Shown one piece after another: positions 1 to 49,939 of a DNA stretch of 49,939 nucleotides. The notes under the pieces are model-generated. The model was not told the origin of the DNA and ran no database searches. It worked only from the letters and a program-made list of their open reading frames with translations. Each line of letters opens with the position of its first letter. The stretch's first letter is position 1. The stretch comes from Nitrospirota bacterium (GTDB taxonomy: Bacteria; Nitrospirota; Thermodesulfovibrionia; UBA6902; BMS3Bbin08): NCBI GenBank assembly GCA_030637135.1, contig DAOVVO010000001.1, positions 1 through 49,939 of the forward strand, written 5' to 3'. The position numbers and the translations under genes are program-made.

Positions 1-120
1 AAGATAAAGAATATCATCCTATCAAATGCATGCTGTGGACTTGAAGGTGATGGGTTGCTCGCTATTTACAACCTCGAAGACTTTATAGATTTTTTAGAAT
101 TTGAGGGAAACATCGGGTGA
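1..120 (+). CDS. 3' end of an unidentified CDS (partial at window edge)
   Basis: Frame 1 is open from base 1 to TGA at 118-120 (…LEDFIDFLEFEGNIG*). No family recognised. Confidence 0.2.
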   Translation, partial: KIKNIILSNACCGLEGDGLLAIYNLEDFIDFLEFEGNIG

Positions 121-296
121 AATGAGAGAGGGCATTTCAAGGTTAATAAAATCAAACTGTTGGTTGTTCTCATTCAATATCCTTACTGTGTAATTGATAA
201 GTCATTTTATAAAGAATTTGCAAAAAAGGGAATAAATTTGTGAAGTGTAACGCGTAATGCGTGACAATTTTTGTTTTTGTACTACCAACCCCTCGT

Positions 297-320
297 CCCA
301 CCTCGTAGGTGGGCTCATGG
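297..320. repeat. REP-like hairpin, copy 1 (CCCACCT-CGT-AGGTGGG followed by CTCATGG)
   Basis: 7-bp stem with 3-nt loop at 297-313. Shares AGGTGGGCTCATGG with the copy at 1137-1150. Overlaps the 3' end of the RAYT gene. Confidence 0.75.
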
Positions 321-986
321 ATGATCGATAAGCAATTCTTTTATGTGTGCTAAATCTCTTTGGTATGACGCTCTGTTTGTCACAAATTTTCTGTAAGAAG
401 CTGGGTCAATCGTGAGGAGATCATCATAGGTACAAATCTTCTCATTATCATCTACCATCAGCATATATTCCTTATAGGAAGACGCCGGCCACTCCTCTGG
501 TTTATCTGCAAGATAAGCGGTTAAAGGATTAAGATGGATATAGCGTGTTAAATGGAGTAACTGTTCATCGGTTTTAACCAGTGCATTTTTAAACCTGCCC
601 TCCCATAATGGGCCTTTCCTTTTATATTTGGTATTAAAATAGCGTGTATAACTGTTCAAAATAGTGCTCATAAACGTTGAGATCCCATGTTGTTTGAACT
701 GCTTCACAATTAAATGTAAATGAGTAGGCATAAGACAGAAAGCAATAATATCTACAAGTTTTTCATCAGGTGAGGGAATAGTGTCATCATGCTGATTCCT
801 GCTGACCATGGATAAGTTAAGAAACTTGGAAAATTTTAAAGATGGTTTTTCTCTTTGATAATAGCGAATTGTTGCCATCATCCTTGAGAATTCAGAGTCA
901 TTGTTAAATACTTTAAAACCCGCAATGCTTTTAGTAAAGACATGATACACTTCCCCCTCTACTAATAAATCCTTCCTTATATACAC
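315..986 (-). CDS. REP-associated tyrosine transposase (RAYT; IS200/IS605-like Y1 HUH transposase)
   Basis: 223-aa ORF with HUH motif (MPTHLHLIV) and catalytic-Tyr motif (TRYIHLNP). Flanked on both sides by GCCCACCT...AGGTGGGC hairpins. Confidence 0.85.
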   Translation of the reverse strand: MYIRKDLLVEGEVYHVFTKSIAGFKVFNNDSEFSRMMATIRYYQREKPSLKFSKFLNLSMVSRNQHDDTIPSPDEKLVDIIAFCLMPTHLHLIVKQFKQHGISTFMSTILNSYTRYFNTKYKRKGPLWEGRFKNALVKTDEQLLHLTRYIHLNPLTAYLADKPEEWPASSYKEYMLMVDDNEKICTYDDLLTIDPASYRKFVTNRASYQRDLAHIKELLIDHP

Positions 987-1020
987 TTTTCCCTCCTTCT
1001 ACCCTTTATTTTATACCGTC

Positions 1021-1055
1021 CCCCTTAAGCCCACCTCGTAGGTGGGCTTAAGGGG
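1021..1055. repeat. REP hairpin, copy 2 (perfect 16-bp stem, 3-nt loop)
   Basis: CCCCTTAAGCCCACCT-CGT-AGGTGGGCTTAAGGGG read directly from the sequence. Confidence 0.9.
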
Positions 1056-1119
1056 ATGATTTAATTTTAAGGTTAATTGTTTGAAATATCAACAAAAATA
1101 CATTATATGCCTATCTTTA

Positions 1120-1150
1120 CCATGAGCCCACCTACGAGGTGGGCTCATGG
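1120..1150. repeat. REP hairpin, copy 3, inverted orientation (14-bp stem, loop ACG)
   Basis: CCATGAGCCCACCT-ACG-AGGTGGGCTCATGG. The loop is the reverse complement of the CGT loop in copies 1 and 2. Confidence 0.9.
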
Positions 1151-1180
1151 GTTGGGGAGATTGTTGCGTTTACTTTGATT

Positions 1181-1230
1181 AATTGCGTATAATCTTTTTA
1201 AATCACGTTAAATCACGGATAATCGCAGAT
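1181..1230. repeat. Five tandem 10-nt units phased on AAT (AATTGCGTAT AATCTTTTTA AATCACGTTA AATCACGGAT AATCGCAGAT)
   Basis: Exact 10-nt register read from the sequence. Related inverted copies (CAATCACGGG, CTGTGATTAT) lie at 1244-1270, upstream of yebC. Confidence 0.6.
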
Positions 1231-1293
1231 TAATAAAAACGGGCAATCACGGGTAATACTCTGTGATTATCTGCTCAAGGATATCTCAACACT

Positions 1294-2046
1294 ATGTCAG
1301 GACATTCTAAATGGGCACAGACAAAACACAAAAAAGCCGTTGTTGATGTGCGGAGGGGTAAGCTTTTCTCAAGGATTTCCAAGGAAATAAGCGTATCTGC
1401 ACGGATAGGTGGTGGTAATCCTGATATGAATCCTCGGCTCAGACTCGCTGTTGAGAAGGCAAAGGAAGCAAATATGCCTTCTGATAATATTAAACGGGCA
1501 ATAATGAAAGGGACAGGGGAACTCCCTGGAGCAACGTACGAGGAATCTGTGTATGAAGGTTACGGACCCGGAGGTGTGGCGGTCATGCTTGAGGTTCTTA
1601 CGGATAATAAAAACAGGACTATTTCTGAACTCAGACATATTATGTCTAAACACGGCGGCAATATGGGTGAGGCAGGATGCGTTGCCTGGATTTTTGATAA
1701 AAGGGGTTATATACTTGTTGGTAAAAAAGTGATAGAGGAGGAAATGTTGATGTCCGTTGCTCTTGACGCAGGTGCAGAAGACATGAAAAACGAGCCTGAA
1801 GAGGAAAATTACGAGATTATAACAGCCCCCGAGGATTTAAAAAAAGTAAGAGAAGCGATTGAAAAGGAAAACGTTAAAATTAATCTTGCAGAGATTACGA
1901 TGCTCCCAAAGAGTTACGTTAAACTCGATACTAAAGATGCCGAAAAGATGTTGAGATTAATGGATGCCCTTGAGGAACATGATGATGTGCAGAATGTTTT
2001 TGCAAATTTTGATATCCCTGAGGAAATCATGGCAAAGACAGAATAA
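1294..2046 (+). CDS. yebC: YebC/PmpR family DNA-binding transcriptional regulator
   Basis: N-terminus [15 protein letters not shown] and full-length family-typical sequence (250 aa). Confidence 0.95.
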
Positions 2047-2106
2047 AATGCACAATTCAAAACACAGAAATAAAAATTAATGAACTCATCTTATTTTTAA
2101 TATTAC

Positions 2107-2619
2107 ATGCGTATAATGGGTATCGATCCTGGAACGATTTGCTGTGGTTACGGGATTGTCGATACAAATAAGAGACCGTCTTCCCACCCTGTTTACATTT
2201 CCTCTGGTGAAATACGGATGAACAAAAAAGATGCGCTTCCGGCACGGCTCAAGATACTTTTTGATTCACTGAAAACAACAATCAATACTTATAAACCTTC
2301 CCAATTATGCATTGAAAAAATTTTTTACCATAAAAGTATTCCGTCCGCCTTAGCTCTCGGTTCGACCAGGGGTATTGCCATGCTCCTTGCTGCTGAAAAT
2401 TCCATGCCGGTTTTTGAATACAATGCAACTGAACTGAAGATGGCGTTGACAGGATACGGGAGAGCGGAAAAAAGGCAGGTAAGGGATATGGTGTTACGGA
2501 TATTAAACCTTACATCATCAGACACTGCTATGACTGAAGATAGTGCTGATGCCCTTGCCCTGTGCATCTGCCATATTAACTCGTCAAAGTTTAAATTCCA
2601 GAATCCAAGCATCAAATAA
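2107..2619 (+). CDS. ruvC: Crossover junction endodeoxyribonuclease RuvC
   Basis: MRIMGIDPG... N-terminus, DSADALALCICH near the C-terminus. Followed by ruvA and ruvB. Confidence 0.93.
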   Translation: MRIMGIDPGTICCGYGIVDTNKRPSSHPVYISSGEIRMNKKDALPARLKILFDSLKTTINTYKPSQLCIEKIFYHKSIPSALALGSTRGIAMLLAAENSMPVFEYNATELKMALTGYGRAEKRQVRDMVLRILNLTSSDTAMTEDSADALALCICHINSSKFKFQNPSIK

Positions 2620-2815
2620 CAGATAAATTCCAATATACAAATCACAAACAAAAAAGATATTTTGGTCATTGGATTTTTATCATTGAGATTTGTTTGGCTC
2701 ACGGCTCGTAGAGAATTTGGGTATTGTAAATTCGTCCTAACCCGAGATGGATTTCATTTGACATTTTAATTTTGACATTTGGTATCCTATATTGGATAGA
2801 TAAGGGGAACCGGAG

Positions 2816-3409
2816 TTGATAGCATCTCTGAAAGGCGTAATCATAAGCAAAAAACCTGACGGGATAATTGTAGAGGTGGGAGGTATTGGTTATCACGTAT
2901 CTATTCCTCTCTGCAGTCTGGGGGACATACCTGAAAATGGCGGGGATATTTTCCTGCACACGTACACACATGTCCGCGAAGATGCATTACAGCTTTACGG
3001 GTTTCTATCGGATGAAGAACGAAAAGTTTTTGTTTCACTCCTTGGCATCAACGGAATAGGACCAAAGCTGGGATTGGCTATTCTCTCCGGGATGTCTGTA
3101 AAGAAATTTATGGAAGCTGTTGTGAACGAAGATATATCTTCGCTATTAACTATTCCGGGACTGGGAAAGAAAACGGCATCAAGGCTTATATTGGAACTGA
3201 GAGAAAAGCTCCCAAAGGTATTTGCCCATTCAAAAGAAGGTTCTGCCGGAAGCGAAGCGGTTTCTGCGCTCATTAATCTGGGTTACAAAAAGTCTCTCTC
3301 TGAGAAAGCCGTAGAAACGGCTGTAAAAAACGGAGCAGATTCTATTGAGAATATAATAAAAGAGGCATTGAAATATTTAACAGGAACACATAAATCCAGT
3401 ATATTTTAA
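2816..3409 (+). CDS. ruvA: Holliday junction DNA helicase subunit RuvA
   Basis: TTG start. MIASLKGVI..., GIGYHV, HhH motifs (INGIGPKLG, IPGLGKKTA). Confidence 0.93.
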   Translation: MIASLKGVIISKKPDGIIVEVGGIGYHVSIPLCSLGDIPENGGDIFLHTYTHVREDALQLYGFLSDEERKVFVSLLGINGIGPKLGLAILSGMSVKKFMEAVVNEDISSLLTIPGLGKKTASRLILELREKLPKVFAHSKEGSAGSEAVSALINLGYKKSLSEKAVETAVKNGADSIENIIKEALKYLTGTHKSSIF

Positions 3410-3605
3410 AATTCCAAATCACGAGCATCAAAAAGAAATAAATTCCAATTTACCATCCCTCATTAATTAGAGTGATAGGCACTTCATCTGAATCATGTTT
3501 TTTTCTGTATCTATGGTGGCGATTGTAATTTTCTTGTAGAGATACGCCTGGGGATTTGTAATTTGGGATTTATTGTAGTAATTTAAACTGATAAAGGAAA
3601 ACCAT

Positions 3606-4628
3606 ATGGAAGACTCTTCTGATAGGGCTATAACTCCCCGGGTTAGGGAAGAAGACAGTGGTTTTGAATTACATGTTCGACCGCGGTCATTTGATGAGTT
3701 TGTCGGTCAGGACAAGATCAAAGAAAATCTCAAGGTCTTCATACAGGCAGCTAAGCAAAGGAGTGAAGCACTTGACCACGTTTTGTTCTGCGGTCCCCCG
3801 GGACTTGGCAAAACCACACTTGCACATATCATTTCCTCTGAACTCGGTGTGGAGATAAAGATGACCTCCGGTCCTGTTCTCGAGAGACCCGGTGACCTCG
3901 CAGCCATCCTGACGAATCTCGGTGACAAAGATATACTCTTTATTGATGAAATTCACCGGCTTCCGCGCATATCAGAGGAGATTCTCTACCCTGCCATGGA
4001 GGACTACCAGCTGGATATTGTTATAGGGCAGGGGCCGAGCGCACGGATGCTTAAATTAAATCTCCCTCGTTTCACTCTTGTTGGTGCTACCACAAGAACT
4101 GGTCTTCTTACCTCTCCTCTGAGGGACCGTTTTGGTGTAATCAACAGGCTTGATTATTACAGTCCTGCACATCTTGAGGAAATCCTTCTTCGCTCTGCAG
4201 AGATATTTCATGTGGAAATAAAGGAGGATGCTGCTGCAGAGATTGCGTGCAGGGCACGCGGCACCCCGAGAATTGCCAATAGACTTCTAAAAAGGGTAAG
4301 GGATTTTGCCCAGGTAAAAGGAAGCGGTGTGGTTGAAAAAGATATTACGAATGAGGCGCTGGGCGCGATGGATGTTGACGGGAAGGGTTTTGATGAAATG
4401 GACAGGAAATTGTTGCTTACCATTATGGAAAAATTTAACGGGGGTCCTGTAGGACTTGATACACTTGCTGCATCTGTACGGGAGGAGAAAGAGACAATAG
4501 AGGATGTGTATGAACCATATCTTTTGCAGGAAGGGTTTATTGAAAGGACGTCACGGGGCAGGGTGGCAACAAACCTGGCGTATGAGTATTTTGGAATACC
4601 CGGCACTCAAAATAGAAGATTGCTGTAA
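3606..4628 (+). CDS. ruvB: Holliday junction DNA helicase RuvB
   Basis: [11 protein letters not shown], Walker [10 protein letters not shown], Walker [19 protein letters not shown]. Confidence 0.96.
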
Positions 4629-4933
4629 TTCAAGAAGAAATGTATAAATTCCAAATTTGAAACACCTATAATTGCATAATCTCGGCGCGTTGACACGACC
4701 AATCAGTTCAATTCCCGGAAACGAGTTGCGGTGCAAGATGCATCAACGTATAGATGTTTCGACGTACCGGGATTCCGGGAGCCGGTTCCTACTATGTGAA
4801 TATAAAAATGGACTGCGCGACTTTGTTAATTTGAAGATTTTGTGATTGTGATTTCATCATAACTACGGAGATTGACGTTGTTTGGTATCTTAACTTTGAT
4901 TTTGTGCATTGTAACAATAATCCGGAACAGCTT

Positions 4934-5584
4934 ATGAAAATTCTTCTTCATATGTGCTGTGCAAATTGTGCTCTGTATCCTGTTCACGTATTCAGGAAGG
5001 AAGGACACGATTTCACCGGGTTTTGGTTTAATCCTAATATACATCCGCTTCAGGAATATACCTTAAGACTTGAATCCCTGAAGAATCTCTCAGATAGATG
5101 GCGTATTGAAATGGTTTATTTTGATGAATATAATCCAGCAGAATTTTTTAAAATGTTTGATACAGGGGACTCACAGGTAATCTCTACGGATGATTTAAAC
5201 GGGCTGAACAGTTTAAGCAGCTTAAACTATAATGTTGAAAAAATTTCTGAAACTTTTCCTCCACATCCTGAGCGGTGTAAGTCTTGTTATAGTCTGAGGC
5301 TTGAAAGAACTGCAGAGCAGGCGCAAAAACACGGTTTCGATGCATTTTCTACCTCTCTGCTCATAAGTCCCTATCAGGACTTTGAGCAGATTCTGAGGAC
5401 AGGTAAAAAACTTGCTGATACATATAATGTTTTTTTCTATTTCAGGGATTTCAGACAATACTTCAGGGAAGCCATGTCTTATGCAGGTCAAATCGGTCTT
5501 TACCGGCAGAAATACTGTGGATGTGTATACAGTGAGAAAGAGAAAAAGGAGAAAAAGAGGAAAAATCCAAATGCCAAGCTTTAA
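4934..5584 (+). CDS. queH: Epoxyqueuosine reductase QueH (DUF208)
   Basis: MKILLHMCCANC, NPNIHPLQEY, CKSCYSLRL, LYRQKYCGC motifs. The ATG at 4934 is preferred over the upstream GTG at 4904. Confidence 0.8.
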   Translation: MKILLHMCCANCALYPVHVFRKEGHDFTGFWFNPNIHPLQEYTLRLESLKNLSDRWRIEMVYFDEYNPAEFFKMFDTGDSQVISTDDLNGLNSLSSLNYNVEKISETFPPHPERCKSCYSLRLERTAEQAQKHGFDAFSTSLLISPYQDFEQILRTGKKLADTYNVFFYFRDFRQYFREAMSYAGQIGLYRQKYCGCVYSEKEKKEKKRKNPNAKL

Positions 5585-5650
5585 ATAACGGATGCAATCT
5601 ATTAAGATGAGTTGAGATAAAATACCAAAGACCAAATCACAAATTCTCTA

Positions 5651-5667
5651 CTCTACGAGTCGTAGAC
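5651..5667 (-). repeat. Variant copy of the core repeat (CTCTACGAGTCGTAGAC)
   Basis: Differs by one base from CTCTATGAGTCGTAGAC. It sits within an element related to 2640-2720 that lacks this insert. Confidence 0.7.
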
Positions 5668-5801
5668 GAGCCGTGAGCCAAATAAACCCCAATGACCGAA
5701 ATTCAAAAAAACCACAAAAATACAGTAAGAAGGGATGAATTTTGGAAGTATATGTACCATTTGTTATGTGGTAATTGGAACCTGGAATTTATTTGATTAT
5801 T

Positions 5802-5819
5802 GGTCTACGACTCATAGAG
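5802..5819 (+). repeat. Copy of the core repeat (GGTCTACGACTCATAGAG)
   Basis: Read from the sequence in the queH-DUF2905 spacer. Confidence 0.8.
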
Positions 5820-5868
5820 TGCTTGAAATGTGGAATTTGAAACATTTAGATTTAATAGTTCAAGAACT

Positions 5869-6105
5869 ATGCATGACAGCCTTCACTATTTTGGTAAGTT
5901 ATTAATCATTCTTGGCATAGTAATCGCCGCCTTAGGGGTGTTGCTCCTGTTATTCAAACAGAGCGGGATACCGTTTATTGGGAAACTTCCGGGCGATATT
6001 GTAATCCGGAAGAAAAACTTTGTGTTTTATTTCCCCATTGCAACAAGTATTATCCTGAGTATTGTACTGAGTCTAATCCTGTATTTTATTTTTGGAAGAA
6101 AATGA
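5869..6105 (+). CDS. Small membrane protein, DUF2905-like
   Basis: Two hydrophobic segments plus GKLPGDIVIRKKNFVFYFP. The stop overlaps the next start (ATGA). Confidence 0.65.
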   Translation: MHDSLHYFGKLLIILGIVIAALGVLLLLFKQSGIPFIGKLPGDIVIRKKNFVFYFPIATSIILSIVLSLILYFIFGRK

Positions 6106-7073
6106 AGCGATTCCAATATTTAATAATTTTGATACTGACTTGTTTATTTGTTCAATCTGTGAGGGGTGAGGATAGCATTAAAGTCCTTATTGTTGAAGAT
6201 CCGAATGCCCCGCTTCTCAGTGAAGATGCAGAAAAATTGGGAAGTCTGCAAGGTGATATATTCATTAATGGCCATGTATACAGCGGTTTAATAGATATAA
6301 GAAAGGACAAAGACGGACTCCATTTTATTAACGAGCTTCCTCTTGATAACTACGTAGAAGGAGTTATTGCCGCAGAAATAGGAGAGGACTGGGATATGGA
6401 AGCCCTCAAAGCCCAGGCAGTCGTATCAAGGACTTATGCTTTGTATATAAGAGATCAAAATAAAGGAAAAGATTACCATATAACCTCAAGTTTTCTACAT
6501 CAGGTTTATAAAGGTGATAACACGAGTGAGAAGATTCATCTGGCTGTGAAAGGAACCGAAGGGGAAATTCTGACATATCAAGAGCAGCCAATAAGGGCAT
6601 TTTATCATTCAGCATGTAAAGGTGCAACAGAACTCCCTGAAGAAGTATGGATGGAGAGTTATCCCTATCTGCGATCGGTTCCGTGCAGAGGAGAAAATTC
6701 ACCTTATGAATACTGGGTCAGAAGATTTGATATTGAAGAGATAGAGAAGGCGCTTGGGATAAAGGGGTTAAACGATATACATATTACCTCTTTAACCTCT
6801 ACAGGCAGGGTTAAAACAGTCACTCTGAGTACAGAAGATTCGGAGTTAGAGGTTCATGCAGCGGATTTAAGAAAACTCATCGGATATGAGGAGCTCCCAA
6901 GCACTCATTTTACTGTTTCTATCGTTGGAAGAGAAGTGATTTTTCAAGGCAGTGGTAATGGTCACGCAGTAGGACTTTCTCAATGGGGGGCGCTGGAAAT
7001 GGCACAAGGAGGAAGTATGTATAAAGAAATTTTAAAGCATTATTACCCTGAAACCGTGCTGCAAAAACAGTGA
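6102..7073 (+). CDS. SpoIID/LytB domain protein
   Basis: Signal-like N-terminus. AVVSRTYAL, FYHSACKGATE, GHAVGLSQWGA motifs. Confidence 0.85.
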   Translation: MKRFQYLIILILTCLFVQSVRGEDSIKVLIVEDPNAPLLSEDAEKLGSLQGDIFINGHVYSGLIDIRKDKDGLHFINELPLDNYVEGVIAAEIGEDWDMEALKAQAVVSRTYALYIRDQNKGKDYHITSSFLHQVYKGDNTSEKIHLAVKGTEGEILTYQEQPIRAFYHSACKGATELPEEVWMESYPYLRSVPCRGENSPYEYWVRRFDIEEIEKALGIKGLNDIHITSLTSTGRVKTVTLSTEDSELEVHAADLRKLIGYEELPSTHFTVSIVGREVIFQGSGNGHAVGLSQWGALEMAQGGSMYKEILKHYYPETVLQKQ

Positions 7074-7139
7074 TGGGCACTGCGTAAAGAGCAGGGCATT
7101 AAACATACATAATGCATCGCGCATTACGCATAGCTGATT

Positions 7140-8147
7140 ATGAAACTGTCAGAATTTGATTATTATCTTCCAAGAAATCGAATAGCACAGTATCCGGCTG
7201 ATGAAAGAGACTCGTCAAGGCTTCTTGTACTTCACAGAAAACGTGGAGCAATAGAACACAGGATGTTTAAAGATATCATTGAATACGTGCAAGCCGGTGA
7301 TGTTCTTGTTCTCAATAATACAAGGGTTATTCCCGCCCGTCTATACGGTAAGAAACCTTCGGGAGGAAAGATCGAGGTTCTCTTAATAAAAGAATATCTT
7401 ACAAATAAGTGGCAGGCCCTTGTCAGGGGAATGTACCAGGGTTCCATAACACTAAAAAACGGTATGTCTGGATTCATATCACGCAACAACGGGATTGCGA
7501 CAATTACCTTCCATGATGATATCAAAAAGTCGTTAAGAGAAATCGGTGTTATGCCCCTCCCTCCCTATATTAAAAGACCTGCCCATAAACTGGATGATCA
7601 ACGTTATCAAACAGTATATGCAGAAAAGGATGGCGCTCTCGCTGCTCCAACAGCTGGTCTTCATTTTACGAAGGAGATTCTTGACAGAATAGAGAGAAAA
7701 GGCGTGAGTGTTATAAGGCTGACGCTCCATGTAGGTTATGGCACGTTTAAACCAGTTGTATCTCATGAAATAGAACAGCATCGGATGGATGAAGAGTATT
7801 ATGAAATACCAGAGAATACGGCACATATCATTAACCATGCACAAAACAAAGGTAAAAGGGTGATAGCAACAGGAACGACTGTTACCAGGGCGCTTGAGGC
7901 AGCCGCCATGAATGGTGGAGATGGTAAAATAAAATCCGGCAGAGGGACATCAGGACTATTTATTTATCCGGGGTATACGTTCCAGGTTATAGATGGTCTT
8001 ATTACAAATTTCCACCTCCCTAAATCAACCCCTTTTATGCTCACGTCTGCTTTTGCTGGACTCGCTCTTCTCAAGAAAACGTACCGTGATGCTCTTCACA
8101 GGAACTATAGGTTTTTCTCTTATGGAGATGCTATGCTTATTCTATAA
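7140..8147 (+). CDS. queA: S-adenosylmethionine:tRNA ribosyltransferase-isomerase QueA
   Basis: MKLSEFDYYLP, PTAGLHFT, GTTVTRALE, FFSYGDAMLI. Confidence 0.95.
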   Translation: MKLSEFDYYLPRNRIAQYPADERDSSRLLVLHRKRGAIEHRMFKDIIEYVQAGDVLVLNNTRVIPARLYGKKPSGGKIEVLLIKEYLTNKWQALVRGMYQGSITLKNGMSGFISRNNGIATITFHDDIKKSLREIGVMPLPPYIKRPAHKLDDQRYQTVYAEKDGALAAPTAGLHFTKEILDRIERKGVSVIRLTLHVGYGTFKPVVSHEIEQHRMDEEYYEIPENTAHIINHAQNKGKRVIATGTTVTRALEAAAMNGGDGKIKSGRGTSGLFIYPGYTFQVIDGLITNFHLPKSTPFMLTSAFAGLALLKKTYRDALHRNYRFFSYGDAMLIL

Positions 8148-8148
8148 G

Positions 8149-8176
8149 TTGACACTTTGGTTTTGAATTTTATTTT
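8149..8176 (+). promoter_or_regulatory. Candidate sigma70-type promoter (TTGACA-16 nt-TATTTT) upstream of phoH
   Basis: TTGACA at 8149-8154 and TATTTT at 8171-8176, read from the sequence. No experimental support. Confidence 0.35.
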
Positions 8177-8203
8177 GTTTCTTGGTATCCTTAAGGTAGT
8201 AAG

Positions 8204-9196
8204 ATAAGGAGAACATTTACGGTTAAGCTCGAGTTAGATTTAAATGAGGGAAAAGACCTTTCGCAGGTATATGAAAGGTTTGATAAAAGTCTTAGAATTA
8301 TTGAAGAAGCCTTTGGCATAGAGGCCTCAATCAGGGGCAATAAGGTACTCCTTCAGGGGAAGGAAAAGTCTGTAAAGCGGGCACAAAAGCTTATTAAAGA
8401 ATTACAAACAATAAATTCAAATGGTTATATCCTTAATCCAGAGGATATTAAATATATAATAAAGTCTATTGACGATGCTGCTTTTGAGGACCCCTCACTA
8501 TCACTCAAGGAGTTTTTCTTCACTCATGTTCCTGTATCATCAAAAAAGAAATTTATAGTTCCAAGGTCTGAGACCCAAAAGAAGTATATCGAAACAATAA
8601 AGAAGTATGATATGGTTATCGGCATAGGTCCTGCTGGTACCGGAAAGACTTATCTTGCTATGGCAATGGCTATTAACGCCCTTTTAAAGAAACAGGTGAG
8701 CAGGATTATACTTGCAAGACCTGCTGTTGAAGCAGGAGAAAGACTCGGTTTCTTGCCCGGTGACTTATACGAAAAAGTAAATCCTTACTTAAAACCCCTT
8801 TATGATGCACTTTTTGATATGATGGAAACTGAGAAAGCGCACAAACTCATAGAACGCGGGGTTATAGAAATAGCACCACTTGCATTTATGAGAGGCAGAA
8901 CCTTAAATGATTCTTTTGTAATTCTTGATGAAGCCCAGAACACGACTTCAGAACAGATGAAAATGTATCTGACAAGATTAGGGTTTGACTCGAAAACCGT
9001 CATTACAGGGGATATAACCCAGATTGATCTTCCAACAGGGAAAACCTCGGGACTTATAGAAGCAGAAAAAATCTTGAAAAATATTAAAGAGTTGTGTTTT
9101 ATATATTTTACTGAAAAAGACGTGGTAAGACACAGGCTTGTTCAGCAGATAGTTAAGGCTTACGAGAGGTTTGAAGGTGACAGGAAGGAAAAATAA
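8204..9196 (+). CDS. phoH: PhoH-like ATPase; start codon uncertain (no in-frame ATG/GTG/TTG before codon 140)
   Basis: Walker A GPAGTGKTYLA, FVILDEAQN, ITGDITQIDLP. The frame is open from 8195 and encodes a typical PhoH N-domain (…LQGKEKSVKRAQKLIKEL…). Candidate starts are ATA at 8204 or ACG at 8219. Confidence 0.85.
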   Translation: MRRTFTVKLELDLNEGKDLSQVYERFDKSLRIIEEAFGIEASIRGNKVLLQGKEKSVKRAQKLIKELQTINSNGYILNPEDIKYIIKSIDDAAFEDPSLSLKEFFFTHVPVSSKKKFIVPRSETQKKYIETIKKYDMVIGIGPAGTGKTYLAMAMAINALLKKQVSRIILARPAVEAGERLGFLPGDLYEKVNPYLKPLYDALFDMMETEKAHKLIERGVIEIAPLAFMRGRTLNDSFVILDEAQNTTSEQMKMYLTRLGFDSKTVITGDITQIDLPTGKTSGLIEAEKILKNIKELCFIYFTEKDVVRHRLVQQIVKAYERFEGDRKEK

Positions 9197-9221
9197 CACA
9201 TCAAAAACAAAGAAGGTGCAG

Positions 9222-10730
9222 ATGTTTAACCAGGTTACGTTGGTTAAATTATCCCTGCTCCTCGTATTTGCGGCTCTTATAAACATTTCCCTCTTATGGG
9301 GAAAACCCCTTTCAATAGAAACTGTAGCGGGTACGTTCCTTATCATCGCCCTCCTGCTGATAATTTTATATAAAGATTTAATGCGTTATAAACCAGCTTT
9401 TTATAAAAACTATGCGATGATGCTTCTCATAGGAATTTTATTGTCAGGCAATTTTATCATCGGAGGTGTTTTTTCATATATTTTAGAAGGTCTCAATGTA
9501 AGACTTGGCATTGTAGAGACTCAATTCGCAGTCTATGCTATACCGCTTGCTACTGGTGCGATGTTAACCGCACTTTTAATAGATGTTCACACAGCCATTA
9601 TCTTTTCAATTATAACCAGTCTTCTTGCGGGGATCTGGCTCAGTAATCCGTTTTTTTCCGTATTTCATTTTGCAGCGAGCCTTACAGCCGCCTTTGGTGT
9701 GATTAGATGTAAAAAAAGGTCTGCCATATGGAGGGCAGGATTTTTTGTTGGACTTGTGAGTGTGTGCACCTGTTTGATAATAATATTAATTCAGGGACCC
9801 GTATTGTCTGTAGAAACAACCCTTGCGTTGAGTTTCGCTTTTCTCAATGGATTAATCGTTGCTATCCTTGTTTCGGCAATCCTTCCACTTCTTGAGTATA
9901 TATTCAATCTTACGACAGATATCAGCCTTCTTGAACTCCTTGACTTAAATCAGCCTCTTATGCGCAACCTTTTAGTTGAGGCACCCGGAACCTATCATCA
10001 CAGTATAATAGTGGGCAACCTCGTTGAATCAGCTGCGGAAGCAGTGGGTGTCAATCCTCTTCTGGCACGGGTCAGCGCATATTATCATGATATCGGAAAA
10101 ATAAAAATGCCGGAATATTTTATTGAAAATCAGCAAATTCCAACGAGCAGACATGACAAACTCGCACCACGTATGAGCAGCCTCATTTTAATGTCACATG
10201 TAAAAGAGGGCGTAGAACTTGCAAAGCACAACAAATTACCTGATTCGATCATAGATATCATTCAGCAACACCACGGTACGTCAGTGATAACGTATTTTTA
10301 TCAGAAAGCGAAAGAACAACATGTAGATTCAAGCTCTCCCATCAAAGAGGTTGATTTTAGATACTCCGGTCCAAAACCACAGAGCAGGGTTGCTGCCCTT
10401 GTTCTGATTGCTGATGCAGTAGAAGCTGCATCAAGGGCTCTGACAGATCCCACCCCTTCTCGGATTTCAGCCGTGGTTGAGAGAGTTGTTAACCATTTCT
10501 TTTTGGACGGCCAGCTGGATGATTGTGAACTGACCCTTAAAGACCTCATGGAAATCAAGAGTCATTTTGTATATTTACTTGCCAGTGTGTTCCACAAGCG
10601 TGTCAGTTATCCTGGTTTTGAAATAAAAGATGACTATACTGATACAAAATCGGCAGAGCTCCAGGCGATTAAACAAGACAAAGATAAAAAGGGCAGCCCG
10701 TATAATTCTTTCCCTGTTAAAACACCCTAA
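9222..10730 (+). CDS. 7TM-HD membrane phosphohydrolase (PgpH/YqfF-like)
   Basis: Multiple TM helices followed by an HD domain (HHSIIVGN, YYHDIGK, QQHHGT). The ATG at 9222 is preferred over the TTG at 9171, which overlaps phoH. Confidence 0.85.
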   Translation: MFNQVTLVKLSLLLVFAALINISLLWGKPLSIETVAGTFLIIALLLIILYKDLMRYKPAFYKNYAMMLLIGILLSGNFIIGGVFSYILEGLNVRLGIVETQFAVYAIPLATGAMLTALLIDVHTAIIFSIITSLLAGIWLSNPFFSVFHFAASLTAAFGVIRCKKRSAIWRAGFFVGLVSVCTCLIIILIQGPVLSVETTLALSFAFLNGLIVAILVSAILPLLEYIFNLTTDISLLELLDLNQPLMRNLLVEAPGTYHHSIIVGNLVESAAEAVGVNPLLARVSAYYHDIGKIKMPEYFIENQQIPTSRHDKLAPRMSSLILMSHVKEGVELAKHNKLPDSIIDIIQQHHGTSVITYFYQKAKEQHVDSSSPIKEVDFRYSGPKPQSRVAALVLIADAVEAASRALTDPTPSRISAVVERVVNHFFLDGQLDDCELTLKDLMEIKSHFVYLLASVFHKRVSYPGFEIKDDYTDTKSAELQAIKQDKDKKGSPYNSFPVKTP

Positions 10731-11094
10731 AACTGAGTTAAGTATTTTATTTGTAGATGATGAGGGGATGCAGCAGTTAAATGCTGCCTACAGAGGGAGG
10801 AAAAAAACTACCGACGTTCTTTCCTTTGCAGCTGAAATCCCGTTGGATAAGGACAATCCTTACCTTGGCAATAAATTGCAGCAACCTGTACTGGGAGATA
10901 TTGTAATAAATGTAAATGTTGCTGCAGCTCGAGCGAGAATATCCGATTCGGATTTTTACTATGAAATGTATCTCCTTCTCATTCATGGTATCCTGCATTT
11001 GCTCGGCTATGACCATGAGAGATCACGACGCAAGGCTCTGCTGATGAGGAAAAAAGAAAGGGAGATTTTACGTGCCGTTAAGAAAATTAGTTGA
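10630..11094 (+). CDS. ybeY: rRNA maturation endoribonuclease YbeY
   Basis: TDVLSF and HGILHLLGYDH zinc motif. The N-terminus ILIQNRQ is typical of the family. Confidence 0.9.
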   Translation: MTILIQNRQSSRRLNKTKIKRAARIILSLLKHPKTELSILFVDDEGMQQLNAAYRGRKKTTDVLSFAAEIPLDKDNPYLGNKLQQPVLGDIVINVNVAAARARISDSDFYYEMYLLLIHGILHLLGYDHERSRRKALLMRKKEREILRAVKKIS

Positions 11095-11770
11095 AAGTGC
11101 TAATCATGCAATTGAGGGGATGCTTCACTCTGCTAAAACACAGAGGCATCTCCGTTATCATTTTTATACAGCCGTAGTAATACTGATCTTGAGTCTCGTG
11201 CTTGGGGTAAGCAAGACAGAATTTATAGCTATAGCAATTGTATCAATTATCGTGCTCTCAGTGGAGATGCTTAACACTGCAGTTGAGGCAACGGTAGATA
11301 GTATTTTCAAAGAATACGATGAGAGGGCAAAAATAATCAAGGATATCGCAGCAGGTGCGGTGCTCTTGACAGCTATAGGGGCAGCATTAATAGGGTACAT
11401 CATCTTCGTGCCGTACTTGAAAAGTATGTTCGAGAGCGGGTTAAAGATAGCCAAACATGCGGGGGAGGATATCGCTATTGTTGCATTTGTGGTGGTACTT
11501 ATATTGGTGTTAATAACCAAGGCAGTTTTGGGAAAGGGGGTTCCCCTGAGAGGCGGGATGCCAAGCGGCCATGCGGCAGTTGCATTTTCTGTATGGGTGG
11601 CTGTTACGTTTCTTAGTGAGGCATTTATGCCTTCTTTCCTGATTTTAATCCTTGCTGTTTTAATTGCCCAAAGCAGGGTGAGCGTCGGTGTTCATAGGCC
11701 ATGGGAAGTTATACTTGGGGCATTGCTTGGCTCGGTGGTTACGTTTTTTCTCTTTCAATTGTTTTTATAG
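11072..11770 (+). CDS. Fusion of a DgkA-type diacylglycerol/undecaprenol kinase with a PAP2 phosphatase
   Basis: N-terminal half: NHAIEGM, SVEMLNTAVEATVD, KDIAAGAVL (DgkA). C-terminal half: PSGHAA and SRVSVGVHRPWEV (PAP2 motifs). GTG start with an AAGGGAG Shine-Dalgarno site. Confidence 0.8.
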   Translation: MPLRKLVESANHAIEGMLHSAKTQRHLRYHFYTAVVILILSLVLGVSKTEFIAIAIVSIIVLSVEMLNTAVEATVDSIFKEYDERAKIIKDIAAGAVLLTAIGAALIGYIIFVPYLKSMFESGLKIAKHAGEDIAIVAFVVVLILVLITKAVLGKGVPLRGGMPSGHAAVAFSVWVAVTFLSEAFMPSFLILILAVLIAQSRVSVGVHRPWEVILGALLGSVVTFFLFQLFL

Positions 11771-11981
11771 AAATATGTTATAATTTTCATCTACTATTCC
11801 CTTAAGAAGGGTAAAAGAAAAAAGTAAGAAAATTTTGAGTAAAATTTTCTATACCCGAATCTCTTAAGCAGCGTGATATTAACATGAGAGAGCGGGCGTT
11901 TTCCCCCTGCTTTCTTTACAGAAAATTTCTGTCTGTGATATTATTAATTACTTTTTTTCAGGGAGACAAAACTATTTAATT

Positions 11982-12935
11982 ATGAGAAGTGCTATTGGTG
12001 TTGATATCGGTGGGACAAAGATAAAGATTGTCCACGTCTCAGAAAAAGGGGATGTCCTGAAAAGGATGATGAAGTCTACACCTAATGCACGTGGAGATTC
12101 ACATGAAAAAGTAAAAAACTTTTTAATTGATAATTTAAAAGAGATGCTTCAAGACAAAGACCTTGTTGGTATTGGTTTTGGAATTGCCGGGGTTATTGAT
12201 AGAAAAAACGGAATAGTGATAGAATCCCCGAACATTCCGTCAATCAATGGGTTCCGGGTTAAAGAGACAATCGAAAAAGAATTTTCTCTGCCGGTTATTG
12301 TTGAAAATGACGCAAATTCATATGCGTATGCAGAAAAATGGATTGGTGCTGGCAAGAATTTCGATAATATTGTTGTTCTTACCCTGGGTACCGGCATAGG
12401 TGGTGGAATAATCTATAAGGGAGAGCTTTTTGAAGGCGCTGCTGAGGTAGGACATGTTGTTATTGAGCCAGACGGCCGTTATTGTACATGCCGAAGTTTT
12501 GGGTGTCTTGAATCATACGCTTCAGGCAGAGCTATAGTGGAAAGGACGATATCTTCTTTAGAGAAAGGGGTGGAGAGTATGCTGAGAGAGAGTTGCGGAG
12601 GGAATTTTTATAAATTAACGCCGGAACTTGTATATAAAGCTGCTCTTGAAGGAGATAACCTCAGCAGAGAAGTTTTTAGAGAAGTGGGGCGGTATCTCGG
12701 AATCGGCATAGCTAACCTGATAAATATATTCGGCTCTGACGCAGTGATTATCGGCGGAGGCCTTATTGGTGCCTGGGACCTCTTTATAGAGGAGCTCAAA
12801 AGGGAATTTACAAAGAGAACACTGAAGCCTCTTTCAGCTCGTGTGAAGATAATTAAAGCTACGTTTAAAAAAGACAGCGGGTCAATAGGAGCTGCAGGTC
12901 TTATCTTTAAAACTTCAACCCACATTGCCTCCTAA
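11982..12935 (+). CDS. ROK family glucokinase
   Basis: [31 protein letters not shown] zinc motif. Confidence 0.88.
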
Positions 12936-12967
12936 AGAAGGTGAGCAGCAGTCTGCCTTCTCAATTC

Positions 12968-14758
12968 ATGTCTGAAAATAACATAAGAAATTTTTCTATT
13001 ATAGCCCATATAGACCACGGGAAATCCACGTTGGCAGACCGGATACTCGAATTGACCGGAGCCCTTTCTCAAAGAGAAAAAGCCGAGCAGATTTTGGATT
13101 CCATGGACTTAGAGAGAGAGCGGGGAATAACTATCAAAGCTCATACGGTTAGGCTTAATTACCGGGCATTAGACGGAAAAGACTATCTTCTTAATCTCAT
13201 TGATACACCCGGTCATGTTGATTTCTCCTATGAGGTTTCCCGGAGTCTTGCTGCCTGTGAAGGAGCACTGCTTGTCGTTGATGCTGCTCAGGGAGTTGAG
13301 GCACAGACACTTACCAATGCATATCTGGCTGCCGAACATAATCTTCAGATAATTCCGGTAATAAATAAGATTGATCTTCCAGGAGCAGAACCTGAAAAGG
13401 TAAAAAAGCAGATTGAGGAATCTTTGGGAATAGGTGCCGCAGAGGCTGTACTTACTTCTGCAAAAGAAGGCGTGGGAACCAGAGAAGTGCTTGAAGCTGT
13501 TGTAAAGAAAGTTCCATCACCAGGAGGTATGAAGAAGAATGCATTAAAAGCTTTAATTTTTGATTCGTGGTTTGATAATTATCAGGGGGTTAATGTTCTG
13601 GTAAGACTTTTTGACGGTGAAGTGAAACGAGGGACACAAATTCTTCTTATGGCGACTAAAAAGGTTTTTGAGGTGAGCGAAGTAGGAATTTTTACTCCGG
13701 TTAAAAAACCCATTGACTCCCTCAGTGCAGGAGAGGTTGGTTATATTATTGCCGGTATAAAGAATGTAGTTGATACCAAAATCGGAGATACCATTGCAAA
13801 TTCAGAAAATCCAGTTTCTGAACCGTGTGCTGGCTATAAAGAGGTGAAACCAATGGTTTTTTGCGGTCTCTATCCTACTGAAACGGGTCAGTATGAGCTT
13901 CTTAAGAATGCCATGGAAAAACTAAGACTTAATGATTCGTCCTTTACCTTTGAGCCTGAGACTTCTGTTGCCCTTGGTTTTGGTTTCAGGGGGGGATTCC
14001 TTGGCCTCCTGCACATGGAAATAGTTAAAGAGAGACTTGAGAGAGAATTTGGTCTGGAGCTTGTCAATACTGCACCAACAACCATCTATAAAGTTATTCA
14101 ATCTGACGGGACAGTGTTATTCATAGATAATCCATCAAAATTGCCCCGGCAATACGAACGGATCGAGGAGCCCTTTGTTAAGGTCACAATCTTTTCCCCG
14201 CAGTACTATGTTGGCCACATACTTGAACTATGCCACGAGAAAAGGGGCATTCAGAAAGAATTCAGCTATCTCGGAAAAGACAGGGTTATTATAACCTATG
14301 AGATTCCTCTGAGTGAGATTTTATGGGATTTTTATGATAAACTGAAATCCTTTTCGAGCGGGTATGCTTCTATGGATTATGAGTTTATAGGGTATAGGGA
14401 GTCTTCACTTGTACGTCTGGATTTACTTATAAATAGAGAGATTGTTGATGCACTATCGCTTATTGTTCATAAAGACAGGGCGTACTATAAGGGCAGACAG
14501 CTTGTAGAAAAATTGAGGCAGGTTATTCCCCGACAGCTTTTCGAGGTCATAATACAGTCAGCTATCGGGAATAAAATAATAGCCCGCGAGAGTATAAAAC
14601 CCTTAAGGAAGAACGTTCTTGCAAAGTGCTACGGTGGTGATGTGACGAGGAAGAGAAAACTTCTCGAGAAACAGAAAGAAGGCAAACGCAAAATGAAGCA
14701 GGTTGGAAGGGTTGGAATCCCGCAAGAAGCTTTTATGGCGGTGCTTAAGGTAAAATAA
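12968..14758 (+). CDS. lepA: Elongation factor 4 (LepA)
   Basis: [26 protein letters not shown]-terminal [13 protein letters not shown]. The ATG at 12968 is preferred; an alternative GTG lies at 12941. Confidence 0.96.
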
Positions 14759-14915
14759 GAACAATTATGTCAAGATACTTTATATTCAAGGCACCAATAA
14801 CCAAGGAGTAAGAATGAGACAGATTTTTGTTATGTTTGAATAGTTGAAAAGAGGGATTTATTTAGTAATTTAAAAGTTTTGGTTTTAAATCCCCGGAAAG
14901 GAGAGAGATAAGAAA

Positions 14916-15632
14916 TTGGCTAACAAGAAATCAAAATTCAGAGAATATGCAGAAGCTATTGTAATTGCGGTACTTCTGGCCCTTGTGATACGTACATTTG
15001 TGATACAGGCATTTAAGATACCCTCGGGCTCCATGATACCAACCCTGAATGTAGGTGACCATATACTGGTAAATAAGTTTTTATACGGGTTAAAACTACC
15101 TTTTATGAACAGCCGTTTTTTGATTCTTAGACAGCCTCGACGTGGTGACATAATCGTGTTTTCATTCCCGGGGAACAAAGAAAAAGAAGAGTGCCGCAAT
15201 CTTACCAGCAATATTACAAAGAGAATTAATAATATCTGGAGTAATAAAAACCTGATATATTTATTTAAAGACGATTGTAGAGATTTCATAAAAAGGGTTG
15301 TCGGTGTGGGAGGAGACAGGATTGAGATAAAAAATAAAACTGTATATATAAATGGTATTGCCATCGTTGAACAGTATGCAGTACATAAAGATAAAAGAAT
15401 CGAGATAGAGCAGATGGGAGGTAGAGATAATTTTGGTCAGGTTGTTGTTCCACGCGGCACATTTTTTGTTATGGGCGATAACAGAGATGGAAGCTATGAC
15501 AGCAGGTTCTGGGGCTATGTAGATATGAGTGAGATAAAAGGCAAGGCATTTATAATCTACTGGTCATGGGATAATAAAGGGGACTGGTTAAGAAAAATAC
15601 GATGGAACAGGCTCGGTAAGCTTTTACATTGA
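14916..15632 (+). CDS. lepB: Signal peptidase I
   Basis: IPSGSMIPTL (catalytic Ser box), KRVVGVGGDRI, GDNRDGSYDSRFWG. TTG start preceded by AAAGGAGAG. Confidence 0.92.
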   Translation: MANKKSKFREYAEAIVIAVLLALVIRTFVIQAFKIPSGSMIPTLNVGDHILVNKFLYGLKLPFMNSRFLILRQPRRGDIIVFSFPGNKEKEECRNLTSNITKRINNIWSNKNLIYLFKDDCRDFIKRVVGVGGDRIEIKNKTVYINGIAIVEQYAVHKDKRIEIEQMGGRDNFGQVVVPRGTFFVMGDNRDGSYDSRFWGYVDMSEIKGKAFIIYWSWDNKGDWLRKIRWNRLGKLLH

Positions 15633-15689
15633 TGTAATGTCAAAAACAGTGAAATACAGTTCATTAAAGCTCCCTGCAGCAGGTCTATT

Positions 15690-15846
15690 CGTCGATGCAT
15701 CGCTGCCTCGATACGTCGTTGCGACTCGTACCGAGACTCTTACCGAGCGACGGGGAACCTGCCTGCCGGCAGGCAAGCCTGACTGCCATGCCTAACGGTC
15801 TACGACTCATAGAGCAGGCGGCATCAGGCACGTTACGCTCGCTCTT
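15690..15846 (+). repeat. Composite intergenic repeat: tandem 12-mers plus the GGTCTACGACTCATAGAGCAG core
   Basis: Core at 15797-15818, bracketed by GCCTGA/TCAGGC. Shares about 100 bp with the inverted copy at 19759-19860. Confidence 0.85.
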
Positions 15847-15895
15847 TAATGTTAACTAATAGAGTATAATAAACAGTAAAGAATGGGGGGGTAAC

Positions 15896-16222
15896 ATGGT
15901 AAAATATATTGTCATCATATGTATTGCCGCTGTTGTGATTTATTCGTTATTTCTGTTTATCGTCCCTCATTATCGTTACTACGCCTTTACAAGTGACTTG
16001 ACAGAAATGCTGAGAGTGAGCGTTGCAGATAGGTCTGAAGATGTAATGGAAAAAATTCTTAACCTTGTTGAAAATTACAAAATTCCTGTTGAAAAAAATG
16101 ATATACATCTATTCCACAAAAAGCATTACATGGTAAAAGTTTCGTGGCAAGAAACAGTGAATTTTTTTACTATCTATCAAAAAACTTTTAATTTCCATAT
16201 TGATACAAGCACGCAGTCATAA
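15896..16222 (+). CDS. Hypothetical membrane-anchored protein
   Basis: 108-aa ORF with one N-terminal TM helix and GGGGG just upstream of the ATG. No family recognised. Confidence 0.5.
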   Translation: MVKYIVIICIAAVVIYSLFLFIVPHYRYYAFTSDLTEMLRVSVADRSEDVMEKILNLVENYKIPVEKNDIHLFHKKHYMVKVSWQETVNFFTIYQKTFNFHIDTSTQS

Positions 16223-16309
16223 AATTGTTAATGAAGTTGTATTCAAAAAACGAACCATAAATGACACAGTAAAACGCAAAGGAGTTTGAATTTCTCATCT
16301 CAAAGGACA

Positions 16310-16945
16310 ATGTTTACCGGGCTTATTGAGGGTGTGGGTACTGTTTCTTCTCTTATGGGAGTCAAAGGGGGGCTTAAGATATCTGTCAGACCCCACATTG
16401 ATATGGAACTGAGAGTAGGTGATAGTCTGGCTGTAAATGGCGTATGCCTCACAGTCGTAACTATAGGGAGAGAAATTGTCTTTGAGGTATCACCTGAGAC
16501 GATACGGAGTACAAACCTTGGAGAACTTAAAACCAATGACCGATTAAATCTTGAAAGGCCTTTGAAACTGACTGATCGGCTCGGTGGACACATAGTAACC
16601 GGGCATGTGGATGGTATCGGTATCATTACCGATAAAAAAAAAGAAGGAGAGTATACGCTTCATACCTTTGAAGTATCCAGGGAGATTTTAAATTATGTTG
16701 TTAAAAAAGGTTCAATAGCCGTTGATGGCATAAGTCTGACGGTGACAGGACTTAACAATAGTTCATTCAGTGTAGCAATCATTCCCCACACACTTCACGC
16801 AACAAATATTGGAGATAAAGGAATAGGTAGCAGGGTTAACATTGAAGTTGACATTATTGGCAAATACGTTGAAAAGTTCATGACCATGCAAAATTCCGAT
16901 AGGGGACTTAAAGAGTTACTGAAAGAAAAAGGATTTACCGAATAA
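16310..16945 (+). CDS. ribE: Riboflavin synthase alpha chain
   Basis: MFTGLIEGVG and a duplicated GDSLAVNGVCLTV / GSIAVDGISLTV lumazine-binding repeat. Confidence 0.93.
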   Translation: MFTGLIEGVGTVSSLMGVKGGLKISVRPHIDMELRVGDSLAVNGVCLTVVTIGREIVFEVSPETIRSTNLGELKTNDRLNLERPLKLTDRLGGHIVTGHVDGIGIITDKKKEGEYTLHTFEVSREILNYVVKKGSIAVDGISLTVTGLNNSSFSVAIIPHTLHATNIGDKGIGSRVNIEVDIIGKYVEKFMTMQNSDRGLKELLKEKGFTE

Positions 16946-17148
16946 CAATCAACCCATTCGACTGTCCCCGACTTAAAAGTCGGGGTTTGCTCAGGGTTGG
17001 ACATTCGGCTGAGCTCAGTCGAAGCCATACTGAGCGGCACCTGTATTATCCCTACCCTAAAGGGTAGGATTTGTGTGCTGCCGAACGTATCAAAATCAGA
17101 GTGCACAATTAAGGTTTTTTAATTCCACTTCTATTTTTTAGTGAAAAA

Positions 17149-18363
17149 ATGCACAGGTACAAATTTAACACGATAGAAGAAGCTCTTAAAGATATTAAAA
17201 AGGGCACAATGGTTATCCTCATAGATGATGAAGATAGGGAAAATGAGGGTGACCTCACCGTAGCCGCTGGAAAAGTGACCTCTCAGGTTATAAATTTTAT
17301 GGCTAAATATGGGCGGGGTCTTATCTGTTTGTCATTAACTCCTGAAAGGGTGGAAGAACTCAAACTACCAATGATGACAAATAACAACACTTCACATTTT
17401 GGCACTGCTTTTACCGTTTCTATAGAAGCAAGAAAAGGCGTAACAACCGGTATTTCTGCAGCTGATAGGGCAAAAACGGTTCTTACAGCAATAGGTCCGA
17501 AAACAAAACCTGAAGACATTGTGCGGCCAGGACATATATTCCCCTTAAGGTCACAACCAGGAGGTGTGCTTAAGCGTGCTGGACAGACTGAAGGTTCTGT
17601 TGACCTGGCAAGACTGGCCGGACTGTATCCTGCAGGGGTTATTTGTGAAATAATGAATGAAGATGGCACCATGGCAAGGGTTCCGCACCTGATAAAGTTT
17701 GCACGTAAACACTCCTTGAAGATTATTACCATAAAGGACCTGATTACATACAGGATGCGCACGGAAAGTCTTGTGAGAAGGTTGGCAACAACAAAACTTC
17801 CAACGAAATATGGCGGTGAATTTAGTGCTACTGCCTTTGAAAATATAGTCGATGGTTCTGTTCATATAGCATTGGTAAAAGGTGATATCTCACCTGATGA
17901 CGACGTACTCGTCAGAGTACATTCTGAGTGTCTTACAGGGGATGTTTTTAGCTCAAGGAAATGTGACTGCGGCGACCAAATTCATAAAGCAATGGCTCGA
18001 ATCAAGAAGGAAGGGAAAGGGGTACTCCTGTATATGAGACAGGAGGGCAGAGGGATCGGTCTTGTTAATAAATTAAAGGCATATGAACTCCAGGATCAGG
18101 GGTTTGATACAGTTGAGGCAAATAAACAGCTCGGTTTTGAACCTGATTTACGGGATTATGGTACGGGTGCACAAATATTGGTTGCACTTGGGCTCCGAAA
18201 GATGCGCTTACTGACGAATAATCCAAAAAAAATAATTGGTCTTGAGGGATATGGTTTAAGCATCGTTGAAAGGGTTCCTATTGAAATAAAACCGCATGAG
18301 AAGAATATCGAATATCTATCAATAAAAAAGAAAAAACTTGGACATATTCTTAAAAAGGTGTAA
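17149..18363 (+). CDS. ribBA: Bifunctional 3,4-dihydroxy-2-butanone-4-phosphate synthase / GTP cyclohydrolase II
   Basis: [43 protein letters not shown]. Confidence 0.95.
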
Positions 18364-18584
18364 AATGTTCGTTCTTTTATACAAAAGTTGAGATTCCTGA
18401 TATATATTTCAATCAAAATTTATAATGACAAACTAAAACATTACAGTGTCAAAAGCACAAATTAAAATGACAGATCAAAACTCAAAGAAATCTTTTATTG
18501 GTCATCTCGTTTTTTTAATATTTATTTCTAACTTTTGATGTATCTCATAGTGCTTAACATGTGGGTTTTTGAAAAGGAGGTTTT

Positions 18585-19046
18585 ATGAAGAAATACGAAG
18601 GGGAGCTTCAGGCAAAGGATCTGAAGTTTGCTGTGATTGTGAGCCGTTTCAATGAATTTATAACCAGCAAACTTCTCGATGGTGCAAAAGACGCCCTTTT
18701 AAGACACGGCGGTATTGAACAGAATATAGACGTAATAAAAGTCCCGGGTTCTTTTGAAATCCCTCTCGCAGCAAAAAAAATTGCTCTGAAGAAATCACAT
18801 GATGCAATTATCTGTCTGGGTACAATTATCAGGGGAGCAACTCCACATTTTGAGTATGTTGCTTCAGAAGCTGCCAAAGGAATAGCACTTGTTTCACTGG
18901 AAGCAGAGATTCCTGTAGCCTTCGGCATTATAACGGCAGATACAATTGAGCAGGCAATTGAAAGGGCCGGCACAAAGAGCGGCAATAAGGGATGGGACGC
19001 TGCATTAGTAGCAGTTGAGATGGCTCAACTTCTGAAGAAACTGTGA
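18585..19046 (+). CDS. ribH: 6,7-dimethyl-8-ribityllumazine synthase
   Basis: [34 protein letters not shown]. Confidence 0.95.
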
Positions 19047-19247
19047 TGCCAGAGCATGGTACTCAGAAAAAAAGTTTCCCCTTAGAGCGGCGAGGCCGAA
19101 AACTTGCTTTTTACTGCGTGAACCACGAAAAAAAGCATATAAATTTTGTAGTTCCACCCCTCTTTCATGTGCTGAATAGCGAATATAGATTACGACAACC
19201 TGCATCTTTTGTCTGTACTCTGTATTCTGACATCTGAATTCTATTTT

Positions 19248-19667
19248 ATGAAACGGCGTAGGGCCAGAGAATATGCTTTGCAAATACTGTTCCAGCTTGA
19301 TGTAACCAATAACGAATTCAGTAATGATTTATTTGAAGATTTCTGGGAAGATATTAAAGAAGATGAAGATATTAAACAATTTTCAAAAGCTCTTGTTATT
19401 GGAACAACCAAAAACATCGAGAAAATTGACGAAATAATAAAAAAAACTACAGAACACTGGTCTATTGAAAGAATGGCCATTGTTGACAGAAGCATTTTAA
19501 GAACCGCTGTTTATGAACTCCTTTACAGATCAGATATTCCCCCAACAGTGACAATAAATGAAGCTATTGAGATTTCAAAGAAATATTCAACAGAAGATTC
19601 AGCCTCTTTCATTAATGGAATTTTGGATAAAATTCAAAAAAGTGAAAAAATTGCAGGTGAACAGTAG
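19248..19667 (+). CDS. nusB: Transcription antitermination factor NusB
   Basis: MKRRRAREYALQILFQ, ILRTAVYEL, INEAIEISKKY, FINGILD. Confidence 0.92.
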   Translation: MKRRRAREYALQILFQLDVTNNEFSNDLFEDFWEDIKEDEDIKQFSKALVIGTTKNIEKIDEIIKKTTEHWSIERMAIVDRSILRTAVYELLYRSDIPPTVTINEAIEISKKYSTEDSASFINGILDKIQKSEKIAGEQ

Positions 19668-19758
19668 ATATCCCCTTTCTTCGATTTCTATGAGACGCAG
19701 GCAGTGTTGACCAACCCGGGGACTATTATCCTGGTGCTGTTGTGGTAGTGCACTAAAA

Positions 19759-19860
19759 GAACGAGCGTAACGTGCCTGACGCCTGCCTGCTCTATGAGTC
19801 GTAGACCGGTAGGCAAGGCAGTCAGGTTCCCCCTGGCTCGTATCGACGTGCTACAGGGGC
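19759..19860 (-). repeat. Inverted copy of the composite intergenic repeat (core CTGCTCTATGAGTCGTAGACC at 19787-19807)
   Basis: Reverse complement aligns by eye with 15750-15846. Bracketed by CCTGAC/GTCAGG. Confidence 0.85.
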
Positions 19861-20134
19861 TGTAATAAAAAATTTTATAGAAATAAAAAGAGGGCCTTAT
19901 GATATAGTATTTACGTTTACGCACAAGAAAATAATCATGCAGGATCACCCTCGTTTCTTACCGAAACGACTGTTACGAGTACCATGATGTACCTTAGTTA
20001 CAGGATTGTCTGATTTCACGGCTTTAAAACCTTAATTAAACGGACAGAAAAGATTTATAGATGAAAATAATGTGTGTAATCGTTTTTAGAAATCGGTTAA
20101 TCACATATAATGAACATCATACGAGGAGGCGAAT

Positions 20135-21478
20135 TTGATACCGAGATATTCGAGACCCGAGATGGCAGAAATCTGGAGACCACAGAATAAATTCCAGAGA
20201 TGGCTTGATGTTGAAATAGCTGCCTGTGAGGCATGGCACAAGCGTGGTGAAATATCTTCGAGGAGTCTTGCGGCCATTAAAAAACGAGCTAAATTTAATA
20301 TCTCGAGAATAGATGCAATAGAGAAGACCGTAAAACATGATGTCATTGCTTTTTTGACTTCAGTTGCTGAACATGTAGGGCCAGAGGCAAAAAACATCCA
20401 CAAGGGACTTACGTCCTCAGATATACTTGATACAGCTCTTGCGATTCTTATGAAGGATTCTGCCGCCTTCATAATGGATGATATAAGAGCGTTAATGGCT
20501 GTCCTTAAAACAAATGCGTATAAATATAAAAAAACAATTCAGATGGGCAGGAGCCATGGTATTCATGCTGAGCCTACAACATTTGGACTCAAGTTTGCTC
20601 TTTGGTATGATGAGATGAAGAGAAATCTTTTGAGAATGAAGGCCGCTCAGGAAATAGTCAGTTATGGCAAGCTTTCAGGACCTGTTGGCACGTTTGCGAG
20701 TCTTCCACCGTTTATTGAAAAGTATGTGTGTAAAAAACTCGGATTGAAGCCTGCATCAATATCTACCCAGATTATTCAGAGGGACAGACATGCAGAGTAT
20801 ATGAACACACTTGCACTCATTGCGAGTACTATCGAAAAAATTGCACTAGAAATCAGACATCTGCAGAGGACCGAACTTCTTGAAGCGGAAGAACCTTTTA
20901 CCAAAGGACAGAAAGGTTCATCAGCAATGCCGCATAAGCGGAATCCGGTTGGATGTGAAAATCTCTGCGGACTTTCAAGAATTGTACGCTCTTATGCTCT
21001 CGTAGCCATGGAAAACATTTCATTATGGCATGAGCGTGATATCAGCCATTCTTCTGTTGAGAGGATAATAATTCCTGACAGTTCAATACTTGTTGATTAT
21101 ATGCTGGCGAGAGTAACAGAGATTCTCAAAGGCCTTCACGTTTATCCCGAGAGAATGCGTGAGAATATGAATAGAAGTTATGGGCTTTACTGTTCACAGA
21201 GGGTTCTCCTCTCTCTTATAGAAAAGGGTTTGAGCCGGAATAATGCATATCGCCTTGTCCAGAACAATGCCATGAAGAGTTGGAAACAGAGGAAAAACTT
21301 TAAGGACATCCTCAAAAAAGACGTGCTTATCAATAAATATTTGTCCCCTCGTGAAATAGATTCATTATTTGATTTGTCGTATTATGTGAAGAACGTGGAT
21401 TATTTATTTAAAAGGGTATTCAGTGATAAAAATTCAAAAATAAAATCACAGAAATCAAAATTGAGAAGGCGGGATTAA
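20135..21478 (+). CDS. purB: Adenylosuccinate lyase
   Basis: TTG start. MIPRYSRPEM, GLTSSDILDT, SSAMPHKRNP signature. Confidence 0.95.
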   Translation: MIPRYSRPEMAEIWRPQNKFQRWLDVEIAACEAWHKRGEISSRSLAAIKKRAKFNISRIDAIEKTVKHDVIAFLTSVAEHVGPEAKNIHKGLTSSDILDTALAILMKDSAAFIMDDIRALMAVLKTNAYKYKKTIQMGRSHGIHAEPTTFGLKFALWYDEMKRNLLRMKAAQEIVSYGKLSGPVGTFASLPPFIEKYVCKKLGLKPASISTQIIQRDRHAEYMNTLALIASTIEKIALEIRHLQRTELLEAEEPFTKGQKGSSAMPHKRNPVGCENLCGLSRIVRSYALVAMENISLWHERDISHSSVERIIIPDSSILVDYMLARVTEILKGLHVYPERMRENMNRSYGLYCSQRVLLSLIEKGLSRNNAYRLVQNNAMKSWKQRKNFKDILKKDVLINKYLSPREIDSLFDLSYYVKNVDYLFKRVFSDKNSKIKSQKSKLRRRD

Positions 21479-21526
21479 TTTAACATTTTAATATCTTCTT
21501 TATCATAACCTGTGGGGTGGAGTACT

Positions 21527-22231
21527 ATGGAAAAGAAAGCACAATTATATGAAGGCAAGGCAAAAAAGCTTTTTGAGACATCTGATCCGGATCTGGTAAT
21601 CCAGTATTTCAAAGATGATGCTACTGCCTTTAATGCGCAGAAAAAAGGAACCATTAAAGACAAAGGGATTGTTAATAATAACATGTCTGCACGGCTATTT
21701 CGTCTGCTTGAGGAAGAGAGTATACCAACCCACTTTGTAAAACAGCTCAGCGACAGAGAGATGCTTGTAAAGAAATTAAAGATTCTTCCTGTCGAGGTCG
21801 TAGTTAGAAATATAATAGCAGGAAGTCTTGCAAAAAGACTCGGCATTGAAGAGGGAATACCCGCCCCTTTCCCGATAGTCGAATTTTACTATAAAAACGA
21901 CGCACTTGGAGATCCTCTGGTGACTGAAGACCATATCAGGGTTCTCGGCCTTGCAACAGCAGAGCAAGTAAGGGATATAAAAAACTATTCTCTCAGGATA
22001 AATGATGTCCTGATGAAATTTTTTGATGAAAGGGATATCCTGCTCGTTGATTTTAAACTCGAGTTTGGCATGCATAATAATGACCTGCTTCTTGGAGATG
22101 AGATAGCACCGGATACGTGCAGGCTCTGGGACAAAAAAAGCTTGGAAAAATTAGATAAAGACAGATTCCGGAGAGATTTAGGGAAAGTCGAAGAGGCATA
22201 TCAGGAAGTCCTGAAACGGGTGATGAAATAA
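21527..22231 (+). CDS. purC: Phosphoribosylaminoimidazole-succinocarboxamide synthase
   Basis: LYEGKAKKLF, VEVVVRN, DEIAPDTCRLWD, LDKDRFR. Confidence 0.94.
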   Translation: MEKKAQLYEGKAKKLFETSDPDLVIQYFKDDATAFNAQKKGTIKDKGIVNNNMSARLFRLLEEESIPTHFVKQLSDREMLVKKLKILPVEVVVRNIIAGSLAKRLGIEEGIPAPFPIVEFYYKNDALGDPLVTEDHIRVLGLATAEQVRDIKNYSLRINDVLMKFFDERDILLVDFKLEFGMHNNDLLLGDEIAPDTCRLWDKKSLEKLDKDRFRRDLGKVEEAYQEVLKRVMK

Positions 22232-22240
22232 TAGTTTTTT

Positions 22241-22471
22241 CTATATCAGCTTTTGTAGTTTTTCCTTTATCCTCTGGGATTTTGTCTTTCCGCCAAAAAG
22301 GAGTGCGGGTCCCATAATAAGCGGAATTAACCTTTGTATATCTTCAGATGTTATAGTATCAGGGGTTTTGCCTATCGCCTTGCACTTTTCTTTTACGATT
22401 ATACTGGATGTTATTTCTGACAGCTCGGCTTTTAAAATATCGTAAATCCGCTGGCCAAGGTCACTGCTCAT
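22241..22471 (-). CDS. Hypothetical small protein (76 aa), last gene of a 4-ORF minus-strand operon
   Basis: ORF whose start overlaps the stop of the upstream ORF (ATGA at 22468-22471). No family recognised. Confidence 0.5.
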   Translation of the reverse strand: MSSDLGQRIYDILKAELSEITSSIIVKEKCKAIGKTPDTITSEDIQRLIPLIMGPALLFGGKTKSQRIKEKLQKLI

Positions 22472-22794
22472 TTTTCAGTTATCCCAAATTCTTTTGCAAT
22501 ACTATTCAGTTTTTTTGCTGCAATAAATAACATAATATAAGCAATAGATATGAAAAGATATTCAGGATACTCCATAAATTCACCAATGGTTTTTTTCCAT
22601 TGAAATGCCTCCCTCAAAACATGCCAGAGTGAAAAAAGCATTAAAAAGAATATCGCGGGGATGAGATCAGTGGTAATTGTTTTTAACTCACTGTTTTCTG
22701 GAAATTTATTTTTTGCATTCATCACAAACAAAAAGGATATTATTCCTATGGTTATCATCACAATACCTAATATTGTTTCAAGTCCGAGTTCCAT
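22468..22794 (-). CDS. Hypothetical 3-TM membrane protein (108 aa)
   Basis: Three hydrophobic segments. AAGGAGAG Shine-Dalgarno site 6 nt upstream of the ATG. Confidence 0.55.
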   Translation of the reverse strand: MELGLETILGIVMITIGIISFLFVMNAKNKFPENSELKTITTDLIPAIFFLMLFSLWHVLREAFQWKKTIGEFMEYPEYLFISIAYIMLFIAAKKLNSIAKEFGITEK

Positions 22795-22838
22795 ATATCT
22801 CTCCTTTTTAGGTAGAATTTTGAACTTCTGACGAGGCC

Positions 22839-23093
22839 TTATTCGTTTTCAATCTTATAAACTAAATCGTGTTCCCGTACATAGTCTTTTACAGTTATAC
22901 CGATTACCTGACCTTTTCCTGCTTTTGTTACCTGTTTGTGTTCTATTTGCATTGATTCGATTTTTTGCTCGAAATCGGTTGTATGCCCCTTGATATGTAT
23001 GATATCTCCGATTTCCAGTTGATTACTTACATCTACGGCTGCCACCCCGATTGTTTTATAATAGTGAGTAATTTTCCCAGCCAGTACCTCCAT
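22839..23093 (-). CDS. Small beta-barrel protein resembling EF-Tu domain II (translation-factor-like, 84 aa)
   Basis: IGVAAVDV..L..GD.IHIKGHTTDFEQKIESMQIEH...GQVIGI.V pattern. GGAGG 7 nt upstream of the ATG. Confidence 0.65.
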   Translation of the reverse strand: MEVLAGKITHYYKTIGVAAVDVSNQLEIGDIIHIKGHTTDFEQKIESMQIEHKQVTKAGKGQVIGITVKDYVREHDLVYKIENE

Positions 23094-23110
23094 GACAGTA
23101 CCTCCTTGTT

Positions 23111-23257
23111 TTAGGAGTTATTATTTTTGGGGACTTCTTCGTCTTTCTCTTTATATACCTCTGTTATACTTGTAACTTTAATGCCAGCAGCCTGAAGTGC
23201 CTTCTGTATATCCATGGCTTTTGCATCCTGAACTTTAAGAATATAATTGTTTTTCAT
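23111..23257 (-). CDS. Unlisted 48-aa ORF (MKNNYILKVQDAKAMDIQKALQAAGIKVTSITEVYKEKDEEVPKNNNS)
   Basis: Translated by hand. GGAGGAGG lies 4 nt upstream of the ATG at 23257. The stop is 17 nt before the next ORF. It falls below the size cutoff of the supplied ORF track. Confidence 0.4.
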   Translation of the reverse strand: MKNNYILKVQDAKAMDIQKALQAAGIKVTSITEVYKEKDEEVPKNNNS

Positions 23258-23411
23258 ACATCCTCCTCCCTACAGCGAGAGAACAAATTCTTCAACACGC
23301 ATGTCATTGACTATTTTTTTTACTATTGTATCAGCGGTATTTTAACAAATCAAGAAATTAAAGCTTGATAACTATATAAAATTTATAAATATTTTTATAA
23401 AACAAGCGTTA

Positions 23412-23440
23412 TTGACAAAAGATGTATGCTATGTTATTTT
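23412..23440 (+). promoter_or_regulatory. Candidate promoter of the atp operon (TTGACA-17 nt-TATTTT)
   Basis: TTGACAAAA at 23412-23420 and TATTTT at 23435-23440. The same TTGACAAAA -35 form occurs at 40858 and 42518. Confidence 0.4.
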
Positions 23441-23510
23441 TTGAGAGTTTCCTGTATTTTTTAAACCCCTTTTGAGGATTCTATTTTCACGTGTTATGTG
23501 AGGAGTCTCA

Positions 23511-23930
23511 ATGTTAGAACTAAACGGATGGTTTTTTGTTCATCTCATAAATTTTTTAGTCCTGATTGTACTTTTAAATTACATACTTTTCAAACCTCTT
23601 TTGCGTACTTTATCAGAGAGAGAAGATCACATTAAGGGCGCTCTCAACAGTGCGGAAGCCATGAACATTGAAAAAGAAAATCAATTACGAGAAATAGAGG
23701 GGAAACTCACTGAAACAAGGGATAAGGCAAAAACAGTTTTTGAAAAGCTGAGCAGAGAAGGTCTTGCATCACAAAAAGAATTCGTCGAAAGAACTCAGAA
23801 AGATGCTGCGGAAATGACAAGAAAAGCCAGGGAGGATATCAAAAGAGAGGTTAAAAAAACAAAAGAGTCGATGAAGGGAGAAATTGAAGCCTTCTCAAAG
23901 ATGATCGTCGAAAAAATGGTCGGAGTATGA
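23511..23930 (+). CDS. atpF: F-type ATP synthase subunit b'
   Basis: One N-terminal TM helix plus a long charged helix. First gene of the atp cluster. Confidence 0.8.
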   Translation: MLELNGWFFVHLINFLVLIVLLNYILFKPLLRTLSEREDHIKGALNSAEAMNIEKENQLREIEGKLTETRDKAKTVFEKLSREGLASQKEFVERTQKDAAEMTRKAREDIKREVKKTKESMKGEIEAFSKMIVEKMVGV

Positions 23931-24547
23931 TAGAATTCAGATCCCGGATTGCAGATTACAGACAAAAACTAGAAAAAATTTTTTTTTATTTCATCGGTGT
24001 CCTGAGTTGCATTCTCTCTGTTTCCTCTCATGAGATAGCTTTCGCTGCAGAGGAAGCAGGACACTCTTTTAACTTTAAGGACCTGTTCTGGCCCATTATA
24101 AATTTTGCCATCCTCGTAATTATTCTTGTCAAATTTTTGGCTAAACCTGCAAAGGAGTATTTCAAAAAGCGCACAGAGCTGATAGAAAAGTCCATACAGG
24201 AAGCAGAGGCAGCACAAGAAATTGCACAGAAAACACTTGCCGAGGTAAAAGAGCGGCTCAAAAATATTGACCATGACATAAATGAAATACTGAATGCTGC
24301 ACAAAAAGCGGGAAAGAACGAAAAAGAAGCACTTGTCGCTGAAGGTGAGCACTTAAAAAATAAAATCTTAGAGCAGGCAAAGGCACAAATTGAGTTTGAG
24401 TTACAAAAAGCAAAAGATACAATAAAGTCTGAAGCGGCACTCTTGGCACTGGAGCTCGCAGAAAAACAGATTAAAGAAAGTCTCGGCAAAAAGGAGCAGG
24501 CGACTCTCATTGACGAATACATAAAGAAACTCGAGGTAAAGAAGTGA
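23927..24547 (+). CDS. atpF: F-type ATP synthase subunit b
   Basis: TM helix plus coiled charged helix (AEEYFKKRTELIEKSI-type). Overlaps both neighbouring genes by 4 nt. Confidence 0.8.
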   Translation: MIEFRSRIADYRQKLEKIFFYFIGVLSCILSVSSHEIAFAAEEAGHSFNFKDLFWPIINFAILVIILVKFLAKPAKEYFKKRTELIEKSIQEAEAAQEIAQKTLAEVKERLKNIDHDINEILNAAQKAGKNEKEALVAEGEHLKNKILEQAKAQIEFELQKAKDTIKSEAALLALELAEKQIKESLGKKEQATLIDEYIKKLEVKK

Positions 24548-25095
24548 ATAAGTCCCAGATTGCAAAAAAACTCAGCAGGTCATTGATTAACACATTTGAT
24601 ATTTCAGATATAAACGGGGTCCTTGAGGGACTTCACATATTCTCAAAAGTGATTAATTCCAGCAGAGAACTCAAGCTTTTATTTTCAAGCCGTATTTTCA
24701 CAGATAATGAAAAAGCTCAGGCATTAAAAATTCTGACTTCTCATCTTAAGATATCCCGGCAGTCTGAAAAATTTCTAAAACTCATTATTATGCATGGATA
24801 TCTGTCTGCAATGAAAGAAATCATAAAGGCATCAACTGATGCTTACAATGAAAAACTTAAAAAGGCAACAGCCCTTGTCATATCGCCGGTAGCATTAGAG
24901 CAAAACCATATTAAAAGACTTAAAAAAACACTCAGGGAGTTGACCAAGAGAGATGTTGATATTGATAGCAAGATTGATCCTGCGCTGCTCGGGGGGTTCA
25001 TTGTAAAGATTGGTAGTACAATCTATGATAGCAGCCTCAAAGGTCAGTTACGCCTTTTAAGGACAGAATTAACAAAAGAAATGTCAATAAATTAA
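24544..25095 (+). CDS. atpH: F-type ATP synthase subunit delta (OSCP)
   Basis: Position between b and alpha. C-terminal GGFIVKIGSTIYDSSLKGQL motif. GTG start. Confidence 0.88.
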   Translation: MNKSQIAKKLSRSLINTFDISDINGVLEGLHIFSKVINSSRELKLLFSSRIFTDNEKAQALKILTSHLKISRQSEKFLKLIIMHGYLSAMKEIIKASTDAYNEKLKKATALVISPVALEQNHIKRLKKTLRELTKRDVDIDSKIDPALLGGFIVKIGSTIYDSSLKGQLRLLRTELTKEMSIN

Positions 25096-25137
25096 GGAAA
25101 TCTTCCCAAAAAATTAAATTTTATACGGGGGTGTTTC

Positions 25138-26655
25138 ATGGAAGTTACGGAACTTAAAACCGAAGAAATAAGCGCACTTTTAAAAAAGCAAATCACCGAT
25201 TTTGAAAAACGCGTTGATGTAAGCGAAGTCGGTGCAATTATTAAAGTCGGTGACGGTATCGCGAGGGTCTATGGGTTGGAGAAATGTATGGCATCAGAAC
25301 TCCTCGAGTTTCCAAATGGGCTATATGGAATGGCGCTGAACCTTGAAGAAGACGCAGTTGGCGCAGTTCTCTTCGGTGAAGACAGACTTGTTAAAGAGGG
25401 CGATATCGTTAAACGCACCGGGAAGATTATGGAGGTGCCCGTAGGTGAGGCCATGGTTGGAAGAGTTGTGAACGCTATCGGTCAGCCCATAGACGGTAAG
25501 GGGCCGATTGATACAAAAGAGACGAGAATGGTTGATATTGTTGCCCCTGGCATAGTTGACAGGCAGCCTGTCGGAGAGCCACTTCAAACCGGTCTCAAGG
25601 CAATAGATTCTATGATTCCTATTGGAAGAGGGCAGAGGGAACTCATTATCGGTGACCGTCAGACAGGTAAGACCGCTATAGGAATTGATACCATTATAAA
25701 TCAGAAAGGCGGGGATGTTATCTGTATTTATGTAGCTGTTGGTCAAAAACGTGCAAATATTGTTCGTGTTGTTAAAACCCTTGAGGATTACGGAGCAATG
25801 GCTCATACAATTGTTGTAAACGCATCAGCCAGTGAGCCTGCTCCACTCCAGTATATAGCATCCTATACAGGATGTACGATAGGTGAGTATTTCAGAGACA
25901 ATGGCAAGCATGCCCTCATAATATATGATGATCTCAGCAAGCAGGCTGCTTCCTACAGACAGCTGTCTTTGCTGCTGAGGCGTCCGCCTGGACGTGAGGC
26001 ATATCCGGGTGATGTCTTTTACCTGCACTCAAGACTGCTTGAAAGGGCAGCAAAACTCTCAGATGAACTGGGAGGAGGCTCTCTCACTGCCCTCCCTATC
26101 ATTGAGACTCAGGCGGGAGACGTGTCTGGCTATATCCCGACAAATGTTATCTCAATTACAGACGGCCAGATATACCTTGAGCCGGAGCTGTTTTATGCCG
26201 GGGTAAGGCCTGCTGTTAATGTCGGTCTGTCTGTCAGCCGTGTGGGTGGTGCAGCACAGATAAAGGCAATGAAACAGATTGCGGGTATGTTACGGCTTGA
26301 CCTTGCGCAATTCAGGGAACTCGCTGCATTTGCACAGTTTGGCTCTGATCTCGATAAGGCAACCCTTGCCCAGATTGAAAGAGGGAAAAGAATGGTCGAG
26401 CTCCTGAAACAGGGTCAATACGTGCCACTCCCTGTTGAGCAGCAGGTAATGCTGATATTTGCTGGTACAGAAGGATTACTCGATGACATACCTGTTGAGG
26501 CCATAAAAAAATTTGATGAAGAATTTATTAAATTTATAACAGTCAATAAGGAAGACCTGTTGAAGGAAATAGGTGAAAAAAAGGCTCTCGATGATTCTTT
26601 AAAAGAAAAAATCTCCCAGGCAGTTGAGGAATTTAAAAAAGGGTTCAAGATTTAG
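25138..26655 (+). CDS. atpA: F-type ATP synthase subunit alpha
   Basis: GDRQTGKT Walker [31 protein letters not shown]. Confidence 0.97.
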
Positions 26656-26657
26656 TT

Positions 26658-26697
26658 CTTAGCTGATAGTTCATAGCCTATATATCTATCAGCTAAG
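26658..26697. repeat. Perfect 12-bp inverted repeat (CTTAGCTGATAG ... CTATCAGCTAAG) with a 16-nt loop
   Basis: Read directly from the sequence. Begins 3 nt after the atpA stop codon. Confidence 0.85.
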
Positions 26698-26734
26698 AGC
26701 TATCAACCATAAGCTATTTAGGTAATTAAAGCAC

Positions 26735-27613
26735 ATGGCTACGTTACGGGATATAAAAAAGAGAATAAAAGCTGTCCAAAATACACAGAAGATTACCAAA
26801 GCCATGAAAATGGTGGCTGCTGCTAAACTCAGGAAGGTCCAGACGAGAATGTTTGAACTGAGACCCTATGCTGAAAAGATGAATACCGTTCTTCTCGACC
26901 TTGCCAGGGGAGCTGAAAAAGATGTGCATCCTCTACTCGCTGCAAGACCGAGAAAAATCGTTGAAGTTGTCGTGATCAGTGCTGACAGAGGGCTCTGTGG
27001 CGCCTTTAATACCAATATCCTCAAGGCTGCTCAAGACCATATTAATCATCTCAAAAAAGAGGGTTTTAAGATAAGTATAAGCACTATAGGCAAAAAGAGC
27101 GTTGATTATTTTAAGAGAAGGGAATTTCCTGTGCGGAAACTCTGGACAGGGCTTTCAGGTAGCATAATTTTCACCGATGTCCAGGAGATTGCCAATAACA
27201 TAAAAGAGAATTATATAAATAGGACAATTGATGAGGTAACACTTATATATAACGAATTCAAGTCCATGATAGCGCAGAAGATTTCAATAGTGAAGCTTCT
27301 GCCTCTGGCTCCTATTGAGGAGGTGGAGGAGGAAAGCGCTCTGAAATCTATGGGTCCTCACTTTATCTATGAACCTTCCATGCAAGAGATTTTTAACAGG
27401 TTAATCCCAAAGAATGTAGATATCCAGATCTATAGGGCACTTCTTGAAAGTTCGGCAGCAGAAGAGGCTGCACGGATGAGTGCTATGGAAAATGCGACAC
27501 AGAATTGCGATGAGATGGTAGATAAACTCACATTACAATTTAATAAGGCACGGCAGGCTGGAATTACAAGAGAATTGATGGATATTGTAGGCGGTGTTGA
27601 AGCGTTAAAATAA
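26735..27613 (+). CDS. atpG: F-type ATP synthase subunit gamma
   Basis: MATLRDIKKRIKAVQNTQKITKAMKMVAAAKLRK and the C-terminal ITRELMDIVGG. Confidence 0.96.
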   Translation: MATLRDIKKRIKAVQNTQKITKAMKMVAAAKLRKVQTRMFELRPYAEKMNTVLLDLARGAEKDVHPLLAARPRKIVEVVVISADRGLCGAFNTNILKAAQDHINHLKKEGFKISISTIGKKSVDYFKRREFPVRKLWTGLSGSIIFTDVQEIANNIKENYINRTIDEVTLIYNEFKSMIAQKISIVKLLPLAPIEEVEEESALKSMGPHFIYEPSMQEIFNRLIPKNVDIQIYRALLESSAAEEAARMSAMENATQNCDEMVDKLTLQFNKARQAGITRELMDIVGGVEALK

Positions 27614-27754
27614 AAATCAACAATAATAATTATGGGAAAACTTTAATAAAAAATATCGGAATGAGTCTTGTGAGGGGTCGATTCCGACTTTGTCGAGTGT
27701 CGTTCCGACCTAAATTTTAAGAATTGTATTTTTAATTTTTTCATGGGGGTATAG

Positions 27755-29173
<1,419 letters not shown>

Positions 29174-29475
29174 AAATAAAATTATTCAGCCACTGACTTA
29201 CACAGATAAACACTGAAATAAATGAAGGGGTTTTATTGAAAGCATTGTAAATTGCTATTCCGAACGAAGTGAGGAATCTCGTTTTTAGAGATGGCTTTGC
29301 CTTCGGCTCGCAATGACAAACAGGGCTACTACTTACACCCTTTCGTAATTCGGGATAAATAAAATCTGTGAAACTCTGTGTGAATCTGTGGCAAATATAA
29401 GAAGAATATTTTAGTCAGTGTCCGCCCCTGCGGATTCGCCGAGGCGAAAAAGTTTGTGGCAAAAGGAATTATTAG

Positions 29476-29886
29476 ATGGAAAATAAACTGAAATTAGAGA
29501 TAGTTACGCCCTACGGACTTGCTTTCAGTGAGGAGGTTGATGAAGTAGTTGCCTCAGGGAGTGAGGGCGAATTCGGTGTGTTGCCGGACCATATCCCGTT
29601 TTTTACAACTCTCAAGGTAGGCATGTTAATTTACAAGAAAGGCGCTGAAACCGGGTATTTCTTTGTCAACTGGGGATATGCTGAAATCGGACCGGATAAG
29701 ATCTTAGTCCTTGCAGATAGCGCGGAAAAGGCTGAGGATATTGATGTTGAAAGGGCTATTGAAGCCAAGAAGCGTGCTGAGGAAAGGCTTAAAAAAGCTG
29801 AAAAATTTGACCAGGCACGTTCAATAGCATCACTGGAACGAGCAATTTCAAGATCACAAGTAGCAGCGAAAACGCAGGTAAAATAA
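29476..29886 (+). CDS. atpC: F-type ATP synthase subunit epsilon
   Basis: LEIVTPYG, GEFGVLPDH, C-terminal helical ERAIEAKKRAEERL. Confidence 0.92.
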   Translation: MENKLKLEIVTPYGLAFSEEVDEVVASGSEGEFGVLPDHIPFFTTLKVGMLIYKKGAETGYFFVNWGYAEIGPDKILVLADSAEKAEDIDVERAIEAKKRAEERLKKAEKFDQARSIASLERAISRSQVAAKTQVK

Positions 29887-29913
29887 TCTTCTCAATCCCC
29901 TCTATAATCCTTC

Positions 29914-30591
29914 ATGATTACACTCTTAATATTTGACCTTGACGGTACGCTCCTCGATACGAGCAAGGATATTACAAATGCAGTAAATTACGCTATGGAA
30001 CCCTTTGGAGTGCAACCGCTCTCTATTGAAACCATCAAGTCAATGGTTGGCTCTGGTATATCAAATCTCATTGGGGAACTGATATCCCCTTATGTCGTTT
30101 CTCAAGATAATATTTCTTTTTTAAAAGTAAAAGAAGAAGCTGTAAAAAGGTTCCTTGAACATTATTCAGTTCATCTCCTCGATAACACAATTCCATATCC
30201 TGGGGTAAAAGATACCCTGTCAAAATTCGTTCATTACAAAAAAGCTGTGCTTTCGAACAAGAGAAAAGTCTTTTCAGAAAAAATCCTCCATGAACGTGGA
30301 CTTTCGACCTTCTTTGATGTCATTCTCGGTAGTGACAGCATGTCTGAGAGAAAACCTTCCCCGGTCCCCATATTTGAAGTTTTAAAGAAATTTCATGCTT
30401 CAAAAAGTGAAGCTGTTATAATCGGGGACAGCAATTTTGATATTGAGGCTGGCAAGGCAGCTGGCATTAAGACCATAGCCGTTACGTATGGATACCGGGG
30501 GAGGGAGGTTTTAAAAGAAGCTGATTTCATAATTGATACATTTGGAGAACTGTTACATTTACTACAAGAGATTAATAAAAATACAGGATAA
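29914..30591 (+). CDS. HAD-superfamily phosphatase (phosphoglycolate phosphatase-like)
   Basis: FDLDGTLLDT motif I, VLSNK motif II, KPSP, GDSNFDIEAGKAAG motif III. Confidence 0.85.
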   Translation: MITLLIFDLDGTLLDTSKDITNAVNYAMEPFGVQPLSIETIKSMVGSGISNLIGELISPYVVSQDNISFLKVKEEAVKRFLEHYSVHLLDNTIPYPGVKDTLSKFVHYKKAVLSNKRKVFSEKILHERGLSTFFDVILGSDSMSERKPSPVPIFEVLKKFHASKSEAVIIGDSNFDIEAGKAAGIKTIAVTYGYRGREVLKEADFIIDTFGELLHLLQEINKNTG

Positions 30592-30713
30592 ATGTGAACC
30601 GATTCTGAATAACAAAATTCCTGATATCTATAGCAAAAAGCGATACTATAAATATATAATAGGCTCATATAATAAAGAAAGGTAAAGAGAGGATTTATGG
30701 GAGCTCAAGCATA

Positions 30714-31256
30714 ATGGATAGAGGTAAAAAGAAAATACGCACTAAATACTTCAGTCTTAAAGAACTGCGGATTTCTATTGCCCATATGGTTTTGTGGTCA
30801 CTTCTTGTTGTAGCTATTTTTACATATCTCGCCATGGAACTTGGCGACAAAATAGAACGCGGTCTTTTTTACTTTCTGATTGTTTTTTTTGGCTATGCAA
30901 TAATTGTGGTTATTTTACCAATGTTTTTTACCCATCGGTTTTTAGGTCCCTTTGAACGGTTAAAAACAGAGTTAAGGATCATACTATCAGGTGACTATCA
31001 CAGGCGATTGAGTGTAAGGAGCAAGGATGATTATTATATCAGGTCATTTCTCGTTGAAATTGACAAGGTATTAGATGAATTAGAAAAAATGTATCTTTTC
31101 AAGAAAGAGATTTGTGAAAAAATTGATTCAGAACTATCAGAGATAAAATCACTCCTCGAGAAGAAGGAAATTTCAGAGGAAGAACTGAGAGGAGCGGTTC
31201 TATCATTTCATAAAAAAGTTGCAGGTCTGTTGGAAGGGGATAGGACTCGACGATAG
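30714..31256 (+). CDS. Membrane protein with 2 TM helices and a HAMP-like linker, no recognisable output domain
   Basis: Two hydrophobic segments followed by THRFLGPFERLKTELRIILSGDY (HAMP-like). Confidence 0.6.
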   Translation: MDRGKKKIRTKYFSLKELRISIAHMVLWSLLVVAIFTYLAMELGDKIERGLFYFLIVFFGYAIIVVILPMFFTHRFLGPFERLKTELRIILSGDYHRRLSVRSKDDYYIRSFLVEIDKVLDELEKMYLFKKEICEKIDSELSEIKSLLEKKEISEEELRGAVLSFHKKVAGLLEGDRTRR

Positions 31257-31285
31257 GCCAGATCTTCGGAATGATTTGGTTATAT

Positions 31286-33796
31286 TTAATCTTTCTTTGG
31301 AGAACTCCCCCCGTTTCCGTGCTCCTCTTCGTTTTCCTCTTTTTCAACCACCCTGGCTATACTTCCTACTTTATCGTCATTAGCAAGGTTTATAAGTCGT
31401 ACCCCTTGGGTGCTTCTGCCGATAATGGATATATTCGATGCCTTTATCCGTATTAATTTACCACTGCTCGCAATAATTATTATTTCATCATCACCTGTTA
31501 CTTGGAGAACCCCGATAACCTTGCCATTTTTAGGCGTTATCTTTATCGTGTATACCCCTTTACCTCCTCTACTCTGAAGCCTGTATTCTTTCCCTTTTGT
31601 TCTCTTTCCAAAACCTTTTTCGGTTACGGTTAAGAGTGTGGATTCCTCATCAAGGACATCTACTGAAACAACCTCGTCATCCTTCCGGAGTTTTATTCCC
31701 CTTACGCCATGTGCAACTCTCCCCATTTCCCTTACACCTTTTTCATTAAACCTTATTGAAAGTCCCTGTTGTGTGCTCAGATTGATATCTTTTTTACCGT
31801 TCGTTATCCTTACCCCGACAAGTTCATCGCCATAGTCGATTTTGATAGCAGCTATCCCTTTACTTCTGGGATTGCTGTAGGCTTTAAGAGAGGTTTTTTT
31901 GACCACCCCTTTTTTAGTCGCCATAAACAGGTAAAGGTCTTCTTTAAATTCTTTAATTGGGAAAACAGCGGTTATTTTTTCTCCTTGTGAAAAGTGGAGA
32001 AGATTAATGATTGCTTTGCCCTTCGCTGCTCTGCCAGTTTCAGGAATTTGATACACCTTAAGCCAGTAAAGACGTCCAAGATTTGTAAAGAAAAGCACAT
32101 GGTCATGAGTTGAAGCAAGAAACAGATCCTCTACAAAATCCTCTTCTCTTGTCTCCATACCGAGAAGCCCTTTTCCGCCTCTCCGTTGGCTTCTGTAAAG
32201 GGTTAGAGAATTTCTCTTGATATAGCCCTGGTGAGAAATGGTTATTACCATATCCTCCTCTGATATCAGATCCTCAATTGTTAGTTCTTTTGATTCACCA
32301 GTTATTTCTGTACGTCTTTTGTCAGCATATTTTTTCTTTATGTCCAGCAGGTCATCCTTTATGATATTATCCACAAGTGCAGGGGTTGCAAGAATTGTCC
32401 TGAGTCGTTCGATCTCCTTTATAGTGTCCTCGTAGTCCCTAACTATTTTTTCCCTTTCTAAACCGGTAAGCCTCTGGAGTTTCATATCAAGAATTGCCTG
32501 TGCCTGAATCTTTGTCAGAGGGAAATTCTTCATTAAGGCTCCCAGAGCTTCTTCAGGAGCTTTTGATTTACGTATTAAGGTAATGATCTTGTCAAGGTTA
32601 TCAAGAGCAATTTTTAGACCTTCAAGGATATGGGCCTTTTCTTCAGCTTTTCTGAGCTCAAACTGTGTTCTTCTAACAACAACATCACGCCTGTGCTGTA
32701 AAAAAAGAGAAAGCAGCTCAACAAGATTTAGAACCCGTGGCTGACCGTTGACAATTGCGAGCATGATAATGCCAAAAGTAGTCTCCAGAGCAGTATGTTT
32801 GTAGAGCTGGTTGAGGATTATATCTGGAATTTCACCTCGTTTGACTTCCAGGACAACCCTTATTCCTTCTCTGTCAGATTCATCTCTCAGGTCAGAGAGA
32901 CCTTCTACTTTTTTAGCTCGCACAAGCTCTGCAATCTTTTCAATAAGTCGCGCCTTATTTACCTGATACGGTAATTCTGTGATTATTATGCTCTGCCCTG
33001 TACCAGACGGTACAGGGCAGCGCCCTGCACCGTCTGGTACAGGGTGCTGAGCTTTTGCATGTTCTTCAAATGTTACCTTCGCCCTAATCTTTATAAGACC
33101 CCTGCCGCTGTTATAAGCATCAATGATTCCTTTTCTCCCATGAATGGTGCTTCCCGTGGGGAAATCAGGTCCTTTAATCTTTTTCATTAAGTCCTTAACA
33201 TGTGTTTCCGGCTTTTCTAACATCATCACAAGCCCATCAACGATTTCTCCGAGATTATGAGGAGGGATATTTGTTGCCATTCCTACTGCTATGCCGGTTG
33301 AACCGTTAATAATGAGATTAGGAATTTTTGCAGGGAGGACAACAGGTTCTTCTGTGGTTTCATCAAAATTTGGTACAAAATCAACAGTTTCTTTGTCAAT
33401 GTCTGTGAGTATTTCCTCTGCGAGTTTTGTAAGTCGAGCTTCTGTGTAACGGTATGCTGCAGCAGGGTCTCCATCAACAGAACCGAAATTGCCCTGACCG
33501 TCAACGAGAACATAGCGCATGTTAAAGTCCTGGGCAAGCCTTACGAGAGCTTCATATACTGCGGAATCTCCATGTGGGTGGTACTTCTTGAGTACTTCAC
33601 CTACAACCCCTGCACATTTAGAAAACTTTTTACCGGGCACTAACCCTTCTCTCAGCATTGCATATAATATCCTGCGTTGAACCGGTTTGAGGCCGTCTCT
33701 TACATCAGGTAATGCCCTCCCCACGATTACACTCATTGCATAATCGAGGTATGATGTTTTCATTTCTTCTTCAATATTTACAGCCAATCGTGCCAT
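31286..33796 (-). CDS. gyrA: DNA gyrase subunit A
   Basis: [25 protein letters not shown] (catalytic Tyr), ELPYQVNK, C-terminal beta-pinwheel repeats. Confidence 0.97.
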
Positions 33797-33871
33797 TCAA
33801 TCTCCTTACTATGAATGAAAAGTGAGACAAAAAAAGATCTCGAGACTTTTTATCTTCTCAGTTCCCGGTTT

Positions 33872-36271
<2,400 letters not shown>

Positions 36272-36393
36272 CTACCTTTTTTTAAAAATGAGAAATAGAA
36301 ACTGTTGTGAAATAATGAATAAACATTTGAGAGGCAGAAAGTACATAACTTTTAATTTTCTATTTCTCTCCCCTTTCATATTTTTTTATTTTG

Positions 36394-37500
36394 TCAGATC
36401 CTCATAGGCATAATAACGCATAGATAACCTTCTTCTCCTCCTTCCCGAATGAGCGTAGGGCTCAGGGAGTCCTGAAATTCAAGCTGTACGGTTTCTCCTT
36501 CCATTGCCTGGATTGCATCCAAAAGGTAGCGGGCATTAAAACCTATCGAGATAGAATCTCCTTTATATTGAACTGCTATTTCTTCCCTTGCTTCACCGAT
36601 GTCCGGGTTAATGGAGATGAGTGTTGATGTGCCCTGCTCCAGGTCAAATCTTAGAGAGTTCGTTTTTTCCCTGCTCATTATGGAGGTTCTTCTCAGCGCC
36701 CTGGAAAAAGTGTCCCTCTCAAGGATTGCTTTTTTCTCATTGTCTTGAGGAATTACCTGTTCATAATTAGGATACGTTCCCTCTATAAGTCTTGAGGTCA
36801 GGATGATGTCGCCTACAATAAAAAAGATATGGTTTTTATTAAGCCCTATAGATAAATCACCTTCACGTTCTTCAAGTAACCTCTTTAATTCTACTGCTGC
36901 TTTTTTCGGTAATATTAATTTTTTTTCTTCGGATAATTTGCCATGTATGTCTTTTGTAATGAGTGCAAGTCTGTGTCCATCCGTACCAACAACTTTCAGC
37001 TCAATGGTTTTTTTCTTTGGACTGAAATGCAAGAGAAGACCGTTGAGAGTATATCTTGTATCACTATCACCTGTTGCATAAACAGTTTTCTCAATCATAT
37101 TTTTTAATGTTTCTGAACTTATGTTAAGTTCTTCTGTACGATTTACCTTTGGGAGTGTAGGGTATTCTTCTTCGGGGAGTCCCATTAACTTGAATGTGCT
37201 TTTTCCTGACGTGATTTTCAGCCAGTTGTTTTCCTGTGTCTCTAAGAGAATATCGTCTTCAACCTCTCTTGCTATCTCAAGGAGTTTCCTTGCCGGGATG
37301 CAAAGACTCCCTTTTTCACGGATTTCTGCTTTAAGGGGACCTATAAAAGCAATATCGAGATCAGTTGCTATAATAGATACCGACTTGTCAACTTTCAGCA
37401 AAAAATGACTGAGAATTGGCATTGTGGTTTTCTTTTCAACGATACCCTGAATGTTCTGTAATGTTTTTTGTATTTCTTCTCTATCTATCTTCAGTTTCAT
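36394..37500 (-). CDS. dnaN: DNA polymerase III beta sliding clamp
   Basis: MKLKIDREE..., ATDGHRLA-type VGTDGHRLAL, C-terminal IMPMRI. Confidence 0.95.
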   Translation of the reverse strand: MKLKIDREEIQKTLQNIQGIVEKKTTMPILSHFLLKVDKSVSIIATDLDIAFIGPLKAEIREKGSLCIPARKLLEIAREVEDDILLETQENNWLKITSGKSTFKLMGLPEEEYPTLPKVNRTEELNISSETLKNMIEKTVYATGDSDTRYTLNGLLLHFSPKKKTIELKVVGTDGHRLALITKDIHGKLSEEKKLILPKKAAVELKRLLEEREGDLSIGLNKNHIFFIVGDIILTSRLIEGTYPNYEQVIPQDNEKKAILERDTFSRALRRTSIMSREKTNSLRFDLEQGTSTLISINPDIGEAREEIAVQYKGDSISIGFNARYLLDAIQAMEGETVQLEFQDSLSPTLIREGGEEGYLCVIMPMRI

Positions 37501-37548
37501 AACATCCCCCTCATAACCGATTAACTTTTAACAATGCTTATAAATGCT

Positions 37549-38889
37549 TTACGCAAAACTTTTAATTTTTTTTAGCAGGTATTCAATCTTTTTGTTAAAA
37601 TCCTCGTCCTTCTTTCTCCGTTCCTCAACCTGCTTACAGGCATGTATAACTGTAGAGTGGTCTTTACCTCCAAAATTTTTACCGATATCAGAGAGCGATA
37701 ATTCTGTGAGAACCTTACTTAAATACATCGCAATCTGCCTTGGAAAGGCAATGTCCCTTGTTCTTTTCTTAGCCTTTATATCCTGCGGTTTGATTCTGAA
37801 ATACTCACAAACAGTTTTTTGAATAGACTCTATACCGAGGGGTCTTTCCTCATCGTGGATTAAATCTTTCAGAACATCTTTTGCCATTTAAACAGTAATG
37901 GTTCTCCCTGAAAGAGAGGAATATGCCCCGAGCCTTATCATGCATGCCTCAAGGTCTCTGATGTTTGTTTTTATCTTGCTCGCCAGGAAAAATGACACGT
38001 CAGAGGGAATATGTATGCCTTCAATTTCACATTTTTTCTCTAATATCGCCACTTTTGTTTCGATTTCTGGAATCTGAATATCAGCTATAAGTCCCATCCC
38101 GAATCGTGAACGAAGCCTCTCGGTAATAGGTGAAATATCCTTAGGCGGCCTGTCACTTGAGAACACAATCTGTTTATGTGAATTGTAAAGTGCATTAAAC
38201 GTATGGAATAACTCCTCTTGAGTGCCGCTTTTCCCTGCAATAAACTGAATATCGTCAATAAGAAGGATATCAAGGTTTCTGTACCTCTCTTTAAATTCCT
38301 CCATTTTATTGTTTCTCATTGAAAAAACGAATTCATTCGTGAACTGTTCAGCCGGCATATAGAGCAAGTTGGTATCACGTAATTTATCTATTATGAAGTT
38401 GCCGCATGCTTGCATAAGATGCGTTTTACCGAGGCCTACTCCGCCGTAAATAAAAAGAGGGTTATACGCTTTACCTGGAGATTCTGCAACTGCTATTGCC
38501 GCAGCGCGTGCAAACTGATTACTGGGACCTGTAACAAAGTTTTCAAACGTGTACTTTGGATTGAGGAAAATACCACGGCTCGCCAGTTTTACCCGTCTCT
38601 GTTCCCTATGTGTCTCTATCCTCCTGTGAGTAGAACTTTCTTTCTTTTCGAGGATTTTGAACTTGAGGTTTAACGGGTTCTTATAAAATTTTTCAAGGGT
38701 CTCAGTAATTAAACCGGGGTAGTGGTCCTCTAACCATTCCTTAAAAAACCTGTTTGGGACCTCAATAACGAGCTGTTGGTCCTGAATATTTAATAGTTTA
38801 AGGGGCTTAAACCAGAGTTCAGACGTCTGAGCTCCGACCTTTTCTTCTATAGCTTCAAGGGTTTTCCCTCATGCATCTTCTATCTTCAT
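37549..38889 (-). pseudogene. dnaA: dnaA interrupted by two in-frame stop codons (TGA 38869-38871, TAA 37888-37890), otherwise intact
   Basis: All three segments share one frame. Hand translation gives MKIEDA*GKTLEAIEEKV...ELWFKPL...VIEVPNRFFKEWLEDHY...GGVGLGKTHLMQA...LLIDDIQF...SSLSGRTITV*MAKDVLKDL...GKDHSTVIHA. Total 446 codons, a typical DnaA length. Confidence 0.9.
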
Positions 38890-39036
38890 TATTCTCTTGT
38901 TGTGAAAAAAGCTTGTGTGTTTCCTAACGGCAAGATAATAAAAGTTATAAACACCTGTTAATAAATTGTTGATAAATACCCTACGGGGTAATAGATGAGC
39001 CGTAGTATAGGGCATATAGAGTCGGCTCTATTATAC

Positions 39037-39393
39037 TTACATTACGAATTCTAAGCAAGCTTTTTTTGCCTCTAAAATAGTATGAAAGCACAGTTTCTTA
39101 CGAGGCTTTTTTATGGGTTGTTTTGTTGAATTCCTGCCCAGTTTGTGCTGATGGTTTTTATAGGGATAGTACTCCAAAACTGTCAGCCAGGTTTTGTGCA
39201 ACAGTGAAGTTCGTTTGAATCTATATGCCCGGGATGGCGTAAAAATTCTCTCTCCTCCTTCTTTTAAAGATTCTTCTAAACCGTCATTACGTGTTTCATT
39301 ACCATGTGCCGTAGCACCTGTATTGGAGTAGTCTCCTTCTAAATCCACGAAACCGTCGCCCTCAAAGTTGTGCTTTCTATTCAGTGTGATCAA
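39037..39393 (-). CDS. Hypothetical ORF (118 aa, TTG start); coding status doubtful
   Basis: This is the only ORF in the dnaA-fdhD gap. No motif recognised, composition is biased, and it uses a TTG start. Confidence 0.25.
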   Translation of the reverse strand: MITLNRKHNFEGDGFVDLEGDYSNTGATAHGNETRNDGLEESLKEGGERIFTPSRAYRFKRTSLLHKTWLTVLEYYPYKNHQHKLGRNSTKQPIKKPRKKLCFHTILEAKKACLEFVM

Positions 39394-39609
39394 CTCAGTA
39401 ATGTCCTTATAAAAGGTTCAAGAACGATATCGTTTATCCCATAGCCTTATATATATTATACCTTGATACAGATTACAAGAGAGAGGTCCCGCTCTGCAGT
39501 GTTTTAGTCAGTAAGTTATCTTACGGAGGCTTTATGGAGGGTTAAAATGATGTGGCACCACCAGTTATTATACAAAGAAATCTTGTCAGGAAAATCAAGA
39601 CGTGTATCC

Positions 39610-40392
39610 TTATTTTATAAGTCTCTGAGGATTGCTGTACACATTTAATTTTTGCCCCCTAAGAAAACCAATCAATGTGAGGTTGTATTTCTTTGCGGTC
39701 TCCACAGCTATATCAGTGGGAGCGGCACGGCTGATAAGCAGCGGTACTTTGGCTCTTACTGCCTTATTTATTATTTCCGAAGAAAGCCTTCCGCTTAAGA
39801 GAAGGATTTTATTCTGCATGGGAATATTCTCAAGAAATGCATAGCCGATAATCTTATCCACGGCGTTATGCCTTCCGATGTCTTCTGCAAAAACGAGTAT
39901 TTCTTGTTCATCACAAAGGGCTGCGCTGTGAACACCTCCTGTTGACCGGAAAAGCTCTGACTTTTTCTGAAACTCCCTATAGAGATCGATGATTGTGTGA
40001 GTGCTGGTTTTAAAATCATCCTGAATTGCGCTCATTTCTTCATTGAGCATGAACGTCACGCCCTTGCCGCACCCTGATGTCAGGGTTGCAGTAGCCTCTG
40101 GCATATCTATAGGCAGATGAACTTCTATGTCTTCATCTTGCCAGAGAATTTCTATTCTTTCAGAACACCATTCCTGCTGCTGTTCCCCCTTGTTGTTGTG
40201 TTTGAGAAGCCCTTCTGAAAAACCAAAACCGATTACCAGTTCCTTGACCATTGTAGGAGTGCACAGGAGACTCAGGATTTCCTTGTTGTTTGAAAATATC
40301 TTGAGTCTTTTTTCTGAGGCGATATGGTCTTCTCTTTCAGATGATGTACCATCGCGGTACTGAATAATTTTTGTCTTTGTAGTTGAACGCAT
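39610..40392 (-). CDS. fdhD: Formate dehydrogenase accessory sulfurtransferase FdhD
   Basis: GGVHSAAL, DIGRHNAVDK, SGRLSSE, SRAAPT motifs. Confidence 0.9.
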   Translation of the reverse strand: MRSTTKTKIIQYRDGTSSEREDHIASEKRLKIFSNNKEILSLLCTPTMVKELVIGFGFSEGLLKHNNKGEQQQEWCSERIEILWQDEDIEVHLPIDMPEATATLTSGCGKGVTFMLNEEMSAIQDDFKTSTHTIIDLYREFQKKSELFRSTGGVHSAALCDEQEILVFAEDIGRHNAVDKIIGYAFLENIPMQNKILLLSGRLSSEIINKAVRAKVPLLISRAAPTDIAVETAKKYNLTLIGFLRGQKLNVYSNPQRLIK

Positions 40393-40639
40393 TTTTTAAA
40401 AAGCATAGAGGGATGCTTGTGGTCATCCCGAAACGTAAGGATTAGTTATAAAATTATTTTTTTAATGCCACCCTTTACTCGAACACGTGAATCATAAAGC
40501 ACGTCGGAGTTTATCCGGGTCGAGCACAATCGATACGTCGATAATACCCGTACAGAAACTTCATTCCGGGAGTCGCTCCAACCTCGAAGCCTTTTCACGT
40601 GCTATTCCCTATTATATTCTATTGCAACTCAAAAACTCG

Positions 40640-40700
40640 ATACGTCGTTGCGTCGATGCGTCGATGCGACTCGTACCGAGACTCGTACCAAGACTCGATT
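40640..40700 (+). repeat. Low-complexity repeat built from TCGATGCG units and tandem ACTCGTACCRAG 12-mers
   Basis: CTCGATACGTCGTTGCG...GCGACTCGTACCGAGACTCGTACCAAGACTCGATTC. The same module occurs at 15708-15750. Confidence 0.8.
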
Positions 40701-40857
40701 CTGAAGAGACGTTAAAGCTTTTTCGAAGAGATTATTCACTGCTCTTTATCTATATATTTTAAATTAAAGTTAGAAGAAAAATCTTCACAAGACAAGAGGA
40801 AACATCAAAAAGATTCTTTTATTCAATGAGTTAAACGAAACTTTCTTATTCGAATAC

Positions 40858-40886
40858 TTGACAAAAGAACCAGAAGTCATTATGAT
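40858..40886 (+). promoter_or_regulatory. Near-consensus sigma70-type promoter (TTGACA-17 nt-TATGAT) ending 9 nt before the ATG at 40896
   Basis: TTGACA at 40858-40863 and TATGAT at 40881-40886, counted from the sequence. No Shine-Dalgarno site fits between this promoter and the start codon. Confidence 0.5.
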
Positions 40887-40895
40887 GTTCATAAC

Positions 40896-41486
40896 ATGAA
40901 CAACCTTGAACCAGACAAGCACGATAACATTACCTTAAGGATTCTTGATGAGATAAGCAGAGAATCCCTGATTACGCAGCGGACACTTTCCAGCAGCCTT
41001 GATATTGCCCTTGGCCTGGTAAATACCTATATCAAGCGCTTAGCAAAAAAAGGCCACATAAAAATTACCACCATACCGAAAAACAGGGTCAAATATATAC
41101 TTACCCCAAAAGGCTTTGCAGAAAAAGTGAGGCTCACATATGAATATATGCATTTCTCAATGAGTTATTTCAAGGATGTAAGAAAAAGAATCGATGCCCT
41201 TTACAGACAGATAATTGCCTCGGGAGCCAGGGACATCCTTATATGGGGTGATGGAGAAATTGCTGAACTTTCTTATATTTCTATGCGCGGTCTTCCGCTA
41301 AACCTCATTGGTGTCATTGACAGTAGAAGGTCAGAGAAGGGATTTTTTGGCCATAATGTATATTCATATAAGGACTTGCCCTATTTGCATTACGATGCCA
41401 TTTTGTTATCTTCTTTCGATAGCAGTGAGGAAAAGCAAAGAGTAAGAGACCTTGGTGTCGAGATTGAAAAAGTTTATTCACTCTGA
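40896..41486 (+). CDS. Winged-helix (MarR-like) regulator with a C-terminal Rossmann-like domain
   Basis: N-terminal ITQRTLSSSLDIALGLVNTYIKRLAKKGHI wHTH pattern. The C-terminus DILIWGDGEIA...GVID resembles a nucleotide-binding fold. Confidence 0.65.
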   Translation: MNNLEPDKHDNITLRILDEISRESLITQRTLSSSLDIALGLVNTYIKRLAKKGHIKITTIPKNRVKYILTPKGFAEKVRLTYEYMHFSMSYFKDVRKRIDALYRQIIASGARDILIWGDGEIAELSYISMRGLPLNLIGVIDSRRSEKGFFGHNVYSYKDLPYLHYDAILLSSFDSSEEKQRVRDLGVEIEKVYSL

Positions 41487-41558
41487 TGGTAGAAAGTAGA
41501 GACAAGAGAGTAGCGAGAAGAGGGAAAAATATATGCAATTATTATTTAAGGAGAATTA

Positions 41559-42077
41559 ATGGAAGTGCCAGATATTTTAGATCCCCGGTGGCATGCAGTC
41601 CATGTGAGATCACGACATGAGTTTCAGGTCTTTGAAAGGCTCACAAAGAAAGGGATTGAGGCCTTTCTGCCAAGGGTTGAAAGACTCAGGAAATGGAAGG
41701 ACAGAAAAAAATTAATTGCTTTTCCGCTCTTCCCTGGCTATTTGTTTGTTCATATAACGAAAAGAGCAGAAGAAAAATTGAGCGTTTTGAAAATCAGCGG
41801 GGTTGTACGGCTGTTATGCTCTGTACCAGGAGAACCAGACCCTATTCCTGATGAACAAATAATCTCATTAAAAACACTCGTAGAAAACAAAGAAGAACTT
41901 GATCCATATCCATATCTTGATGAGGGAGAGAGAGTCAGAATAAAGAGGGGACCTCTAACAGGGGTTGAGGGAATATTCGTTGAAAAGCTCGACAAACACA
42001 TACTGGTTCTTTCAGTGGATGTTTTACGCCAGGGGGTAGCCCTTACCATAGATGCTTCAGATGTAGAGAAAATATAG
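41559..42077 (+). CDS. NusG paralog (UpxY/RfaH-like transcription antiterminator)
   Basis: WHAVHVRSRHE, PLFPGYLFV (NGN domain), KOW motif GERVRIKRGPLTGVEGIFV. Confidence 0.85.
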   Translation: MEVPDILDPRWHAVHVRSRHEFQVFERLTKKGIEAFLPRVERLRKWKDRKKLIAFPLFPGYLFVHITKRAEEKLSVLKISGVVRLLCSVPGEPDPIPDEQIISLKTLVENKEELDPYPYLDEGERVRIKRGPLTGVEGIFVEKLDKHILVLSVDVLRQGVALTIDASDVEKI

Positions 42078-42240
42078 AGTTTAGGATTGAGAATTTTGAG
42101 TGTGGAGTTCAGAGTTCAGAAGTAAAATTTGTTATTGTTGGTGACGGTGAGTTGTTTCAAGTGTGGTTGGAATTTCACTATGAAACAATGTCATTCTTTA
42201 AGAGAATAGTTGTAAGTTTAAATGCAGAACCAATACAAGA

Positions 42241-42447
42241 GTTTACCCCGTTAGAAAGTCCCGCTGCCTGTCTGCTCTATGAGTCGTAGACCGTCAGGCA
42301 GGCTTGCGACAGGGATAAAGATAAATTCCTTTTTAAGCGAACATGGGGTCTAATACCCCATGTGAGCCTTCCCGCTTAACTGCCGTCAGGCACGTTTAGA
42401 AGGGCAAAGGCCTGCCTGAGGCAGACAGGTCTTCTAACGGGGTTTAT
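42241..42447 (-). mobile_element. MITE-like element, copy 1 (about 207 bp, TIR core ACCCCGTTAGAA)
   Basis: The ends TTTACCCCGTTAGAA (42242-42256) and TTCTAACGGGGTTTA (42432-42446) are inverted repeats. The reverse complement aligns along its length with 49306-49535. Confidence 0.8.
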
Positions 42448-42517
42448 GAACTGAGGCAGATATACTATACAAAATGTATAATATTATTTAAAATATTAAT
42501 TTGAATTGTTAAGTTGC

Positions 42518-42546
42518 TTGACAAAATTTTCGTATATAGAAATAAT
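42518..42546 (+). promoter_or_regulatory. Candidate promoter (TTGACA-17 nt-AATAAT) upstream of the ABC transporter genes
   Basis: TTGACAAAA at 42518-42526 and AATAAT at 42541-42546. Confidence 0.35.
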
Positions 42547-42619
42547 AAAGTAATTGCGTAAATCCACAAATAGCTGATCTATCTTTAGTAGGAAAAATAT
42601 CAAATTAGGTTTAAATAAA

Positions 42620-43354
42620 GTGATAAAATTTATCAATGTATACAAAGCATTTAATGATCAATGTATACCGCTCAAAAATATTAACCTTGAGATTTCTAAA
42701 GGTGAAGTTGTTGTAGTATGCGGACCAAGCGGAGCCGGTAAAAGCACCCTGCTGAGGGTTATTAATAAGCTTGAGCCAATTGATGATGGAGAAATCATTG
42801 TCGATGGCATGCACCTTTCAGATCCCAAAACAAACTTAACTAAACTCAGAGCTGAAATAGGTGTGGTCTTTCAACATTTCAATCTATACCCTCATAAGAC
42901 AGTTCTTAAAAACATAACTCTTGCCCCGCGTAAGGTAAGGGGTCTCAGCAGAAAACAGGCACGAGAAAAAGCGGTTCAGCTCCTTGAGAGGGTAGGGCTT
43001 GCTCATAAGCGTGATGCCTTCCCTATACAGTTATCAGGTGGAGAACAGCAGCGCGTTGCCATAGCGAGGAGTCTTGCAATGGAACCTAAGATAATGCTTT
43101 TTGATGAGCCAACCTCAGCCCTTGACCCCGAACTCATAAGTGAGGTGCTTGAAGTCATGATTTCACTGGTAAAAGAGGGGATGACAATGGTTATTATTAC
43201 CCATGAGTTAGCATTTGCCCAAAAGGTGGCTGATAGACTGATCTTTATGGATAATGGTGAAATTCTGGAAGTCGGAAAACCGGCTGATATCCTTGTAAAT
43301 CCACAGCACGCACGGACAAGGGAATTTGTAAGTAAAATCCTTCATGTCCATTAA
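42620..43354 (+). CDS. Polar amino acid ABC transporter ATP-binding protein (GlnQ-like)
   Basis: GTG start. [39 protein letters not shown]. Confidence 0.93.
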
Positions 43355-43373
43355 AAAATAGGGGGCAATAAAA

Positions 43374-44108
43374 ATTTCCGGATTCTTTCAATATGAGTTC
43401 GACTGGAGTATCCCTTTCAGGGAGCCCTACCTCCAGATGATGATTACCGGCGTTAAGATAACGCTCGTATTATTAGTAACCACGACTATATCCTCTCTCT
43501 TACTGGGAAATGTAATAGCGATAATGAGGGTATCAAGGACAAGGTTCTTGCGAGTCCTTGGTAACCTCTATGTCGAAATCTTCCGCAATATCCCCGGGTT
43601 ATTCTGGGTACTCTTCTTTTATTTTGTTTTCCCCGAACTTCTTCCTTCAGGCTTAAGTGAAAAACTGAATTCCTATCTATACTATCCAGTGATAGCGGGG
43701 ATCCTTGGACTAACCGTTGACAACGCCTCATATGTCTCTGATATCCTTCGAAGCGGCAGACTTGCAATACCCCATGGACAGAGAGAAGTCGCAATCTCCA
43801 CAGGACTGAACCGGGTACAGCAATGGATTTATGTACTTCTTCCTCAAATTTACAGGGTAACACTTCCTCCCCTTGGCACCAGGATGGTTCACAATTTTAA
43901 AAACACATCTCTGTGTATGGCAATAACAGCCCCTGAACTGACGTGGGCTACACAGCAGATTGAATCACTTACCTTCAGGGGCATTGAGGCAACCACTATT
44001 GCGACACTCTTTTATATTTGTTTGGCAGCAATAATGGTTTCAATAATAATACTACTTGAGAAGTACTTAAAGATAGATATTTCCAGCATAACTCACTCAA
44101 GGGCTTGA
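43374..44108 (+). CDS. Amino acid ABC transporter permease (His/Glu/Gln/Arg family); start uncertain
   Basis: The first canonical start is ATG 43437. However, the frame is open from 43362 and encodes a family-typical N-terminus YEFDWSIPFREPYLQ. Candidate starts are ATT 43374 or ATA 43368. Confidence 0.85.
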   Translation: MSGFFQYEFDWSIPFREPYLQMMITGVKITLVLLVTTTISSLLLGNVIAIMRVSRTRFLRVLGNLYVEIFRNIPGLFWVLFFYFVFPELLPSGLSEKLNSYLYYPVIAGILGLTVDNASYVSDILRSGRLAIPHGQREVAISTGLNRVQQWIYVLLPQIYRVTLPPLGTRMVHNFKNTSLCMAITAPELTWATQQIESLTFRGIEATTIATLFYICLAAIMVSIIILLEKYLKIDISSITHSRA

Positions 44109-44114
44109 TAAAAC

Positions 44115-44924
44115 ATGGGTTTACTTGAACAATTCTCTCACTGGAATTTTTACCTTTTGGGCACCTATCCCAAGGGTGAGATTGGCGGACTCGCCCTGAA
44201 CATTATACTGGCAGCCCTTGCCTTATCTTTGAGTTTTATTTTTGGAGTCATGTTGGGCTATAGCAGGCTTTCCTGCCGAATGTATATCAAATACCCATGT
44301 GTTGCATATATAGAGATTATCCGGGCAACTCCGTTAATTTTGCTTATCTTCTGGTTTTACTTCTTCCTACCATATTTAGTGGGTGGAAACATTTCTATTT
44401 TCTGGAGCGCTGTAATTTCTCTTTGTGTATATGCCGCTGCCTATCAGGCTGAGATAGTCAGGGCAGGTATCCTGGCAATACCGAGGGGTCAGTTGGAAGC
44501 GGCATTGTCAACTGGAATGTCAAGACTTCAAGCTATGAAATCAGTGATATTACCTCAGGCATTTAAAATAATGATACCTTCATTTATGAGTTTTTTTGTA
44601 TCCCTGTTTAAAGACACCTCTGTAACTTACATTATCGGGGTTATTGAGCTCACGCAAACAGGAATCATTATAAGCCAGCGGCAGCCTGATAAAATGTTGT
44701 CTGCCTATTTAAGTATGGCAATTGGATATTTTGTCATATGCTATACCCTGTCTCACGTTGCCAGGAGGCTTGAGAAAAAGATTGGCATATATGACCTTGA
44801 GTCATACAGGCCTGACGCCTGCAGAGATGAATATATGCTGCTTCCCACCCACAAAACCGGTGATGAAGAAGAACATCCAAGCAGGATTTGTTCTCCCAAA
44901 CCAGAATTTAGGAAAGACCTGTAG
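44115..44924 (+). CDS. Amino acid ABC transporter permease, second subunit
   Basis: EIIRATPLILLIFWFYF, AYQAEIVRAGILAIPRGQLEAA, EAA-loop-type motifs. Confidence 0.88.
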   Translation: MGLLEQFSHWNFYLLGTYPKGEIGGLALNIILAALALSLSFIFGVMLGYSRLSCRMYIKYPCVAYIEIIRATPLILLIFWFYFFLPYLVGGNISIFWSAVISLCVYAAAYQAEIVRAGILAIPRGQLEAALSTGMSRLQAMKSVILPQAFKIMIPSFMSFFVSLFKDTSVTYIIGVIELTQTGIIISQRQPDKMLSAYLSMAIGYFVICYTLSHVARRLEKKIGIYDLESYRPDACRDEYMLLPTHKTGDEEEHPSRICSPKPEFRKDL

Positions 44925-44926
44925 AT

Positions 44927-45181
44927 TTATTTTTTGTCTCCCTGTTTTAAGACACCTCTGTAACTTACATTATTGGGTTCGTTGAGATCACGAAAGCAGG
45001 AATCATTATAAACCAGTGGCAGTCTGATGGAATGTACGCAGTGTATTTAAGTATGGCAATTGGATATTTTGTTATATGATACAGCCTGACTTATGTCGCC
45101 AGGGTTCTTGAGAAAGGATTGGAATATGTGGTCTTGCATCACAGAGGTATGATGTCAGCAAAGATGAATATAGTTATTCCC
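44927..45181 (+). pseudogene. Degenerate direct duplicate of the permease 3' end (copy of about 44591-44848)
   Basis: About 255 bp aligns by eye at roughly 80-85% identity. The corresponding frame contains TAA and TGA stops. Confidence 0.8.
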
Positions 45182-45227
45182 TAAAAACATACTTCGGAGT
45201 CTTTTTCAGTCAACGATACTTTATAAA

Positions 45228-48200
45228 ATGAAAAAATATAAAAAATACGCAATGTTGATTGATCTTAATAGGTGTGTGGGATGTTATGCCTGTCAGGTAA
45301 CGTGCAAGGCTGAATATAATATCCCTTTTGGTACTGCCAGATGCAGGGTAGAGACATACCGATTAGGCAACTACCCGAAAATCAAAAAATTCTTTTTGCC
45401 TCGTCTCTGCAATCACTGTGACTATGCCCCTTGTATTGAAGGATGTTCAGAAAATGCACTGTATAAAAACAAGGAAGGTGTTGTCTTACTCAATAACGAA
45501 CTCTGCACGGGATGTCTGCAATGTTATGAAAAGTGCCCCTATGATGTGATTGAGATAAGTTCTTACACAGGTAAGGCTGAAAAATGTGATTTTTGTTACA
45601 CAAGGAGATTGAAAAGAGGCTTATTACCTGTCTGTGTAGAGAGTTGCATGGGAAAGGCATTTACCTTTGGTGACATCAATGATAAAAAGAGTGAGATAGC
45701 CATTGCCCTTAAAAAAAACCAGGTCAAGGTATTAAACCCTGAGCTTGAAACAAACCCCTCGGTTTTTTATATGTTTACCGGTGATACAGGCAATTCTCCT
45801 TTAAAAAGATATGAGATGACAGAAAGGCGTTACACGAGGAGGGTTTCGGTTCAGCAGAAAGAAACTCATTTTGAAAAAACAGAGAAGTTAGTATATACAT
45901 CAGATGCCATGTGTCCCTCTGAGTGCGGTATTTCGGTACTCGTAGAAGACGGTGTGGCAAAAAAAATATATGGAAATCCTCATTCCCTGATAAATCAAGG
46001 AGCTTTCTGTGCAAAAGGCGCATCAGGTCTTCAACTGACATACTCACCCCACAGGATTAAAACACCTTTGATGAGATTAGGAGAGAGGGGTGAAGATAGA
46101 TGGAAGTCTGTAACATGGGATGAGGCATCTGATTATATTACAAAAAAATTACTCCAGATCAAAAAGAATTTCGGTCCTGAGGCAGTGTTCTTTGACGGTG
46201 GTGATGTTACTGATAGAGAAGCCTATTACAGGCTGTTTCACGCATTCGGAACTCCCAATATATACAACCACGGAAGCATCTGCGACCCTAATCGCAAATG
46301 GGGACAATGGATTATGACGGGAGATGAAAGACCACTACCTGATATTCAAAGACCCGTTCTTATGAGAAACGAAAATAACGAGGAATATCTCAACAAAAAA
46401 CATGATGCCAGACTCGTTATGAATATAGGTGCAAATCCCCTTGTTGCTACAAGGTTCAACTATATGTCATATGGTATTCCGGCTGCAAAAAATGAGAATA
46501 AGTGTGTGTATATTGTGGTTGACCCTGCTTTTACCAATTCAGCTTCGCATGCAGATATATGGCTCCCGATAAGGCCCGGAACAGATGCCGCTCTGCTGGC
46601 AGCAATGCTCTGTTATATCATTAATAATGATTCACCCCGTAATACCTCAAAGAGATATATAAACCATGATTTTATTGAAAGATATACTGTTGGATGGAGC
46701 GAATTTAAAGAAGCCTTTTTTTCATACACAGAAAGAAAAGACCCATCTAATAATCTCTTCTTCTTTACCCCTGAATGGGCAGAGGAGAAAACACGTATTC
46801 CCAAAAACGATATAGTCAAAACAGCGCATTTATTCGGCAGTTCAAAACCAGCAGCAATTGAAATAGGAATGCACGGAACAGCCCACCATACAAACGGTGA
46901 TGTCATATCAATCCTTATGACAGCACTCTGCCTTATAACAGGAAATATAGACAATCCAGGAGGTTTAGTATTTATTGACTCACAAAAGGTAAAAAAAGGG
47001 GATAAGACCATTGGAAAAGAGTTCCTTGAAAAAGTTGTTATCAGAAAAATTAATAACGAGGCGGTATCGGGCAGGCTCTTGGAACTTCAGAAGGACTCAT
47101 ACGGAGATTACCCCTGTGCATGGAAAGGTGTATTGACTGATTTGCCTGCCAAAATACGGGAAGGTATAGAAATAAAACACGGACCTTTTAAAGGGTATAG
47201 CTACCCTGTTAAGGCATTTATTGCAAGGGCTGGGAATCCCGTTGTAACTGCCGGCAGCACACCGGATTGGATAGATGCCTTAACATCAAGGGATAAATCA
47301 GGTGAATATTTGCTTGAATTGATGGTTTTCATTGACACGCATATAACCGTAACGGGCACGTATGCAGATATAGTGCTTCCTGAGGCAGGTTTTCTCGAAA
47401 GGATGGGGCTGAGTGATGTGTATACCATGAGTCCGGAAGTAGCTATCAGGGACCAGGTGATAAAACCACTTTATGAATCTAAAACACCATTTGAGATTAT
47501 GATTGCTCTGTCCGGGGCACTTATAAAAAATGGGGACCCTGACATCAAGGCAAAAGACTTTGGTAGAAAATATAAAAGCGAAGAGGATTTTATCAACGAG
47601 ATTTTAAGTGAGGCCCCGGGTTTTTATAATATTGGTAAACCACTTCCATATCCTGATCTCCCCGAAGGTTGTTTGATAATAGGTGTTCCCGACAACCCCA
47701 GAGCTGTCCAGGGGAAGAAAGTCATAAGTAACGGCACGCCTCTCACTGTTGACTGGCTCAGGAAACATCACGGTGTGGCAATATGGCCTGCCAGTTACGA
47801 GCGGTATAAAAACTCAGATGGTTCCCCATCAGGAATATATCCAAAAACCAGCTCGAAAAAGTTTGAATTTAAATTCAGTTATCTTGAAAACATTAATAAA
47901 AAATTTGGAACTGATTATCCTACTACCTTCTATTGGTCTGACTGCAAATGGAATCCAAAGAATCCATTATTTAAAAAGATCAGTAAGGAATATCCCTTCC
48001 AGTTAATAAGTGGCAGGGTACATTATGCTATGACAATGACAGTGGTGTGCCCGTATCTTGCCGAAACTCAAACAGAGTGTATGAAGCCTTTAAACGATGA
48101 TTTTAAATACACTATGCCTGAACAGAAGAATGTTCCTGAAAAATACAGCATTCCTGATGAGAGAGAGGTATCTTTCAATGCAGGTAGTGTTTCTATTCCG

Positions 48201-48506
48201 GTTTTTGCATTTAACAGTACTGATGCGGAGTTTCTGGGTATAAAGATAGGAGATATTGTAACACTGGAGAACCCGCTAAAAAAGTCTATTACAGGAAAGG
48301 TTTTTGTAACAGAAGAAATAATGCCGGGAGTTATCAAAACTGCCTTTGGTCCTGGAGGTCAAAAGGCATCCGGAATTGGTTTCATCAATAATACCGCAGA
48401 GTATACCCCTAACATAAATGAACTTTTTGACCCAAAGAATATATCAGTCTTTACCGGAATGCCAGGATTCGGAGATATTATGGTAAAAGTGATTAAAATG
48501 AAATAG
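45228..48506 (+). CDS. Fused 4x[4Fe-4S] ferredoxin (PsrB/DmsB-like) and molybdopterin (bis-MGD) oxidoreductase catalytic subunit
   Basis: Residues 1 to about 190 carry four Cys clusters (CVGCYACQVTC, CNHCDYAPCIEGC, CTGCLQCYEKCP, CDFC...PVCVESC). The remainder has the MopB architecture (…DAMCPSECGISV...FCAKG, HGSICD, C-terminal barrel). No twin-arginine signal is present. Confidence 0.88.
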   Translation: MKKYKKYAMLIDLNRCVGCYACQVTCKAEYNIPFGTARCRVETYRLGNYPKIKKFFLPRLCNHCDYAPCIEGCSENALYKNKEGVVLLNNELCTGCLQCYEKCPYDVIEISSYTGKAEKCDFCYTRRLKRGLLPVCVESCMGKAFTFGDINDKKSEIAIALKKNQVKVLNPELETNPSVFYMFTGDTGNSPLKRYEMTERRYTRRVSVQQKETHFEKTEKLVYTSDAMCPSECGISVLVEDGVAKKIYGNPHSLINQGAFCAKGASGLQLTYSPHRIKTPLMRLGERGEDRWKSVTWDEASDYITKKLLQIKKNFGPEAVFFDGGDVTDREAYYRLFHAFGTPNIYNHGSICDPNRKWGQWIMTGDERPLPDIQRPVLMRNENNEEYLNKKHDARLVMNIGANPLVATRFNYMSYGIPAAKNENKCVYIVVDPAFTNSASHADIWLPIRPGTDAALLAAMLCYIINNDSPRNTSKRYINHDFIERYTVGWSEFKEAFFSYTERKDPSNNLFFFTPEWAEEKTRIPKNDIVKTAHLFGSSKPAAIEIGMHGTAHHTNGDVISILMTALCLITGNIDNPGGLVFIDSQKVKKGDKTIGKEFLEKVVIRKINNEAVSGRLLELQKDSYGDYPCAWKGVLTDLPAKIREGIEIKHGPFKGYSYPVKAFIARAGNPVVTAGSTPDWIDALTSRDKSGEYLLELMVFIDTHITVTGTYADIVLPEAGFLERMGLSDVYTMSPEVAIRDQVIKPLYESKTPFEIMIALSGALIKNGDPDIKAKDFGRKYKSEEDFINEILSEAPGFYNIGKPLPYPDLPEGCLIIGVPDNPRAVQGKKVISNGTPLTVDWLRKHHGVAIWPASYERYKNSDGSPSGIYPKTSSKKFEFKFSYLENINKKFGTDYPTTFYWSDCKWNPKNPLFKKISKEYPFQLISGRVHYAMTMTVVCPYLAETQTECMKPLNDDFKYTMPEQKNVPEKYSIPDEREVSFNAGSVSIPVFAFNSTDAEFLGIKIGDIVTLENPLKKSITGKVFVTEEIMPGVIKTAFGPGGQKASGIGFINNTAEYTPNINELFDPKNISVFTGMPGFGDIMVKVIKMK

Positions 48507-48585
48507 CGAACGTTAGTGAGCGAATGTGATAATAAACAAGTCCGAACATTCGGGTTTCCGCAGGGAACACTAAATGAAATAGCGA

Positions 48586-48644
48586 GCCTGCCTGACGCCT
48601 GCCTGCTCTATGAGTCGTAGACCGTTAGGCATGGTAGTCAGGCG
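48586..48644 (-). repeat. Copy of the core repeat (CTGCTCTATGAGTCGTAGACC at 48603-48623) inside a GCCTGAC/GTCAGGC stem
   Basis: Read from the sequence. The stem arms are at 48590-48596 and 48637-48643. Confidence 0.85.
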
Positions 48645-48699
48645 TATTACCCGTAGCCCGGAGCGAGTCTCTAGTGAGCTTCAATGATGTGAAACATTA

Positions 48700-49182
48700 T
48701 CAGAAGCTCTGCCATATGCCGATGCCAAACCGTATTGGCATTCTTTGCCCCGGTTGCAATAAATGTAGCTCCCTGCTTTTTATGAGAAGGTAATGGTAGT
48801 TTATTTCTCCAAGGGGGCGGACTTTTTTCCCTATGACTTCCCCTGCCACAGTTATATCCCTTCCTTCTGAATAGATAGCTATATCAAGGAATCCTTCATG
48901 GAAAATAAGGAATCTGCCGAGAGATTGGTCTGTATACCTTGGTCTCCCGCGATAATCCAGCGGCTTTTCAACGACCTCTATATAGGTTCCTTCCTGAGTA
49001 TTCAGAGAACTTACGATACTGCCACCGAGAATCACAATCTTGCCCTTGTGTGCTTTGGGTTCCTTGAATAATGATGCAGTAGGGAATTCCTTGACCGCTC
49101 TGTCCCGTAAGTCTTGAGACACTATATGGGCACAGCCAAGGGTAAAAAATGTTAAACTGAAAACAAGAAGTAAACGCTTCAT
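48700..49182 (-). CDS. Slp family outer-membrane lipoprotein
   Basis: Lipobox FFTLGC at residues 12-17. GKIVILGGSIVS...TYIEVVEKPLD...GRFLI pattern typical of Slp/YeaY. Confidence 0.8.
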   Translation of the reverse strand: MKRLLLVFSLTFFTLGCAHIVSQDLRDRAVKEFPTASLFKEPKAHKGKIVILGGSIVSSLNTQEGTYIEVVEKPLDYRGRPRYTDQSLGRFLIFHEGFLDIAIYSEGRDITVAGEVIGKKVRPLGEINYHYLLIKSRELHLLQPGQRMPIRFGIGIWQSF

Positions 49183-49305
49183 ATACCCATTATAATAAAA
49201 TCACTGTCAAAAGAGCTAAAGAACTCTCCGGTTATTTCTGACAAAATATATGCCACAGACCCCGACAGTAAAAAAGCGAACCTCCGCTGGCGGTATTATA
49301 TTTCG

Positions 49306-49535
49306 TAAACCCCGTTATAGAAGACCCTTTGCCCTTTTAAACGTGCCTGATGCATGCCTCTACCTATCGGTCTACGACTCATAGAGCAGACAGGTGCCGT
49401 TAGGCATGGCAGTCAAGCGGGAAGGCTTACATGGGGCATTAGACCCCATATTCGCTCAAAAAGGAATTTATTTTTATCCCCCCCCGCAAGCCTGCCTGAG
49501 GCAGACAGGCAGCGGGGCTTTCTAACGGGGTAAAT
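49306..49535 (+). mobile_element. MITE-like element, copy 2 (about 230 bp), opposite orientation to copy 1
   Basis: Ends GTAAACCCCGTTATAGAAG (49306-49324) and TTCTAACGGGGTAAA (49520-49534). Internal hairpin CATGGGG...CCCCAT, the core 21-mer and the CCTGCCTGAGGCAGACAGG module are all present. Confidence 0.8.
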
Positions 49536-49552
49536 CAAAAACTGGAATAGAA

Positions 49553-49939
49553 GTGGCGCTCATATCGGTCAAAGGAGGAAAAATATGGTGTTTGCCCAAG
49601 GGAATTATAGATACATATGAACGAGCAAACGAAGCTGCCTTACGGGAGGTAAAGGAAGAAACAGGACTGAGAGGTAAGATAATAGATAAAATAGGTGAGA
49701 TTTCATACTGGTTTTTTTCAAAAGAAGAAGGAGTAAGGGTACATAAAACCGTTTATTTTTATCTCATGAGATATGTAAGTGGGAACACAAAAGATCATGA
49801 CAGCGAGGTAGATGATGCACGGTGGTTTCCGATAAAAGATGTAATGAATGTTTTGACCTACAAGGGTGAAAAAGAAATTATGGTTAAGGCAATAAAGATG
49901 ATGGGGAAATATTTAAGTCAAACCCCTGATTTATATTAT
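49553..49939 (+). CDS. Nudix hydrolase (partial at window end; N-terminus apparently shortened)
   Basis: Nudix box GIIDTYERANEAALREVKEETGL (G-x5-E-x7-REVxEETG). GTG start at 49553. No stop before the window end. Confidence 0.75.
   Translation, partial: MALISVKGGKIWCLPKGIIDTYERANEAALREVKEETGLRGKIIDKIGEISYWFFSKEEGVRVHKTVYFYLMRYVSGNTKDHDSEVDDARWFPIKDVMNVLTYKGEKEIMVKAIKMMGKYLSQTPDLYY

Follow-up and report, generated by a model that had tools for sequence, protein, structure and literature searches.

The dnaA frame and its flanking features

The window, by which we mean the whole stretch of 49,939 nucleotides that was analysed, contains a single DnaA-like locus by tblastn, the minus-strand dnaA frame at 37549–38889, and no second initiator was found in the window by the same search. 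It is a single frame of 446 codons plus a TAA terminator that is broken solely by a TGA at codon 7 and a TAA at codon 334, the latter directly followed by the ATG of the invariant Met335. An earlier note on this DNA had described a 446-codon, single-frame DnaA with two in-frame stops, and translation, Pfam and the motifs bear this out; it had also stated that the frame has no frameshifts, and none were found in the dnaA of the window. The features of the region are as follows.

37549..38889, minus strand: dnaA frame, 446 codons plus TAA, all four DnaA domains, two in-frame stops
38869..38871, minus strand: TGA at codon 7, contig-private TGG>TGA (plus-strand C>T at 38869) at the invariant Trp of domain I
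37888..37890, minus strand: TAA at codon 334, contig-private GAA>TAA (plus-strand C>A at 37890) in the domain III lid / domain IV linker
37999, minus strand: third contig-private dnaA change, synonymous GAT>GAC at codon 297, between both stops
37888..38415, minus strand: residual ORF Met159–Val333, 175 aa, starting just past Walker A; the public call is the 156-aa P0164
37549..37887, minus strand: residual ORF Met335–Ala446, 112 aa, with the domain IV HTH; separate gene call P0127 on the public NCBI contig
36394..37500, minus strand: dnaN, intact, ends in TGA, protein identical to that of sister contig scaffold_523
33872..36268, minus strand: gyrB, intact, ends in TGA, P86Q in the DNGRGIP motif, an allele common to sister contig L095
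38945..38975, minus strand: three DnaA-box-like 9-mers, TTATCAACA, TTATTAACA and TGTTTATAA, with 11-nt phasing, 56–86 nt upstream of the dnaA ATG

The frame carries the motifs ELWFKPL, VIEVPNRFFKEWLEDHY, GGVGLGKTHL, LLIDDIQF and DHSTVIHA, and GLGKTHL, DDIQF and DHSTVIH are invariant columns in a 15-sequence alignment. Once the two stops are repaired, the protein matches DnaA_N (residues 5–65), Bac_DnaA (109–269), Hda_lid and Bac_DnaA_C (353–421) over the full profile lengths, with Pfam E-values of 3.2e-17 for PF11638, 6.5e-72 for PF00308 and 2.7e-32 for PF08299.

On the coding strand the stops correspond to G>A at codon 7 and G>T at codon 334, one substitution each. No ATG, GTG or TTG lies in frame between the TGA at codon 7 and Met159 (38415), which is the start of the middle ORF in the ORF listing, and the earlier note was right that the first Met available after the TGA falls behind Walker A. 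The first stop would leave a 6-residue peptide, with the next start codon beyond Walker A, and the second would remove the DNA-binding domain IV. Because that interval is devoid of start codons, dnaA as written on the contig cannot yield a functional DnaA, and judged as an uninterrupted full-length DnaA frame the locus falls short at both codon 7 (TGA) and codon 334 (TAA). Stop-creating changes make up 3.2–4.6% of all single-base changes in dnaA, and two of the three contig-private changes in the gene are stops (P about 0.003 under random substitution), which exceeds chance expectation.

The DnaA-box-like 9-mers belong to ~190 nt of sequence in which the stop-creating base is the sole difference from the 95%-ANI relative. 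To judge from this arrangement, the 38945–38975 region is probably an autoregulated dnaA promoter or a part of oriC. A strict DnaA-box scan of the whole window was uninformative, with 7 matches versus 15 expected by chance.

Codons 7 and 334 in relatives and sister contigs

The repaired window DnaA is 70–96% identical to the DnaA of Nitrospirota/Thermodesulfovibrionia MAGs. We scanned 80 related genome loci with 10-kb flanks, all with identities of at most 76% among the matches listed, and each of the 80 has one dnaA match within these flanks (again among the matches listed). Among the matches listed, position 7 is Trp in 79 of 79 relatives, in agreement with the earlier proposal that codon 7 was originally Trp and was converted by a single TGG>TGA change; position 334 is Glu in 38 of 80 and Asp in 32 of 80, and thus Glu or Asp in 70 of 80. 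The alignment with close relatives that the earlier note had proposed as a check gives W7 and E334 in all 14 of the 14 aligned close homologues, and the TAA at codon 334 is one step from GAA.

The same codons are found much closer to the window. Two JGI contigs (L001 and L002) that are syntenic with it at 95% nucleotide identity, in the order fdhD, small ORF, dnaA, dnaN, gyrB and gyrA, have TGG and GAA. Exact-protein look-ups further recovered sister contigs that are 99.6–99.9% identical to the window; some are NCBI records, and the others were assembled independently from neighbouring samples (ENA/SPIRE ZHAN22-2, SAMN18200491-497). Samples SAMN18200491-497 are Illumina metagenomes from reduced sediment layers of the Site-F cold seep in the South China Sea (PMC9357000). 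Both sites are covered by L083 (SAMN18200493, a 40-kb scaffold) and L095 (SAMN18200491), which read TGG and GAA, while L085 (SAMN18200497) covers codon 7 only and reads TGG, and L097 reads GAA at codon 334. The NCBI partial protein MCK5287326.1 (P0123) has W7 and E334, and a protein encoded on three ENA contigs (P0125) equals the repaired window DnaA at every residue.

The gene is thus intact in every other assembly covering the sites, comprising at least three cold-seep samples, the NCBI partial protein and the JGI contigs. After polarising, both stops are private to the window contig, with 3–4 other sequences backing each. We infer that the ancestral codons were TGG (Trp) at codon 7 and GAA (Glu) at codon 334. 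By these alignments both stops are shown to be recent, single-base and contig-private, and they belong neither to the genetic code, nor to the species, nor to the local population.

We also looked for traces of the stop alleles in public proteins. A collection of ~15 billion proteins has none of the fragments (48, 175 and 288 aa) that they would give rise to. The fragments of 112 aa (P0127) and 156 aa (P0164, ending at Val333) each occur solely on one NCBI contig of 49,939 nt, of which the window is the full length, and a search for fragments around residue 334 returned 100% identity only to these fragments of the contig itself. Since these two gene calls occur on the public contig, the TAA, at least, is present in the public NCBI record. 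Another 112-aa protein, P0126 on L097, was considered as an independent E334* allele and rejected, as it is caused by a scaffold N-gap and the codon is GAA.

Apart from the stops, dnaA differs from that of L001 by an ordinary set of substitutions. There are 31 synonymous and 17 non-synonymous codon differences (15 without the two stops), as against synonymous:non-synonymous counts of 21:18 for dnaN and 43:33 for gyrB, so that dnaA is no worse than its neighbours. All indels relative to L001 are intergenic, except one in-frame 27-nt indel in gyrA, and none is in dnaA. Where the window differs from the homologous protein P0001, its residue is mostly the family consensus. Nothing in these counts points to long-term decay, and dnaA is under purifying selection in the lineage.

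The neighbouring gyrase genes show strain variation of their own. At GyrB codon 86 (36010–36012, minus strand) DNGRGIQ replaces the ATP-pocket motif DNGRGIP, at a residue that is Pro in 73 of 73 relatives (among the matches listed) and that we take to be E. coli Pro79. P86Q and three further gyrB missense changes (D93V, A164T and T496A) seemed private to the window, yet all four are also on L095, which is from another sample; P86Q therefore really does segregate, although the residue is normally invariant and the enzyme essential. In gyrA, codons 257–262 and adjacent positions (33012–33045) form a cluster of strain differences, beside the 27-nt in-frame indel relative to L001.

Private changes and heterogeneity

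Private changes were counted where at least two other sequences give coverage, which amounts to 32 kb. The window has 22 of them, or 0.68 per kb (2 nonsense, 11 missense, 6 synonymous and 3 intergenic), while the sister assemblies have 0.15–1.4 per kb, their pooled missense:synonymous counts being 22:23. The ratio of non-synonymous (including stops) to synonymous private changes in the window is 13:6, an excess that is not significant. The 22 changes are transition-biased (14 transitions, 8 transversions), and no GC>AT bias or common motif or context was found among them. The spectrum of the window versus L001 is nearly symmetric, with 149 GC>AT and 119 AT>GC changes.

The symmetric spectrum and the lack of a shared context lead us to reject a general GC>AT or G>A bias and a methylation-motif error. 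The earlier note had suggested that a G-to-A error or mutational bias might link dnaA, phoH and an ABC permease. This idea is not supported: the second dnaA change is G>T, and there is no GC>AT bias. An error-prone contig is likewise not supported, in that the private-change rate is similar to, and not above, that of the sister assemblies. The other ~45 genes of the window are uninterrupted, with one C-run indel in a C-terminal tail. Private changes number 3 in the 1.3 kb of dnaA, whereas none falls in dnaN or in the 2.6 kb upstream of dnaA. With its ordinary private-change rate, its transition bias and the gyrB alleles that it shares with L095, the contig mostly mirrors genuine micro-diversity rather than noise; random consensus errors seem rare on it, and two of them in one gene would be unlikely.

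The earlier note had also listed phoH and an ABC permease as genes without canonical starts, and we examined both as companion lesions. The phoH gene (8195–9196, plus strand) encodes a complete PhoH domain (E = 1.2e-96) and indeed has no ATG, GTG or TTG in its first 139 codons. A Shine-Dalgarno AAGGAG at 8207–8212 is followed by an ACG at 8219, and on an NCBI sister contig the gene was called from an ATA at 8204, giving 330 aa. Not a single base of the start region differs in any of the relatives, even on contigs that match the window at only 95–97%, and phoH thus has a conserved non-canonical start and is not damaged. The permease genes have ATG starts after all: the first is a 223-aa call that is the same on sister contig L084. 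We therefore rejected phoH and the permease as companion lesions. In the second permease gene the window has CCC at 44894 versus CCCC in L084, so that the last ~10 residues differ (269 versus 265 aa).

Two further places in the window differ among strains. The 22200–23800 segment has a low GC content (0.35) and small minus-strand ORFs, whose sister-contig homologues have no Pfam annotation on record; left of 23762, L095 and the window have diverged completely, and another sister contig, L089, ends at 23781. The segment, which precedes the ATP synthase operon, has the look of an islet that varies between strains. At 315–986 on the minus strand lies an IS200/IS605-type Y1 transposase (PF01797, from the annotation of a sister contig), with a cluster of strain differences at 369–392.

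Signs of heterogeneity are found at dnaA itself. In the SAMN18200491 assembly two contigs, L084 and L095, end at 38871 and 38874, within dnaA codon 6/7, and their ends overlap by GCAT, 2–5 nt from the private base at 38869. This looks like a break of the assembly graph at that very site, and it hints that the sample is heterogeneous there or that reads are problematic at this position.

Disrupted dnaA genes also occur in other assemblies. One of the four JGI contigs of the 95%-ANI sister population, L098 (JGI 3300041077, Ga0452210_116584), has an 83-nt out-of-frame deletion in dnaA (at 1939–1943) just upstream of Walker A, and the gene is called there as fragments of 126 and 288 aa; L098 is 99.8% identical to L001 and L002, in which dnaA is intact. 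In a related MAG (MFD01872.bin.1.109, contig_111534; L056) both dnaA and gyrB are frameshifted, with split HSPs and stops inside the alignment. This pattern suggests indel errors, and from the MFD/contig_ naming the assembly is presumably a long-read (nanopore-type) one. The base rate of disrupted dnaA in public MAGs is about 1 in 80 among the matches listed.

Origin of the stops and comparison with known systems

If both stops were decoded, by read-through, suppressor tRNAs, selenocysteine insertion at the TGA or a variant code, a full-length DnaA would be made. The frame is perfect apart from the stops and its TGA stands at a Trp position, as it would under genetic code 4, but there is next to no chance that this explanation is correct. 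Both codons end adjacent conserved genes at the lengths of their relatives (TGA for dnaN and gyrB, TAA for gyrA and dnaA), and the terminators of open frames in the window are TAA in 28 cases, TGA in 16 and TAG in 10. Only dnaA is interrupted: when the window was scanned for adjacent segments in the same frame, no second conserved gene proved to be split by an in-frame stop, and the one candidate, atpH/atpA, was rejected as two separate genes. Strains 99.8% identical to the window have TGG and GAA, as do orthologues throughout the 95–99.9% range of identity, which speaks against programmed read-through or selenocysteine insertion. So does the RNA: structure in the 86 nt after each stop is not significant relative to shuffled sequence (z = −1.6 and +0.25), and the window contains no match to Rfam families and no tRNA genes. 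TAA is moreover less leaky than the other stop codons, and read-through at both stops together would be negligible. The normal use of TGA and TAA as terminators of the neighbouring genes, the lack of any other interrupted gene and the sense codons of close kin firmly rule out an alternative genetic code and conserved recoding, and the organism uses the standard code. Among the three explanations offered in the earlier note, recoding thus falls to the sense codons of near-identical strains, while error and a very recent pseudogene both stand. An older pseudogene, decaying in a lineage that no longer relies on DnaA or has substituted another initiator for it, as in some endosymbionts and cyanobacteria, could account for two inactivating lesions in the same gene, yet the evidence contradicts it. 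The gene has no frameshifts or other indels and no excess of non-synonymous change, its synonymous:non-synonymous ratio being like that of dnaN and gyrB; every invariant family residue is kept, the upstream DnaA boxes are conserved, and dnaA is intact in both the sister strains (99.8% identical) and the relatives at 95%.

We favour, with a probability of roughly 0.55, the explanation that the stops are an assembly artefact or a defective minority allele and do not represent the working gene of the replicating line. The locus is an ordinary dnaA, kept up by selection, and belongs to a species of Thermodesulfovibrionia (Nitrospirota) that lives in cold-seep sediment of the South China Sea; a single deposited contig carries two independent single-base substitutions in it, TGG>TGA (codon 7) and GAA>TAA (codon 334). 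These could be an artefact of consensus calling or path selection, strains being mixed in the sediment metagenome, or a defective dead-end allele caught by the assembler. DnaA is essential in nearly all bacteria, and a lineage with a broken dnaA should therefore not propagate. For this reason, and because the same-population assemblies spanning the sites are intact and the alleles have no independent record, we infer that no living dnaA-null lineage lies behind the stops, but an artefact or a non-viable allele. Against this speak the contig itself, which is clean but for the two stops and has a private rate within the sister range, the synonymous private change between the stops, as expected of a distinct haplotype, the contig ends at codon 6/7 in the SAMN18200491 assembly and the deletion on L098. 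They lend some substance to a real dnaA-null haplotype in living cells, a less likely but quite possible alternative, in which one strain would very recently have acquired both W7* and E334*. Such a haplotype might persist through DnaA supplied in trans, from other copies of an oligo- or polyploid genome or from a second dnaA, or through DnaA-independent initiation, and once the first stop was in place, the other stop and the synonymous change would have built up neutrally. In its favour are the otherwise high quality of the contig with its natural-looking private variants, the concentration of these in dnaA (three in 1.3 kb, two of them stops), the SAMN18200491 assembly break precisely at codon 6/7, the independent 83-nt deletion in the 95%-ANI sister population and the TAA in the public record. 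There is also a precedent, in that some polyploid cyanobacteria tolerate the loss of dnaA (PMC7198777). It is opposed by the intact gene in all other assemblies covering the sites, by the purifying selection on dnaA in the lineage, by the single dnaA match in each of the 80 related loci (10-kb flanks, among the matches listed) and by the lack of a second initiator in the window. Furthermore, neither stop allele occurs in any other record, and a null allele that does not replicate cannot reach assembly-level frequency.

A broader version of the null-haplotype explanation, in which sediment populations of the Thermodesulfovibrionia species complex maintain null-dnaA chromosomes in nature, at frequencies high enough to be assembled, strikes us as improbable. 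It would take W7*, E334* and the 83-nt deletion as three independent loss-of-function alleles of a gene that is conserved in the long term. If true, it would imply heterozygous polyploidy with trans-complementation, or DnaA-independent initiation in a free-living anaerobe.

The favoured explanation, an artefact or dead-end allele, would mean that an essential gene is wrongly represented on a public MAG contig. Such a dnaA will be cut into fragments by annotation pipelines, which has already happened here (P0127 and P0164). The case is also a worked example of how parallel assemblies of the same population can settle, without reads, whether a 'recoded essential gene' belongs to the lineage. Were the stops instead real majority alleles, a free-living sediment bacterium would tolerate the loss of DnaA, as is known so far mainly from polyploid cyanobacteria and reduced symbionts.

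Among known systems, those with stop reassignment (codes 4 and 25) or selenocysteine share with the window an in-frame TGA, here at a Trp position. The window is unlike them in that its TGA and TAA are ordinary terminators, only one gene is hit, relatives lack the stops and no recoding signal is present. Some reduced endosymbionts are DnaA-independent or dnaA-less. Taken at face value the window's dnaA is non-functional, which resembles the state of dnaA-less bacteria such as some polyploid cyanobacteria (PMC7198777); loss in such lineages is lineage-wide, whereas the examined relatives of the window keep dnaA and its boxes, with the exception of L098. There is a likeness, too, to the internal-stop 'pseudogenes' of MAGs, which are consensus or strain-mixture artefacts or rare alleles, as the lesions are isolated point changes, absent from parallel assemblies of the same population, in a gene otherwise under purifying selection; the L056 MAG likewise has a disrupted dnaA, and there gyrB as well. 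Unlike the usual cases of this kind, the lesions in the window are substitutions and not homopolymer indels, and two of them fall in one gene on a clean contig. With the canonical DnaA of the dnaA–dnaN–gyrB–gyrA origin cluster the locus shares the full set of domains, Walker A and B, DHSTVIHA, the synteny and the box-like repeats upstream, and it departs from it only in that the frame is broken by two nonsense substitutions, on this contig only. The feature is an ordinary gene with contig-level lesions.
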